Origin: an uncultured Chlamydiae bacterium
GTDB taxonomy: Bacteria > Chlamydiota > Chlamydiia > Chlamydiales > Parachlamydiaceae
DNA length: 64,000 nucleotides
Reading direction: 5' to 3'
NCBI GenBank assembly: GCA_963799115.1
Contig: CAWCVY010000049.1
Location: forward strand, 3,901-67,900
Below the pieces are notes generated by a model that saw only the letters and a program-made list of their open reading frames with translations, was not told where the DNA came from and did not search any database. Below, one piece after another: positions 1 through 64,000 of the stretch (position 1 is the first letter of the stretch; each line of letters begins with the position of its first letter). Position numbers and translations under genes: made by a program.

Positions 1-770
1 GTTTATGGACGAGTTCAAGAAGGATCTAATGACACCTCTGTTACACCACAAGTTGTTGCACCTTTACCACAGGTGCCTGAAGAAGCATGGATTATTGATC
101 TTGATATTATTCCCAAGAAAATCCCTAAGCCAACAACATCTCCTCCGTTACGAAGAAATCCCCTGAATTCCAAGATGACTTACCGATTTTTGAAGGAGGA
201 AACGAACAGGATTTACGAGTAGGTGAAACAAAGTCTGCATCTAAAAAAGAGTGCCAAAAACAACAAAGACTAGATTTTCTACTAAGAAAACTTGGCGATA
301 AGTCAGATGAAATAAAAGAATCCTCCAAGCAGTCGGAAAAACTTAAAGAACAAAATGCATTTCTTGTAGATCTTCTTTCAAAAACAAATCTAGAAAAAGC
401 TAAGAGATATCTAAAATCTAATAAAATTGAGAAAGCAAAAGATGAATTAAATTTAATTTTAAAAATTCAAAGGAACGCTGAAGCTTATAAAATTCTTGGT
501 TTAATTTATTTAAGAGAGGGAGATTTTGAAGCAGCATTTGAATCATTTAATAAAATACTTGAAATGCCAGGTAATCTTAAAATAAAATATAATATAGCAG
601 CTACTCTTTTCAAAAAAGAGAAATATGGAGAATCTATAAAATTTCTTAACCACCTTCTTGGTATCTCTGAAGACTTGTCGAGAGTTGCCAGATGGAAAGT
701 GCTTCTTAAATTAGGCGCATGCTATTTTCAGTTGAGAAAATTATATAGAAGCCACTGCATTTATAAATGA
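1..770 (+). pseudogene. 3' part of a TPR-like protein gene, partial at the window start, with an internal frame change
   Basis: Frame 1 is open over 1..222. Frame 3 is open over 129..770 but has no start codon before 564. The C-terminal part (AYKILGLIYLREGDFEAAFESFNKIL, KLGACYFQL) looks like TPR helices. The two frames overlap at 129..222, which implies a frameshift or an indel error. Confidence 0.4.
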
Positions 771-862
771 GGCGGAAAAGCTATACACTACGGATATGGG
801 TCGGAATATTTTCTTGGCAATACTTGAAAGAACGGAAAATGAGCTATAGAAATAGACTTGTA

Positions 863-1017
863 CAGCGATTGTGCAGCGCACAATCGCTGAGACTTGCGAG
901 TTTTCATAGATGAAAATTATAAGTTTTCTCTGCGTGCTTCTGTGATCTCTGTGGTAGTTAAAATAACCACAGAGATCACAGAGCACACAGAGGTAGAAAA
1001 AAATTCGCACATCGCGT
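863..1017. repeat. Palindromic MITE-like repeat, 'cacagag' family copy A1
   Basis: A 12-bp-stem hairpin (cagcgattgtgc/gcacaatcgctg) lies at 863..889. A long hairpin spans 928..992 (ctctgcgtgcttctgtgatctctgtggt ... accacagagatcacagagcacacagag). The outer inverted ends are gcgagtttt / aaattcgcacatcgcg. Related copies lie at 12014..12279, 32613..32822, 39814..40026 and 42539..42751. Confidence 0.7.
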
Positions 1018-1065
1018 TTATTACTAGCTTTTAATCGAAATAATCATTACTTTTTTTATCATTTT

Positions 1066-1140
1066 CGGGGCGTAGCGCAGCTTGGCTAGCGTGCTTCGCT
1101 CGGGACGAAGAGGTCATGGGTTCAAATCCCATCGCCCCGA
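1066..1140 (+). tRNA. tRNA-Pro (anticodon CGG)
   Basis: A 75-nt cloverleaf was folded by hand. The acceptor stem is CGGGGCG/CGCCCCG and the D stem is GCGC/GCGT. The anticodon stem is CTTCG/CGAAG with loop CTCGGGA, giving anticodon CGG. The T stem is ATGGG/CCCAT with loop TTCAAAT. The discriminator is A and no CCA is encoded. Confidence 0.9.
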
Positions 1141-1300
1141 ATGGTTAAATCAAAGAAGAGGATCCCCAATTTGACTCTCATAATATTCCATCGTTCTAAT
1201 TATCCCTGTCGGCCTTCGCCGATCTTGCATATCCTATTCTCTATTTAAGATATTGACTATAAAATTCTTGCATTTTGAAATATTGATTGGGTTGATGCGT

Positions 1301-2129
1301 ATGGCACATCCTGATCGTTGGGTTTTTCTGAACGGCGATTTTTTACCTGAGAAACAAGCCACCATACTCCATTAACGACCGCGGGTTTTTATTTGGTGAT
1401 CGGGATTTTTACTACGATGCGGGTGCATGAAGGAGTTTGCAAATTATATAATGGGCATCTCCGGCGTCTCGAAACACAAGCAGAGGCCTTGCATTTTATT
1501 TTACCTCCCTTGAACTTTTATTCCATTTCAAGAGCTCATTCAACGCAATCAGGCAGGGACGGGAACGTGGCGCCTCAAGATCATTGCGACAGCCGCTCAT
1601 GAAGGTGAAGTCCGAACCATCGGAAATCTCATTATGACCTTGCATCCTTATCAAGGCAGCGCACTATCACCTTGTAACTTGTCGCTTTTTCCCCATCCTT
1701 TGATAAGACCTCTGGCACATATTAAAAGCTTATCCTATCTCGATTATCTTTATGTCCGCGATTATGCCAAAAAACAGGGATGCGATGATGCCTTGACAGC
1801 AACAGGTGAGGGGGTTCTTTTAGAAACAAGCTGTGCAAATCTTTTTTGGATTGACCGGAGAGGTTGTTGGATTCCTGACTTTCAGCTCCCTTATCTTAAA
1901 GGGGTTTTTTTACAAGCCATCCTCCCTTATTTACCCCCCCCCTCTCCATTTTGTCAAAGCCACGATCGATCAATTACCTTCTGATGCTAATGTATATGTC
2001 TGTAATGCCCTTACGCATGTGCGTCCGGTAATAGCAATTGATGAAATTTGCTTTTCACGTGATCTGGAGAAGGAGGAGCTTTTGCAATTGGCGACCTTTA
2101 GGGCTTTGGAGCCTCAAATAAGGATTTAA
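1301..2129 (+). pseudogene. Class IV aminotransferase / aminodeoxychorismate-lyase-like gene with at least 4 frameshifts
   Basis: Stitched across frames, the translation reads MAHPDRWVFLNGDFLPEKQATI / SINDRGFLFGD / GIFTTMRVHEGVCKLYNGHLRRL / WRLKIIATAAHEG...HIKSLSYLDYLYVRDYAKKQGCDDAL...ETSCANLFWI / FVKATIDQLPSDANVYVCNALTHVRPV. This matches the fold-type IV PLP enzyme pattern. One frame break coincides with a C9 run at 1934..1942. Confidence 0.7.
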
Positions 2130-3321
2130 AAAAGTTGCTTCTATCCTGTGGAGAATATCGACGTAAGATAATTCTCATTGGTTGTGCTTGCAAGGCAAGA
2201 AGGTTAGATCTAATATTGAGGAGAGCTCTAAAGTTAGTGGCTTTTTTCATCAATGGATTGTCAATTTGTTCAGTTTGCTGTTTTATCAAGACAGAAAATT
2301 CTTGATCTTTAAAAAAAATCCAGCCTTGTAGATTTTTTTTTGAAAGATTAAGACATTCTGCAGCTAACTTTTTGGTTTGCTCAGCACCAACTTCTACAAA
2401 TTGCAATTGATGGGAGAAATCCATTGATGGATCTTGAAAAGGCTGTGCAACACCTTCCCCGGGTAAAATAGCAAATAAAAGGTTCTCAACATTGATATTT
2501 TCATTCTTAAGCAAATAAGGAATCAAAATCTTTTCGACAGATTCGCTCCAGTAGATCTTGACCTTTTTTGCTTTCCTCTCTCCTGGCAAAGCATCATGTA
2601 GCCGGACCAAATTATTGTAGAGATTATTAAAGGATTCGCAATAATGCTCTCGAGGTCCAAATATTTCAGCAGCAGGATCAATCTTAATTCTTATGGTCCT
2701 CAATATATTGTAAATCTCTTGATGACTTTCTGTGGTGTGAAAACAGCAAGCTATGGCTGCTGTCAAAAGTTTATCAGTATCGATGACAGTGTCTCGTTTA
2801 AAATATTGAATCCCTTCAAAATTAGGAGTGTCTCCCCCGCCATTGCCCATTCGGCATTTCCCAAAAGAAAGAAGTTTGGGCATAGAAAATGGCTCGTCGG
2901 CAGCATCTGGCTGTTTTGGCTGAACTTCATCTTTCTTTTCTGGCTGAATTTCATCCTTTGATTGGATTTCAGGCGCATCATTTTTTAAATTGTCGTTATC
3001 AATTTTTTCTTCCTCTTTCTTTGGGACCTCTTTTCCATTTTCCAGAATTTGATTTTCTAGGCTTTGATCTTTTTTATCGTCTTCTTTTTTCTCTATTTTT
3101 TGTTCTTCTTTGTTCCCTATTTTAACGTCGTCTTTTTTCTCTATTTTTTTGCCATATAAAGGCTTACAACAATAACAATAAGCCAGATAACCCGCTGCCA
3201 GTAATCCCAAAGCCGCCGCCGCAATTAATAGAATTTTTTTCCGTTGTTTTAAAGAATTCAAAATTTTTTCTGGAATAATGTTAAGGGCAAAACTCACGCA
3301 CGATCTTGTATTTATGTTCAT
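2098..3321 (-). CDS. Hypothetical membrane-anchored protein with a K/E-rich linker
   Basis: The ORF encodes 407 aa. It has one N-terminal TM segment (KKILLIAAAALGLLAAGYLAYCYCC), a K/E/D-rich low-complexity stretch, and a roughly 270-aa C-terminal domain with no motif I recognise. Confidence 0.55.
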   Translation of the reverse strand: MNINTRSCVSFALNIIPEKILNSLKQRKKILLIAAAALGLLAAGYLAYCYCCKPLYGKKIEKKDDVKIGNKEEQKIEKKEDDKKDQSLENQILENGKEVPKKEEEKIDNDNLKNDAPEIQSKDEIQPEKKDEVQPKQPDAADEPFSMPKLLSFGKCRMGNGGGDTPNFEGIQYFKRDTVIDTDKLLTAAIACCFHTTESHQEIYNILRTIRIKIDPAAEIFGPREHYCESFNNLYNNLVRLHDALPGERKAKKVKIYWSESVEKILIPYLLKNENINVENLLFAILPGEGVAQPFQDPSMDFSHQLQFVEVGAEQTKKLAAECLNLSKKNLQGWIFFKDQEFSVLIKQQTEQIDNPLMKKATNFRALLNIRSNLLALQAQPMRIILRRYSPQDRSNFFKSLFEAPKP

Positions 3322-3684
3322 ATTGATCCCCTGAAAGATGTTAAAAATATAATTACTGTAACAATAAAACTATATTTTGTAAATATAAAATTCATTTTTA
3401 ATTAGAATTGATTACAACTCTGAACGAACAAACTGCAATTGGTTTATTTAGTCGCATAGCGCTAATAATAATAGCGTTATCTCCCCGCCCCTGTGTTGGT
3501 CCTTAGCTTAGCGTATATGGGAAACTTTCCTGGGTAGGGATAAAGAAAAACCTGACGATTAATTAATTTAACTTACTCATTATCAGTCATCAATAAATTA
3601 CTTTAGCTTGCCGGAAAAACTTTGCTGGCTAATAATCTCCCTTAAATACGGATCTTCTGAATCAAAATCTTCTCGCGAAGATCC

Positions 3685-4179
3685 GTGTTAAATTGCTTTT
3701 TCCCGAAAGGCTATATGCAAACTTATCTAGATGACAATCCAAACGGCTCGCTTAGCGTGATAGATATCCGCCAAGCAAGAATGGGCGCTCGCTTGCGCTT
3801 ACCGCTCTTTACGGCGAGCATTCAAGCGGGATTTCCCTCGCCGGCTGATGATTACATTGATCAGCAATTGGATTTAAATGAGCTCATCATTCAACGCCCT
3901 TCCGCTACTTTCTTTGTACGCGTACAGGGGGAATCCATGCAAAATGCAGGCATTTTCTCCGGCGATATCTTAGTGGTCGATCGGTCTCTTACGCCTGTGA
4001 ATGGAACCATTATTGTAGCGGTTCTTGATGGGGAGTTTACGGTAAAACGGTTGATGATCGAACATACCGGGGTTTATCTTGCTCCTGAAAACCCCGCTTA
4101 TCCTCGTCTCAGAATCAATTCAGACGCTCAATTCCAGGTTTGGGGGATTGTCACTTATGTCATCCACAAGGCTCGGTAG
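3685..4179 (+). CDS. umuD: UmuD-like S24 peptidase (translesion polymerase V accessory subunit)
   Basis: The translation aligns by eye along the whole E. coli UmuD sequence. It carries the cleavage site [11 protein letters not shown], the catalytic Ser in GESM, the Lys in EFTVKRL, and the tail [12 protein letters not shown] more likely start is the ATG at 3715. Confidence 0.85.
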
Positions 4180-5442
4180 GAGTTTATTCGCCTTAGTTGA
4201 TTGCAATAACTTTTATGTCTCGTGCGAAAGGGTTTTTAATCCGCTTTTATGCAACAAACCCGTGGTAGTTCTTTCAAATAATGATGGTTGCGCCGTAGCC
4301 CGTTCCAACGAAGCCAAGGCTCTTGGCATCCCCATGGGAGCTCCCGCTTTTCAATATGCCGCTCTTTTTAAAAAGAATAAGGTCGTGGTCTTATCTTCCA
4401 ATTACACTCTCTATGGCCAGATGTCGCACCGTGTGATGCAAACCCTTGCACAATTTACCCCCGATTTTGAAATTTATTCGATTGATGAAGCTTTTTTACA
4501 GTTCATCGATGAGCCGGGGCTTCTCCCTAATGCGCAGAAGATCAAACAGACTGTCTGGCAATGGACGGGAATTCCCGTTTCAATAGGCATTGCACCGACT
4601 AAAACTCTTGCTAAGGTTGCCAACCGTTATGCAAAGAAACACTTGCCTCAAGAGGGTATCTTTATGCTAAATGATCCGGAGCTTCAAAAAACCATTCTGA
4701 CTGATTTCCCTGTCGAGGATGTGTGGGGAATCGGCAGGCAAATCAGCCATTTGCTTTATCGCAATGGCATTCGCACTGCTTGGGAATTTGCATGCATGGA
4801 GGATCGCTGGATCAAAAAGAATTTATCGGTGGTCGGTTTGCGCACTGCCTGGGAATTACGCGGGGTTTCCTGCCTCTCGCTTCAAGAGGCCGCACCTCCC
4901 AAGAAATCCATTGTCTGTTCCCGCTCTTTTGGAAGGGAAGTTTTCGATGAAGCTGATCTGGCGGAAGCTCTTGCGACCTATGTGGCGACGGCGGCGGAAA
5001 AGCTCCGGGCCCAAGGGAGCATTGCAGCATTTATAGAGGTATTTTTAAACACAAATCGGTTTAAAGAGGAGAATTACTATGGCAATGCCATTCACCTCAC
5101 CTTGCCTCAAGCAACAGATTACACCCCTTTCTTAATTCACTATGCGAAACATGGCCTGCATAAAATTTATAAAAGCGGTTTTGGTTACAAAAAAATAGGG
5201 GTGCTGTTGGGAGGGTTGGTGTCAAGCAAAGCTTTGCAGCGCGATCTTTTTTTGAAGAAAAACCCTCCTTAGATAAACAGTTTAAATTGATGGAATTAGT
5301 CGATCAGACGAATCAGAAATATGGCAGGGATGCAATAAAATTTGCTGCTCAGGGAGTCGCGCAGCCGTGGCGCATGAGAAGAAATCGATGTACGGCTCGC
5401 TTCACAACAAATTGGGAGGATCTTCTCCTCATTCGCATTTAA
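4157..5442 (+). pseudogene. umuC: UmuC-like Y-family DNA polymerase, frameshifted near the 3' end
   Basis: The N-terminus [19 protein letters not shown] and the motifs SIDEAFL and [10 protein letters not shown] are typical of UmuC/DinB. The main ORF stops at 5272. The conserved UmuC C-terminus (LMELVDQTNQKYGRDAIKFAAQGVAQPWRMRRNRCTARFTTNWEDLL) continues in another frame to 5442. The shift maps to a T7 run at 5247..5253. The start overlaps the umuD stop. Confidence 0.85.
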
Positions 5443-5450
5443 CATTCGCA

Positions 5451-5485
5451 TTTAACACGGAACTTGTACTTAAATTTGTAATTGT
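5451..5485. repeat. 35-bp direct repeat, left copy
   Basis: The sequence tttaacacggaacttgtacttaaatttgtaattg recurs at 7741..7775 with one mismatch. Confidence 0.85.
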
Positions 5486-5644
5486 GCGTTTGTTTTCACT
5501 TTCTTCTAATGAAGACTTTTAAATAGTCTAGAGAAATAATTTTATTTTATATGTTGATTTTATAATAAATAGAAGATATATTGTAACTCAACTTAAATTT
5601 TTTAAGTTTTTCTTGAGAGACTTTTTCATGAACATTAAGGAGCT

Positions 5645-7568
5645 GTGATGAACGTACAATCTGGAAGCATAATAGAATGGGGATCCGCTGAAACCCAAAG
5701 GCCAGCCAAAGAGAATGGGAATTGGGATGTTCTTAATTCAGATGTAAAAGATATCATTTTTCGCATTTTCAGAAATCAAAATAATTTGACACCAAAACAA
5801 TTATTAAGACTTAGATTGGTTAATCGTGAGACTAATTCTATTATAAAACATGTTATCGTTTTTTCTCGTGTTTTTAAAGCTATTGCACCTGTTGACCCAA
5901 CTCAAGAATATCTAAGCCAATTTAGAATGAATGGTGCATCAATTTATGCAGCTAGTGAGTCCAAAGAATTACTTAATTACTTTTTGCATGACCATGATAG
6001 TAATAGAGTTTTTGAAACCGAAGGAGAAACACACCTAGACGCGGCCGATTATTTAGAAATATTAAAATCTTCCTATCATTATCCCTGCCTACGATTTCGT
6101 GTGTATTGTTTGGAGCTTTTGGATCAATATCGTCAATATTTGGAATCTCAAGATGTAGCATTTAAACCACAAATGCTGGAATGCCATCTTGAATTTGTCC
6201 AAGAACTTGGCGACGCCGAGTATGAGGGTATCGAAGACGAATCAGTCAGCGAAGCATACTACGAGAAATTGAGTCCTTTGCTAACTGAAGATCTGAAACG
6301 ACTCCATATATCTATAATTCCAGGGATGGTTGATTTATTTATGTACCCAGAAACAGTTCCGATTGTGTTGAGCTTAATGGACGATAACGAGAAGGAACGA
6401 GAAATAGATCGGATTAAGATGAATCTAGAAATGAAATTGAAAGATGATGAGGTGGAATTAGCGGTCAATCATTATCATTGTCTAGTGAAATTATTTGCGA
6501 CGGCAACTTTGGCGAGAAGAGCGGTAGATCTTTTCCGCAATCTATTGGAATCAAATGACATGAAAGAGGTGAAAGTTGCGCTGGAAAAAGCGCTGTCTTT
6601 AGCAATTAACTATCAATTGAAGGAGAAGAAACCAACTGAGACGGAATTAAATCAGGCGAGATCAGCGGCAGATTTTTTCCGCAATCTATTGAAAGAAAAA
6701 GAAGTTTGTAAGTTAAATCGACTTTTATTTGGAAAAAAACTCGACAAATTAACCTGTTTGGAAATAGATGGCGACCCAGATGATATTTGGGAAAAATTAA
6801 GATTAAGTGAAATAGATATAGATTCATTAGAAAAGCTAACACCTAATTTGCGAGAGTTAGCTCTTAATCATTTTATGATTGATAATAGCTTTATAATAAA
6901 ACTGTTAGAAGGTTCATTGATTACAAATATAGAAAACCTGAATTTTTATGGTAGCTTTTTCAAAGGTGGAACAACTTGTTTGACTCAGTTATTCGCATCA
7001 TCTCAACTCTCAAATTTAAAGAGTTTAGTATTTCCATATTTCCGTCAAGAAGGTGCTGATCCGGGTGTATGAACCGCGGTTTTTGAATCTATTTTTTGGC
7101 AAATTAGCAACCAATACCTGTTTAGGAAATTTAGAAACTATAGCATTTTCAGATAAGAAAGTACATGTTAAAACGGCATTTAATTTACTGGTAGCTATTG
7201 CGAAAAATAAATCTCTAACAAAATTGGAAACTATAGAAGGATTAAATATAGGAGAGATGCGGCTTCCTGAAGAAGTTCGCATATTTGTTCAGAAAGAATA
7301 TCCAGAAAGCTTTGATTTTAGTTGTATTAAACATCTTTTTCCAAAACTAAAAAAAATTAAGAGAGAACCTATTAAATGAAAATTGTCTCCTCCCAAGGGT
7401 GAGGAAGAAGAACGAGGAATCAAGCATGAAGGTACGCCTCTTCCAAAACTTCCTCCTCTAAAAAAAATTAAGAGCGAACCTCTTCACCGGGAATTGTCTC
7501 CTCCCAAGGGTGAGGAAGAAGAAGAAGAAAAAATGGACCTCTTCAAATCAGATGAAGCCGAAGGCTAG
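5645..7568 (+). pseudogene. F-box-like / leucine-rich-repeat eukaryote-like protein gene, disrupted by one frameshift and one in-frame TGA
   Basis: The N-terminal segment DVKDIIFRIFRNQNNLTPKQLLRLRLVNRETNSII fits an F-box-like pattern. The C-terminal half has LRR-like periodicity (LRELALNHF, LITNIENLNF, LSNLKSLVF, LGNLETIAF, LTKLETIEGL). The frame changes at about 7027..7072. An in-frame TGA lies at 7377..7379, between two copies of a KKIK..EP..LSPPKGEEEE module. Confidence 0.55.
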
Positions 7569-7622
7569 GAAATGGAAGCCTGGTAAAGTCCAAGCATGGT
7601 TTCAATTTCCTATTAAAAAAGA

Positions 7623-7740
7623 TTGGACATGGACTAGTTGGACTAGTTGGACGGAATTGGACCAACATGTCCAATTAGTCCAATTAGTCCAACTAGTCCA
7701 ACTAGTCCAACTAGTCCAACTAGTCCAACTAGTCCAACCC
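7623..7740. repeat. 9-bp tandem repeat array with palindromic arms
   Basis: Seven units of CCAA(C/T)TAGT plus one partial unit occupy 7671..7740. Inverted units (ggactagtt x2 and degenerate copies) occupy 7623..7660. The centre lies at about 7661..7670. Confidence 0.9.
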
Positions 7741-7775
7741 TTTAACACGGAACTTGTACTTAAATTTGCAATTGC
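7741..7775. repeat. 35-bp direct repeat, right copy
   Basis: The sequence tttaacacggaacttgtacttaaatttgcaattg matches 5451..5485 at 34 of 35 positions. Confidence 0.85.
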
Positions 7776-7845
7776 ATATCTTGTATGCCTCAAGATCTAT
7801 ATGAACGGGAATTAATTCCTAAGCAGTTTGAAATTAGGAGATTTG

Positions 7846-9369
7846 ATGATTAAACCTAAAGAAAAAAGCGCCATTAGTCCCACGCGTGAAGAGGATTATC
7901 CCGAGTGGTATCAACAGGTTATTAAAGCAGCTGATATGGCTGAAAATGCCCCTGTTCGCGGCTGCATGGTTATTAAACCTTGGGGATATGGAATTTGGGA
8001 AAATATTCAGCGTCAGCTTGATGACCTCATTAAAGCCACGGGTCACGAAAATGCCTATTTTCCTCTATTCATTCCCTTGAGTTTTTTTGAAAAGGAAGCT
8101 GCCCATGTCGAAGGCTTTGCTAAGGAATGCGCCGTAGTTACCCATCATCGCCTCGAAGAAAAGGATGGGCGTTTAATTCCCGTAGGGGAGTTGGAAGAAC
8201 CTTTAGTAGTGCGGCCTACCTCTGAAACCATTATTGGGGATTCCTTTTCCCGCTGGATAGAGTCTTATCGTGATCTGCCCGTTTTGATCAATCAATGGGC
8301 TAATATAGTCCGTTGGGAAATGCGTCCCCGCATATTTTTGCGTACGACAGAATTTCTCTGGCAGGAAGGGCACACTGCTCATGCTACGTCTGAAGAAGCT
8401 TTAGAAGAAACACTGAAAATGCTCGAAGTATACCGCTACATTGTGGAAGATGTGCTTGCCATCCCTGCGATTATGGGCGAAAAATCACCAGGAGAGCGGT
8501 TCCCTGGAGCTCAGAACACCTATACCCTGGAAGCCATGATGCAAGACCGCAAAGCATTGCAATCGTGTACCTCCCATTATTTGGGTCAAAATTTTTCCAA
8601 GGCTTCTAATATTCGCTTTAGTAATAAAGAGGGACAGCTAGAATATGCCTATACGACTTCATGGGGGATGACAACGCGCTTGATTGGCAGTTTAATCATG
8701 TGCCATGGGGATGATGATGGGTTACGCTTGCCTCCTCGCATTGCTCCTAAACAAATTGTGATTATCCCCGTCATTCCTAAGCCGGAACAAGAAGCAGAGA
8801 TTCTTGCTTACGCCGAAGGCTTGGCCAGCCAGTTAAGAAAGCTGTCATATTACGGCAAACCCCTTCTCGTGCATGTCGACAAGCGGGATAAAAGAGGGGG
8901 AGATAAAAATTGGGAATGGATCAAAAAAGGTGTTCCCCTCCGGATTGAGGTGGGGCCAAGGGATATGGAAGCACAGGTGGCGATGGTATCAAGGAGGGAC
9001 AAGCCCCCAAAAGAAAAGCAGTCCATGCCGATCCAACAGCTAGTGGAGCAAGTCCTTGCGGTTCTAGAAGAGATCCAGCAAACCTATTATCAGCAGGCCA
9101 AAGCTTATCGGGATGCGCACATTTACCGTAATATTGAGACATTTGAACAAATGCGCGCTTTTTTCACCCCGCAAAATGAGGAGAAGCCTGAGATCCATGG
9201 GGGCTTCGTATTGGCAAAGTGGTGTGGAGATCCGGCGACCGAAGAACTATTGCATGATCTTAAGGTGACCATTCGTTGCCTGCCGCTTGAGCAAAGCGGC
9301 ACGAAAGGGCGCTGCGTCATTACCGGACGCGAGGCTACTTTGGACGCGATTTTTGCCAAATCTTACTGA
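7846..9369 (+). CDS. proS: Prolyl-tRNA synthetase (archaeal/eukaryote-like short type)
   Basis: The translation shows class II aaRS motifs (YFPLFIP, RPTSET, FLWQEGHTAH, TSWG), an anticodon-binding domain and a terminal Tyr. The ATG at 7846 is preceded by AGGAG. The ORF track starts earlier, at 7828. Confidence 0.9.
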   Translation: MIKPKEKSAISPTREEDYPEWYQQVIKAADMAENAPVRGCMVIKPWGYGIWENIQRQLDDLIKATGHENAYFPLFIPLSFFEKEAAHVEGFAKECAVVTHHRLEEKDGRLIPVGELEEPLVVRPTSETIIGDSFSRWIESYRDLPVLINQWANIVRWEMRPRIFLRTTEFLWQEGHTAHATSEEALEETLKMLEVYRYIVEDVLAIPAIMGEKSPGERFPGAQNTYTLEAMMQDRKALQSCTSHYLGQNFSKASNIRFSNKEGQLEYAYTTSWGMTTRLIGSLIMCHGDDDGLRLPPRIAPKQIVIIPVIPKPEQEAEILAYAEGLASQLRKLSYYGKPLLVHVDKRDKRGGDKNWEWIKKGVPLRIEVGPRDMEAQVAMVSRRDKPPKEKQSMPIQQLVEQVLAVLEEIQQTYYQQAKAYRDAHIYRNIETFEQMRAFFTPQNEEKPEIHGGFVLAKWCGDPATEELLHDLKVTIRCLPLEQSGTKGRCVITGREATLDAIFAKSY

Positions 9370-9418
9370 TTACGACTAAATTTTGAAAATCTAGGTTGTT
9401 TAGATAGGAGGATTTTCT

Positions 9419-9835
9419 ATGAGTTCATGGCAAATTCAGCAAGCTAAAAAACGTTTAAGCGAAGTAATTCGACTTGCAGCACTAGTACATCAACGCACTT
9501 AAATTGACGTATTTGAGCTATGCGAAAGCTCCCGCGGTTGAACGATCGCAAGTGGGTCAATATTAAGTTAATATGGACCCACTTGCGATCGCTCAACCCC
9601 GGGGCTTTGGCATGCTCAAATACGTCAATTTAAGTGCGTTGGTGTACTAAAAGGACCGCAAAAACTAACTTTCCGAGGTGTATCCGCTGCATGGATAATC
9701 TCTGATGAGGATTATGCAAAATTAACTCGACACAAAGAAGAAAGTATTGTCGATTTTTTCCAGAGATCTCCTCACCGAGATATCGATCTTTCAATAGAAA
9801 GAAGAAAAGATTTACCGCGGCGGATTGAGCTATGA
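9419..9835 (+). pseudogene. Phd/YefM-type (VapB-like) antitoxin gene interrupted by a MITE
   Basis: GGAGG precedes the ATG at 9419. The ORF MSSWQIQQAKKRLSEVIRLAA runs into the insertion and stops at 9500. The same frame resumes at 9650 with KGPQKLTFRGVSAAWIISDEDYAKL...RRIEL. Removing 9485..9647 plus one TA restores an 83-codon ORF. Confidence 0.75.
9485..9647. mobile_element. 163-bp palindromic MITE with a TA target-site duplication
   Basis: The arms are gtacatcaacgcacttaaattgacgtatttgagc...gatcgcaagtgggtc / gacccacttgcgatc...gctcaaatacgtcaatttaagtgcgttggtgtac. TA dinucleotides flank the element at 9483..9484 and 9648..9649. Confidence 0.8.
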
Positions 9836-9900
9836 GTTATCTTTTGGATACCTGCGTTCTTATCCCTATCGGACAAATAACCAATGGTTTGAAATTTTAA
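9832..9900 (+). pseudogene. Truncated PIN-domain (VapC-like) toxin remnant
   Basis: An ATGA overlap joins it to the antitoxin stop. MSYLLDTCVLIP is the typical PIN N-terminus carrying the first acidic residue. The ORF ends after 22 codons. Confidence 0.45.
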
Positions 9901-9913
9901 GTGGTCCACGCAC

Positions 9914-11027
9914 CTACTGCCCCGGCTGTATGCGAACGAGAGTCCAGGTTTGGTCCGAACCATCAGCAAAATGCACATTGATCGGGGTCTGGTCTTCTGT
10001 CAGGTTGTAAATGCCTGTTGATGCAATGGGAGAATCTGCCCGATTGGACATAAACCAATAAGCCTGCTGGCTGTTTGGGTCGACCATCCCGGTAAGGTCT
10101 TGCGCAGTATCCGTCGCGGAATTGTATAAAACGCCGGCAATCTCTCCGCTGCGGTTGATGGCAAGTTGGATAAAACGATTGGTTTGAGTAATGTAATTAG
10201 CATTGCTTGCGACGGCAAAGACGCCAAGCGGAAGCCAGTCCCCACTTGTTGATGCAGGGGTTTGAGCGCTCTGCATAGGCTGCGTCTGTACTGGTTGAGA
10301 GGGTGTCGTGGCGTGCTGTAGGGATAAGCATAAGTGGATTCGGGAGTAGTGAGGGGATAAGCATATACTCCTTCATCATAGTAGTAGGGCGTTGACCAGT
10401 TCCAGGCTCCCCAATTGGAAAGCGTGGCCCAGGCAGCGGGCCTCCACAAGTTGGCTCCTCTTCCCACATAATCCCTATTGATATTGTGGCTATTGAAGAA
10501 ATTCTGATCAAACCAATGGTTAGAATTTGGTGCGATTGCTGCAAATGTTGGCTCACTCTATTGGAAAGCTGCCTGTTTTGGGTAATTTGGTTCCCGCGAT
10601 TGTTGGAAAAATTCTGAGCCTTCTGTGCAAGAGCCTGACGATCAACGTTCTGAGCCGGCCTAGTTTTGCGCATATCTGTTTACCTGGTTGCGCAAATCTG
10701 CGCGATTTTCTACTGATGGCCTTTGCTGAGCCTCTCTGAACGAGAGTTTCTAACGTTTCCTTGTGAGACAGAAGGCCTATTCTGGGGCTGCTGCCTTGCC
10801 TGAGGGGCTAGCAGGTCTATTTGACGCACGGCTCATGTTGGCGTGCGGTTCATTGTATGGCCACCACGGTAGGCTCCTCCCCCTCGTGCACCGCCGGCGC
10901 TTCTTCCTCCCCCCCTCTACCGCCCCACCACCCCTCTTCCGCCCCCTCTTGCTTCAACCTCAATGGGAGTTAGCAACAGGCTCGTTGCGGTAACTAGAAT
11001 CATTAATACAGCTATTTTATTCCACAT
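9914..11027 (-). pseudogene. Secreted protein gene of unknown family, broken into at least 4 frames
   Basis: The ATG at 11027 is preceded by GGAGG. It encodes a signal peptide (MWNKIAVLMILVTATSLLLTPIEVEA) followed by a G/R-rich stretch. Three further ORF pieces (10673.., 10467.., 10276..9914) join into one sensible protein ending in a globular domain (GDWLPLGVFAVASN...WTLVRIQPGQ). Confidence 0.5.
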
Positions 11028-11035
11028 GGCCCCTC

Positions 11036-11933
11036 CTACTCGATTTTTTCGACTGTGACAGGATTCATATCAGGCAAAATCTCACCACCTACCTCTCGTT
11101 CTATCGAAGCAAAGGTATAGCTGCGATCATCGACAGGGGTGTAGATGTTTTTCGATGAACCGACGCTCCCATCGCTCAGGGTATAGTGCATGGTTGCGTA
11201 CCAGCTTTTATCTTCCTTTTCCCATGTTCCCTCACCAAAACCCCCATCTGAATCAAATACCCAGGAACGGATGACATCTTTCACCGGATCCCAGGCGATG
11301 ATCTGCTTTCCTTCAATATCATCTTGCCCATAGATTTTCATTTTGAAGTACTGGGTGATGAAGTTTTTGTATTTGTCCCACTGATTATCAAACAAAATAT
11401 CAACATTGTCGTCGGAGTCTTCCCACTTGCCCACTAGCCATGCCAGATCTTTGAGATGCTCGAAGTTGGAAGAGGGTTCTTGCAATTCGATCTCTTTAAT
11501 GGATTTTATCAACCACTTGCCATTTTCTTTGACGTATTCCGTTTGGTAAGCGATCTGTTGCACAGGCTGATCATCAACGGTCACTTTCATCACGCCATTT
11601 TCGATTGCCTCGTCTGCATGGGGAAATTCGATGCTTTTGATCGTGATCTCCAGATGCCTCTTCTTACCCTGCGCAAATTTTTCCTTAAAGAGCTTTTCGA
11701 TCGCCTCTCTTCCCTTCCGCAGATTCTCCTGTTACTGGATTGAAATAAGTGGCCTCAGAGGCCCACTGCGCAGTCAGTTTTGTTGCATCCTGCTGATTGT
11801 AAGCCTCCTGGTATGAATGAACGACATTCCGGATGGCTTTTTCGTCAGTTTCTTCATTCTGCTTCGCTTGGCCGCACCCTACAAGCCATGCTGCTGCAAG
11901 AAGTGTCAGAACAATCTTGGAACATGTTTGCAT
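11036..11933 (-). pseudogene. SnoaL/DUF4440-like (NTF2-fold) lipoprotein, frameshifted
   Basis: The lipobox is LLAAAWLVGC. The motif AIRNVVHSYQEAYNQQDATKL is typical of NTF2-like/SnoaL proteins. The frame breaks near 11705..11720 (GESAEG | REAIEKLFKEKFAQGKK continues in the other frame into ORF 11036..11593). Confidence 0.55.
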
Positions 11934-12013
11934 ATTTCAATCTCCCCGTTAAATTTTTTTTGTATAGGATGTTTCGAATTTCAGCAATTAAAATATCGAA
12001 ACTATTTTAACGG

Positions 12014-12279
12014 GATGTGCGAGTTCTTTTATAGCGAGGGATTAATTTAGGCTACGGCAGAGACACAGAGAAATGTTTGAGTCAGGCTAAGATAGACAAA
12101 TAGAACATAAATTTAATATAACAAATTAATTTTAACAGGATAGACAGGATGGACAGGATAAGAACAAGATAAAAAAATGATGCGGTTTTTCCACTCTATC
12201 TTGTTAATAAATGAGGGGAATGAACTGCGGCTATTTGAACGGCTCATGGTTTGTATTCCGTTAGGGAAACTCGCACATC
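12014..12279. mobile_element. MITE-like element with gatgtgcgagtt / aactcgcacatc termini
   Basis: The inverted termini lie at 12014..12025 and 12268..12279 and match the outer ends of the cacagag-family copies. The interior holds a degenerate cacagag motif and a 9-bp-periodic stretch (aggatagacaggatggacaggataag), which recurs inverted at 59964..59990. Confidence 0.5.
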
Positions 12280-12289
12280 GCGTTAATTT

Positions 12290-12610
12290 CTATCTGACAA
12301 ATAACCAATGGTTCTGAATACTTCCATTTTCGGAAAAAGTCTTCTTGAGCTTAACAGGATCACGTACGCGGCTAAGCTCTAAATTGAGCTGATCATCCAG
12401 TTTTTTCTTTTCATTTTGCAGCATTTCCCATATAGGTGGAGTAAAGTTTTCAGAATTTTCTAAATAGTCCTTAATTTGCTCGGGGGTTGATGCAAGTTCG
12501 TCTAAAAGCTGGTGGTATTCTTGATTCAGCCGTTCTAAGGCAAGAGAGAGTTCTTTCATCTTGAACTTAGTCTTTTGAATCTTTTCTTCTAGCTTTTCTT
12601 CCAAAGACAT
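12290..12610 (-). CDS. Hypothetical coiled-coil protein ending in NHWLFVR
   Basis: The ORF encodes 106 aa with heptad-like K/E/L composition. Its last 8 codons share 24 of 25 nt with 9866..9890. Confidence 0.55.
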   Translation of the reverse strand: MSLEEKLEEKIQKTKFKMKELSLALERLNQEYHQLLDELASTPEQIKDYLENSENFTPPIWEMLQNEKKKLDDQLNLELSRVRDPVKLKKTFSENGSIQNHWLFVR

Positions 12611-12678
12611 AGTAACCTCTAGGATAGAATAAATTATTAATTATATAATAAACTCTAATTAATTACAAGGCAATTGGT

Positions 12679-13239
12679 ATGATTATCTGTTTAATCCTTA
12701 TCCCTTTATTTAATGCTTTAGTCGGCTGGTTGTCAATCGTATTATTTTTGCATGGCTTCTTCCGTTGGATCCTTCCGGCCAGGAAGGCAAGCATTTGTCA
12801 AGCAATTGTTCAAAAGCTGCAAGTGGAGGGAGAGGTTAATCCCCTGATCGAGAAGCTTAAGCAAATCAATTTAGAAAATGAAGTAGGTCCTCTACTCGAT
12901 AAGCGTCTTGATGATGTTATCGTACAATTGAAAGGACAAATACCTATGGGAGAAATGTTTCTATCCGGAGCATTAGCAGAACGTTTAAAGGGACGGGTTA
13001 AACAAGAAATTCTCAAAAGCTTGCCTGAAATTCAAGACCATTTGATACAAAAAGTAGCCAGCGAGTTAAATTTCAAGCAAATCTTGGAAGAAAAGGTGCA
13101 AGGCTTACTGAATGGGCCGCTTGCGAATCATCTTGCCCTTGAAATGGGTGGAGAGTTGAGAAAATTGAAAAGCATGGGAGCATTATTGGGGTTGATCATT
13201 GGTTTGCTCGAACTTCCCTTATTGGTTTGGTTTTGTTAA
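12679..13239 (+). CDS. Membrane protein, tentatively DUF445-like
   Basis: The ORF encodes 186 aa with N- and C-terminal hydrophobic segments around an amphipathic helical core. The family call is tentative. Confidence 0.5.
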   Translation: MIICLILIPLFNALVGWLSIVLFLHGFFRWILPARKASICQAIVQKLQVEGEVNPLIEKLKQINLENEVGPLLDKRLDDVIVQLKGQIPMGEMFLSGALAERLKGRVKQEILKSLPEIQDHLIQKVASELNFKQILEEKVQGLLNGPLANHLALEMGGELRKLKSMGALLGLIIGLLELPLLVWFC

Positions 13240-13253
13240 CCCAACCCCCAGGG

Positions 13254-13516
13254 CATGCTTTTACCCACAAATCGTCCCACATTTCTTGCAGCCCTACAGG
13301 CTGCTGTTACATACTAAACCTAACCCAGGGCGATGCCCTGGGCTGTTGCAATTAGAGCCCTTCAGGCTCATTTTCAGCATCTTTAACAATTAAAAAATAA
13401 GCCTGTAAGGCTTTAATTGCACACAGCCCAGGGCATCGCCCTGGGTTAGGTTTAGTACGTAACAGCAGCCTGTAGGGCTGCAAGAAATGTAGGGCGACGA
13501 TTTGTGGCTAAAGCAT
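13254..13516. mobile_element. 263-bp palindromic repeat element (family C, intact copy)
   Basis: The two arms are near-perfect reverse complements (atgcttttacccacaaatcgtc...cccagggcgatgccctgggctgttgcaattagagcccttcaggctc // ...cccagggcatcgccctgggtt...gacgatttgtggctaaagcat). Relatives lie at 23745..23962 and 25970..26170. Confidence 0.8.
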
Positions 13517-13522
13517 AGTTTC

Positions 13523-14959
13523 TCATCCAGCTGTTTGTTTCAGCCATTCTTCTAATAAGCGCACTCCAAATCCCGTTACACCTTTATTCGATAAAGGCAG
13601 ATCTTCTGTTGTCCAAGCAACCCCTGCGATGTCAATATGTGCCCAAGGAACATCTTTCACGAATCTCCTCAAAAACTCTGCAGCAGCCGCATTTTCTCCA
13701 CACAATGTAATGCCTGCATTTTTGATATCGGCGACGGATGATTCAATCTGCTTTGCAAATGGAGGTCCCATCGGAAGTTCCCACAATTGGTCTCCTGAGG
13801 CTTCTCCAGCATCTTTGAGTTCTTTAGCCAACTTAGGGCAATTTGAGTAAAGTCCACCGTAGCTGTGTCCTAGACAAGCAATTGTTTCAAGAGTCAATGT
13901 TCCAAGGTCAATCAAGGCTTTTGGTTGAAAGCGCTTTTGTGCATACCAGAGGCAATCTGCTAGCACAAGCCTTCCTTCAGAATCAGTATCGATGATTTCG
14001 ACCGTCTGACCCGACATTGTGCAGATGACATCCCCAGATTTTGTTGCCTTGCCATCGGGCATATTTTCAACTAAGCCCACAATGCCAATGACATGCACAG
14101 GAGCTTTTTGTAAAGCTAAGGCTTTCATCAAACCTGCCACGACCCCGGCACCTGCCTTATCCCATTTCATCTCTATTTGCTGAGCGGGAGGTTTTAAACA
14201 AACACCTCCAGAATCAAAGCATACACCTTTTCCGGCGATTACAATGGGTTGAGAAGTGGTTTTTAAACCATTCCAGCTCATAATGACAACTGATGATTTT
14301 TGAGCACTCCCTTTTCCGACTGCCAAGAGGGCATGCATCCCAATAGCATTCAAAGACTCTTCATCTAAAACCTCTACTTTAATTCCGTATGCTTCTAATT
14401 CTTTCAATTTTTCGGCATAAGCAGTTGGATAAAGGACATTAGGAGGTTCTGATGTGAGTGAACGGGCATAAAAAACACCTTCTACCATAGCATGTGAGCG
14501 AATAAAATCTCGCTCTGTTTCTTGCGGGTTACGGCAAAGCACTAAAATCCGCTCAATCTTGCACTTCTCTTCAGGTTTCAATTTCGTGCGGTACTTATCA
14601 AAGCGCCAACTCGCCAGCAGGAACCCGGTTAGGAGATCCAAGCCCTCCTCTTCTATTTCTCGTATATCAAGAATGAGGAGGCGCTCATCTCCTTCTCTAG
14701 TTTTTCTGAAGAGAGAAGCTCCTGCTTCTTCCCGGCTTTTACGAGCAGACTCATGGTCTGATTCCGGCTTAACGGCAATAAAACGCCTTACAGAAGATTC
14801 CAGGGTAATAAAAGCCTCCACCGTCTGCACTGAAGATTTACACCTTAGCGCCTCGATGATAAGCGGGGGCAAATTCTGTTCATTTTTTCCCGCTATTACA
14901 CCTGTTGCCCATACTGCTTCTTTCTGAGGAATATTTGAGTTAAATTCTATGGGAATCAT
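13523..14959 (-). CDS. pepA: Leucyl aminopeptidase (M17)
   Basis: The translation carries the M17 signature IDTDSEGRLVLADCLWYA and metal ligands in VCFDSGG and KGDMxG-like contexts. Its length is 478 aa. Confidence 0.9.
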   Translation of the reverse strand: MIPIEFNSNIPQKEAVWATGVIAGKNEQNLPPLIIEALRCKSSVQTVEAFITLESSVRRFIAVKPESDHESARKSREEAGASLFRKTREGDERLLILDIREIEEEGLDLLTGFLLASWRFDKYRTKLKPEEKCKIERILVLCRNPQETERDFIRSHAMVEGVFYARSLTSEPPNVLYPTAYAEKLKELEAYGIKVEVLDEESLNAIGMHALLAVGKGSAQKSSVVIMSWNGLKTTSQPIVIAGKGVCFDSGGVCLKPPAQQIEMKWDKAGAGVVAGLMKALALQKAPVHVIGIVGLVENMPDGKATKSGDVICTMSGQTVEIIDTDSEGRLVLADCLWYAQKRFQPKALIDLGTLTLETIACLGHSYGGLYSNCPKLAKELKDAGEASGDQLWELPMGPPFAKQIESSVADIKNAGITLCGENAAAAEFLRRFVKDVPWAHIDIAGVAWTTEDLPLSNKGVTGFGVRLLEEWLKQTAG

Positions 14960-16351
14960 GCTGCTAAACCTCTTTTTTGATGGTTTAATATTAAAATAAT
15001 AAAAGCGAATCCTATGACAGTCAATCCAATCATTCTAAAACTATTGAAATAGACATCTAACGAGCTCGACTCTTCTACAACGACCATCATCTGGCTAACC
15101 ATTCCGCTAAAGAGATTAGCTAAGGCGAATCCTGTTGTGACCAACCCCATAGTAAATCCTTGCAGCGCACGGGGTGCAACTTCCGAAGCGCAGGCGAACA
15201 CCGTCGGGTCCGATGAAAATTTCACCTAAAGCGATAACCATAATGCTTGTAATCCCAAAGCCTAAAGGGACAATTCCGCCTGAGTTAGCCATCAGGCAAC
15301 CAATGCCTAGAAGACAGAAGGCTGCGCCTAATAAGAAAAAACTCATGATAATTTTATGAATTCCTCTTAAAGGGATTTTTTGCATGACTTGCGATAACAA
15401 GGGTCCTGCGATTAGTATCGTAAGGGGATTGAACGTGATGAGTGAGGCAGCCGGTATGACACCATACATGGTCTCACGATCAAAATGCCGTTCCGAAAAA
15501 AGGACCAGCGAAGACCCCAGCTGTTCTTCACAAATGAAGAATACCATTAGAAAAAACACATATAAAAGTAATTTTTTTAATCCCTGCTTATGTTCAGCCG
15601 CCGTTTCTTTCGACTGCTTAAATGCGAAATAGATACCCCCAAGAGCTAGAAAGGGAATGACAGGCGTCACATACGTGTAGTTGTAGATAGCAACAGAGGC
15701 AGCTAAAGCCGCCAAAATGATAGCCAGCATGCTCAGCAATCCTTTAGCTTTCGAAAAAAGGACTTTTTTATTCTCACCTTTTCCTTCTAACAGTTTTCGT
15801 CCAATCAGCAAGGAAATATTACCCGAGAGCATCCCTAAAGCAGCCAGGCTAAATCCGGCGTGCCATCCATATATCTCCCCAACTGCGCCGCAAAGAACAG
15901 TAGCCAAAAAACCGCCCAGGTTAATTCCGGTATAATAGAGAGTATATCCGGCATCTCGGCGGGGATCATTTTCTTCATAAAATTCACCCAGAAGAGCTGC
16001 TACATTTGAACGGAAAAGTCCGGTGCCGCTGACGATTATCCCCAAACCTAAAAAAAAGGTCCATGAAGAATCGGGAACAGCAAGGGTTAAATGGCCTAAT
16101 GCGATTGTCCACGCTCCTAATGTGATGGAGCGTTTTAAACCGAGATAGCGGTCGGCGACAAAGCCGCCGACCAATCCGCCCAGTTCAATAAGCGTGGTGT
16201 ATAATGCATAGAGACCAAATGCCTGACCGTCGCTGTAGTGCATTTTATGGATCATAAATAGTACTAGCAGCACACGCATTCCGTAATAGCTAAAGCATTC
16301 CCACATCGAAATAAAATTTAAAAGATATAAGGCGCGAGGTTGCCCTTTCAT
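14956..16351 (-). pseudogene. POT/PTR2-family di-/tripeptide permease, frameshifted
   Basis: The N-terminus MWECFSYYGMRVLLVLFM matches the PTR2 signature region. The two ORFs 15116..16351 and 14956..15225 join as ...ALGEIFIGP | TVFACASEVAPRALQGFTMG. The break falls at a CCC run near 15205. Confidence 0.8.
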
Positions 16352-17565
16352 CGTTCCTCTCCTATGCTGGACGTGAACATATGTTCGACTTCCGCCTTTT
16401 TATAAATTTTATGGAAAGATTTGGTTTTAAAGACTTCTAATTCCTTTTCCATATCTTCATCTTGTTCTTGAGATGTCCCTTGCGTATACTGTGGGATATG
16501 TGCAAGGGTCGCATTTAAAAAATTAACCACCCTTTTTTTTTGCAGGATCCCTTTTAATTTATCAGTGGTTACTTTAGAGTTGATTAGCGTTTCCAAAACC
16601 ATGACAGGGCATTTTTGATCCAATTGAGCGACTTTTTCATCTGTTAGAATCTTACCTTTAGGCATCCTTATAAAAACTTTTTTTGGTTCAGCATCAGGTC
16701 TTAAATTATCTCCTAACATCAGCTTATTTTTTACCAACAAAATCCCATTAAAGCAGCGTACGGCAACTTCGCCGCTAGGGAGCTGAGGCACGGAGGTGAT
16801 TTTCGGTGTCGATTTCGATTCTCGCACATAGTCGTGGCTTAACATCTGTTGCAGCAAAGGGGAGCGTTCGTGGCTCAAACTTTGTGCTTGGTTCAAGATG
16901 AATTCTGCGGCACTTTTTGATTCAGCGGCTTGCAGGTTTCCAACCCAGGCTTTTAGGGGGAATTTGTCTTTTAAACTCCTTAAAACATCACTATAGCCTC
17001 CTTCGATTAAGAGTCGTCTATTTTCATAAATGTGATTTACCAAATTTATTAACGGCTGCAAGTTAGTTGTTGGCTGTTCTCTGCCGTGATCCAAACAATT
17101 GCTATTCACAATTCCCAAAATCTTAAATCGGACTAAATGTGACATTTCAGGAGAAAGAGTTAAATCAAATTGCTGATGCTCTTGATTTGAAACATCCTTC
17201 AATTTTTTGTCCTTCAAGGTTTCATACAATTCCCCGATTTTTTCAAAATATTTAGAAACTCTGTCACTAACCTTGGCAGCTTCGTCGTGTAGCTCTTTTT
17301 GATTTACCAGTTGATGTACTTCCAAAGCAGTCATTTGACATCCGAAATTTTTGACAAGGGCATCAAATTCTTTATAGCGACCCTCAACAAGTGCATCCGC
17401 TGTCTGTTTGCATACAGTTAAAATGAACTCTGATAATAACAAATTTGAATATAAAGCACTCTTTTTATTCATGTGCTTGTTATGTCTTAGATCTTCTGTG
17501 AAAAACAAGTTTCCATCTTTTGAATAAAATACTTCATTAAATAATGATTCTGATGATATATACAT
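16348..17565 (-). CDS. Hypothetical protein, first gene of the putative operon with the POT permease and pepA
   Basis: The ORF encodes 405 aa with no motif I recognise. Its stop overlaps the POT start by 4 nt. Confidence 0.55.
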   Translation of the reverse strand: MYISSESLFNEVFYSKDGNLFFTEDLRHNKHMNKKSALYSNLLLSEFILTVCKQTADALVEGRYKEFDALVKNFGCQMTALEVHQLVNQKELHDEAAKVSDRVSKYFEKIGELYETLKDKKLKDVSNQEHQQFDLTLSPEMSHLVRFKILGIVNSNCLDHGREQPTTNLQPLINLVNHIYENRRLLIEGGYSDVLRSLKDKFPLKAWVGNLQAAESKSAAEFILNQAQSLSHERSPLLQQMLSHDYVRESKSTPKITSVPQLPSGEVAVRCFNGILLVKNKLMLGDNLRPDAEPKKVFIRMPKGKILTDEKVAQLDQKCPVMVLETLINSKVTTDKLKGILQKKRVVNFLNATLAHIPQYTQGTSQEQDEDMEKELEVFKTKSFHKIYKKAEVEHMFTSSIGEER

Positions 17566-18218
17566 AAAAGCTCCTTAAAGAAATAAAAATATTATTATTT
17601 CGCTTTATAAGAGCCTAAGGGAGCCATTATGAAAAAGTGATGATTCTATACAAAAATCACTATTTTTTCACAGGAGCGATGCGAAAGATTAAACGAAGTC
17701 ATCTTTTTTCAAGGGAAGTAAATGAACCCAAGAAATAAAGCACGAAAGTTTAATTCGCAAAACTTAAGTTAATAGAGCGAAAATTTAAAAAATAAAATTA
17801 AAATAAATTAAATAATGGAAATAAGGCTAATGAGCCCCATCACCATAATAAGGAGGGAGACAAGAAGAAGGGAAGAATTGATAGAAAATTGGGCAGCTAA
17901 ATTTGTAAAGGAACTTCTATATGGCTCCTTACTGTAGTGAAAAGCACATTGCAAAAACATTTTAGTTCTCCTTTTTTTAAAATCGTTTTTTGTGTTTTAT
18001 TATTATAATGACAAGGATGATTAAATGTCAATCATAAAAAATTATGGAAGCTGAAAAGGGGTGCAATTCTTGGTTTTAGCTTTGTTCAGAGGTACTGCTA
18101 CCGGTGTACATTGTTCGTGGGCATATACACAGAGCCGCAGTTCGGTGAATAAATATTATTGAATTTTATTGAAAATTACTATATAATAAAAAACTAAAGT
18201 TATACAAAGGAGATATAA

Positions 18219-18350
18219 ATGAATGTAGCTAAAATTATTACCCTTCCTGAATCTGCCATGCCTGTTCAGGAAAAATGGCGCGAAACTCCTGCAGTAGAAG
18301 ATAGAAGCTGGGAAAGTAGCCCAATCGAGTTTGAAGAATTGGACAAATAG
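18219..18350 (+). CDS. Possible small acidic ORF (43 aa)
   Basis: AAGGAG lies 6 nt upstream of the ATG. The translation is MNVAKIITLPESAMPVQEKWRETPAVEDRSWESSPIEFEELDK. There is no homology evidence and the ORF may be spurious. Confidence 0.25.
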   Translation: MNVAKIITLPESAMPVQEKWRETPAVEDRSWESSPIEFEELDK

Positions 18351-18372
18351 TCAACTTTGTTCTCGATTAAAT

Positions 18373-19008
18373 ATGTTTGAGGTAGGCCTCGCAGTATCTA
18401 TTTTAGTTACTGGGATTTCGGCATTTCTAGTAAGTATTCCAGCTTTATTAATCGGGGGAGCAGTTATAATTGTTTGTCTTATTGGACGTTCAGCTATAAA
18501 GCGTGAACAAACGACTAGAATTAAAGATATTTGTTTGCACATGGAACATTCTCTTATAGAAATGAAAAGAAGTTTCAATCAAATCAACGATTGTATGCAA
18601 AGGCTGCCGAGAAAGGAAGACTTCAATGAAGATAATTTGAATGATTATTTACCCATTTTTGAAGAATTGAAAACAGCCATTACCCATCTTCCAAGTAGGG
18701 AGAAATTTGAAGAATTAGTAAATAAATTTCGTGACGAAAATCTTTTTGATGTAAATATTCGGCACCAAGAACTTTTAAACACAGCCTTTAGATTGAGTGT
18801 TGAGTTTTATATTGACATAGATGCATTGAGTGAAAAAATAAATGCTCAAGAATATGATAGGGATATTTTAATTCTCGCAGATGATTTCAAAAACCGCTGT
18901 TGGGTGAAAGAAGATAACGATATAGAAAGCATGTTTTACAAGAATATGGGTGATGGTGCTGAATTTTGGCGTCAAAATATTGCGGTTTTGCGTCCCTCTC
19001 TTACCTAA
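18373..19008 (+). CDS. Inc-like membrane protein candidate with a bilobed hydrophobic domain
   Basis: From the ATG at 18373 the protein begins MFEVGLAVSILVTGISAFLVSIPALLIGGAVIIVCLIG. This is a roughly 40-aa two-lobed hydrophobic stretch followed by a helical, charged C-terminus. The ORF track starts at the TTG at 18331. Confidence 0.5.
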   Translation: MFEVGLAVSILVTGISAFLVSIPALLIGGAVIIVCLIGRSAIKREQTTRIKDICLHMEHSLIEMKRSFNQINDCMQRLPRKEDFNEDNLNDYLPIFEELKTAITHLPSREKFEELVNKFRDENLFDVNIRHQELLNTAFRLSVEFYIDIDALSEKINAQEYDRDILILADDFKNRCWVKEDNDIESMFYKNMGDGAEFWRQNIAVLRPSLT

Positions 19009-19018
19009 AATCTAAACA

Positions 19019-19935
19019 TTAAACCTGTTTTTTTTTCGTAAGATAAGATCCAATGACAGCTAAGCTTAGAGCGCTCATGAGAATAATAAGAGTCATCCAT
19101 GTGGAAATAGGGAAGAAATCTGCCACCAGCATTTTGCAGCCAATAAAAATCAAAATAAAGGCAAGGGCATAATGAATCAAATGAAAGCTTTTAATCATCC
19201 CTCTAATGCAAAAAAGAGCGACCGTAAACCCAAAATTGCAAAAATGTTAGAGGTGTAAACAATAAAGGGTTCCGTCGTTATTCCCAATATCGCCGGAACA
19301 GAATCAAGGGCAAAAACTAAATCAGTGGTTTCAATTAAAATTAAGACGGCTAATAAAGGCGTTGCCGCCCATTGTCCATTCTGGCGGATAAGAAAGGCCT
19401 GTCCATGATAAGTAGAGGTAAAGGGAATCCATCTTTTCAGCCACCGGTAAGCACGACTTTTTTCTACTTCTTGTTCGTCTTCTTTTTTAAAAAGTAAGCG
19501 AATTCCCATGACAATTAAAAATAGGCCAAAAAGAAGCAAAATCCCATGAAAATGGGCAATTAAAACAATCCCTCCCCAGATGAGCAGTGCGCGTAGGACA
19601 ATAGCTCCCAACACGCCATAGAAAAGGACTTGATGTTTGGAGGTTTCCGGAACATTAAAGTGCCCAAAGATGAGCAGGAAAACAAAAAGATTGTCGATAC
19701 TCAATGATTTTTCAACCAGATAACCAGTCAAAAAATCCAAAGCCGGCTGATGGCCAAAGGTAAAATAAATCCAGAGGTTGAAGGCCAAGGCCAACAAGAT
19801 CCATCCTGCCGAACTCAGGAGAGCTTCCTTAATGCTTATAGTTCGTGGGCGGTGATAGAAACGGTAGAGCTCTAAGCTTAGCAAAAACAAAATTAATAGA
19901 TTGAAGCCTATCCAATGCAAGGGCGTCACTGGCAT
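19019..19935 (-). pseudogene. TerC-family integral membrane protein, frameshifted
   Basis: The TerC-type pattern ends at LRSLFFALEG (stop at 19195). The conserved continuation MIKSFHLIHYALAFILIFIGCKML... lies in the next frame over 19198..19019. The break falls at a GGG run. Confidence 0.75.
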
Positions 19936-22825
19936 GGCATCTCACAGGGATAGTGGCTTAATTCTCGTATAGCTTGCGGGTTTGACAAAGTATGATAATG
20001 AAAGTCTTTATCTGTTGAACCTCGCATGAGGATTGCCAACCGCCTCTTATTTTGTTTCCCTAAAAATTGCCTTGCAAATTCTAGAAACTCATCGTAAGTG
20101 AGTTCTTTGAAGCCTTGTATACGCTTAGTCATCCATTCAAAGTCTCTATACGTAAATGCCAGGGTTTTGAGTAACTGGCCAGCTTCCAAAAAATTTTGTG
20201 GGGGATTTTCCAACGTATTTAAAAGAGCGTCGCGCATGAGTTCAAATCGCTCTTCTGTAAGTTCCTGCTTAGACATTTCTTGCAAGAAATCTTCAATAAA
20301 TAATTCGAAACGGGCTAATAAGTCCCGTGGATCATGAGAAGATGATTGCACTGCGAAAGTTATAAATAAGCGTTTATTGAATTCATCAGCATGCGAATAT
20401 AGGAGATAGCCGGTTTGTTGTTTCGTTCGCAAAGTAGCAAAAAAGGATGCCCTCATGGCTTGCGCTAAGATTTGTTGAGCTGCACGGGTCTTAAAAGAGA
20501 AGTGAGGATTCTCAATACTTAGAATAACAGCATGGGAAGAACTTTCCACAGGTAATTCAAAAGCATAAGGACTCAGGGAATTGGGTAACACGACTATATT
20601 TTGCTCGAGTCGTTGTTCCGGGGGAAAGATTTGATTGGCAAGCGAACGTTGCAGCTTTTTCCAAAAATCTCCTGCTTGAGTTTGGCTTAAATTTCCATAA
20701 ATCAGCCCCTCAGTATAGGTTTGGTCATATAAATGTTTTAGATAGTGGAGGAAATCCCCATAGGTGATTTTTTCCAAAGCTGCTGCTTGTTGTTGAGGTG
20801 AAGAATAGGATTCGTATAATATGCTGCGAAAGACTTCATATCCTTGTTGCAGAGCTCCTTCACAATTAGAATTATAATATTGCCTTGAAAGAGAGTCTTT
20901 GCATATTTGGAACAAGCTTTCAGAGGGACGGCAACTATTAATTTGTTCTACGATAGTGTCAAATAGAGTGTCTATACTATCCCTATAACCTGTTAATGAA
21001 ATAAGAATGCCATTTTCCGTGAGTGAAAGGGTATAAGAAAGATCGGCTACATGAGCCGGATAGCTATAAGGATTAAGTTTTTCTTCTAAACACTTGAGGT
21101 ACAGATCGGCCATTGCCACTTTTCTAGCATCATTCTGTACAATTGCAGGGGTTTTAATCTCAAAATGCAGCAGAGTTTGAGGCACTTGAAAGTATGTATC
21201 GGGTGCATAGTAAATTTTAGCATGGACATTATCTTCAAGAAGAATAGGCTTTTGAATGGGATGAGAAGATTGAGGACAGAAGTCTCAATGATTTTAAGTT
21301 CCCTCGGAATGAAGGGATTTGGGGGAGGCAGATGGAATTGTTGCGAATCGCATCGTGCGATTGATTCAAAAGAGTGCTCTTGTACCTTATAAGGGATGCC
21401 CATCCAGCGTTCCTGCAGGTTATAAGATCCCACGATTTCAGGGTGGCTGGCCACGACAGCAGTATGAACCCTTTGTGGCGAGAGGTAGCCTAAAAATTCA
21501 CGAACTAAATGGGGGTCAAAAGTTTGCGGGATTAAGACCGATTCAGGAAAGTTTTTGAGATCTTCATAGACCAACAATCTTCCCATTTTCATTAAGTAAT
21601 TGAAAATATCTTCTCTTGGTCGGTGCTGATAGCGAATAGTATGAATTTTCTTAAACTCCTCAAAGAGATAAGGGGGGAGTTCTTGATTTTGAAGGATGTT
21701 GATTGCTTGAAAGCACCGCATAATGACTTGTTCGATTTTTTCCAAACCTTCTTGGGTGAGATAAACCTCCAAAGAAAATAGTGAGTGATATTTCCCTATA
21801 CGAAAACCAGAACAACTTAAACCCTCCGCCAAGCACTCTGCTTTAAGGTTGGCTAACAAGCTTCCAGGCCCTTCATCCCCTAAAAGGGTAGCCACAAAAT
21901 CATCTGTGCTAAGAGAACTTGGTTGAGATGCAAAAGCCGGGATTTCCCACAACAAGTGGAGGGATCTAGTATTTTTAACGGGTTCGATGTAAACAATTTT
22001 GCCCTGCATCTCTTCTGTTAATACTGGCATTTGAGGATAGAAAGGCTTTTGATAGGTGCTAGGAATATCATTAAAATTTTGTAGAACCCATGATTGAAGA
22101 TTTTCTAAAGGAAAGGGAGCTTGTACAATCAAACGCATTAGATGGGCACTATAATGTTTTTGGTGCCATTCTCGAAGAGTTTTTTGGCTGACTTTGGCTA
22201 GCGTGCTAAGATTTCCGGCACTAAAACGATGGAAAGGGTGTTGGGGAGAAGCAATTTCTTTGAGGACATAATGCTCACGAATACCATCCTCATCAAAGTC
22301 CTTAGTGAATTCTTGTTCAATGGCATGCAATTCACGTGAGACACCTGAAGGATTAAAGAGAGGCTTTTTAAAGAAAAAGGCAAAGCGGTCAAGGGCTTCC
22401 TCGAAGGCTTTAGGACTAATTGAGAAAAGATATAATGTATAATCGCTAGCAGTATAGGCATTGGTCTCGCCATCGTTCTCGTGAATGAAACGGTCGTAGT
22501 CTGATTCAAGAGGGTATTTTTCGGTTCCTAAAAATAGCATGTGTTCAAGAAAATGGGCTAAGCCAGGATATTCTTCTGGATCGTTCCAGCTACCTGCTTG
22601 GACAGTTAGAACAGCACCGGCTTTGTTGGCATCGGGGTCGGAAATCAAATAGGCTTCCAAACCATTAGGCAAACGCAGTTTAAGTGTTTGGCGTTTGGCA
22701 AGGGAGGGATTTAGAAAGGGAACAGTTGGTTGATCTTCTATTAAGGTATAATGTTCTTGACCAGTTAACCAAGTACTCAGGCAAATTCCTAAAATGCACA
22801 ACCATTTCCAAAATTTGATCTTCAT
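19926..22825 (-). pseudogene. M16 (insulinase/pitrilysin-like) zinc peptidase, frameshifted
   Basis: The protein has a signal peptide and the HxxEH motif (HFLEHMLFLGTEKYP). Two ORFs (21086..22825 and 19926..21185) overlap. The downstream frame already reads IQKPILLEDNVHAKIYYAPDTYFQVPQTLLHFE upstream of its Met. This places the shift near 21250..21265. Confidence 0.8.
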
Positions 22826-23057
22826 TTGTTCCTCCTGGAATGGATTAAGATCATGACATATTAAAGAAATTAAGAAAATGGTTTTTATTAATAGTAGGTT
22901 GTAGTAAACTAGTGGCTATATTGTTTCTTTACAATTTAAACTCTTAGATGATGAAAAATAAAGAAATGATTTTTGTATATTATAATTGACTTTCACATCT
23001 TTTGCTGAACCAGTAAAAAAGAGAAAGAATTAAAAACAATCAATATAGAGGGATACC

Positions 23058-23702
23058 ATGAAAATTTTGCCAGAACTTGATCATATTATTTTAGGGTTGC
23101 CGGTAGCAGCTTTTTCTGCATTAGGGGCTGCAAGTGGTTTTTTAGAACAGAATCGATTTGCTCCGGTGAGAGTAGTGGGTTGGTTAGGTTGTCGTACAGC
23201 AATCGTATTAGGAGTGTTTAGCGGACTTCCATTACTTATTTATAGTATAGCTAAGACTGCATTTGCCAAAACTTTGAATGCAGCGACTTTTAATCGTTTT
23301 GAATGTCTGAAAGCTTTTGAAAAGCATGCTGAACTGCAATTAAATGTAAGTTTTATTACCGTATCTGCGCTTCCAGTGATTATTTTGGCTTTACCACACG
23401 CTATCCGTATAGCTTATAAGACATATGATACCTATAAACAACTTCAAGCTGTGAAAGATGAGTTGGAAAAATCCGAGTTATGGAAGAATCTGCAAGAGCT
23501 GTACAAAAACATGCAGAATGTCCTCAATCCCGAAGAACAAGAAGTAGTATTGGTTGAAGCAGTTGCAGTTGCAGTAGCACAAGAGCTAGAAGTGGTTCTG
23601 GAGGTAGCAAGAGAGGTTCCTGAGGCTAAGAAAATAGTGGAAGAGGTTAAAGAAGAGATCAAAAAAGAAGAAGCTGCTCTTAAAAAACTTCTAGATTTTT
23701 AA
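23058..23702 (+). CDS. Hypothetical membrane protein with an acidic coiled-coil tail
   Basis: The ORF encodes 214 aa, with several hydrophobic segments in the first 120 aa and an E/V/K-rich C-terminus. Confidence 0.5.
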   Translation: MKILPELDHIILGLPVAAFSALGAASGFLEQNRFAPVRVVGWLGCRTAIVLGVFSGLPLLIYSIAKTAFAKTLNAATFNRFECLKAFEKHAELQLNVSFITVSALPVIILALPHAIRIAYKTYDTYKQLQAVKDELEKSELWKNLQELYKNMQNVLNPEEQEVVLVEAVAVAVAQELEVVLEVAREVPEAKKIVEEVKEEIKKEEAALKKLLDF

Positions 23703-23744
23703 TTGATAAAGCAAAAAAAAAATCTGTAAAAGCTAGAGGCTGTT

Positions 23745-23962
23745 TGAATGAGCCTGAAGGGCTCTAATTGCAACAGCCAGCATGGATTCTCATTCAGGAT
23801 TTTTCATTTAATGAATTTTGAAACAACTTGTGTGAAGCAGGGGGCTGGAAGAATGAGCTTGAAGGGCTCCAATCCAACATTGCCCATGCTTTTACCCACG
23901 GATATGATTCATTCATAATTGTTAAAGATGCTGATGAAGAGCCTGAAGGGCTCAAATTGCAA
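23745..23962. repeat. Family C repeat fragments (3' exon side of the intron)
   Basis: The gagcc(t)gaagggctc hairpin module occurs three times (about 23751, 23856 and 23940), together with an atgcttttacccac end motif. Confidence 0.7.
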
Positions 23963-25969
23963 GTGGGTTAGGGACTGGGTTTCCCAGTCCCTCCCCGTTG
24001 CCGCAAAAGGGTCAATTCCCTTTATTTACCATCGTGCAACTTTCTAGCAATGGGCGGCGCCTCGATCCTATCCTCAAGTAGAGGAACAATGCTAGTACCT
24101 CAATCGCATTCGGCATAGTTCAATGCAGTTCAACACTCCAAGTTTTGTGATGTGTTTATTCCTAAACCGGCTGTTATCGTAGTGCGATATCCGTTTGTAT
24201 TTCATACATCGGATCCGTTTTCTAATCCATTTATCCAGTTTCCTGAATTGACCTATCACATTGGTAGTGCGTGTGCAAAAGTAATTGACAGTTCCTCTTA
24301 TGACTTGATTCAGCTTTTCAACTACTTTCTGATCTAGGTTATGACACCGTATGGTGATTTCTTTCACTTTGGTCTTAAATTTCTCCACTGATTTCTTTCG
24401 CATCTTTGCTCCCCAGCTATTTATTTCGAAACCCAGGAAATCGAATCCATCCTTAGCACGCGTTATATGCGTTTTTTCTTGGCTGAGTTCGAGTCCTAGT
24501 TCATTGAGGAAAGATTGCGCATCTTCCAGCGCCTTTTCGGCCTGTTTCTGGTCTTTGCATAATATGACGAAATCATCCGCATAACGGACAAATTTATATC
24601 CTTTTTCATCTAGTTGTTTATCTAAATGATCGAGGACCATATTTGAAAGTAGGCAGGATATGACCCCGCCCTGAGGAGTGCCTTTTGTTGTAGGTCTGAA
24701 TTCACCCTCTTCCATTACTCCAGACGTGAGAAATTTTTCGATAAGTGAGAGAATATTACCATCCGCTATCTTGGCTTCTGCTGATTCTACGATTACTCGT
24801 AAAGGTATATTATCAAAGAAACCCTTGATATCTGCATCTACGATATATGTGTAACCCTGTTGAATGTAGAGCTCTACACACTCAACAGCTTGGTGACAGC
24901 TTCTTCCTGGCCTAAATCCGTATGAGTTGTCATGAAATTGACAGTCAAAAATAGGGTTTATCAATCTCCGCACAACCTCTTGTGCAATTCGACATCGCAC
25001 AGAAGGTATTCCGAGAGGTCTTGTTTTTCCATTCCCTTTCGGGATATGGACTCTTTTTAGTGGGATGGGCTTATAAGTTCCCTTTTTAAGTTCATTCATA
25101 AGCTTGCTAAGATTTCCTTCTAGGTCTCTTTCGAAAGCCTTGATTGAGATCTTATCAATTCCCGCTGCCCCTCGATTTTTCTTTACTGCTTTGAACGCTT
25201 CATGCATAAGCTTTGTTGTGATTCTCCCAGTGAGAGAATGCACTTTTTGCTTATCGTGTGTTATTTTCACGTATTGGTTTCTCCTAATACTAGTGATTGT
25301 TGGATAACTCTTCGTATCAAGTTCATAGGATCGTTCCTTAGAGATCTGCCCCACCTTTCCTGAAAAAGGGAAGAGGATAACCTATGCGGTTTTTCTCAGC
25401 GTGACGTCTAACTTATCCGAACCTGTTACGTTCGTTATCTCTGATTTTCGGTGTCCCTTATGATTACACTCATAATCATCTCCGGGACGCTGTGGACCTC
25501 AAGAGGTTGGAATTGAAGTTAATTCTGTTCCTCCCATCCTATCATCTTCGCATTTCGGACTGGCCTTATAGCTAAGACTCGATACTGGCGTATCAGGAAG
25601 TAGGCCCTCCTCGGTAAGTATGCAATGCCTTTTTCTTCAGGCGAAGTCACTTATAACCCCTATGATCCTAAAAGGACTTTGTCGTCTATTCCTTCCAGAT
25701 GGAATCTTTGGATTCCAGCGCTTCATTAGGCCGTGGAAATTAGCGCAGACATAGAGGCCAGAATGTGGCTCCTCCCAAAATATCATGACCTGGCTCCTTC
25801 GTCATAATCAATTGCTTGATTACGCTAGCTGATCCGTACCTTGTTCTCACAAGTTCGAGTCATGATTTCTACACGAGGACGAACTCGCATAGGTAGGCTT
25901 AGAGTTTATATTTATTTCATATTCCTCCATTCCGTTTAAGACTTAGTATCGCATACCAGCGATTCGCAC
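23963..25969 (-). mobile_element. Bacterial group II intron (about 2.0 kb) with an intron-encoded RT lacking an endonuclease domain
   Basis: The minus-strand 5' end is GTGCGAATCG at 25969. The RT ORF lies in the expected domain IV position. The sequences on either side join to reconstitute the uninterrupted family C repeat seen at 13321..13371 (...cccagggcgatgccctgggctgt | (t)tgcaatt.gagcccttcaggctc). The 3' end is inferred to +/-1 nt. I could not fold domains V and VI confidently by eye. Confidence 0.8.
24092..25354 (-). CDS. ltrA: Group II intron reverse transcriptase/maturase
   Basis: The translation shows RT motifs (RGAAGIDKISIKAF, RVHIPKGNGKTRPLGIPSVRCRIAQ, YIVDADIKGFFDNI, GTPQGGVISCLLSNM, VRYADDFVILC, THITRAKDGFDFLGF) and a maturase (X) region. 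At 420 aa it has no HNH/En domain. Confidence 0.9.
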   Translation of the reverse strand: MGQISKERSYELDTKSYPTITSIRRNQYVKITHDKQKVHSLTGRITTKLMHEAFKAVKKNRGAAGIDKISIKAFERDLEGNLSKLMNELKKGTYKPIPLKRVHIPKGNGKTRPLGIPSVRCRIAQEVVRRLINPIFDCQFHDNSYGFRPGRSCHQAVECVELYIQQGYTYIVDADIKGFFDNIPLRVIVESAEAKIADGNILSLIEKFLTSGVMEEGEFRPTTKGTPQGGVISCLLSNMVLDHLDKQLDEKGYKFVRYADDFVILCKDQKQAEKALEDAQSFLNELGLELSQEKTHITRAKDGFDFLGFEINSWGAKMRKKSVEKFKTKVKEITIRCHNLDQKVVEKLNQVIRGTVNYFCTRTTNVIGQFRKLDKWIRKRIRCMKYKRISHYDNSRFRNKHITKLGVLNCIELCRMRLRY

Positions 25970-26170
25970 ACAGCCCAGGGCATCGCCCTGGGTGGGGTTC
26001 AGAACAATATAGCAGCCTGTAGGTCTGCCAGAGAGCGACAATATTTGATGTAATTTGTTTGTGATTAATGAATCATTCTGGCAGCCCTTCAGGCTGCAAA
26101 TTTTCTTTTATCCCAACCCAGGGCTATGCCCTGGGTTGTTGCACTTAGAGCCCTCCAGGCTCATTCTCCT
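25970..26170. repeat. Family C palindromic repeat (5' exon side of the intron plus the opposite arm)
   Basis: cccagggcatcgccctggg lies at 25974..25992 and cccagggctatgccctggg at about 26109..26127, followed by ttgttgcacttagagccctccaggctc. The same modules occur in 13254..13516. Confidence 0.75.
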
Positions 26171-28210
26171 TTACACCTGTGCAAACACTAGTGCGGCTTC
26201 TTGCTCCTTGCCTTGCATGATTAGGCTTTCCGCATAACCATTTAAAAGATTAGCATTGGTAGGTTCAAAACGTAAAGCCTCTTTGAATTTTACTTCTGCT
26301 TCCCCATACCGTTGCTGCTTGAATAAACTTTGTGCATAACGAAGTAAAGCAAAGGGATTTCTTTGATTGATTCTTAAAGCGGCTAGAAAATAGTATTCTG
26401 CTTCTCTAAATCTGTTTTGTTGGTCTAAGATATCTGCATAACCGCATAAAGCAAAGGGATTGTTTGGTTCAATTTGCAAAGATGTTTTAAAATGGATTTC
26501 TGCTTCACGAAATTTATTTTGTAGACGTAAAGTGTCTGCGTAAAGTCTTAAATATAAATGGTTATTAGTTTCAACATTCAGCAACTGTTTAAATTTAACT
26601 TCTGCTTCTGGATATTTCTTCAGGTTGCGTAAAGATAAGGCCTCCTCATATAAGGTTTTTGAATAACCTTTTTTGGCATCGGCATGCTGAGGAAAAGTGT
26701 ATAAAGCTGCTTTATATTTTACAAGTGCCTCTTGATACTTCCTCTGTTCAAATAAAATATTGGCGTCATTGCAGAGAGTGTCTGCATTGGCTTTTAAAGC
26801 CAAAGGATTATGCGGTTCAAGCACTAAATCTTCTTCAGAATTCATCACCGCTTGTGCATGGCCGCCTTGCTGTGGTGCAATACCATTCAAAGCTAAACCT
26901 TTATTAGGGTTAATATCAAACCCTGCTTCATTTTTCTCAACTGCATTAACTTGTAAGCGTAAAATTTCTGCATGAGCTGCTAAAGCCAAAGGATGTTTAG
27001 GTTCTATTTCTAGTGCCATTTTAAAAATCCCTTCTGCTTGTACGAGCTTGCCTTGTTGACGTAAAGCTTCTGCATAACCCATTAATGCAGGGATATTTGT
27101 GTGACGAATATTTAAAATCTCTTGGAATTTCTTTTCGGCTTCTGCAAATTTACCCTCTTGATTTAAAACCTCACCGTAGCCAATTAAGGCTGCCATATGC
27201 ATTTGATCAATGGCTAAGACCTTTTGGTAAGTCGCTTTTGCTTCTTCATACCTGCCTTGTAATTGCTGAGCTTTTGCGTAACTAGGTAAAATAAGTAGAT
27301 TATTAGGTTTAACCTTGAGAGCTGCTTCGAACTTTGCTTCGTTTGCTGCATATTTGCTTTGCAGACCTAAAGTTTCTGCATAACCTATTAAAGCTGAAAC
27401 ATTGTTGGGATCTATGTCTAGAACTTTTTGAAATTCTATTTCTGCTTCTGCATGCTTGGTTTGCGAACGTAGAGTTTCTGCCTTGCCGATTAATGCTTTA
27501 ACATTCTCTGGTTCAATGTTTAGAACTTCTTTAAACTGTACTTCTGCTTGCGCATTTTTGCCTTGCAAGCGAAGGGTTTCTGCATAGCCTGTTAAAGCTG
27601 AAACGCTTTTAGGATCAATATTTAGAGCCTCCCGAAACCTTATTTCGGCTCTTGAATATTTGCCTTGTTGACGCAAAGTTTCCGCAAAACCGATTAAAAT
27701 CAGCATATTCCTCGGTTCACTAATTAGAGCCTTTTGAAAATTCTTTTCCGCTTGGGGATATTTTTCTTGAAAGCGCAAAGTTGTTGCATAACCATTTAAA
27801 GCAAAAGTATTATGGGGATCGATGTCTAGAGCTGCTTTATATTTCGCTTCCGCTTCAGGATTCTTGCCTTGCAAGAGTAAATTTTCAGCATATCCTATTA
27901 ATACCAATGCATTATCTGGTTCTTTTTCTAAAACCTGTTGAAACTTCGCTTCGGCTTCTGCATATTTTCCTTGCAGGTTTAGAAATTTTGCCCAATTTAA
28001 ATCGGAAGCTATTTTTTCATTTTTGATAAATTTAAAAGTGTAGCGATAAAGCTGAAAGAGGCAAAATCCTGTTATTAACAAACTTAAAATTGCTATGGCT
28101 ATGAGGCTAATTCTCTTTTGTTGAGCATTGAGAGAATTAATCATTTGAGATTGGATTAAATGACTGTTTTTAATACAGCTATAGAGTGAATTATTTAACG
28201 AAATTGGCAT
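26171..28210 (-). CDS. Membrane-anchored TPR-repeat protein
   Basis: The ORF encodes 679 aa with one N-terminal TM segment (ISLIAIAILSLLITGFCLF). At least 15 consecutive 34-aa repeats of the form AExxFxxALxIxPxNxxALxGYAxxLxxQGK follow. Confidence 0.8.
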   Translation of the reverse strand: MPISLNNSLYSCIKNSHLIQSQMINSLNAQQKRISLIAIAILSLLITGFCLFQLYRYTFKFIKNEKIASDLNWAKFLNLQGKYAEAEAKFQQVLEKEPDNALVLIGYAENLLLQGKNPEAEAKYKAALDIDPHNTFALNGYATTLRFQEKYPQAEKNFQKALISEPRNMLILIGFAETLRQQGKYSRAEIRFREALNIDPKSVSALTGYAETLRLQGKNAQAEVQFKEVLNIEPENVKALIGKAETLRSQTKHAEAEIEFQKVLDIDPNNVSALIGYAETLGLQSKYAANEAKFEAALKVKPNNLLILPSYAKAQQLQGRYEEAKATYQKVLAIDQMHMAALIGYGEVLNQEGKFAEAEKKFQEILNIRHTNIPALMGYAEALRQQGKLVQAEGIFKMALEIEPKHPLALAAHAEILRLQVNAVEKNEAGFDINPNKGLALNGIAPQQGGHAQAVMNSEEDLVLEPHNPLALKANADTLCNDANILFEQRKYQEALVKYKAALYTFPQHADAKKGYSKTLYEEALSLRNLKKYPEAEVKFKQLLNVETNNHLYLRLYADTLRLQNKFREAEIHFKTSLQIEPNNPFALCGYADILDQQNRFREAEYYFLAALRINQRNPFALLRYAQSLFKQQRYGEAEVKFKEALRFEPTNANLLNGYAESLIMQGKEQEAALVFAQV

Positions 28211-28359
28211 GTTATGAACCTTTAATTAATAATAAATCATTTTAATCCAACCAATGTTAAATTTCAATAGAAGTTTTGAATTTTACGCTTAATAGATTCG
28301 CCTAATTCGACAAGCATCAAGTCGAGAAGTGTATCAGATAGATCCCTTTTATCTTAACC

Positions 28360-29178
28360 TTATTGATGAGAACGCCTCTCTTGCCAAATTGCTTGAAGAC
28401 ATTTACCGAAGAATTCTTTCGACCAACCTTTTACTTTTCCAAATTGGCTTTGATATTCCCTTCTGAATTGTTCTTTGTCATGTTCGAGGGATTCAGCTTC
28501 TTTGCTTTCTGTAGGAACTGGCGCTCGTGGATCCAAATGGGCGGATAAAAGGACTAGGGGGTATAAAACTCCTGCAATTTCATTGATTTTATTTAGCATT
28601 GGATTTTGAGGTGGAGCAACCGCCCTGCGTCTTGAAACTCTTTGAGGCGTTTCAGTTCTGGTTGTTCCTCCAGGAAATATCTGGTTGGTCAACATTTTGG
28701 GTATAGCACCTGGGTTCCTTTCCTGTCCAATAACTTCCTCGTGTGCGTCGGATCGTATACTAATCAAAGTGAGTTTAAAGATTAGGCTTGCCAGAGGGAC
28801 ATCCTCCTCTTTTAAATCAATTCCTGAAATACTTTTATCATTAAAGATTAATTTTAAAGCATTATTGATAGTTGATGTATATTGCTTTCCTATATTATTA
28901 AATTCATTCATTTTTTCTTTAAAAAGACCTCTTTTTGACACGAGTTCCTTTTGACATCTATTTAACTTGTACAATACCGTAGCAAGCGTCTGCACTTCTC
29001 TTTCACTTAGAGGTCTTTTCACTTCATTAATAGATTCGTTTAAGGAGTTTAAAGCCTCTGAAGCGATTTTTAACAGCATTTCTCCTTCTTCTGCTTTATT
29101 CTGTAAATCTGGTATATCTTCTATAAATTGATCTATATTCCTTATTAGAGAGTTTGAATCAAATGATGAAGCTTCCAT
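28360..29178 (-). CDS. Hypothetical protein
   Basis: The ORF encodes 272 aa with a helical N-terminal half and no motif I recognise. Confidence 0.5.
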   Translation of the reverse strand: MEASSFDSNSLIRNIDQFIEDIPDLQNKAEEGEMLLKIASEALNSLNESINEVKRPLSEREVQTLATVLYKLNRCQKELVSKRGLFKEKMNEFNNIGKQYTSTINNALKLIFNDKSISGIDLKEEDVPLASLIFKLTLISIRSDAHEEVIGQERNPGAIPKMLTNQIFPGGTTRTETPQRVSRRRAVAPPQNPMLNKINEIAGVLYPLVLLSAHLDPRAPVPTESKEAESLEHDKEQFRREYQSQFGKVKGWSKEFFGKCLQAIWQERRSHQ

Positions 29179-29240
29179 GGTATAACCCCCAACTTTTCGT
29201 CTATACGAAAAGCAGGGTGCAATTTTTATGCCAAAGAATA

Positions 29241-29554
29241 GACATCTTGCATAACCACAATTCCTTGCCCCTGCCCCTGCCCTTGCCCGAAAAAGTTCTG
29301 GCAGGAGGGAGCGGGAGAATATTCCATAGATGAAAAAGCTCGATTTTATCGGAAGCCAAACGGTCTGCAGAATGCGCGGGAATTTTAGATGCGTGTCAAC
29401 GACTACAACTTGTGAATGAAGAACGATATGCCAAAGGGCGAGAATTGCTGATTAGCATCGTGTCTATGCTAGTGAAAATGGCTCAAAAACAACACTAATC
29501 GGGCAAGGGCAGGGGCACGGGCACGGGCAAGGAATTGTGGTTATGCAAGATGTC
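29241..29554. mobile_element. TA-flanked TIR element, internal-deletion derivative carrying the 3' third of a four-helix-bundle gene (family B, copy B1)
   Basis: The left TIR is gacatcttgcataaccacaattccttgcccctgcccctgcccttgccc. The right TIR is its reverse complement with one extra hexamer unit. TA lies at 29239..29240 and 29555..29556. The interior is roughly 85-90% identical by eye to the 3' part of ORF 49781..50140. Confidence 0.8.
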
Positions 29555-30553
29555 TAATGTTTTTGGAAAGGAGTGATAGTCTTGCCGGACCTTGTTCCAA
29601 ATGAATTCTGCCCGTTTATTGCGTTTTGTTTTTTTATCTAGCAACTCGCTTCCGGAGCAGTTATCCCTGTTAATTTCTTCGCCAAAAGCTAAATAGACAG
29701 GGGTAAAGCATACTAGGCGTTTTTCCCCCAATTCTTTTTCCACTTGTTGGGGAGGGGGCATAAGATGATATGTTTGCAAAGCAAGCGTATAGAAATGAGT
29801 CGGACGTTCAGCTTGTTGTGCCATAAGCCAGAAAAGTTCAATACTCTGAGGGTCAAATGGAGCGACATCGATTTCTCCGGCTGCATTTGGACGGTCCCTC
29901 CCGCCGCTAGGTGCGACGAAAATACAATAGCCCCCCTCGTTGAGGAGATCACCCATCTTTTTCATTGTTCGTTGATTGTGTAAAACTTTATTAGCTTTTT
30001 CGCTGGGTGGGTAAGCGATGTGTTTCTTTGAATAAATGCACAATAGATTGCGTCCCATGCTCATGGGAATTGCCATAGGATCGCTGATTACGCGGTGACC
30101 TGCAATAAAAATAATATCGGCAGCCAATTGGGCATCAATGTTCTCCAGTAAAAGGCTAATGATCTGGGGATCGGGTTCTGTTTGATGATTAGCTAGTAAA
30201 ATGACATTTTCCCCTTTTTTGATTTGGGTTCGAATTGATTGCAAATGATCAAGGCCAAAAACTTTAGAATTTGCAAAGTCTACAAAAGGTCGGATAAAGT
30301 CCATTCCAAATTGATAATAGTCAAAAGGGTGGCGAATACTTTTATGAAAAATTTGAAATTTGTAGGGATCTTGAATTTGTTCGGCAATAAACTCTATAAG
30401 CTTTTCAAAAATTTTTTTATTTTTTTCTTTATAGGGGGTATTGCAAATGGCTTGAGAGTAACTGTCATAAAATTCCTGAATCAGTCCGGCAAGTTTGGGA
30501 TTGATCATTTTTTTTTCTTGAAAAGAATTTAAAATGGGAAGTTTATCCTTCAT
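29495..30553 (-). CDS. Glycerol-3-phosphate acyltransferase, soluble plant-plastid (ATS1) type
   Basis: The translation carries the H(X)4D acyltransferase motif NHQTEPDP and the motifs FVAPSGGRDR and IAGHRV. The last 19 codons (LDILHNHNSLPVPVPLPLPD) and the stop codon are encoded by the right TIR of element B1. Confidence 0.8.
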   Translation of the reverse strand: MKDKLPILNSFQEKKMINPKLAGLIQEFYDSYSQAICNTPYKEKNKKIFEKLIEFIAEQIQDPYKFQIFHKSIRHPFDYYQFGMDFIRPFVDFANSKVFGLDHLQSIRTQIKKGENVILLANHQTEPDPQIISLLLENIDAQLAADIIFIAGHRVISDPMAIPMSMGRNLLCIYSKKHIAYPPSEKANKVLHNQRTMKKMGDLLNEGGYCIFVAPSGGRDRPNAAGEIDVAPFDPQSIELFWLMAQQAERPTHFYTLALQTYHLMPPPQQVEKELGEKRLVCFTPVYLAFGEEINRDNCSGSELLDKKTKRNKRAEFIWNKVRQDYHSFPKTLDILHNHNSLPVPVPLPLPD

Positions 30554-30555
30554 TT

Positions 30556-32094
30556 CTAAACCTCAATGCGCTTATTATTAGCTGTCGAGTAAAAGCGAAA
30601 TTCATTGATATGCAGGCAGTCATCTGTATCAAAGGTAATATTAGCCTTGTTTTCATTTGCAATTTTCAGCAGATGGGCTTTATCGATAATGGAGAGATAG
30701 CGGTCAAGTTCGGGATGAACGATGAGTTTAAGACCAAATTGTTCCAGACAGCCAATCACTTTTTTAAGAGCTCGTTCAATTTCAATCGAGATGCTTTCAT
30801 GTGATTTCACCATTCCGCTGCCTGTACAATAAGGGCAGTTAGTAAAGATTGTTTGCATCAGAGAACCCCGATTGCGTTGTCTAGTCATTTCAACCAATCC
30901 AAACTCGCTCATACCCAATATCGTGCATTTGGCAGAGTCATCTTTCATGCAATCTTTAAGGCGTTCTAAAACTCGGCGTTGATTTTTACGTAGGCGCATG
31001 TCAATAAAGTCACAAATGATTAACCCTCCAATATTCCTCAAACGTAGCTGACGTGCAATTTCTTCAGCAGCTTCCAGGTTAATGCGTACCAAAGATTCTT
31101 CGACATCGGTCTTATTTGTGCTGCTTCTTCCGGAATTGACGTCAATTGTATACATGGCTTCTGTGCGGTCAAAGAAGAGGTAGCCTCCGCTTGGCAGCCA
31201 AATTTTGCGACGCAGAGTTTTTTCGATTTCTCGCTCGACGTTGAAACGTTCAAATAGGGGAGTTTTGTCTCGATAATACTCAATGCGCAAGGGATGCTCG
31301 CTCGCATAGATGCTATAAAGGCGCTTGCAGTTTTGAAAGATAGGATAATCGTCAACTAGGATACGGTCATACCGCTTGTCGATAGCTGTTAGAACAGCTC
31401 TTTTGATCAAATCCGATTCGGCATATAGCAGCGTAGGTTCCGAAGATAATCGAAAATTTTCCATAATTGTTTGCCAATTATGCAGAAGTTCATGCGCCTC
31501 AGCAATTAACATTTCAGGTGTGGCAGTTGCGCTGGCGGTGCGGCAGATTAACCCCATATCTTGAGGCATCTCGAAAGCGCGAATGAGTTTTTTGAGGCGT
31601 TCACGTGCGATTCTATCCTCGATTTTACGAGAAACGCCACGGTGGGATGAATTAGGCAGTAAGACAAGATAGCGTCCGGCAATCGAAACATTTGAAGTCA
31701 AACGAGCTCCTTTTGAACCGATGGGCTCTTTGACCACTTGCACCAGAACCGGTTGATCCGGTTTCATAAGTTGTTCGATATCTGAGGCTTGCTGTTCTTT
31801 TTCGTTGAGCGCTTTGATGTCATAGTCTAAATCAAAGTCCATGTCGAACAGCTGTTCGAATTTTTTGGTGTTCTCTATAATATCGGAAATATGGATGAAC
31901 CCATTTTCTCCTTCATCAATATCGATAAAAGCCGACTGAATATTATGGAGAATATTTTTGACTCGTCCGCGATAGATATTGCCTGTAAGCTGCCTTTCTT
32001 TTTTGCGTTCAATTATTAGGTCACGCAATTCCCCATTTTTTAAGAGTGCATAACGCATCTCTTTTGATTCGATATTGAGTAGTATTTCGTGCAT
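30556..32094 (-). CDS. rng: Ribonuclease G/E family endoribonuclease
   Basis: The S1 domain reads GNIYRGRVKNILHNIQSAFIDIDEGENGFIHISD. Catalytic-core motifs include IDVNSGR, IICDFIDM and CPYCTGSG. The ATG at 32094 (MHEILLNIE) is the likely start. The ORF track extends to 32127. Confidence 0.85.
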   Translation of the reverse strand: MHEILLNIESKEMRYALLKNGELRDLIIERKKERQLTGNIYRGRVKNILHNIQSAFIDIDEGENGFIHISDIIENTKKFEQLFDMDFDLDYDIKALNEKEQQASDIEQLMKPDQPVLVQVVKEPIGSKGARLTSNVSIAGRYLVLLPNSSHRGVSRKIEDRIARERLKKLIRAFEMPQDMGLICRTASATATPEMLIAEAHELLHNWQTIMENFRLSSEPTLLYAESDLIKRAVLTAIDKRYDRILVDDYPIFQNCKRLYSIYASEHPLRIEYYRDKTPLFERFNVEREIEKTLRRKIWLPSGGYLFFDRTEAMYTIDVNSGRSSTNKTDVEESLVRINLEAAEEIARQLRLRNIGGLIICDFIDMRLRKNQRRVLERLKDCMKDDSAKCTILGMSEFGLVEMTRQRNRGSLMQTIFTNCPYCTGSGMVKSHESISIEIERALKKVIGCLEQFGLKLIVHPELDRYLSIIDKAHLLKIANENKANITFDTDDCLHINEFRFYSTANNKRIEV

Positions 32095-32612
32095 TTCGTC
32101 ACCTTTGTCACTGAACGAAAAACACAAACTCGTTTTATGTCTTCTACTTTAAGCTATTGAAATCCATTGATTTAAAAACATTTAAATATAATCGTTTGTA
32201 ACTCAAAATTTTGCATCATCTACAGTCTCAATTGAATTATTCTGGCTTAAGCTAATCGCTGTCTTTTGTCCTAAGTCGCTATTATTGCCAATTCTGCAGA
32301 TGGATTACTGAGATAGATTCCTTGCATATCATGTAAATGTTTACTTTAACGAGGTTGCATTTTTGTCTAAATGTTGTTCTTTTACTGCTTTAAAATAAGC
32401 ATTTTATAGCAGTTTTTCCTTTGTTATTAAGTCTTAATATGCTCAAATGTAAGCATGCGGTGATGCCTATTAATCCTCTTGCGAAATTTGGCGAATCAAG
32501 CAGAGGATGATAACAGGCACCTGCGGATGATCACATCAGTAATGAATAATAGTGTAAGCGATCCAAAGGTTCTTTTCCAGCAAAAAGTGTAGCTTGGCGG
32601 AAAAGTGCAGCC

Positions 32613-32822
32613 GATTGTGCACGCGTGCACAATCACTGGAAAAAAATGCGAATTTTTTTCATTCATGAAACGACAAAAAATAAATAACTCGATGTGGGAA
32701 TTTTTTTTTCTCTCTCTGTGTGCTCTGTGATCTCTGTGGTTATTTTAACTACCACAGAGATCACAGAGCACACAGAGAGAAGTGCTTATAAAATTTCATC
32801 TGTGAAAACTCGCACATCGTGT
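32613..32822. repeat. Palindromic MITE-like repeat, cacagag family copy A2 (best preserved)
   Basis: A 22-bp perfect palindrome (gattgtgcacgcgtgcacaatc) lies at 32613..32634. A perfect 30-bp stem (32711..32740 / 32751..32780, tctctctgtgtgctctgtgatctctgtggt) encloses a 10-nt loop. The outer ends are tgcgaattttttt / aaaactcgcacatcg. Confidence 0.85.
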
Positions 32823-32956
32823 TATTCTTAGCAGCGATAGCGCATAGGGGCGTAATCTCTGCAAAGTGAGGCTAGGTGGAAAAGATTGTTGGCAAAAAAA
32901 CAGCAACTGGCCTAAAATAAATTCCTTCAAGCGACCTTTTATTTTCATGGCAAATC

Positions 32957-33433
32957 ATGGATGATGCATTTAAAATTTTTGTTGAGCAACTCCGTGATGG
33001 ACGCGAAAGCAAGATCCAGGAAATTTTGGATCCTGAATTTATGGATATCCATGATCCTGAGTTGATTTTCAAAAAGCCGGTTGAATTAGAAGGGGCTGCT
33101 TATATAGCTGAACATGAGCTTTTGATCCATTGGGATATTAAAACCGAAGCTTTAATCCCTTGTTCGATTTGTAATGAACCTGTAGCAGTTCCGATTCAAG
33201 TGAAGAATTTTTACTACAGTGAACCGCTAGCGGAAATCAAATCAGGGGTGTACAATTTTAAGAATCTTTTGCGTGAGACAATTTTGTTAGAGGTACCTAC
33301 CTTTACAGAATGTAGCGAAGGAATGTGTCCTAAACGCCAAGAATATTCAAAATATTTGAAAGAATCTTCCAATCAGGCTGTCGATGAGGATGAGGGTTAT
33401 CATCCTTTTTCAGACTTAGATTGGAAGCATTAA
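32957..33433 (+). CDS. yceD: YceD/DUF177-family protein (large-subunit rRNA accumulation protein)
   Basis: The gene sits in the conserved position directly upstream of rpmF-plsX. It shows a Cys pair pattern (CSICNEP ... ECSEGMCP) and an acidic C-terminus. Confidence 0.7.
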   Translation: MDDAFKIFVEQLRDGRESKIQEILDPEFMDIHDPELIFKKPVELEGAAYIAEHELLIHWDIKTEALIPCSICNEPVAVPIQVKNFYYSEPLAEIKSGVYNFKNLLRETILLEVPTFTECSEGMCPKRQEYSKYLKESSNQAVDEDEGYHPFSDLDWKH

Positions 33434-33481
33434 GTTTGGCTGTGTAAAAAGTTATTTATTTTGTTGAGGAGATATCTATTT

Positions 33482-33667
33482 ATGGCAGTGCCACGTAATC
33501 GCATGTCGAATGCACGCAAAAATTCCAAACGTGCCCATCATGCAAAAACACCTAAAAGTTTATCAACCTGCCGCAATTGTGGGGTACCAAGACTTCCTCA
33601 TTTTAGCTGCAAAGCCTGCGGGACTTATGGAGGAGCAGAAAAGGAATCCCCCGTTAGTGGAGCCTAA
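33482..33667 (+). CDS. rpmF: 50S ribosomal protein L32
   Basis: MAVPRNRMSNARKNSKRAHHA is the canonical L32 N-terminus. A CxxC...CxxC zinc ribbon is present. The ORF track starts at 33461. Confidence 0.9.
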   Translation: MAVPRNRMSNARKNSKRAHHAKTPKSLSTCRNCGVPRLPHFSCKACGTYGGAEKESPVSGA

Positions 33668-33670
33668 GGA

Positions 33671-34669
33671 TTGCGCATAGGGATTGATCTTATGGGAAGC
33701 GACCGCTCCCCGGTTATTCTTTTTAAAGCTATTGAGCAAGCTGTTGGTTTGTTTCCGGAAGTCAATTTCAATGCATTTGCAACGCAGGCAGTAGTGGATG
33801 AAATCTATTCAGACTCTGTGCATCTCTTTCATCAAAGGTTTGCTCGCTTTGCTTTTCAAATTGTTACCGATGTGATTGAAATGCATGATGAACCTTTGGC
33901 AGCGATCCGCCAAAAAAAAAACTCTTCGCTTGCGCTAGGTCTCAAACTGCTTAAAAAACGCTATTTGGATGGTCTGGTTTCAGCAGGTAACACAGGCGCT
34001 TTGATTGCTGGTGCCACTTTGTCCTTGCCTCTTTTACCCGGCATTAAACGGCCTGCTTTATTAGCTGCCCTTCCTACAGAACAAGGCCATGTGGCGATCA
34101 TAGATGTAGGAGGAAATGTTTCTTGCAAAGCGTGTCATTTGGTACAATTTGCTCAACTTGGGGCTGCCTATCAACGCTGTTGTAAGGGGATTGAGCAGCC
34201 GCGCGTAGGTTTGCTCAATATTGGCGTCGAATCTAAAAAGGGAACCTCGGAAGTGCGGCAAGCCTATCAGCTCTTGCAAAGGCAAACAGGCTTTAGAGGA
34301 ATGGAGTTTGTAGGTAACATTGAAGGGCGCGAGGTTTTTCAAGGGGCTGTGGACGTTATTGTGACGGATGGCTTTACAGGGAATATTTTGCTCAAAGCAT
34401 CCGAAGGGGCATCCTTTTTCATATTACAGAAAGTAAAGCAGGCTCTTAGCAACCATTTTCCTGAACAAGTGGATGCTATTTTCCATGATTTACACCATCA
34501 ATTTGATTACGAAGAATACCCCGGGGCCATCATCTGCGGAGTGGATTGCGTAGCGGTTAAATGCCATGGTCAAACATCTCCAAGGGGACTTCTCAATGGG
34601 ATTAAAGGGGCAATTCAGCTGGTTGAAAATGGCTTTATCAATCAGATGAAACATCAATTGCAGAGCTGA
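33671..34669 (+). CDS. plsX: Phosphate acyltransferase PlsX
   Basis: The N-terminus is (M)[10 protein letters not shown]. The motifs VSAGNTGA and [10 protein letters not shown] are present, and the gene shows synteny with rpmF. The start codon is TTG. Confidence 0.9.
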
Positions 34670-34732
34670 GTAACTAACGATATACGAACTGGAAGATTTA
34701 AAAAATTCTCTAATGCTTGGAGATATTCCCTC

Positions 34733-35827
34733 ATGATACATCACAAAATAACGTTAACTTGTTTGTTTCTTATCATTTCTTCCCCATTTGTCTTTTGTAT
34801 CGATGAACCTTGCGACAATTTAGGCAAAGCCAATGAAAGTCCTGTTGTCAATTTAAGGGCGTTGAATCAAAGCCAGATGATCAACTTGATTAACGAATCA
34901 GCTTCTCTCAATAAACTTCAAGAAGCGTGTCAATTGTACCGGTACTTCGATTGTTTACTTGTAGATGAATCGGTCATTGAACATAGCAACCGTCTCATTG
35001 AAAAGCTTAGAGAGCAAGGGAAGCAAATCATCGCAACCACAGATCCTCATAGAGAGCCTAAAGAAAATGAATTGGTTATTGTGTATGGAAATTATCATCA
35101 TGCGCATAACAATTTGCCTTACAACAATAAAATCTGGCGGCATCCCCTATACTTTTCTGATGTGACCCATACGAATTTTGAATATGATCCCGCATGGGAA
35201 TCGATTGGCATCATCTACATCTTAAATTTAGAGGAGCGGGGAGATCGTTATCAGGAAATTTTAGCAGAATTATGCCGTCTGAGAGCCCCTTTACATCGCA
35301 TCCATCATTACAAAGTCAAAAAGGAAACGGTGACAGGAGAGAAATGGCTCGATGCCCATGCCAGCTGTGCTAAGAATCATGGCAATATGACAGAGCACTT
35401 CTTAAATGGACCCCATCAGCATTGTTTAATTTTAGAGGACGATGTCACCTTTACATCTGATGTCGATGGCAATTTACAAAGATTGAAGCTGTTTTTTGAC
35501 CGCAAATATGATTATGAAGTTTGTTTATTGAATTCGAGTAAATACCATCGCATAAAAGAACACGATGATCTTTTATTGCGTTCTTATCAAGAATGCACAA
35601 CTTGTTCCGCTTATCTATTAAGCCGAAAAGGGGCAGAAAAGGCTTTATTCTATTTTCGTGATGGCTACCAAAAAATGATTAAGCTTCGAAATACCTATTA
35701 TTGTTGCGATCGCTATTGGGCTGAAATGCAAAAGGATGATAAATTCTTCCTGTTTCGAACAAAATTTGGTTACCAAAGATGCAGTTACAGCTCAATTACC
35801 GGACAGACTGAATGCCATTTTGATTAA
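34733..35827 (+). CDS. Glycosyltransferase family 25-like (LPS/LOS biosynthesis type) with an N-terminal signal/anchor
   Basis: The segments IYILNLEERGDRYQ, CLILEDDVTF and CSAYLLSRKGAEKAL match the GT25 pattern as I remember it. Confidence 0.55.
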   Translation: MIHHKITLTCLFLIISSPFVFCIDEPCDNLGKANESPVVNLRALNQSQMINLINESASLNKLQEACQLYRYFDCLLVDESVIEHSNRLIEKLREQGKQIIATTDPHREPKENELVIVYGNYHHAHNNLPYNNKIWRHPLYFSDVTHTNFEYDPAWESIGIIYILNLEERGDRYQEILAELCRLRAPLHRIHHYKVKKETVTGEKWLDAHASCAKNHGNMTEHFLNGPHQHCLILEDDVTFTSDVDGNLQRLKLFFDRKYDYEVCLLNSSKYHRIKEHDDLLLRSYQECTTCSAYLLSRKGAEKALFYFRDGYQKMIKLRNTYYCCDRYWAEMQKDDKFFLFRTKFGYQRCSYSSITGQTECHFD

Positions 35828-35837
35828 CTTTCATTCT

Positions 35838-36614
35838 TTAATTTGACGAAATAGCCGTAGCATAATTTCCTTCCCAAAAGGCCTTTTCAAAATTTAAAGA
35901 TAATGCGAACCCTTTTAAAAAATCTTGATACTCTTGCTCTGTCGCATTGCGAAGAACGTAATTGATGAAACCTTTAACTTTTTCAACCGAATTTTCAGTT
36001 TTTTTATTGGACTCAAACCAGTCAAAATAGGGGTTTAAAGGATTCACCTTTTCATAGAGATCTTTTGCAAGATACTTAAAACAAACCACACAACTCATTA
36101 TGCTGCCGGTAGCAAAGTAGTAATTATTTGAATTTGCGGCGTTGAGTAAATGATCAATATACAATTCGCATTCCCTCGTGGGCTGAAAATCAGTAATTTT
36201 TTCAATATAAAGTTGATATAATTTAGGTAGCTCTATTTCGATTTTTTCCGCGATTTGAGTGAGATATTTTTCTTCAAAAGAGGAGGGCGAAAACATGGCA
36301 GCTTGTCGAAAAGCATAGGCATTATGAAGTAAATAGAAGACATCTTGTTGATTATAAGTGAGAAATTTTTCAGTTGGTAATATCCCTGAGGTCATTTCTT
36401 GTACAAAAGGATGTTGAACAATTTTTTGGTAAGTAGGCTGAACTTCGGCCCATATTGCTTCAAAGGAATGATCTTCTTCGGACCAGATATTCGCGGTGAT
36501 GATCAATGCAAGGAATATATACTTGATAATCTTTTTCATCTTTTTCCAGAAAATTTGTTCATAAGATTTGAATTTGAAAAAATTATTGTGAATTTCTTTA
36601 TTTTTATTCAACAT
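35838..36614 (-). CDS. TenA/THI-4/PqqC-family (thiaminase II / CADD-like) protein with a signal peptide
   Basis: The pattern HPFVQEMTSGILPTEKFLTYNQQDVFYLLHNAYAF matches TenA-family helices 1-3. The likely start is the ATG at 36539 (MKKIIKYIFLALIITANIWS). Confidence 0.6.
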   Translation of the reverse strand: MLNKNKEIHNNFFKFKSYEQIFWKKMKKIIKYIFLALIITANIWSEEDHSFEAIWAEVQPTYQKIVQHPFVQEMTSGILPTEKFLTYNQQDVFYLLHNAYAFRQAAMFSPSSFEEKYLTQIAEKIEIELPKLYQLYIEKITDFQPTRECELYIDHLLNAANSNNYYFATGSIMSCVVCFKYLAKDLYEKVNPLNPYFDWFESNKKTENSVEKVKGFINYVLRNATEQEYQDFLKGFALSLNFEKAFWEGNYATAISSN

Positions 36615-36828
36615 CGATTTTCGTTCGGTAAATGTTTCATAGCTATAAGTATTTGATTTATAGGTGTTTGCGAATAATTACTTAAACGCTTATGGATCAA
36701 AAGATTGGGCTCATTTATCGTGTTAAACTCTATTAAAAATCAAAAAATCTGAAAAAAAAAATTTTATTGAAAAGTGATTCCTATATAGCCTATATTGGAA
36801 GGGTATTAGAAGGAAATCTCTCGATCTA

Positions 36829-37965
36829 TTGGAGGTGATGATGTTCCTATTGGAGGTGATGATGGTCGTAACAAAATTTTCTCAATTACCCATCAGCGAA
36901 TGGAGTTATCCTCCCAAAGAAATAAATGCATGCATAGGGATCATCTGCTCAGGTGAGTTGGAAATGAAGCCTGATATTCAAGATAGGATACGGCAGTGCG
37001 CCTATCTTATTGGCGTAGATGGTGGACTAAATTATTGCCATCAGATGAATATCAAACCTGGTTGTGCTGTAGGCGATTTTGATTCGGTAAATCTTTCTGT
37101 TTTAGAAGCGTTAAATATCGAACGAACTAGTTTGTCGAGGGCCAAAGATATGACTGATCTAGAAGCAGCTATAGTAAAAGCTAAGGACATTTCTGCAGTT
37201 GCTCAATGTATCATTTTTGCTGGATTAGGGGGGCGAATCGATCATACTTTGGGAAATATTTTTCTGCTTCTCAGAGATCCCGGCAAAATTTTTCTAGAAT
37301 CTGAGCACCAAGTTGTATTTGCTATCAACGCAACAAATGGGCGGGTACAGATTTGCAATGAAGGCTTCTTAACATTGGCAATTTTTCCTTTGAATGGAGA
37401 GGCACAAAACGTCAATATTGAGACTAACACCGACACCATAAGCCATCAAATAGTGGATGATGTTTTGGTTTTTCATTTTAAAGAGAATTGTTATTTAAGT
37501 ATCGGAAGTGGTGAAGTAATTGTCATTCTGGATAAACGAGAGATATCTATCCCCAACGAATCTAATGAGGAGACCATTCATACAGATTTTTCTCTTAACC
37601 AGCCACTTATTCATATTTTTAAAACCCTTAAACATCAATCCCTTAACTTTAACAAAGTCAAGCTCGTATCGGACAAAGAATCCATAGTTAATATACAACC
37701 TTCGGACTCTTACTCTTTTCCTTGCCAAGTCGGATTGACCGTTTCCCTCATTCCTTTTTTTGGGCCGGCCCAAAATATTACAACAAAGGGCCTCAAATGG
37801 GAATTGCCTAAAACTGTGGGTACATTAGACAAAAACTGTGTGGGGATATCAAATGTTTGTTTGGGGGAGGAATTTTCTGTTCAAGTGGAACAAGGAGAGC
37901 TTTTATGCGTTATTAATCATGACCTTATTGATAAGGAGATGGTTGAGGCTACTCTTGAACATTAA
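36829..37965 (+). CDS. thiN: Thiamine pyrophosphokinase, unusually long (378 aa)
   Basis: The catalytic-domain motifs are GVDGGLNYC, VGDFDSV, KDMTDLEAAI and GGRIDHTLGNIFLL. A C-terminal thiamin-binding-like segment is present (VSLIPFFGPAQNITTKGLKWEL...ISNV). An extra insert of about 130 aa lies between the two domains. Confidence 0.7.
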   Translation: MEVMMFLLEVMMVVTKFSQLPISEWSYPPKEINACIGIICSGELEMKPDIQDRIRQCAYLIGVDGGLNYCHQMNIKPGCAVGDFDSVNLSVLEALNIERTSLSRAKDMTDLEAAIVKAKDISAVAQCIIFAGLGGRIDHTLGNIFLLLRDPGKIFLESEHQVVFAINATNGRVQICNEGFLTLAIFPLNGEAQNVNIETNTDTISHQIVDDVLVFHFKENCYLSIGSGEVIVILDKREISIPNESNEETIHTDFSLNQPLIHIFKTLKHQSLNFNKVKLVSDKESIVNIQPSDSYSFPCQVGLTVSLIPFFGPAQNITTKGLKWELPKTVGTLDKNCVGISNVCLGEEFSVQVEQGELLCVINHDLIDKEMVEATLEH

Positions 37966-37968
37966 TGC

Positions 37969-38778
37969 TTATGACAATTTTTTTCTAAATCTCCAATAAT
38001 CTTTTCCATAATCGAATGTAAGTTCTGTACCTGCGGAGATTTTTTCTTTGGCAAAGAGGACGATGTGAAGAAGGCCGCGGTCTATCAGGCATTTTGGAGT
38101 GAGGTTAGGGTTGTCGCTATGATTGACAAAACGCATTTCATTACCATGCTTTAGGCCATCAATAACAAAGTATCTCAGGGAGAATAATTTTTTGGGATAG
38201 TAGAAACAGTAGCCATTCAGGTCTTGATGAAAGGGGTGAAATTGGCGGACACAGCCTGCATATTCTCCCACAAATGCTTCTGGCAAAATATCTTCATTTG
38301 CAAATGCCCCATATCCCAACTTATCGCCTGCCCATTGAATCCTGATGGGTGCCGTATAACCGCGAAAAATGAGCTTTCTGAACTGGACAGCCAGGTCTCG
38401 TAGTTCTTCAAAGAGCGGACCCCTTCTCATGCTCCAAGGGCAGTTTTTTATCACTTTTTGCAAGGTAGCGTAGTCTTGCAAAAAAAGAGTTGGTGCATAT
38501 GAGATCTGGAAAAATTCCGCAAACTCTTTTTCACTAAAGTGATGGATGGTGGTTTCTTTGTGTGGGACCACTTGGATCTGTTTTGGAATAGAGGTAGAGA
38601 GGATTTCGATACATCTTTTTTTTCCAAGCAGCACTGCGATTTCAAAGGGAGTAAAACCGAGAGTGTTTTTTTCGAATTTTCTACCCGGATCTTTGCTCAA
38701 ACTCTCGACGAGTTCTACATTCTCTTTTAAGACAGCATCATGCAGTTCATAAGACATCCTGGCCCCTATTATACCCAT
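37969..38778 (-). CDS. Ankyrin-repeat + SET-domain protein (eukaryote-like lysine methyltransferase candidate)
   Basis: An N-terminal ANK-like repeat reads GFTPFEIAVLLGKKRCIEIL. The C-terminal SET motifs are FVGEYAG, RFVNHSDNPN and ELTFDYG. Confidence 0.75.
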   Translation of the reverse strand: MGIIGARMSYELHDAVLKENVELVESLSKDPGRKFEKNTLGFTPFEIAVLLGKKRCIEILSTSIPKQIQVVPHKETTIHHFSEKEFAEFFQISYAPTLFLQDYATLQKVIKNCPWSMRRGPLFEELRDLAVQFRKLIFRGYTAPIRIQWAGDKLGYGAFANEDILPEAFVGEYAGCVRQFHPFHQDLNGYCFYYPKKLFSLRYFVIDGLKHGNEMRFVNHSDNPNLTPKCLIDRGLLHIVLFAKEKISAGTELTFDYGKDYWRFRKKLS

Positions 38779-38867
38779 CAGGCTATAAAAAATAAGTTTA
38801 CAAAGACTGTATTAAGTGCTTATTTTTAATATATCAAATCTCATTTGAATAACGTGCGCTATAATTC

Positions 38868-39278
38868 TTATAAATGTGTATGATGGCAAGCTTGAATCAA
38901 TCCACGAAGGTAAGTGAGAACACCAGGCTCTTTTAGAAGATTAGCGATATCAAGAGGAACATAAATCCTAACTTTCTCTTCTTTATTGGGATTGTGGGGC
39001 CGTCCGGCTCCTTCCCTTTTTCCACCTTTTCCTTTCGTTCTCTTTTCTACAGATGGGCTGACATTATCATCAAGCCTTTCTGTAATGAACTCTTCTAAAT
39101 ACAGTGGATATTTTTTTATAACCTCTTTTGCAGAATCACCACCACAACCTACCGGATAATTTGGATGTTCAAAAACCCAACAATTAACATTTTTGTCAAA
39201 CCAAGGTTCTATTTTTCCAACTTCTTCTAAAGCTACTTTTAAATGTTCTTTTATTTCTTTCTTGGTGGCCATAACCAA
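38868..39278 (-). CDS. hicB: HicB-like antitoxin
   Basis: A HicB-type N-terminal fold pattern is present (WVFEHPNYPVGCGGDSAKEVIKKYPLYLEEFI), followed by a basic linker and an RHH-like C-terminus. The gene lies immediately downstream of, and overlaps, the small toxin-like ORF. Confidence 0.55.
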   Translation of the reverse strand: MVMATKKEIKEHLKVALEEVGKIEPWFDKNVNCWVFEHPNYPVGCGGDSAKEVIKKYPLYLEEFITERLDDNVSPSVEKRTKGKGGKREGAGRPHNPNKEEKVRIYVPLDIANLLKEPGVLTYLRGLIQACHHTHL

Positions 39279-39487
39279 CCTCTAAATTTAAATTCACGTT
39301 CTGTTTTTTGGACACTATAGGCTGTAACTTCTTGTTTACCTTTTTTGGAATGGCTGATTTGTATAGTACATACATAAATTCCATTCTCATCCAGCAGTTT
39401 ATAGTCGATTTTTGCTTTTACAAGGTCCCAGCCAACAATTTTCAGGAATTTGCGATACGTCTTTTCGTCTAACGGCTTGTATGTCAT
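39251..39487 (-). CDS. hicA: HicA-like toxin candidate
   Basis: The 78-aa basic ORF has a TYRKFLKIVGW segment resembling the HicA helix 1. It follows the toxin-first gene order typical of HicAB. The GSH motif is not conserved. Confidence 0.4.
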   Translation of the reverse strand: MTYKPLDEKTYRKFLKIVGWDLVKAKIDYKLLDENGIYVCTIQISHSKKGKQEVTAYSVQKTEREFKFRGWLWPPRKK

Positions 39488-39813
39488 GAAATTTCCCTTT
39501 TCTTAATAATAGATTACTTGGGATATATAATCAACCTAAAATTATGTTTAGGACTGTCTTCCAGGTTATCGTTTGTGTGCACAATGATAAACTCTGAACA
39601 CATTATCCCCGAATAAGGATTGGAAATTCAAGTGACAAGATTTACAAGGAATAACCGCAGAGCCACAGAGATCGCCGAGGATGCGCAGATATTTTTTTCT
39701 TCACAAAGAAGGTATCTGTCGAATGGTCAACAACTTTTCAGAAATCTCCGAGCTTGCTGCATCTTTTCCTTAGTGATCAAAGTTCTCTCCGTGTTTACTC
39801 AGCGTTCTCTGCG

Positions 39814-40026
39814 GCTCCCAAGTAACTTCCCTAAATTGGGACGTTATCGATGGGTGTTATTTAAAGATTATTAACCACAGAGACCACAGAGCTCACAGAG
39901 GAAGATCTACGTCGTATAAGAACATAAACCTCTCTCTGTGAGCTCTGTGATCTCTGTGGTGGATATATTTTTACGAGTAAAGTTACTTCCTGAACGGGGT
40001 TCCACCAGGGATAGGGCAACTCTGCG
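39814..40026. repeat. 213-bp inverted repeat, left copy (contains a cacagag hairpin)
   Basis: It is the reverse complement of 42539..42751 with only about 1-2 mismatches by eye. The internal hairpin pairs 39874..39900 with 39934..39960. Confidence 0.9.
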
Positions 40027-40181
40027 GTAAACCAGCCTAGACGCCCACTAATGCACCACTCTCCTTACTCGAATCGTCTCTTAAAACGTGTCGCTAGAGT
40101 CTCGTACCTACTCCAGCCCCTAGTAAGCTCGGGGCCTGAAAAAGGTATGCTTATCCAAAACTCGCGTTGTGTACATGTAAG

Positions 40182-42269
40182 TTATTCCTCATCCTGAAGA
40201 AAGTCGGTCATTAAAAGGTTGGGATCGCAGCTTCCTCCTCGACCGATAATTTTTGATACATAGCGCTTGCCCATCACAGGATCGAATAGTCCCCCATGCG
40301 CTTTGATATAAGTAAAGGCTTTCAATGCTAATTGTTTAGACCAAAGATAGCTGTAATATTTCGACCCATAATTGGTCAGATGGCCAAACGAACAGAAAAA
40401 ATGAGTTTCTGGATCATATGCAATGATTTGAAGAGAGCTATCATAGATATCCCTGTCAATTTGAATCGGGTTCTTATTTTTCCCTTCCTTGAATAAATTT
40501 AAGGACAATTTAGACAATAGTATCTGTGTAGCTGTATTATCGCCATTACTGCCTGTGGTGATATGACCACTGTCGCCAAAGCCTCTATTTTGGAGCAGTT
40601 TATCGATAACAGTATCTGGCAACGTCTCACCTGTTAGATAATGCCGGCTGATAGTTTTAAGAACCTCCCTATCCCAGATCCATTCTTCTAATAACTGCGA
40701 GGGCATTTCGACGAAATCGATCTTGGTGTTGTAGGCCGCTTTGGTTGGCATTTCAGCTTTTCCGAGTAAAGCGTGAATGGCATGACCGAATTCATGAAAG
40801 AAGGTTTTGACCTCGGAATGTTTAAGAAGGGAAGGTTTTGTTGCAGTGGGTTTTGATAAATTAGCGATGACAAGAGCAAGAGCGGGACCAAATGTCTGAC
40901 TTCCATCAAAGCTCATAGGGGGGATGATACTGCAGCAGCAGGCGTGCGAGTATTTATTTTCCCTTGGAAAAAGGTCGGTGAGTATATATCCAATTAGAGC
41001 CTGATCAGCTTTGCTCTGACGCACTTCAATCAATTGAACAGAAGGATCCCAGTAAGCGTGTTCACCAGGTACAACTTGAAATTTCAGGTCAAAGAAAAGT
41101 TCGTAGATATTCAAAAGGCCTTGAATAGTTGTTTCTAAGGGGAAATATTCTGCGATGATGTCTTGGTCGACGTTAAGGTGTTTTTTCATATATTGGTTTA
41201 GGATAAAGGCTACATCCCATGGTTTAACCCTTCCGTCTGATGTGAGGCTGACCGATTCAGGAAGCTCACGCAATAGAATTTTCCAATCATTTTTAACTTT
41301 CACATTAGCTTCAAAGGCCAAGCTTTTCAAAAAGTTCTCAACGCAATCAGGCGTTTTTGCCATTTCAGTTGCGATATCGAATTCTGCGTAAGATTGGTTT
41401 CCCAATAGATGAGCCAAGTCATCCCGGCTATTGATTAATTCTGCCAAAATTTCAACATTTTTGGGAAAGGCGCGATTATAAAATGTGCGATAATAGTTGC
41501 GTCTAGTGGATTCAATAAGGCAATTTGTCATTATTTGAGCCCTGGTGGGATAGTCGCAAACAAGAATATAGTCCTCGCCATCGTGTTCTAGACTATTGAT
41601 GAAGCAGTCATCCAAACCGAGCAATTCCTCTTTTTTCAAGCGAAGTGTGGAATGATCTTGTGCAATATTAGCCGAGAATTTGATAGTCAATGAAGCGATT
41701 TGTTTCTGCAGTTGTTGCATTCTATCGAATCCTTGCGCGTCTAACTCAAGGCCTGCCCTGCGAAATCCCGACATCGTTTCTGATAAATAATACGCACGCT
41801 CGTTATTCAAGAGGATCTCATCTGAATGAGAGGCTTGAAATTCTTTAAAAATGCGATAGATCTCTTGATTGGTTTCAAAAAGATCGATCATATGTTCTGT
41901 CCAAGTTGCAAGGGTCTCCCGGGCTTTTTCACGTATGGTTTGGTCGGGATGAACCATCTGAAGCATGGAGAGCACGCTGCCGTAGGTCTGAGAATAAACA
42001 GCTGTTCTGTCAAATTCAAGGACGGTGTTTTCAAAGGTGCGCTCTTCAGGGGAGATGGAAAGGATTTGTGCTATTCGGGTGGCAGCATCCTGTTTAACAA
42101 AGTTAAAATTCTCTACTATTTCTTCTACAGTTTGGGGAAAAAGAGCTGCGATGTCTGAGGAGTTTTGAATCAACAAAGACCTGGAAAGAGGCTTTTGGTA
42201 AAGGACAGCCTCAGCCGAGAATGTCAAGCACGTAACGGCAAAAACAAAATTAAAGATAAAAACTTTCAT
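40182..42269 (-). CDS. M3-family oligopeptidase (thimet/oligopeptidase A/Dcp-like) with a signal peptide
   Basis: The HEXXH motif lies in the context FFHEFGHAIHALL, with a downstream EMPSQLLE motif. The N-terminus is MKVFIFNFVFAVTCLTFSAEA. Confidence 0.85.
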   Translation of the reverse strand: MKVFIFNFVFAVTCLTFSAEAVLYQKPLSRSLLIQNSSDIAALFPQTVEEIVENFNFVKQDAATRIAQILSISPEERTFENTVLEFDRTAVYSQTYGSVLSMLQMVHPDQTIREKARETLATWTEHMIDLFETNQEIYRIFKEFQASHSDEILLNNERAYYLSETMSGFRRAGLELDAQGFDRMQQLQKQIASLTIKFSANIAQDHSTLRLKKEELLGLDDCFINSLEHDGEDYILVCDYPTRAQIMTNCLIESTRRNYYRTFYNRAFPKNVEILAELINSRDDLAHLLGNQSYAEFDIATEMAKTPDCVENFLKSLAFEANVKVKNDWKILLRELPESVSLTSDGRVKPWDVAFILNQYMKKHLNVDQDIIAEYFPLETTIQGLLNIYELFFDLKFQVVPGEHAYWDPSVQLIEVRQSKADQALIGYILTDLFPRENKYSHACCCSIIPPMSFDGSQTFGPALALVIANLSKPTATKPSLLKHSEVKTFFHEFGHAIHALLGKAEMPTKAAYNTKIDFVEMPSQLLEEWIWDREVLKTISRHYLTGETLPDTVIDKLLQNRGFGDSGHITTGSNGDNTATQILLSKLSLNLFKEGKNKNPIQIDRDIYDSSLQIIAYDPETHFFCSFGHLTNYGSKYYSYLWSKQLALKAFTYIKAHGGLFDPVMGKRYVSKIIGRGGSCDPNLLMTDFLQDEE

Positions 42270-42538
42270 GATAATAACCTATTGTTGTAACTATCTTTGA
42301 TAAGAACTTCTTTTTTATCCTATTTATGTTTTTCTTGTACAGAAAAAAAAAGGAATTGAGATTCAAGGGATTAACGATGACATCTGTACTCTTAGTTAAT
42401 GTCCCCAGAAAATAATGGACGATGATAAAAAAACAGTACTCAAAATTTATGAAAGAGACAATTATCCCGATCCATTTAAGTTAATTTTCCAAGCTGACTA
42501 ATGATGCAAGTGTCTGATAAATGATCTCTTAATGATTA

Positions 42539-42751
42539 CGCAGAGTTGCCCTATCCCTGGTGGAACCCCGTTCAGGAAGTAACTTTACTCGTAAAAATAT
42601 ATCCACCACAGAGATCACAGAGCTCACAGAGAGAGGTTTATGTTCTTATACGACGTAGATCTTCCTCTGTGAGCTCTGTGGTCTCTGTGGTTAATAATCT
42701 TTAAATAACACCCATCGATAACGTCCCAATTTAGGGAAGTTACTCGGGAGC
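42539..42751. repeat. 213-bp inverted repeat, right copy
   Basis: It is the reverse complement of 39814..40026. A gattgtgcgcg..cgcgcaatc palindrome of the type adjoining the other cacagag copies follows at 42751..42775. Confidence 0.9.
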
Positions 42752-42832
42752 GATTGTGCGCGAACGCGCAATCACTGCCTCCTGTGACTTAATCCAAAAT
42801 GTTATTAAAAAACACTTAAAATATCTAATTTT

Positions 42833-44256
42833 GTGTTATACTTAAGTAGTTTAACCATGGGATGTGTTATGAATTCTTCTCAAGATTTTCATATCATTTT
42901 TAGCCATCAAGGCACGACTTATGATCTAAATCTTGTTAAAGGTGAAAAGTCTGATCATTCAGTGGAAATTAATGGTGTTAGCTATGCTGTTTTAGGGGAG
43001 AAAGAGAAGCTGGATACAGCCTGTGATATCCTAAAATCTGTATCGCTGAATTCCATTTCATCCTCTAAAGATCTACAGGGGAGGCTATCTCTTCGTGGAG
43101 ACATCTCATTTTCACAGGCGCAAAAAACCGAAGCTATTGGCATAAGAATCCTAAATTCACCCTCACCACTAGCAATTTCTGAGTATGCTGATGTACAGCG
43201 GATTGCTCGTGTTAATCAGTATATTGATGCCTTGAAAAATTCTGATTTTTATTCAGGAGTGGTCCTAGTTGCTGTGGGAGGTAAGATTGTCAGACAAGAA
43301 GCAATTATGCCTAAAAAATTAGAGTCCATGCAGAGGCCATTCACGCCAGAAACTCCTTTTAACATTTTGTCTGTAGGAAAATTATTTACCACAGTTGCGA
43401 TCATGCAGCTAGTGGAAAAAGGAGATATTAGTCTCGATCAGCCCATCCATCAATTGTTAGAGCTGGATGATTATACATTAAAAGGTTGTGATGAGACTTA
43501 TGCAAGAGGAAAACTAAATGCGAGCGACCTAGAATCTTTTATGAGTGATAAAAATATCACCATTCGACACCTTCTGACTCATACTGCTGGGCTGGTAGAG
43601 GGGCATGATGCTCCTACTAGTTACGATCCAACAAAAGTGGGAAAGGAATATATTTATTCCAATCTTGGGTTTCAGCTGCTTGCTAGAATAATAGCGCAGA
43701 AAGCAGGGATGCCCTTTATAGATATTATCAGAGATCATATTATGAGAGCCTCTGGGATCAAAGAAGAAGATTCTATTAAATATCTTAAGCTTCCACCTGG
43801 TCTGAAAGAACAGCCTAATCAGTTCAGTAATAAACGCCCCTCCGGTACTGTTGAAGAGGTCGAAAAAGGAGGACACCGCATTCCAAGTCCAGATGGCAAT
43901 GGATGTTTTTGGATGACCGCCTCTGATCTACTTAAGTTTGCTAGCGCCTTCGTCGATAATAAATTATTGAAAAATCCTCTTAGCAAAGAAGTTTTGCTTA
44001 CAAAAGATGCAAATTTTGCGAATAGAGCATTGGGATTTCAAGTTGATGGCGATGGTACAAGGAAAATCCTAGAATGATGATGCATCCCGGGTCTGAGCTA
44101 GGGGCCTCTTCGGGGCTTTGCATCATAGAAGGACAAGAACCAATTACATTAATTTGTCTATCCAATTTTAGTGAAGGTAACTGGGCTCTTCCTGGAATGT
44201 GGGATGCTGTTCTTAAAGAAAATTTTGAACAACCTTTCATGCCAACGAAAAATTAA
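42833..44256 (+). pseudogene. Serine hydrolase of the beta-lactamase/PBP (class C-like) family, frameshifted near the 3' end
   Basis: The translation carries SxxK (SVGKLFT) and YxN (YIYSNLGF) motifs. The ORF stops at 44077. The conserved HPGSELGASSGL region continues in another frame over 44074..44256. Confidence 0.7.
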
Positions 44257-44357
44257 GAACTCAATACCAAATTTGCTTACTTTAAGGCCGTCATGACTCA
44301 GAAGAAATTCAAAAAATTACCACTGAGATAGACCCTAGGTTTCTTGTTAGAGTATTA

Positions 44358-46633
44358 ATGGAGTTGGAAGAAAATAGAGCACCTGATCTGATCTCAGCGG
44401 TAGTAGCTGGTTTAACTAGCTCGAATATCGCTGAAGTTGCTTTGGGATTATCCGAAGCAGGTAATCAAGTTTCATTAGAGCTGGTACGGCAAGCGCAGCA
44501 GTCCATGATCAAAAATGCTTATGAAACACTTACCAAGGATCTCGAAGATTACGCAAGCAAAAACCTTAAGGAAGGAGCGCTTTTGGTTCAAGTGGTTGGA
44601 TTAAAAGAAGGAGAAAAACCAATCGTGTTTGGAAAACGTTCTGTAAATGACAGCGATCCTATCCTCGTTAATGAGAATACAATTGGTAGGACAGGTTCTG
44701 GAGCTAAGCTATGGGCTGGTTTATTGACTAAGGTTCTCACAACTAAATATGGGCAATATATCCAAATGAGATGACGGTCTTGGAAAATTTGCCCCCGAAG
44801 AAGCCCTCAGGAAATTTGGAAGAGTTGCCAAGAGGGAAATGATAGTGTTGACTCAGAACTTGCTAAAGATATTCCGTTGAAGGCTTAGTCGGGATGATGG
44901 CTGGATTGGAATACGAACAACCCACACCGAAAGATCCTCCTGAATCAACATTAGATCAATTCTTGCGTGGCAATGAAATCAGAGAGGGTTCAATCCATAT
45001 TCTCTATCACTCAAAAGATAAGATTAATTTTTATACAAATAATATTTGTTTTATTGCCTACCCGCTTGAAAAAGCTTATAAAAAGGTGCTGGCAGCCGAA
45101 TTGATGGAGAAAGGACAATTAGATGAGAACCAAACGCTTAGAGAGTTATCACCTCAATTAGAGACTTTCCGAAAGCAAGTGCATGAGAAAATCAGAAAAA
45201 CAGAGGAGGACATTGAAAGCATGAGGCAGCTCGGTGCTTTTGATGATGCCATCGAACCTTACGAAAATCGACTCACTCTTTTAAATGCTGATCTACAAAA
45301 ACTCTTTATCTCCGAATCTGTCTTAGATCTGACTCTGAAAGATCTAATGAATTGCGAGACAGCTAATACAAACCCTCCAGGCTCAGTTTACATGTACGAT
45401 CTATTGGATCTATTTCTTATGCCATCCCACCATCATCAAGTAGACTATGCTGAGATAATGAAAAGAGAATTTCTTGCACCTATGGAAATGGATCAGAGTG
45501 GGTTTTATGACGTCTCTGGAATACAGATGGATGTTACCTTCGAAAATGATAAAACAAAAAAAGATGAGTCTTTTACACCATCTAGAGAACACCCCATGAG
45601 GTATGGTGCTGGATTCGGAAGAACCACGTTGTCCGATGCATCAAATTTGGCAAAACGGCTATCAGATCCACGAGGCCTGGTTGCAAAGGATGACAAGACC
45701 ATCCTTTTGACACGCAAAGAGTTGGATGATTTTTTTAAACCACATGGTCATTACGAAGGATGGGGATTAGGAGGTGCTGAATTAACATGTGGAGGTAAGG
45801 TCATCGATAAAGGAGGATCGCTTAACCAAGATCAATATTCGTTCTGGGTTGACCGTGAATCTGGTATAGGAATGATCGCAATGTGTAATTGCGGTAGAAG
45901 GCCTGACAAAATACTAAATGCATTTAAAGAAAAAATCGAACACATCAATTATGCTCAAGGAACGTCAATCATCAAAGATGAAGAAGGCGCTCCCCTCGGA
46001 ATTAAAGCTGACCATTATTTCGCCCATCCATTAAAGCGAGAAAAAGTACAAAAATTGTTTGAAGGATCTAGAGGCAGAATAGCCATTCTTTTTGATTATG
46101 ATACGGCTAAAAAAGGTATGATACACTGGAGCGGTACCCCCCTTGAAGTCGAGAAACAAAAGGATGGTGAATTTCACATCACAACTCCTGGAAGGTTCAA
46201 AGATATAGTCATTAAAAAAATCACTGGAAAAGTGTCTGGAAAGGATTACTTAGCTGTTGGCGACACCTCTTTTATCGAGATAGATGCTGGCAATCTTCCT
46301 TCTCAAAAAAATATAGAAGATGCCCAGAAGGAGTTCTTAAAGTTTAGTGGTACGTATATCAATAAAGCCCATCTCGATTGGGGAGTTCTTGAATTTGGAA
46401 TTTTGGAGGATGGGAAAGGAAACATATTGTTGGGTGCTAGTGAAGTAGGCAAAGGAGACTTAGTTCCTCAAAGCATTGTTAAAGTAGAGCCAAATTCGAT
46501 CTTATTCAATGGACATGATAGGCAACCTCCTGATAAAATTTTCCGATTTGTGCGAGAGGCGGAAAGTTCTCCTTGGCGACTCCAAGTCTTAGATTATGCT
46601 TCTAAGCGATTCATTGAAGAACGCCCAAATTAA
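44358..46633 (+). pseudogene. Second beta-lactamase-family serine hydrolase with a large C-terminal extension and two frame breaks
   Basis: An SxxK-like motif (RTGSGAKLW) lies in ORF 44358..44774. The frame then switches twice within 44770..44895. ORF 44894..46633 continues with YTNN (YxN-like) and about 450 further aa. Confidence 0.6.
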
Positions 46634-47702
46634 TGGCATCGATGAGTATAGGACGATACGCTGAAGGAAGGCCGGTGATCGACACCATGGAAACATCTCC
46701 TATGTCTGAATTGAAATCTCTCAAATCAAAGGTAGGTGGGAGAACATTGCCTTTAGGGCTTAACTGTGTTAGGAATTCGGGAAAAAAGTTTTGATTCCGC
46801 ACATGAATGCCATCGGCACTTGATTGTGTAAGATGGCCAAAGTAGTAATCAGCCAAAATTCCTGAACCAAACATCTGCCCAGCTGCGTTTTCCTTAATTC
46901 CTCCAATGAGATTCGATAAAAGTGCCACACAATTAGGCTTCAAACGGCATTCTGCTTTATAGTCCGCATCAAAAGCAACCATAGGTAGTGCATCGGGAAA
47001 GACTGTTAATTTTAACTTCGTAATCATTCCACTCACATAAAAGGTCAACGTCATAGTTTCTTGCAATTTCTTTTCTTGCAAAATTTGACTCAAGGGATAA
47101 CCGATCCTCTTTAACGTAACTTGAGAATCCCCATCGCTAAAAATAGCGATTTTTACACCTTCAAGGGCAAGTTGTGCGATTGCTTCGGCGAGGTCCCGCC
47201 GGTCCTTTAATAATTCTTCCTTGGTGCGATCGTCCCTTAAACCTAATAGAGTATCGTCGACATCAAATCCTATAAAGAGTGGGCGTTGGGAAAAGGGTAG
47301 TAATAAGATTTCTTGCAGTTTTTTGAATGTAGCATTCATTCCGATACCGATGGGTTCAATCCCTGCAATGATAGTGTCTTGCCGGGTGTCAACGCCATAA
47401 ACATTCAAGCCGCGAATTTCTCTCATTGCTGCATCTCTGTCTGAAAGGGATTGATTTTGATTGCCGAAATAGACTCCTTGGCAAGGAGAAATTCCGGGGA
47501 TTTCATTCGTAAGATAATCTTGCATGGCATGGGATTTAAGAGGAATCGGATCATGTCGAATATCAATGGAAAAATTTCCCCCTTCCATAATAGCAATAGA
47601 TTGCCCTAAAACTTGCGTATATACTTTCAAGCGCTCAGCTGCTTGCGAGCTGCTCGTTGAAAAGCTTATTAGGCATAGAAACAGGCATATTTTTGCATAC
47701 AT
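46611..47702 (-). CDS. Secreted HAD-superfamily-like hydrolase candidate
   Basis: A signal peptide (MYAKICLFLCLISFSTSSSQA) is present. A DxDxT motif occurs in FIGFDVDDTLL, with a later SDGD motif. The family call is tentative. Confidence 0.45.
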   Translation of the reverse strand: MYAKICLFLCLISFSTSSSQAAERLKVYTQVLGQSIAIMEGGNFSIDIRHDPIPLKSHAMQDYLTNEIPGISPCQGVYFGNQNQSLSDRDAAMREIRGLNVYGVDTRQDTIIAGIEPIGIGMNATFKKLQEILLLPFSQRPLFIGFDVDDTLLGLRDDRTKEELLKDRRDLAEAIAQLALEGVKIAIFSDGDSQVTLKRIGYPLSQILQEKKLQETMTLTFYVSGMITKLKLTVFPDALPMVAFDADYKAECRLKPNCVALLSNLIGGIKENAAGQMFGSGILADYYFGHLTQSSADGIHVRNQNFFPEFLTQLSPKGNVLPPTFDLRDFNSDIGDVSMVSITGLPSAYRPILIDAINLGVLQ

Positions 47703-47788
47703 AAGTTTACACCAGTTGTTTGGATATTTTTATCCATTTTTTCTAAGATAAAATCTATAAAACTTTCTGAAAATACTTAAATTTTTAC

Positions 47789-47906
47789 GTAACAGTTCAG
47801 ATATCTCCTTCGTCGGGGTATCTGAGCGATTAGAATCAGGCCGAGACGGCCTGATTTACCTTTTTGGCTCAGATACCCCGACGAAGGAGAGTATCTGAAC
47901 TGTTAC
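47789..47906. mobile_element. 118-bp palindromic MITE with an 8-bp target-site duplication
   Basis: The arms are gtaacagttcagata.ctccttcgtcggggtatctgagc / gctcagataccccgacgaaggag..tatctgaactgttac, with an inner hairpin aatcaggccgagacggcctgatt. The direct repeat atttttac lies at 47781..47788 and 47907..47914. Confidence 0.8.
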
Positions 47907-47996
47907 ATTTTTACATGCCTATCCAATGGGTTATTTTTATCCCCACTATGCGGAGAATACGGCATAGTGAGGATGTTTGTACGTGGAGACTATGCA

Positions 47997-48923
47997 TTAA
48001 TCCTTTTTTTTATTTGGTAATGCCATGATAGCTCTAAAGAAATGGTGAGCTTTAGCATGCAGTCTGATATGCAAGGGAGATCGTTGTAAAATCTCAAGCT
48101 TTACCTCTCCAGGCTTTCCCATGATATGCCCTTGTTCAACGACAAACCATTCTGCATTCAGATCTACCATTCCCTGAGATATCACGTAGGCTCCTAACCC
48201 ACCTTGCATCGAACCTGTAAATGGATCTTCGGGTATCCCTACCAGTGGGGCAAATCCACGGGCATGAACATGATGGCCGGAATCAAACGTCTCATTAGTT
48301 AAAGCACAGACGATGATATGATTTCCTTTATGAGTAAACTCCAAGGCCTTTTGTTGATCTAGTTTGATTTTCTTTAATGTGTCCAGATTCGGTACGGCAA
48401 AGTATAGGTAGTTTGTGGTTTTTTCAACCAGAAGTGGTTTTTTGCAGTCAATGAAATCGAGGGGAATGCCGAGCCCATCAGCGACTTGTTCATAGGAATA
48501 GTCAGACACAGCCATATCAATCTTAGGGGCATCCAAGATATAGACAGGATCTTCAGGTGAAGTAAGATCGACCACTGTTTTGAGGACACCCTTGCCCGTT
48601 TCAATGAAAAGTTCTTTGACCTCACCTGGCTTACAACCATATAATCCATCATGAGCGAAGGCGCATAGGGCCCCAATGGTAGCATGGCCGCAATAGGGGA
48701 CTTCATGTGTGGGAGAAAAATAGCGCAGACGAATATCGGCTATTTTGCTTGGCAGGGCACAGCTGATTTCTGACTTTGTGAGCTCACTTCCCAAACTTTG
48801 CATCTGGTCATCTGATAACGTTTCTGCACCTAAAATGCATACTGTTTGATTACCTTGCAATGGTCCTCTGGCAAACGAATCGACATGGTGGATGGTATAA
48901 TTTCTAAATTCTGGTATATTCAT
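47997..48923 (-). CDS. PhzF-family isomerase-like protein
   Basis: From the ATG at 48923 the protein reads MNIPEFRNYTIHHVDSFARGPLQGNQTVCIL. It also carries YCGHATIGAL and the PhzF-type duplicated fold length. The ORF track extends to 49004. Confidence 0.75.
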   Translation of the reverse strand: MNIPEFRNYTIHHVDSFARGPLQGNQTVCILGAETLSDDQMQSLGSELTKSEISCALPSKIADIRLRYFSPTHEVPYCGHATIGALCAFAHDGLYGCKPGEVKELFIETGKGVLKTVVDLTSPEDPVYILDAPKIDMAVSDYSYEQVADGLGIPLDFIDCKKPLLVEKTTNYLYFAVPNLDTLKKIKLDQQKALEFTHKGNHIIVCALTNETFDSGHHVHARGFAPLVGIPEDPFTGSMQGGLGAYVISQGMVDLNAEWFVVEQGHIMGKPGEVKLEILQRSPLHIRLHAKAHHFFRAIMALPNKKKD

Positions 48924-48924
48924 T

Positions 48925-49554
48925 TTATTCTCCAATTTGATTAATATAATTGTAGACACTTGCACGCGAAATTTTGAGCCGTTTCGCAATAAATGGCACC
49001 GCATTTTTAAAATTAAAAATCCCTTTGTGGTACAGGTGATGGACTATCTCTTGCTTTTGTTCGCGGTTGAGGTGAGCGAGTGATAAATGCTTTTCATCCA
49101 AATACTCTTGAATCACCCTCATCGCCTGTTCTTCACACTCTATTCCAAATAGTTCGATGGGGTTCTCGGCTTCTATTTTGGTTTTTAGAAACCCCTCAAG
49201 CAAGCGGTGGGTCTCCTGGATCACACTCGTATCTGTGTTGAAGCAGATCAAGCCAATGGGCTCCTCTTTGGCATCTCGAATGGTGATCGAGGTGCATTTT
49301 AGAGGACGGCCATCCCAATTGAGCTTATAATAGGGTTCAAAATAGTCCGGAAAATCGTTGATGTTCACCTTTAACTCACTGAGCGGAGAAACATCGCCCA
49401 CCTTGCGTTGCGAGATGTTGTGGTAAATGGCTACAAGCTTCCCTTCTTTCAAATCATGCACTGCTGCTTCCACAAAGGGATGAAACAGGTCTACAATTGC
49501 TTTAATGATCGGTTCATATAATTTAAAATGGTCGGCAAATGTGTTTTTTTTCAT
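48925..49554 (-). CDS. YheO-like transcriptional regulator (PAS-like domain + C-terminal HTH)
   Basis: The C-terminus HHLYHKGIFNFKNAVPFIAKRLKISRASVYNYINQI aligns by eye with the E. coli YheO C-terminus (LYEKGIFDIKDAINQVADRLNISKHTVYLYIRQ). The central segment GLICFNTD matches GLLCINMN. Confidence 0.7.
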   Translation of the reverse strand: MKKNTFADHFKLYEPIIKAIVDLFHPFVEAAVHDLKEGKLVAIYHNISQRKVGDVSPLSELKVNINDFPDYFEPYYKLNWDGRPLKCTSITIRDAKEEPIGLICFNTDTSVIQETHRLLEGFLKTKIEAENPIELFGIECEEQAMRVIQEYLDEKHLSLAHLNREQKQEIVHHLYHKGIFNFKNAVPFIAKRLKISRASVYNYINQIGE

Positions 49555-49780
49555 GTTTTCTCGCTATTGAGTTTTCTAATGATACCAAAATATAGATTTT
49601 ATGTCAAATTTAGACAAAATGTCAATATCAAAAGATGAGTATTTTCAAGCTAATGCCGCAAAATGACCCACTAACGGAGTAAGATCGATAGCGGCTTAAT
49701 AGACATCTTGCATAACCTCAATTCCTTGCCCGTGCCCCTGCCCCTGCCCTTGCTCTATTAGCGTTGTTTTTGAGCCATTT

Positions 49781-50140
49781 TCACAGCATAGACACGATGC
49801 TAATCAGCAGTTCTCGTCCTTTGGTATATCGTTCTTCATTCACAAGCTGCAATCGTTGACACACATCCAAAATTCCCGCGCATTCTGTAGCAGACCTTTT
49901 AGCCATCCGATAAAATCGAGCTTTTTCATCGATGGAATATTCTCCCGCTCCTTCTGCAATATTCAATGGTATTGACAAACCCGCACGTTGAAGCTGATCG
50001 CTTAAATAGGCCCTACCCCGAGGTAAATGTTCTATTATAACATCCGCAAGTACAACAAATTCTATTGCCACTTGGTATACGGTTAACTTTTCATGGTCTA
50101 AAAGAATTCGTTTCTGCACTGGAGAAATGGCGATTGTCAT
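49781..50140 (-). CDS. Four-helix-bundle protein (23S rRNA intervening-sequence protein / Avd-like family)
   Basis: The 119-aa ORF has the family pattern LTVYQVAIEFVVLADVI..LPRGRAYLSDQLQRAGLSIPLNIAEGAGEYS..EKARFYRMAKRSATECAGILDVC. Relative to copy B1, a 1-nt deletion removes the last roughly 8 codons. Confidence 0.8.
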   Translation of the reverse strand: MTIAISPVQKRILLDHEKLTVYQVAIEFVVLADVIIEHLPRGRAYLSDQLQRAGLSIPLNIAEGAGEYSIDEKARFYRMAKRSATECAGILDVCQRLQLVNEERYTKGRELLISIVSML

Positions 50141-51003
50141 ATTTTAACTCCCAATTTTGAATCCCTGCGATCAGATTGAATCGCAATCCAAATCTTTTTC
50201 TTCTGTTTCGATATTTATCACTCAAAATTTTAAATCGTTTTAAGCGCCCTATTACATTTTCATTTAAAGCTCGCTTTGAAGAAATATCACGATTCATCTG
50301 CTTTTCATCTCTTGTAAGAGCTTTGCCTCTTGATCGTTTTTTGGCAATAGACTCGTATTTTAAAGTTTTTTTATTCCGGTATACCCAGAATCAACGATTC
50401 CTTGAACCGTTTGAACCCAACGTACCTTACTGTCTTTGAATAGCTTAAAATCATGTCTCTTCCCATTGCAAAAGTTCGTGCATATGATCAAACTCGACTG
50501 GTTATCTACAACGACCTGACTCTTTAGCGTATGCCTTTTCTTTTTCCCGGAATAATATCTTTTCTGTTTGTTATTTCTATTTCTGATCCGATTTTTGCAT
50601 CGGATCTTTTTTTTTGGCCTTTCTATCGGGCTTTCAGTAGCATCAATCAAAATCACTTCAAATTCAGTGTCACTTTTAAGCAGAGCCTTCTTTCCAGGAA
50701 GAGAAAATTCTTTGCTTTTAATTAAGATGTCTTCAATCCACTTGCAATTTCTATAGCAGGCACTTTCACTCAGCCCATAGCTTTGTCATAAATGAAAATA
50801 GGTCCTGTATTCTCTTAAGTATTCCAGGGCATAAGTAATTTATCTTCGACGACGAGACGAGAAGGCTTTCCTCCCTGGGACATTCTCTGCTTCTCGGCCT
50901 CTTTAACTATTGAAATCATTTGTACAAAGGTCTCCTTTCGTACTCCTGTTAATCTTCTAAATTCAGTGGGCGAAAGTTTCTGTATAGCTTCGTATTTTTG
51001 CAT
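50091..51003 (-). pseudogene. IS5-like DDE transposase (DDE_Tnp_4/harbinger-like type), decayed into at least 3 ORF pieces
   Basis: The N-terminal HTH piece covers 50815..51003 (LSPTEFRRLTGVRKETFVQMI). The DDE core piece covers 50360..50656 (ILIDATESPIERP...KKKRHTLKSQVVVD...GKRHDFKLF...VDSGYTGI). The C-terminal piece covers 50091..50297 (NVIGRLKRFKILSDKYRNRRKRFGLRFNLIAGI). I did not identify the IS ends. Confidence 0.65.
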
Positions 51004-51385
51004 AAATGGCCGATGGATTTAAGAAGCAGACCCTTATATTAAAAAATAAAATTGCGTGCCAGAACTTTTTCGGGCAAGGGCAAGGGCAGAGGCACGGGCA
51101 AGGAATTGAGGTTATGCAAGATGTCTAATGACTATGACGCAGCTCTTTGTGGGTTTGCGAGTGCAAGGAAGGTAAGAACAACTAATCTTGAAATTGGTAT
51201 TGCGTCTAAAGACGATGAAGGATTTTGGGATGGTAAAAAGTGTAGGAAAATATTTTCCAACGATTCCAATTTGCAATTGTGTCTGCAAAATGGTGCTCCA
51301 TTAATAACTTGGGAACTTCTAATGCAGTCTTAAGTCCCTGAATTTTCTTACGGTTTTAATGATAATTTCAAATTTAAATGCATAT

Positions 51386-51748
51386 TTATTTTCCTAAGGC
51401 AGCTATGCGAGTATTTGAATGCGATCCACTAATCCACGTATGCCCCCGCTCTGATTGCGATTTTGCAGGGCTGATCATGATGCTAACATCTTGCCCCAAT
51501 TCATTGAGGAAACGAATAAGACGCTCTAAAGAAAAGCTCCGCAATCTTCCATGAATTAAGGCAGAAATTTTTGGTTGATCAATACCTAAAATTTCAGCAG
51601 CTTGTTTTTGGGTTAGCTTTTTCTTTTTGATAAGCTTGCCTATTTGACGAGCGAACTCAGATTTAGCCAAAGCCTCTTCTGGGTTTTCAATGCCTAAATC
51701 GGCAAAGACATTTCCAGAACTTTCTTCGTACTCGATCTTTTTTTTCAT
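51386..51748 (-). CDS. higA: XRE-family HTH antitoxin (HigA-like)
   Basis: The HTH region is LTQKQAAEILGIDQPKISALIHGRL..FSLERLIRFLNELG. The gene lies 3 nt downstream of the toxin gene. Confidence 0.75.
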   Translation of the reverse strand: MKKKIEYEESSGNVFADLGIENPEEALAKSEFARQIGKLIKKKKLTQKQAAEILGIDQPKISALIHGRLRSFSLERLIRFLNELGQDVSIMISPAKSQSERGHTWISGSHSNTRIAALGK

Positions 51749-51750
51749 AA

Positions 51751-52107
51751 TTATTTTTCCCCCTTTAATTCTTTATACAAGGACTCCGCTTCTTTCAAGC
51801 GATGCTTAATTAAATCGATATCTTGTTTTGGAGTTGCGATTCCTTTTTTCGATTTTTTCTGAAAGGCATGGAGTACAAAAATAAACTCGGCCATTTCAAC
51901 TGTGTAAACTACTCGATAAGTTCCTGATCTGTCGTTTTCTCTAATCTCTAAGATTTTAGCACTACCAAATCCGCTAAATGTTTTTGCATGATTGTGTCTA
52001 TCTCCCATTTGAGCCAGGTAGAGGCCATGCCCCATTTCATCTTGCACTTCATCAGGAAATTCTTTGAGGTCTTCTCGGCTGGAACCAATCCAGAATAGTC
52101 GTTTCAT
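51751..52107 (-). CDS. higB: RelE/ParE-superfamily toxin of the HigB / phage Gp49-like type
   Basis: The segments WIGSSREDLKEFPDEVQDEMGHGLYLAQMG and YRVVYTVEMAEFIFVLHAFQKKSKKG fit the Gp49-like toxin pattern. The gene order is toxin first. Confidence 0.75.
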   Translation of the reverse strand: MKRLFWIGSSREDLKEFPDEVQDEMGHGLYLAQMGDRHNHAKTFSGFGSAKILEIRENDRSGTYRVVYTVEMAEFIFVLHAFQKKSKKGIATPKQDIDLIKHRLKEAESLYKELKGEK

Positions 52108-52292
52108 GTAAGGCCCTATGCATTTCTATCTCTATTATGCTCAAATAGGCATATTTTGTACAAGGAAATCAAGACAAAAATAAAATCTTAGGACCAAATA
52201 AGGGGGTAAATTGGTTTAAATGGCATTTAATATAATTGACATAATGCCCTTATTCTAAGGTGTTGATAATTATTTTCCGCAAAGCTGACTTT

Positions 52293-54026
52293 CTAGGTGC
52301 GAACTCTTAGGCCTACGTAACCGAAGTAAATCCCCCAAACCAGACAGCTGACGGCAAGCCACAGTATGCGCGTCATAAACCCAATCGAACTGGGCGATAC
52401 AAAGCCTTCGATCAATCCGGCTACCAACAGCATCAGTATGCACCCAATTTCTATTGTAATGGCTTTCCCGGCCGATTTCTTCAAGGACTCCTTGATTGTT
52501 AAAACACCCGGTCTGAGTACTGCTTCGGCAAGGATAAAGCCTGCGCCGCCGGCTAATATGATGGCCAGTATCTCCGTTCCTGCATGCGGCATGATCCATC
52601 CCCAAAAAGCACGTCCATGCCCCTGAAGAAGCAGCCAGCTGAATACAGCTCCCAGATGAATCCCATTATAAATAAGAACATAGGCAGTCCCGATACCGGC
52701 CGTTATCCCAAAAGCAAAGGCGAAGAAGGTCACCTGGATATTATTGGAAATGATGCTTGCAGCCGTCACAGGCCGCGTCAAAGGGGGCATCCCATGCATA
52801 TTATCCTTTTGCCAAGGATTGAAGTCTAAAAAAGACTCCGCAACCAAATCATAAGCAAGCTCATGGTGCCACTGGGTCGCGAAAAAAGCAATCGCAGCCG
52901 GTACAAAAAAGAGGCAAGCAGACATGGCTATGAATTTATAATAGCGACAGACCAATATCGGGAAATTGACAAAAAAAGAATTTTTTGTTGTTGAATAGTC
53001 CTTTTGATAAGTACTATTCAGCAATTGATTTCCAAGGATAGCCAGGGAGTTAATTTCCTCTAAAGTCCCGCTATCTGTGTTCTTAGAACGGGCCCTCGCC
53101 AGATCTGAAACAATTTGGCGGTAGGCATAAATCAATTGTTCAAGCTCGCTAGCTGTGAGCTTGCGCAGTCCTTTTACCCCAGATTTCAAAAGGGAAGAAA
53201 CCTGTTTGCCAAATGATTTCCAAAGGTTAAGTTTTTCTTCCCCTTTTCGTGTGTTTGCAGACTGCAAGGAAGCATAGATGTATTCAAGAAGGGCTTCCGA
53301 GCGTTGATCCCTGCCTTCAACTACCGCAAACTCATCCCTGTCCTTTCCGCATAACTCAAGCAGCATCTCGGCTATTTTCCATGCTAGGGCCCCGCGTTCG
53401 GGCTGCTGGATAGCGCCGCGCCTATTGATGAAGCTGACAATAAGTTCCAACCGCCGCGGATCAAGAGTGCCATTCTGGAGCCGAAGCGCTTGGGGCATTT
53501 TACCCATTTCAAGCCGGCTGATCCAGCCGGCGCCGAATGAGCGGCCACCGGAAAAAGTACATTTCTTTACAACAATAGTGCCTGCGGCCATGTCACCAAG
53601 CCGTTGCTGCTTGTCATCAACGCCAATGAAGATACCCCCAAGAAAATATAAGGGCGTAGGTAAACTATCCAGCGCACGGATTAAATTGCGGATTAACGAT
53701 TCTTTCCAACTGACATAATGTCCTTTTTGATTCAAAACTTGGATGCCCATCATTTTCTTTCCAGGTGTCTGACCTTGGAACAGCTTCTCAAAAAAAATGT
53801 GGTATCCCCATAATAACACAAAAATTAGGAGGATAGTAGTCAAACCCATTACAGATGTGTCGAACATCAATTGAAAAAAACCGGTAAATAATGAAATGGT
53901 TATTACGCCAGAAACTATAAAAAAAGTATCCACGGCGCCTGCGAGAAAACGACTGCCCATGCCGGCCAATTCAAACTCCAGGTCGACGTTATCCACCGTG
54001 GTGATGGAGATCGTATCTCTCTTCAT
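52293..54026 (-). CDS. RDD-domain + SpoIIM (DUF95)-like polytopic membrane protein (operon gene 6)
   Basis: The N-terminal RDD-like segment reads RFLAGAVDTFFIVSGVITISLF...LIRNLIRALD. The C-terminal half has 5-6 TM helices with a SpoIIM-like pattern (NNIQVTFFAFAFGITAGIGT, HGHGRAFWGWIMPHAGTEILAIILAG). Confidence 0.65.
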   Translation of the reverse strand: MKRDTISITTVDNVDLEFELAGMGSRFLAGAVDTFFIVSGVITISLFTGFFQLMFDTSVMGLTTILLIFVLLWGYHIFFEKLFQGQTPGKKMMGIQVLNQKGHYVSWKESLIRNLIRALDSLPTPLYFLGGIFIGVDDKQQRLGDMAAGTIVVKKCTFSGGRSFGAGWISRLEMGKMPQALRLQNGTLDPRRLELIVSFINRRGAIQQPERGALAWKIAEMLLELCGKDRDEFAVVEGRDQRSEALLEYIYASLQSANTRKGEEKLNLWKSFGKQVSSLLKSGVKGLRKLTASELEQLIYAYRQIVSDLARARSKNTDSGTLEEINSLAILGNQLLNSTYQKDYSTTKNSFFVNFPILVCRYYKFIAMSACLFFVPAAIAFFATQWHHELAYDLVAESFLDFNPWQKDNMHGMPPLTRPVTAASIISNNIQVTFFAFAFGITAGIGTAYVLIYNGIHLGAVFSWLLLQGHGRAFWGWIMPHAGTEILAIILAGGAGFILAEAVLRPGVLTIKESLKKSAGKAITIEIGCILMLLVAGLIEGFVSPSSIGFMTRILWLAVSCLVWGIYFGYVGLRVRT

Positions 54027-55318
54027 CAGACTCCCTTCCTCAAGCTTAGATAAGATTCAACCACTTTTACGCTGAAACGGTCGGCATCTGCTTCTAGGAC
54101 TTTAACCCCCATATTCTTCATTTTCTCCAAAACCATCTGTCGTTGAAGGGCCATATGGCAGGCCGCACCTTTAGTGTACCATTCGGCTTCAGTAGAGGGG
54201 TTGGATTGTGCTTTTTGCGCCAGGTGGCTGTTTTTTAAGACAACGCAAAGGACCAGATGTTCCCGCGAGGCATTGGCAAGGTTGCTAAGCATACCAGAGC
54301 TGTCGCTCATATCCAGAAGATCACTGAACAAAATCACGAGGCTGCGCTTTTCCATGCGCAGCATGCCCTGACCGAACACTTGCCAATAGTCGGATTCCAC
54401 TGTCTTAGGCTTTAGTTTGTAAACCGTTTCCAATACACGCGGCAGAATGTCCTGTTTTTCGGTTTCGGGAAGGGCGGCGTCAATGCGGTCGGAAAAAGAC
54501 ATCAAAGAGAGGCTATCATTTTGTTCAACAGCCGCATGGCATAGTTGAATGGCTGCCTTCAAGGCATGGTCAAGGCGGCTATATTGGCCCAGAGGCTCAG
54601 CCATGCGACGTCCGCAATCAATAAGGAGAAAAATGTGACGGTGCAAGTCTTCCACCCAACTCTTTGAAATCATTTCCCCGCGCCGTGCAGTCGCTTTCCA
54701 TTCGATGTTCCGCAAGTCTTCTCCGTGGATATAGGGTCGCAGGGAGTCGAACTCCCCATTTTCGGCTGCTTTGGCAGGGTTGGCCCTATATTCAGGGGAA
54801 CTTTCACCAAATCTTAAAGTTATGGCCTCTTTCTGCACCCTGAATTCAGGATAAACTTTTACTGCTTCATTTAGAGGAAAAACATATCTCTTTTGCACTA
54901 ACCGGCCAAAGAGGCTTATGACGATCTCTCCTAAAAAGAACTCGCCCCGATCATGAGGAACGATCTTATGGTCTATTTTCAGGTTTCCGCGAGGAGGCAA
55001 ATCGATAGGCAGAGTGATTAAGGAAGGACTGAATTCCTTTGTATATTGTTCAAAGACTTCACCAGGGAGTCTTTTATCACTTTTATTGCCAATCTCAACC
55101 ATAATGTGGTGGGGCTGTCCCAGGGCGAAATGCTTTGGAAAACTCCTTTTAACCGATAAGTCTGAGGCGGTAGGGAAGCGCTTAAGCTCTAATAAGACAA
55201 TCCCTATCAGCAAAGCGAGATAGAACAATGCGATTGGTACACTGACCAGCCAAAAGAGGGCTCCAAAACCAAATAAGACCAAACCATACTTAGTGGGAAC
55301 GAAGAAGACTTTTGCCAT
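54026..55318 (-). CDS. DUF58-family (vWA-like) protein (operon gene 5)
   Basis: The segment FDSLRPYIHGEDLRNIEWKATARRGEMISKSWVEDLHRHIFLLIDCGRRM is the classic DUF58 core. Two N-terminal TM helices are present. Confidence 0.8.
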   Translation of the reverse strand: MAKVFFVPTKYGLVLFGFGALFWLVSVPIALFYLALLIGIVLLELKRFPTASDLSVKRSFPKHFALGQPHHIMVEIGNKSDKRLPGEVFEQYTKEFSPSLITLPIDLPPRGNLKIDHKIVPHDRGEFFLGEIVISLFGRLVQKRYVFPLNEAVKVYPEFRVQKEAITLRFGESSPEYRANPAKAAENGEFDSLRPYIHGEDLRNIEWKATARRGEMISKSWVEDLHRHIFLLIDCGRRMAEPLGQYSRLDHALKAAIQLCHAAVEQNDSLSLMSFSDRIDAALPETEKQDILPRVLETVYKLKPKTVESDYWQVFGQGMLRMEKRSLVILFSDLLDMSDSSGMLSNLANASREHLVLCVVLKNSHLAQKAQSNPSTEAEWYTKGAACHMALQRQMVLEKMKNMGVKVLEADADRFSVKVVESYLSLRKGV

Positions 55319-55330
55319 AAGATTCTTTCC

Positions 55331-56257
55331 CTAGCGCGGCACTTCTATTTGTTTTAAGAGCTTGTCTAAGCACATTTCGGCAGTAAGGCCATCGATCCGC
55401 GCTTCCGGGGTCAATCTGACACGGTGTGCGAGTACAGGCACAGCCATCTGCTGGACGTCATCGGGTGTGACGAATGAACGCCCTTTCAAGTAAGCCCAGC
55501 TTTTGCTTGTACTCAAAAGCATCAGGGAAGCCCGCGGGCTTGCGCCTGCGGAAAATTCTTCTAGATTTTGTGTCCGTAAAATCACTTCCGTAATGTAGTC
55601 AAGGATTAGACCTTCCGCCTTGACATTCGCAGCATCGCTGCGGATAGTTTCAAGGTCCTTTCTGGAAAGCATTTTATTTAGCGAGCTTTCACCTAATCCA
55701 GAGTTGCTGCCTAATAGGTCCCTCAGATTATTCTTGGATGGATAGTCCAGCTTAATTTTCATTTGAAATCTGTCAAGCTGGGCTTCGGGAAGCCCATAAG
55801 TGCCCGCGCATTCGAACGGATTTTGAGTAGCAATCACTGTAAAGAAACCTGTGAGGCGATGAGATAGGCCGTCTATGGTGACTTGGCGTTCCTGCATCGC
55901 TTCCAGCAGCGCGGCTTGAGTTCTGGCCGGAGCTCGATTCAGTTCATCAGCCAAGACGATGTCGCTGAAGATCGGCCCTTGCTTGAATTGAAACTCGCCG
56001 CTCTTCGGATTATAAATGCTTACCCCGAGAATGTCTGTCGGCATGAGATCCGGTGTGAATTGAATCCGTGAACAATTCAGGTCCATCATTTTTGCAATGG
56101 AGCGTGCTAGCAGCGTTTTACCTACTCCCGGAGGGCCTTCGAGCAAGACATGTCCTCCCGATATTATAGAGGCTATTAACCTTTCAATGGGTTCGTCATG
56201 GCCGATGACAGCCCTTTTTAACTCCTTAATCAATGCACTTAGGGTTTCATTGACCAT
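55331..56257 (-). CDS. MoxR-family AAA+ ATPase (operon gene 4)
   Basis: The Walker A motif is LEGPPGVGKT and the Walker B motif is LADELNRAP. The segment AALLEAMQERQVTIDG and a length of about 308 aa fit MoxR. Confidence 0.9.
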   Translation of the reverse strand: MVNETLSALIKELKRAVIGHDEPIERLIASIISGGHVLLEGPPGVGKTLLARSIAKMMDLNCSRIQFTPDLMPTDILGVSIYNPKSGEFQFKQGPIFSDIVLADELNRAPARTQAALLEAMQERQVTIDGLSHRLTGFFTVIATQNPFECAGTYGLPEAQLDRFQMKIKLDYPSKNNLRDLLGSNSGLGESSLNKMLSRKDLETIRSDAANVKAEGLILDYITEVILRTQNLEEFSAGASPRASLMLLSTSKSWAYLKGRSFVTPDDVQQMAVPVLAHRVRLTPEARIDGLTAEMCLDKLLKQIEVPR

Positions 56258-57140
56258 CAGATAATCTCCGATAAAAATATTTATTAAAATTTTCTATAGC
56301 TTTTTGGCAGAAATCTTTCGCCTTTAATTCCTGCAAGAATAGACCACGGCTCACAATAAATTTTTCTGACAAGTTTTCTGGCATCTGTATTTCATGCTTC
56401 TTTTCATGACGGGGCCTTAATACATATAAAGCGATAAAAAACACCGTCGTCAAATGCAGGAGGGCCCATCCCCATTTTGTCTTCAAAAAGCGTCCTGTTA
56501 AGTCCGTGAATCCCCCAAGTTTACCCAGATTCAAATGGTACTCGTCAAAATAAACTGTGCCTGCTTGTGCCAGGATTTCCTGAAGGACCGGCACTAACAA
56601 GGCGGGGTTTTCCTGCAGGGCGCTATTATAGGGAACATATGGCACGATCATCAAACGCCCCCCCTCATTGGATGTGAGAAGGAAGGGTTCGCTATCTTCG
56701 GTACTCTCAAAGCCATAAACTTCCTGAAAACTTTCTTCTGTTTCGTCCTGATGATATCCCGATTGTTTGATTTTCCAGTCGTCTGTTTTCATCAGCACTA
56801 CGAGCCCTCCGTTATCCATCCAGGTGTCCAATGCCTTTGATTCGAGAGGGCTTAAAGGCTTGATGGGGTCTGCGATCACCAAAGTCCCCGGATTTTTCGC
56901 CTCCTCATCAGTCAGCGCATACAACGGACGTGTCCAAGGCCTGATTTCGGGATGCCAGGTTTTAAGCACGAGGTAAAATCCTTTCATCCCGTAGGGTTGA
57001 GGGTTTCTTATTGATGAGCGTTTTTCGTTGTTAATGTCGAATGAATCTTCCGATTCGCCTTTTGATGCAAAAAAAATGAGTGCTAATAGCCCTGTGCCCA
57101 TAAAAAGAAGAGACGAGAAAAAATGGTTACTGCTTCTCAT
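56247..57140 (-). CDS. DUF4350-like protein (operon gene 3)
   Basis: The protein has an N-terminal TM helix, a periplasmic-type domain (GTLVIADP...GGLVVLM) and a C-terminal TM helix. Its position between the DUF4129-like gene and MoxR matches the arrangement I recall from other phyla. The family call rests on context and pattern. Confidence 0.5.
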   Translation of the reverse strand: MRSSNHFFSSLLFMGTGLLALIFFASKGESEDSFDINNEKRSSIRNPQPYGMKGFYLVLKTWHPEIRPWTRPLYALTDEEAKNPGTLVIADPIKPLSPLESKALDTWMDNGGLVVLMKTDDWKIKQSGYHQDETEESFQEVYGFESTEDSEPFLLTSNEGGRLMIVPYVPYNSALQENPALLVPVLQEILAQAGTVYFDEYHLNLGKLGGFTDLTGRFLKTKWGWALLHLTTVFFIALYVLRPRHEKKHEIQMPENLSEKFIVSRGLFLQELKAKDFCQKAIENFNKYFYRRLSDGQ

Positions 57141-57718
57141 TGGCTAACCATATTTTCCACTTCGGCCAGATGAATTGCTAAACAGTCTGTCGGAATTACG
57201 CTACGGCCATAAACTGCCCGATCAAAATCGCTGCTCAAGTTTTGAAACAGCGGCACCCATCGAGGCTCCTTTTGACACTCAGCTACGTAATGTGTGTTGG
57301 TCTTCCACTTCCTTTTTGATAACAATTTTCGGCTATCCAACTGATCGACTACAAAGTTGTGCAAAATTTTGATGGTGGTTTGGCTATCGCCCTTTGCTAA
57401 TAATTCTCTGACCTCCTTTAAAGTAATTTGGTGCACTCTGTTGGATGCTTCGATTTTCATTTCGACTATCGGAATTGAATTTTTTTTAGTATGGCAACGT
57501 AAGAACCGCCTTCTAATGGCCAGAAAGACCCTCCAACAGATATAAAGCCCCAAGAACGCGAGCACAAAATAAAATAGGGCAGTTAGGACTCCTGAATCCA
57601 CTAACCATTCAATAAAACGCAGCAGGAATTGATTTTCTTCGGATGGGTTTAACTGAAACTCGTCCTGAGATAACACTTCGCGAGTCGTCTCAATGATTTC
57701 TTGAGGAGATAGGTTCAT
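57137..57718 (-). CDS. DUF4129-like protein (operon gene 2)
   Basis: One TM helix is followed by a helical C-terminal domain ending in FDRAVYGRSVIPTD. This resembles the DUF4129 C-terminal ...ARYG motif. Confidence 0.5.
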   Translation of the reverse strand: MNLSPQEIIETTREVLSQDEFQLNPSEENQFLLRFIEWLVDSGVLTALFYFVLAFLGLYICWRVFLAIRRRFLRCHTKKNSIPIVEMKIEASNRVHQITLKEVRELLAKGDSQTTIKILHNFVVDQLDSRKLLSKRKWKTNTHYVAECQKEPRWVPLFQNLSSDFDRAVYGRSVIPTDCLAIHLAEVENMVSQ

Positions 57719-58501
57719 TTATACCGCAACCTGTCTCAAACTTGGAATTTGGGCGCTTAGCACTTCTAGGTCCAATCCCTCTTTTTTCTCCCTTAAATCA
57801 TAATATAAAAATACCTGCGACACTCCTACCAATGCATAAAGCAGAGGTGTTAGGAGGTGTACTATGAGGGAAGACCACGGCATCCCAATGAGAACATTGA
57901 TGACCATATTCAGGCAAAATGTGAGGCTTAACACAATAAAATAGCTGACGATGAACAAGCCAAAAATACGCCAGCGGTTGCCTTTGGTCAATTTCGCGGA
58001 TCGATGGAAGCTTTTAGAGATAGGGAGCCTTTCGATCAACAGAACTGGCAATGTGCAAATATAGCTCATAGCGACCATTAAACCTGGGAAAACAAAAAAG
58101 GCAGAACTAAATCCCGCAGCTAAAATAAACATGATGGTACTACCTAAGATCCTTGGAAATTGCTGTCCAGCTTCGCAAAGTATAGATATCCAGGAAATTT
58201 TCGCTTTCAAGTGCCAGTCTCGGCATGCCAAGGTCTGTATTCCCAAAAGGATGATTCCCATGAAGATTTCAAATAGGCCAACCATAATTTGAAAATATGC
58301 TAGTGCTAAATCCTTAGGTTCAAAACTAGGATCGTATAAGCCTGGAATGTAGGGAAGAGAACAGAGAATTCCAAAAGCGATGAACCATAATCCCTGGTTA
58401 AAAAGAAAAGAAAAACTTTGGTCCAGAATTTTACCTATGGCGATCTTAACTGGTTTTTCTCTAATGACCTTATTATCAGATTTTTTAAAAATCATATTCA
58501 A
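57719..58501 (-). CDS. Polytopic membrane protein (operon gene 1)
   Basis: The ORF encodes 260 aa with about 6 TM helices. It ends exactly where the next gene starts, with 0-nt spacing. It resembles the membrane-domain proteins that accompany MoxR-DUF58 clusters, but this is tentative. Confidence 0.5.
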   Translation of the reverse strand: MNMIFKKSDNKVIREKPVKIAIGKILDQSFSFLFNQGLWFIAFGILCSLPYIPGLYDPSFEPKDLALAYFQIMVGLFEIFMGIILLGIQTLACRDWHLKAKISWISILCEAGQQFPRILGSTIMFILAAGFSSAFFVFPGLMVAMSYICTLPVLLIERLPISKSFHRSAKLTKGNRWRIFGLFIVSYFIVLSLTFCLNMVINVLIGMPWSSLIVHLLTPLLYALVGVSQVFLYYDLREKKEGLDLEVLSAQIPSLRQVAV

Positions 58502-58719
58502 AATTCCTTTCTTTGAGTAATTCTTCAGTTTTCTTCCTCAATTCACTTATCGCTAAACGGTTATAATTTGGATTTGAGAAAAATGTCAACAAGAATAATT
58601 CGAATATTTTTTTGTTTGATGGCAGCTGATGGAAGATCTTTGCTTCACGTTACTCTTTCATTTTTTGTAATTTTCTTTTATTATTGTTAGTGTTGATAAC
58701 ACTTTGAAGGTGGTGAATA

Positions 58720-59862
58720 GTGAATTTTAGATTTTTAAATATTCCTGTGCAGATTCATCCCACCTTCTGGATTTTTTTGCTTTTTTTTACGAGATTCTAT
58801 CAAGATCCTTCTATCGAAAGTGTCATTGTTGGAATGGTGTTAATTATAAGTCTTCTTGTACATGAGTATGGACATGCTCTAACAGCTGTATATTTCGGAG
58901 CAAGTCCTACAATCACCTTAGAAGCATTTGGGGGAAAGGCTCACTATAATGCTAGAGGGATTACACCTAAGCAGGAATTCCTCATTACTCTTAATGGACC
59001 GCTACTTGAAAGCCTTTTGATCGTCCTCCCTTATTTTTGGCTAAAAATGGATTTTTTTGCGGGTCATCCTTATATTCAGTATTTTCTCTATGTCACCATG
59101 CGTTTGAATATCGTATGGTGCCTGCTCAATCTAATTCCTTTAGCTCCTCTTGATGGAGGCCATCTGGTGCGCTATATGCTTGAAAAAAAGTTTGGGGAGA
59201 ATGGACATAAATTAAGCATTATTACCGGTTTAATTTGTGTTATTTTAGTGGCCCCTTATCTCTATTATGAGGGATATTTCTTCTTTGGAACTTTGTTAGT
59301 TATCTTTGGCTTTCAAAATTTACAAATACTTCGAGGATTTCGGGTTTCTGTGAGGGAAAGTAGCCCTTTTAGCACTTATTTAATGGGGATTAATGCAATA
59401 AATGACAATGAGCCCGAAAAGGCCAAAATGTATTTAACCCCACTTCTCAAATCTAAACAGATGAATATTAAACACTCAGCTATCGAATCACTAGCGCAAG
59501 TCTATTTTCGGGAAAATGAACCCCAAAAAGCTTACAAACTGCTTTTGAACGGGGAGCATCAATTTCTTAAAGAAGGGAAATGTTTGCTTTGTAAATTGGC
59601 TTTTGAACGGAAAAATTACAAGTTAGTAGGGGAGTATTCAAGGGATGTCTATGATAGGGAGCCTACCTATGAGATTGCCCTTCTAAATTCCAAAGCTTTT
59701 GCCTATTTGAAACAGCCGGCTCTTTCGGGTGCATGGCTAGTCACGGCTTCCCAATTTGGAACTGAGTACAAGGAAAATATAAAGAGCGTCCTATTGCATG
59801 AAGCATATGATTATGTGAGAGATCAAGCGGATTTTAAACAATATTCCGCAACGATTCAATAA
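58720..59862 (+). CDS. M50-family (site-2 protease-like) membrane metalloprotease with a C-terminal TPR-like domain
   Basis: The translation carries HEYGHA in a TM helix and the second motif NLIPLAPLDGGH. A C-terminal soluble helical-repeat region of about 170 aa follows. Confidence 0.8.
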   Translation: MNFRFLNIPVQIHPTFWIFLLFFTRFYQDPSIESVIVGMVLIISLLVHEYGHALTAVYFGASPTITLEAFGGKAHYNARGITPKQEFLITLNGPLLESLLIVLPYFWLKMDFFAGHPYIQYFLYVTMRLNIVWCLLNLIPLAPLDGGHLVRYMLEKKFGENGHKLSIITGLICVILVAPYLYYEGYFFFGTLLVIFGFQNLQILRGFRVSVRESSPFSTYLMGINAINDNEPEKAKMYLTPLLKSKQMNIKHSAIESLAQVYFRENEPQKAYKLLLNGEHQFLKEGKCLLCKLAFERKNYKLVGEYSRDVYDREPTYEIALLNSKAFAYLKQPALSGAWLVTASQFGTEYKENIKSVLLHEAYDYVRDQADFKQYSATIQ

Positions 59863-60149
59863 AATCCCAATGATTTTCCGGGTAAGATTTTCATATAAAA
59901 GTGGTTGACGAGTTGATAGAGCTGTTATTTTTGGTGGCAAATACTCTCCAATCAGATCTTCGTTTATCCTGTCCATCATGTCCATCCTGATAAAAAATTT
60001 ATATCTCATTTTAGCAATGGTTAGGATTTTGCCCTCTTTACGAAAATTTTTCTTCAAAATTTGTATTTATCAGTGCGAATTTTTATTAGCGGGAATTGCT
60101 GTTTCTTTTTTAAAAGATCCCTCTTGTCCCCTCCAACAAACCTAAAAAA

Positions 60150-61159
60150 TCATTTCTCCATCACCCAATAGGAAGGAGACACTAAAAGGCCTCTTGTTGT
60201 TGTCGTTTCAATAGGCCTAATTTCTTGTATATGGAGCGCTTTCATGATAGCTAATGTCAAAATGCAGTTAGAAACATCTACGTGAGCGAAGGGGTTATTA
60301 AGTTCTTCATCGGTTTTATTTAAAGAGTTCTCGATAAACTTTCGTAATCCACTTCGAGTGATGACGTCACCTTTAGAAGCAAGGGGTCGAATACTATGAT
60401 AAAACAGACGTCCGATCCCAATAATGGAACCCTGAGCTTGAATTTTCTGTTTAATAATGGGATAAGCCTTTCTGGCAAAAGCGCGGGCATAACTATCAGC
60501 TGATTTAAGGTCTTCTTCACTCATAGGATTGGGTGAGATCGTGTCCTCTATCTCATTTTCCTGTATGACATCGACAATGTAGTTTTTAAATGCTACCGAG
60601 CCCATCTGCTCTCCCATGTAAACCGTTAAGCCTTGGCTGGTATTCGTAGTAGTGATTTGAAGGCTGCCTGTACCAATATCCCAAACAACTGCTTCTTCAG
60701 GATTAAATTCACCAGAGGCTAGAGCACTAAAGAAAGCAATTTCACCTTCCTCTCTCTGTGGAATAACTGAACGCGAATCTTTGTTCGCTTTTCGATTTCT
60801 GAAATAAATTCTTTGCTATTATTAGCTTTTCGAAATGCTGATGTCGCAATAGCTACAATTTTCTGAACTTGGTATTGATCTGCTATTTCTTTAATTTCTT
60901 TAAAAGTCTTCAATCCAAGGTCTTTCGTTTCCAGATCAAAAGTGCCATCTACAGATTTGTCAAGAGAGGCCTGATAAGGAACTGGAAAAGAGGCATCTAG
61001 AACAATCTGAACAATTTGATTTGTTTCTGTATCGATGTCTGCAGTTGCCACTTTTGTTCCACCCGAACCAATATCAATCGCCGCTCGTCGTTCCACATCT
61101 GCATTAACTTGAGTAAAAGCAGAAATTACAAACAATATAACAAAATAAAGATGCTTCAT
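60150..61159 (-). pseudogene. Secreted ASKHA-fold phosphatase (Ppx/GppA- or NTPDase-like), frameshifted
   Basis: The signal peptide is MKHLYFVILFVISAFTQVNA. The phosphate-1 motif is AAIDIGSGGTKV. After the frame break near 60770..60780 the protein continues QREEGEIAFFSAL...VVWDIGTGSLQIT (phosphate-2 motif). Confidence 0.65.
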
Positions 61160-61495
61160 ATAAGCCTTGTTTTTTTAAGTAAATAATATTAATTTTTCGA
61201 TTTGTTTAATAATAAGACAGGTATAGTAATCAACGGTCGAAAAAGTGAAACCTGGGAAGTCGTCAGAATGACGAGAACAAAGGGTTTTTGGATAAAACTT
61301 TTCAACGTAACGCATTTCCTTGATGCGTTGAATAAGGGTTCATCCTTAAAGCTTAAAGAAATCGTAAATTATTTTCAATAAAAAGCGTATCTAATTAATT
61401 AAATTTTAATATTTACGTACTAAAGGAATATTATATGATAACGGTACCATTTCCCATATAGTTCCTCGCTCTGGTTACAGAAGTTGTTGTATTTC

Positions 61496-62176
61496 TTAAA
61501 AGGATGCGTTTGAATCTCTTAAAAATTCAATTTCTTCTGGAGTAGATTCCCTGCTCAAAATTCCATTTCTATGAGGAAAGCGCCCAAATTTTGCTATGAT
61601 TTCATGATGCCGCCAAGCATAGTTCTCAAAGCTTATGAAATGAGCGGCTTGCTCTGGTGGAACCGCAGAAAGAATGGCATGAAATTTTTGTACTGACATT
61701 TCTTGTAGCTCTATATTTTCAGAATGCTCCAAAGGGAGGTAAAAGAAGACTCGCTCAATAGGAAGCAAAGCCTGATCATGTCCTTGAATAAGACCTTCCA
61801 GAGTTAGCTCTTGAGCAATATTGTCAAAGGCAAATGCCTTAGGGGTTCCTCGATAGATGTTTCGAGTAAATTGATCGATAAGAATAATGAGTGCTAAACA
61901 CCCCCTTGGTGTTTCTTTCCAGGCATCCAGTTCATTTTGCGTAGCAGCTATGACCTGTTCCTCAAAGCGATTACGTATCTCTTTATCGATATCATCTCCG
62001 CCCCCAAACCATTGTTTAGCTTTATCTTTGGGATAAACTTCACCTGTTTGCAAAGAACCAAACCAATATTCTAATATCTCTTGAATTTTTGGGGGCTCTT
62101 GGATGGCTGTAGCACATGTTATAAATCCAAAGGAGCATATAACTACTCCAATGATTTTTTTTATTGATATTGCCAT
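61496..62176 (-). CDS. DUF924-family protein with a signal peptide
   Basis: The segments WFGGGDDIDKEIRNRFEEQV and LALIILIDQFTRNIYRGTPKAFAFD match the DUF924 core as I remember it. Confidence 0.65.
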   Translation of the reverse strand: MAISIKKIIGVVICSFGFITCATAIQEPPKIQEILEYWFGSLQTGEVYPKDKAKQWFGGGDDIDKEIRNRFEEQVIAATQNELDAWKETPRGCLALIILIDQFTRNIYRGTPKAFAFDNIAQELTLEGLIQGHDQALLPIERVFFYLPLEHSENIELQEMSVQKFHAILSAVPPEQAAHFISFENYAWRHHEIIAKFGRFPHRNGILSRESTPEEIEFLRDSNASF

Positions 62177-62356
62177 GATTCAACCTTTATTAATTTCATT
62201 TTAATATAATCTAAAACCTACTTATAGAGCTATCTTTTTGGCATTACGAAGATCTTTCATGCTTCTTCGACTGGCTTAAAGCGCAGGCAGTGTAGAACAA
62301 GACATGGATTTATCTCAGTAAAAGAGAAAGTTCGTGCTCAGGGATGAAAAAGAAGC

Positions 62357-63130
62357 TCAAAAAGAACGCGTAATAACTAGTCCCGCTTTATGGAAGTGGC
62401 ACTTGTCTTCAAAATTAAAAAAGCGATATTCAAGGCCTAACTTTAGATTGTGGCAAAAAGAATAGCTTATTCCTGCAATAATTTGCCAAGTAAAAGCTCC
62501 TTCATCGAACTCACGCTTCACTCGTCCTTTCGCCACAAGAACGTGAGAATTATTAGATCTTAAAGAGTCGGTTTGGTGTTTCTGTGTGCACATTGATTCT
62601 TTATATATCTTTTGCACATTCAATTCTTCAAACACTTCATCTAAATGTTCGCATACAAAGGAGTTAGCTCCCCATATCTCAAATTTATCATATTCGGAAG
62701 AATGATTTCTCGAGTATCCCAAACCAATGCCAATATAGGGATTTATAGGGAAGTTTAAATCAAAATCATATAGAATATTGGCCAGATAGGACCAAGATCT
62801 TGAGTGGCCATCAATCTTTTTGCATCGGTGTCGAGGTAGGAGTTTAATATAATTCATCTCGAGTAGTTGATAGGAGATCTCGCACTCAATTTTAAAATTA
62901 TTGGCAAATTTGTAACCTAAAGCACCCCCTAAATAGTAACCAGGCTGATAGTGTAAGTAACGATTACTCGTATCAAAGAAATCGATTCCACCTATCAAAC
63001 TAAGATAAAGACCTTTGCCTTCCCTATCTTGAAACGTCGGGTTTTCTACTAGTTCTGTTTGGTAGCAAGCAGCGCGGCTTTGATTTGCAAGACAGCAAAA
63101 AAGTAATGCAAAGATTATTAAGTATCTCAT
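62357..63130 (-). CDS. Outer-membrane beta-barrel protein candidate
   Basis: A signal peptide (MRYLIIFALLFCCLANQSRA) is present. The sequence shows alternating aromatic/hydrophobic strands, with GxGxGY segments. The C-terminus ends in ...GLVITRSF with a terminal Phe. Confidence 0.6.
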   Translation of the reverse strand: MRYLIIFALLFCCLANQSRAACYQTELVENPTFQDREGKGLYLSLIGGIDFFDTSNRYLHYQPGYYLGGALGYKFANNFKIECEISYQLLEMNYIKLLPRHRCKKIDGHSRSWSYLANILYDFDLNFPINPYIGIGLGYSRNHSSEYDKFEIWGANSFVCEHLDEVFEELNVQKIYKESMCTQKHQTDSLRSNNSHVLVAKGRVKREFDEGAFTWQIIAGISYSFCHNLKLGLEYRFFNFEDKCHFHKAGLVITRSF

Positions 63131-63353
63131 TTATAAGCACCTATATGATAAGCATTTTCACTAATGCTTTTTAGGGAAGGTCAAGAGAGGATTTGATTTC
63201 GCTGTAAATGCGATCAATCAACTTAAACCTTCTTGCAATTTATTGACTTTGCTAATTTTTATTTTTAACACCTTGAAAGTTAAATTTTTATGTAATAAGA
63301 ATTTTAAAGTTTTTTTGCTTAATGAGAAGTTAATTTTGCAACAGCATATATTA

Positions 63354-63517
63354 AACTTCGTGCATAATTCATTTCCTTGCCCTTGCCCAAAAAAAAATCA
63401 AAAAAGAGTGGTTATCAAAGAGGCTGAAAGTAAAAGGACTTCTCGAAGAGGAAAACACCACATCTTTTCGTTAATCGGGCAAGGGCAAGGGCAAGGAAAA
63501 TGAATTATGCAAGAAGT
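63354..63517. mobile_element. 164-bp MITE of the TA-flanked TIR family (copy B3, no ORF)
   Basis: The TIRs are aacttcgtgcataattcatttccttgcccttgccc / gggcaagggcaagggcaaggaaaatgaattatgcaagaagtc. TA lies at 63352..63353 and 63518..63519. Confidence 0.75.
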
Positions 63518-63624
63518 CTAATATGAAAATCAAGATTCTAGACCTAAATGATTTTGGAGTGTGGCAAAATGGAAAACCATTTAAAATTAAATCCTGCCTA
63601 CACCTCGATGATAAGGAGATTCTC

Positions 63625-64000
63625 ATGACCCGCTCAGCTATTTGGATTCTCATCAGCTGTTTTTACTTTATAGCACTTTTTGCTGAAGAGGAAACACTTC
63701 CTCCTCTTGAGCCATTTACCTCCTCACTTGTTGAAACACAAAGTTTATTATCTACAAGCGTAGATTCTGTTTCTACAATATCGGGGGAGTGGCTTGTCTC
63801 TGAAACCGATTTCGTTGTACTAGGTCCTGACCCCCTGGTTTTGAATCGCCATTATTCCGGAGACCTTTCTCATAGTGATAAGCTAGGCTACAATTGGGAC
63901 TTTAACCGACCCCATAAACTTATTTTTAACTCAAAGGAAAAAGGTGCAAGGCATTTTAAAGTTAGAGCTCGTTTGAATCAGGCATCCGGTGTAGCGACAA
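63625..64000 (+). CDS. N-terminus of a large secreted RHS/YD-repeat-like protein (partial, runs off the window)
   Basis: AAGGAG lies 7 nt upstream of the ATG at 63625. A signal peptide (MTRSAIWILISCFYFIALFA) is present. The following segment SGEWLVSETDFVVLGPDPLVLNRHYSG...LGYNWDFN resembles the first RHS/YD-type repeats (G.. ...D..L.G...L.L.R.Y.S....G.GW). Confidence 0.45.
   Translation, partial: MTRSAIWILISCFYFIALFAEEETLPPLEPFTSSLVETQSLLSTSVDSVSTISGEWLVSETDFVVLGPDPLVLNRHYSGDLSHSDKLGYNWDFNRPHKLIFNSKEKGARHFKVRARLNQASGVAT

Follow-up and report, generated by a model that had tools for sequence, protein, structure and literature searches.

The locus described here raises two questions: what kind of mobile element would carry a gene of the 23S rRNA intervening sequence (IVS) and Avd type outside rDNA, and what would move it. 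The window, the whole stretch of 64,000 nt that was analysed from an uncultured Chlamydiota genome, had been described in an initial annotation as containing a mobile element bounded by long terminal inverted repeats (TIRs), with a decayed IS5-like transposase gene as a secondary insertion and no transposase of its own. The bounded mobile element was supported by our analysis, and its reading as an element without a transposase was overturned. There is little doubt that this is an insertion sequence (IS) of the ISL2 group in which a cognate transposase is accompanied by a second gene encoding a four-helix-bundle (4HB) protein, and the copy at 49701–51126 (copy 1) is very probably a full-length, now inactive IS of the IS5 family, ISL2 group (IS702/ISCaa3-like). 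The IS family itself was already known; what is new is the 4HB second gene and the subterminal (YTGCCC)3–8 arrays inside both ends. The features are collected in Table 1.

Table 1. Coordinates of the element copies in the window and of the parts of copy 1
Feature	Position	Strand	Support or remark
AAT target-site duplication, left of copy 1	49698..49700		same AAT at 51127–51129
Outer terminal inverted repeat AGACATCTTGCATAACCTCAATTCC, 4HB-side end	49701..49725	+	homologous to IS702, Fukatsuia IS and Neochlamydia IS ends
Subterminal hexamer array TTGCCC GTGCCC CTGCCC CTGCCC TTGCTC	49726..49755	+	
4HB gene (PF05635/TIGR02436), very probably the second gene of the IS, 119 aa here	49781..50140	-	profile matches, AF2 model, Foldseek
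IS5-family (ISL2-group) DDE transposase pseudogene, cognate	50091..51003	-	profile matches, intact homologues of 304 aa
68-nt leader, array to transposase ATG	51004..51071	-	common to intact copies; first ~30 nt also in MITEs
Subterminal hexamer array, transposase-side end	51072..51101	-	
Outer terminal inverted repeat, transposase-side end	51102..51126	-	
AAT target-site duplication, right of copy 1	51127..51129		read directly from sequence
Copy 2, internal-deletion derivative	29240..29555	+	AAT at 29237–29239 and 29556–29558
Copy 3, 167-bp MITE, second TIR subfamily (..GCATAATTCATTTCC..)	63353..63519	-	subfamily seen in L053–L060

The TIRs of about 55 nt with internal hexamer arrays proved to be real. 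The inverted-repeat arms of copy 1 (49700–49753 and 51074–51127) are 54 nt long and 96 % complementary, the outer TIR motif occurs in four exact copies in the window against none in 100 shuffles, and the hexamer array gave 13 matches where 0.04 were expected. The corrected ends of the element read AGAC...GTCT, and the number of hexamers per end ranges from 3 to 8 with a mode of 5 (105 distinct ends). The element measures 1426–1430 bp (intact copies ~1428 bp), with two conserved genes and TIRs of 54–60 nt. Its intact order is a 25-nt ISL2-type TIR (AGACATCTTGCATAACCTCAATTCC), 3–8 YTGCCC hexamers, the 68-nt leader, a gene for a 304-aa transposase and then one for a 127-aa 4HB protein, followed 2–3 nt past the 4HB stop codon by the inverted hexamer array and the inverted terminal repeat. 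The 4HB ATG lies 49 nt inside the 3′ end of the transposase gene, with a GGAG motif 8 nt upstream of it. A scan for promoters and terminators in the element returned nothing above shuffled sequences. The window copies are placed between protein-coding genes or at gene ends, and exact-protein look-ups aimed at empty sites for them showed that locus L069 carries the insertion of copy 1, while the neighbour of copy 2 had no entry.

The transposase gene recognised in the initial annotation as decayed and IS5-like is indeed present, as minus-strand fragments in three frames between 51003 and 50091; two nonsense codons and single-nucleotide deletions near 50831 and 50345 disrupt it. The fragments match PF13359 and PF01609 (DDE_Tnp_4/DDE_Tnp_1), as an IS5-type DDE enzyme does, and match the NCBIfam IS5 family NF033581 at an E value of 4e-18; the disruption of the gene keeps these hits under the equivalog cut-off. 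The intact homologues P0001 (98 % identical, encoded on a 72-kb contig) and P0002 (92 %) carry PF13613, PF01609 and PF13359. The idea that this gene entered the element secondarily did not survive comparison with intact copies, which come from metagenomes: L052, L061, L062 and L066 align end to end with positions 49698–51129 at 92–95 %, and L063, which like L061, L062 and L066 is an element of 1423–1475 bp with both TIRs, matches these positions over its whole length. In these intact elements 68 nt separate the same TIR from the transposase ATG, and the start codon of the 4HB gene falls within the 3′ end of the transposase gene; in L052, for example, the flank gives way to an AGACATC.. TIR and the array, after which come the 68-nt leader, a transposase gene intact at 304 aa and, overlapping it, the 4HB gene. 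The TIR is likewise contiguous with the transposase 5′ region in other chlamydial metagenome-assembled genomes (MAGs), and a 395-bp derivative (L040) keeps the junction between the transposase 3′ end and the 4HB ATG. Furthermore, HTH_Tnp_4/DDE_Tnp_4 ORFs precede the 4HB gene on the same strand in 16/16 places (two 4HB variants looked up). The intact elements refute the absence of a cognate transposase, and the comparison shows that this transposase is cognate to the AGAC...GTCT ends.

The closest characterised relatives of the element are ISL2-group elements. Its transposase has 57–64 % amino acid identity to ISCaa3-type transposases (57–60 % to the ISCaa3 cluster, P0026) and 45 % to that of IS702 (H29); ISCaa3 has been classed as IS5/ISL2 (PMC3196728). 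The outer TIR, AGACATCTTGCATAA, is a generic ISL2/IS702 end, homologous to those of IS702 (AGAACTCTTGCATAA), a Fukatsuia IS (AGACCTCTTCGG) and a Neochlamydia IS (AGACTTCTTGC). With IS702 of Calothrix/Tolypothrix PCC 7601 and ISCaa3 of Amoebophilus asiaticus, the chlamydial element has in common the HTH_Tnp_4 plus DDE architecture (45–60 % identity), the terminal AGA(A/C)NTCTTGCA.. and a 3-bp target duplication, and the hosts of this type are intracellular or amoeba-associated bacteria, and cyanobacteria. However, ISL2 elements are typically compact (~0.85–1.1 kb) with a transposase only; IS702 and ISCaa3 measure 0.9–1.1 kb with one gene and TIRs of ~17–25 nt, whereas the chlamydial element measures 1.43 kb, has two genes, owes its longer TIRs to the YTGCCC arrays and encodes a transposase whose C-terminus is extended by 15 aa through the overlap with the 4HB gene. 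Both the hexamer array and the 4HB gene were absent from the ISL2 relatives compared (four close or characterised relatives and the published description of ISCaa3), whose TIRs are ~17–25 nt.

The second gene was also correctly assigned at the outset, and it encodes a genuine PF05635/Avd-type four-helix bundle. The 119-aa ORF matches PF05635 (E 4.8e-23, 81.8 bits against a cut-off of 33.8) and TIGR02436 (E 3.9e-20, 72.1 bits against a cut-off of 24), and is a form of the 127-aa protein truncated by a 1-nt deletion near 49785. An AF2 model predicts four helices (pLDDT 88.8), and Foldseek placed this model closest to Xcc0516, BT_0352 and bAvd, consistent with the four-helix-bundle fold: 2gsc was matched at TM 0.83/0.91, 2rld was also found, and 4dwl and 8ub7 were matched at about 0.72/0.85. 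The sequence itself matches 2gsc at an E value of 6e-7. QRAxLSIxLNIAEG is invariant in two 4HB alignments and contains the R-x3-S-x3-N-x2-E(G) motif described for the PF05635 family (PMC3936711). The best 120 database matches to the 4HB protein are all at least 80 % identical to it and 103–156 aa long, nearly all of them 125–127 aa. A dN/dS of about 0.055 between the two subfamilies shows strong purifying selection on the protein. PF05635 proteins are very widespread; to our knowledge, Avd in diversity-generating retroelements (DGRs) is the only one with an understood function.

We tentatively regard the 4HB protein as an accessory factor encoded by the element, which would be translationally coupled to the transposase and would act on the subterminal arrays, either as DNA at both ends or as a ~55-bp RNA stem in read-through transcripts. 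This role is suggested by the joint occurrence of the 4HB gene and the arrays in this one IS lineage, none of its close relatives having either, and by unrelated 4HB genes elsewhere that are also bracketed by inverted tandem arrays. It would parallel either the second, DNA-binding protein of PIF/Harbinger transposons or the Avd–RNA–RT complex of DGRs. These eukaryotic PIF/Harbinger transposons combine an IS5-like DDE transposase with a separate Myb/SANT protein that binds subterminal repeats, and generate a 3-bp TWA duplication. The chlamydial element resembles them in pairing an IS5-type DDE enzyme with a second gene, in the short repeats that adjoin the TIRs internally and in a 3-bp duplication of A/T only that reads identically on both strands; their second protein is of Myb/SANT type whereas that of the element is a four-helix bundle, and the likeness is an analogy with no homology claimed for the second gene. 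Avd has the same fold and family as the 4HB protein and is a small accessory protein that belongs to a mobile or mutagenic element and works with a nucleic-acid enzyme. However, the element differs from a DGR in having no reverse transcriptase and no template/variable repeat, and the identity of the 4HB protein to bAvd is only about 8 %. The transposase and the 4HB gene are the only contents of the element, and no RT domain was found among the genes called in L053–L068. The 4HB protein has a pI of 7.8–8.6, mildly basic and unlike a typical nucleic-acid binder.

The arrangement of an ORF within a long inverted repeat, noted in the initial annotation as mirroring an IVS outside rRNA, was found around unrelated 4HB genes elsewhere, which supports the broader idea of IVS-like cassettes outside rRNA. 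Distantly related 4HB genes lie between inverted tandem-repeat arrays on cyanobacterial plasmids (three of three scanned for repeats; seven plasmid loci retrieved) and at about 50 of 68 metagenome loci. In this test the direct-orientation control was cleaner than the cross-locus control, which was inflated because many cassettes have the same heptamer. These free cassettes are transposase-less insertions of about 0.4 kb in operons, and two Nostoc plasmids have reciprocal filled and empty cassette sites. Such findings would fit a chimeric origin, in which the primary selfish unit is a small cassette of the form array, 4HB gene, inverted array that fused with an IS702-like element in this chlamydial lineage, and the 4HB gene is a hitch-hiker rather than a transposition factor. 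The commonness of these cassettes and their behaviour as insertions agree with this, as do the absence of any ISL2 transposase within 203 kb of 87 such cassette loci and the 3′ array, which begins at the 4HB stop codon in the IS and in the free cassettes alike. We nevertheless consider a chimera rather unlikely: the 5′ array of the IS lies upstream of the transposase and against the outer TIR, an order that no single insertion, whether of a cassette into an IS or of an IS into a cassette, yields; the start of the 4HB gene overlaps the end of the transposase gene with an SD-like GGAG, resembling an integrated operon; and the YTGCCC-type hexamer motif was not seen in the free cassettes examined.

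It is less probable still that the 4HB protein is a passenger retained for an advantage that it gives the host or the element in the face of defence systems (for example, by interfering with CRISPR or RT-based systems), with the arrays as slippage-prone extensions of the TIRs. The strong purifying selection on the 4HB gene would be expected of such cargo, the variation from 3 to 8 hexamers is what slippage would produce, and PF05635 genes occur repeatedly inside cas operons (PMC3936711, PMC10910872). However, the genes in cas operons resemble selfish insertions that bring inverted arrays with them rather than cas components, no defence or anti-defence domain was detected in the element with Pfam and NCBIfam, and this explanation does not account for the different array sequences that accompany different 4HB genes.

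The element also invites comparison with 23S rRNA IVSs, which are cut out of the transcript by RNase III. The IVS ORFs of Leptospira, Coxiella ('S23p') and Brucella belong to the same PF05635 family as the 4HB gene, and they sit in the loop of a long inverted-repeat stem, as the 4HB gene does between the two complementary arms of copy 1; the RNA of copy 2 is predicted to fold at -140.8 kcal/mol (z -11.2) with a terminal stem of ~50 bp. Both IVSs and the element are sporadic and apparently horizontally spread. The element differs in lying outside rDNA, and not in helix 9, 25 or 45 of 23S rRNA, and in carrying a transposase, defined IS ends and a target duplication. The search for a copy in 23S rDNA covered the window and 20 of the 80 cassette loci, none of which contains rRNA. 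The origin of IVSs has been described as unresolved, with older hypotheses of a 'remnant of transposition' or a 'mobile element whose ORF aids mobility' (PMC4990558). One speculative reading, which we consider possible although doubtful, is that PF05635 genes are usually the cargo of small insertion cassettes enclosed in inverted arrays of 6–7-nt tandem repeats; ORF-bearing IVSs would be the rDNA form of these, the chlamydial IS would show the mover (an ISL2-type transposase together with the 4HB protein acting on the arrays), and free cassettes would be transposase-less derivatives like copy 2. If this were true, the 'association' of PF05635 with cas operons would be re-read as selfish insertion, a simple explanation for PF05635 genes inside cas and other operons.

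This is the first case we have found in which a PF05635 gene is built into, and under selection within, a transposon whose transposase can be recognised. The transposon also has ends that are well defined, duplicates its target and has given rise to deletion derivatives and to MITEs. It provides a first physical link between a 23S-IVS-type gene and a transposase. The origin of ORF-bearing 23S rRNA IVSs has been open since 1990–93, and the element makes the transposition hypotheses experimentally addressable. For IS biology, the element adds to the ISL2 group a member with two genes and subterminal repeats, a prokaryotic match in its layout for the two-gene PIF/Harbinger transposons. A literature search of incomplete coverage found no published description of a link between IS5 and PF05635 or of array-bounded PF05635 cassettes.

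The manner of insertion bears on what moves the element. Each end had been reported to abut a TA dinucleotide, and a T–A does adjoin GAC...GTC at 81 of 86 distinct ends, 86 being the number of distinct end flanks in the loci compared. As a duplication of TA, however, this did not stand. Comparison of an empty site (L009) with the filled site (L021) gave a 3-bp AWT duplication, the empty site falling 3 nt short of the length expected for a TA duplication, and in each of five half-site comparisons the base after the terminal AWT of the target is not A, such that the A beside GAC does not come from the target. Insertion duplicates a 3-bp AWT target (by sequence indistinguishable from a 1-bp duplication when the ends are AGAC), and the apparent TA consists of the last T of AWT and the first A of the element. 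A 5-bp duplication (TAWTA) fails the flank statistics. Copies 1 and 2 are both flanked by AAT/AAT. Short duplications of 2–3 bp are characteristic of the ISL2 group, whose members give ATT or GTT: relatives with the ends AGACCTCTTC, AGAACTCTTGCA and AGACTTCTTGC have duplications of ATT/ATT, GTT/GTT and ATT/ATT, respectively. The initial proposal of a non-autonomous transposon defined by its 4HB cargo, with the IS5 transposase as an unrelated later insertion and an IS630/Tc1-mariner enzyme moving the element and duplicating TA, would fit the T–A at the ends and the IS630-family element present in a related MAG (L001, 796–1931), but it is highly improbable given that every full-length copy has the transposase at one position and lacks separate IS ends around it, that the outer TIR is an ISL2/IS702 end, that the empty site and half sites give AWT and not TA, and that the one IS630 element examined has unrelated ends (TAGTACGGCATGTCAATTGAATTG; TAGTACGGCATGTCAATTG). 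In the reading that we prefer, the DDE transposase of the element would move the copies of the family, whether autonomous or not, and would do so like other IS5 enzymes, by cut-and-paste or copy-out.

As first described, the window contains a deletion derivative and a MITE besides the full-length copy; the bounds of the two smaller copies (initially 29241–29554 and 63354–63517) are now corrected to those in Table 1. The three copies are independent insertions: their flanking sequences differ, and since no flanking sequence is common to them they are not segmental duplications. Copy 2 joins full-length positions 1 to ~65 to 1176–1430, so that the final ~200 nt of the 4HB gene are retained together with the two TIRs. 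MITEs of 135–190 bp are represented by copy 3 and by 22 or more elements in one long-read Parachlamydiales MAG; apart from the TIRs and the arrays, they retain just ~35 internal nt, and their flanks are of the same type. As these MITEs lack the 4HB gene and have multiplied, the 4HB gene is not needed in cis. They are like other IS-derived bacterial MITEs, and to these the chlamydial family adds an intermediate class with an intact 4HB gene and a destroyed transposase, which was seen in many samples with different flanks (L053–L060). A split transposase (142+133 aa) occurs in many metagenome copies. Copy number and site diversity suggest that the family has been active, as do contigs broken at the TIR in several MAGs. 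In 8 of 20 MITEs from the long-read MAG, the two duplications disagree at their middle base. Recombination between copies may be responsible, and is suspected because the flanks of one MITE (L032) derive from two different loci. Copy 3 has a decayed left end (AAACTTCGTGCATAA), and its two flanks are ATT and AAT.

The 1.4-kb segment with long inverted-repeat ends and internal hexamer arrays, reported in the initial annotation, was confirmed, as were the assignment of its ORF to the four-helix-bundle (4HB) family and the presence of two further copies in the window. The outer motif of the terminal inverted repeat (TIR) occurred 4 times in the window, compared to 0 in 100 shuffles, and the hexamer array pattern gave 13 matches where 0.04 were expected. 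No pair among the three copies has any flanking sequence in common, which excludes segmental duplication. The TIR subfamily of copy 3 was also present in loci L053–L060. Copy 1, the full-length copy, is decayed: its transposase has two nonsense codons and has lost single nucleotides near 50831 and 50345, and a 1-nt deletion near 49785 reduces the 4HB protein from 127 to 119 aa.

Features of the element, its neighbourhood and the comparison loci
Feature	Location	Strand	Details
Inverted-repeat arms, copy 1	49700-49753 and 51074-51127		54 nt, 96 % complementary
4HB ORF	49781..50140	minus	PF05635 81.8 bits, TIGR02436 72.1 bits, both far over cut-offs
IS5-family transposase	51003 to 50091	minus	Three reading-frame fragments; matches to IS5-family transposases
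Copy 2	29241-29554		Full-length positions 1 to ~65 fused to 1176-1430
Copy 3	63354-63517		167-bp MITE, second TIR subfamily (true bounds 63353-63519)
Acyltransferase gene (PF01553)	29495-30553	minus	Frame extends 61 nt into copy 2
PAS_6/HTH_22 regulator	48925-49554		Beside copy 1
Gp49 (HigB-like)/HTH_37 (HigA-like) pair	51386-52107	minus	Toxin-antitoxin type, directly adjoins copy 1
tRNA	1066-1140	plus	Sole Rfam match in window
IS630-family element	L001 720-1949		Two-ORF transposase, ends TAGTACGGCATGTCAATTG, TA flanks
Array-flanked plasmid 4HB locus	L071 2462-2919		Inverted flanking arrays
Array-flanked plasmid 4HB locus	L072 2257-2957		Gene-adjacent arrays direct; inverted partner further upstream
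Array-flanked plasmid 4HB locus	L073 2343-2884		Inverted flanking arrays
4HB between cas6 and cas4	L072 2495-2854		Repeat arrays flank gene
4HB between cas10/cmr2 and cmr3	L075 1483-1839		Tight operon gap
4HB between HisH-like and HisA/F-like genes	L084 1495-1863		Metagenome cassette, repeat arrays flank gene

Our study showed the element to be an ISL2-group insertion sequence with its cognate DDE transposase, an AWT target duplication and non-autonomous derivatives. The TIR pattern, run against one genome per species, hit 51 loci. Environmental Chlamydiota MAGs account for nearly all of them, and many are at the end of a contig, as a multi-copy repeat would be. In several Chlamydiota MAGs the TIR was continuous with homology to the 5' part of the window transposase, and a derivative of 395 bp from a Simkaniaceae MAG retained the junction between transposase 3' end and 4HB start, which was the earliest hint that the transposase is the element's own. 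Joined into a pseudo-protein, the three frame fragments of copy 1 had 98 % identity to P0001 and 92 % to P0002, both intact database proteins of 304 aa. The P0002 contig comprises, in order, host flank, AGACATCTTGCATAACCTCAATTCC, five hexamers, a 68-nt leader and the transposase ATG, and the 4HB ATG lies 49 nt ahead of the transposase stop. Look-ups of two common 4HB variants yielded 16 further places, and ORFs with HTH_Tnp_4/DDE_Tnp_4 preceded the 4HB on the same strand in all 16. Four of these contigs have both ends (1423–1475 bp) and align end to end with window 49698–51129 at 92–95 % identity, so that the window copy is the full-length element and not a small element plus an insertion. Together with the P0002 layout, this refutes the earlier reading of the IS5 transposase as a secondary insertion.

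The transposase has 57–64 % identity to the ISCaa3 group (Neochlamydia, Amoebophilus, Legionella, Orientia, Wolbachia) and 45 % to IS702. ISCaa3, of the IS5 family, ISL2 group, is 914 bp long with a single transposase gene (PMC3196728), whereas the full-length window element carries 4HB as a second gene. Ends were examined in four relatives, with clean ends called in three and none for the Nostoc copy: the 1014-bp Fukatsuia IS (end AGACCTCTTCGGAAACT, target duplication ATT/ATT), the 1098-bp IS702 (end AGAACTCTTGCA(A/T)AA, GTT/GTT) and the Neochlamydia IS of about 945 bp (end AGACTTCTTGC, ATT/ATT). Judged by its outer 15 nt (AGACATCTTGCATAA), the window element plainly has the same end type. 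All four relatives lack a second gene and hexamer arrays. At the sequence level, the element agrees with an IS5/ISL2 insertion sequence in every test except compactness, and its cargo with PF05635. It lies outside 23S rRNA, the defining location of an intervening sequence (IVS), is without the RT of a DGR, and fails the test for an IS630-mobilized MITE. Several metagenome copies (L061–L067) have one extra base at the run CCAAAAAAAAGG (window about 50600–50615), which splits the transposase into 142 + 133 aa; as −1 frameshifting has been reported for ISCaa3, the split could mark a programmed or phase-variable site instead of decay.

The TA flanks of the initial annotation stand in so far as 81 of 86 distinct ends have T-A before GAC, yet the target duplication is not TA. 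The conserved flank is longer, with A-W-T-A ahead of GAC and T-A-W-T after GTC. One full empty site, from a paralogous pair in a long-read Parachlamydiales MAG, reads CCCAAAATATTATCGATC, and its filled counterpart has CCCAAAATATTA before GAC and TATTATCGATC after GTC; the empty site is three bases short of the length required by a TA duplication. In five insertions with an uninterrupted target copy, the target closes with AAT or ATT and the next base is not A, so the A adjoining GAC is part of the element. On these alignments, TA duplication was rejected: the element ends AGAC...GTCT and its duplication is a 3-bp AWT, as in its relatives. Window copies 1 and 2 have AAT on both sides. Of 20 MITEs in the long-read MAG MFD06092, 8 (L001, L006, L020, L023, L026, L029, L031 and L032) differ between their two sides in the middle base of the duplication. 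Recombination between copies is a plausible source, since homologues of the L032 MITE flanks lie at two separate loci, L006 and L019. Contigs assembled from short reads may also carry chimeric flanks.

An AWT duplication leaves the suggested IS630/Tc1-mariner mobilization without basis, and the one IS630 element met had unrelated ends. IS630 ends also occur beside IS copies, in the flanks of L061 (about 130–155) and L062 (about 1535–1561), indicating nested IS elements in these regions.

The 4HB protein was predicted with confidence as a four-helix bundle (pLDDT 88.8), its nearest structural neighbours being Xcc0516 (TM 0.83/0.91), BT_0352 and bAvd, in that order, and it keeps the family motif R-x3-S-x3-N-x2-EG. 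A database search found 2532 relatives; the best 120 have 80–99 % identity, are nearly all 125–127 aa long and lie mostly on contigs of 1–2 kb, which matches the element in length. A comparison of the two TIR subfamilies gave a dN of 0.09, a dS of about 1.6 and a dN/dS of about 0.055; the ratio, although approximate as dS is near saturation, points clearly to purifying selection. A GGAG 8 nt upstream of the 4HB ATG lies within the transposase reading frame, making translational coupling likely. In composite derivatives of the second TIR subfamily (L053–L060, e.g. L056 705–2028), the transposase is destroyed by a solo internal TIR that stands in place of the stretch corresponding to window 50407–50576; the 4HB of this derivative, P0144, nevertheless shows no difference across 22 contigs, which come from several samples and have differing outer flanks. 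Numerous MITEs carry neither gene, indicating that 4HB is not required in cis.

The transposase would move the autonomous element and all non-autonomous derivatives. Two lineage-specific features co-occur, the 4HB gene and YTGCCC arrays inside both ends (3–8 units, mode 5), and we tentatively propose from this that 4HB acts on the arrays, via DNA or RNA, a role we regard as possible rather than probable. In PIF/Harbinger elements a second protein acts on subterminal repeats, and 4HB would similarly work on the arrays in synapsis or regulation. As an RNA-level alternative, it would work on the ~55-bp stem of paired ends in read-through transcripts; the RNA fold of copy 2 was −140.8 kcal/mol (z −11.2).

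A rival explanation is that 4HB is a hitch-hiking selfish cassette, upon which 4HB genes elsewhere have a bearing. On cyanobacterial plasmids, distantly related 4HB genes (about 32 % identity) adjoin no transposase. All three scanned for repeats lie between short tandem arrays of 7-mers, (GGGAAAA)n in one locus and (TTAGCTG)n in two, and the flanking arrays are inverted in two of the three. Nostoc sp. ATCC 53789 pNsp_c (L071 2120–3010) and N. punctiforme pNPUN02 (L076 1394–2200) share an operon with the cassette in different intergenic gaps, giving reciprocal filled and empty sites; arrays occur solely where the 4HB gene does, and a nearby SNP kept the exact duplication from being called. A metagenome scan with the plasmid proteins gave 80 JGI loci (L082–L161), 68 with both flanks. 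At about 50 of the 68, a (CAGGAGT-like)n array (variants CAGGAGT/CAGAAGT/CAGAATT) runs up to the ATG and a complementary array starts within the last codons, the units containing SD-like AGGAG upstream and CTCCT downstream. The median inverted-repeat score was 34, compared to 16.5 in a direct-orientation control. A similarity, possibly coincidental, links the cassette termini (AGGAGTC/AGAATTC) to the initial 7 nt of ISL2 ends (AGAACTC, AGACATC). No ISL2 transposase was found in 203 kb over 87 cassette loci.

That 4HB is defence-related cargo, the other rival, recalls the occurrence of PF05635 at cas loci, interpreted earlier as functional association (PMC3936711; PMC10910872); two of the seven plasmid 4HB loci fetched lie inside cas operons, and such occurrence of 23S_rRNA_IVP may reflect selfish insertion rather than cas function.

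The array-flanked free cassettes support the annotated likeness to an IVS beyond rRNA, but no copy in rDNA was found in the window or in the 20 cassette loci scanned, neither of which contained rRNA. Our literature search, of incomplete coverage, returned no description of an array-bounded PF05635 cassette or of an IS5 link. The insertion sequence is by itself only mildly surprising; it is valuable because, through it, the nature of IVS ORFs and the origin of IVSs, an old question, become open to experiment.

The host is an uncultured member of the Chlamydiota. One window protein had 100 % identity to a protein encoded on a 95-kb contig, and its nearest named relative was a Parachlamydiaceae protein (47 %). 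Copy 1 lies between a regulator and a toxin–antitoxin-type pair, and the TIR of copy 2 supplies the last 20 codons and the stop codon of the acyltransferase gene.
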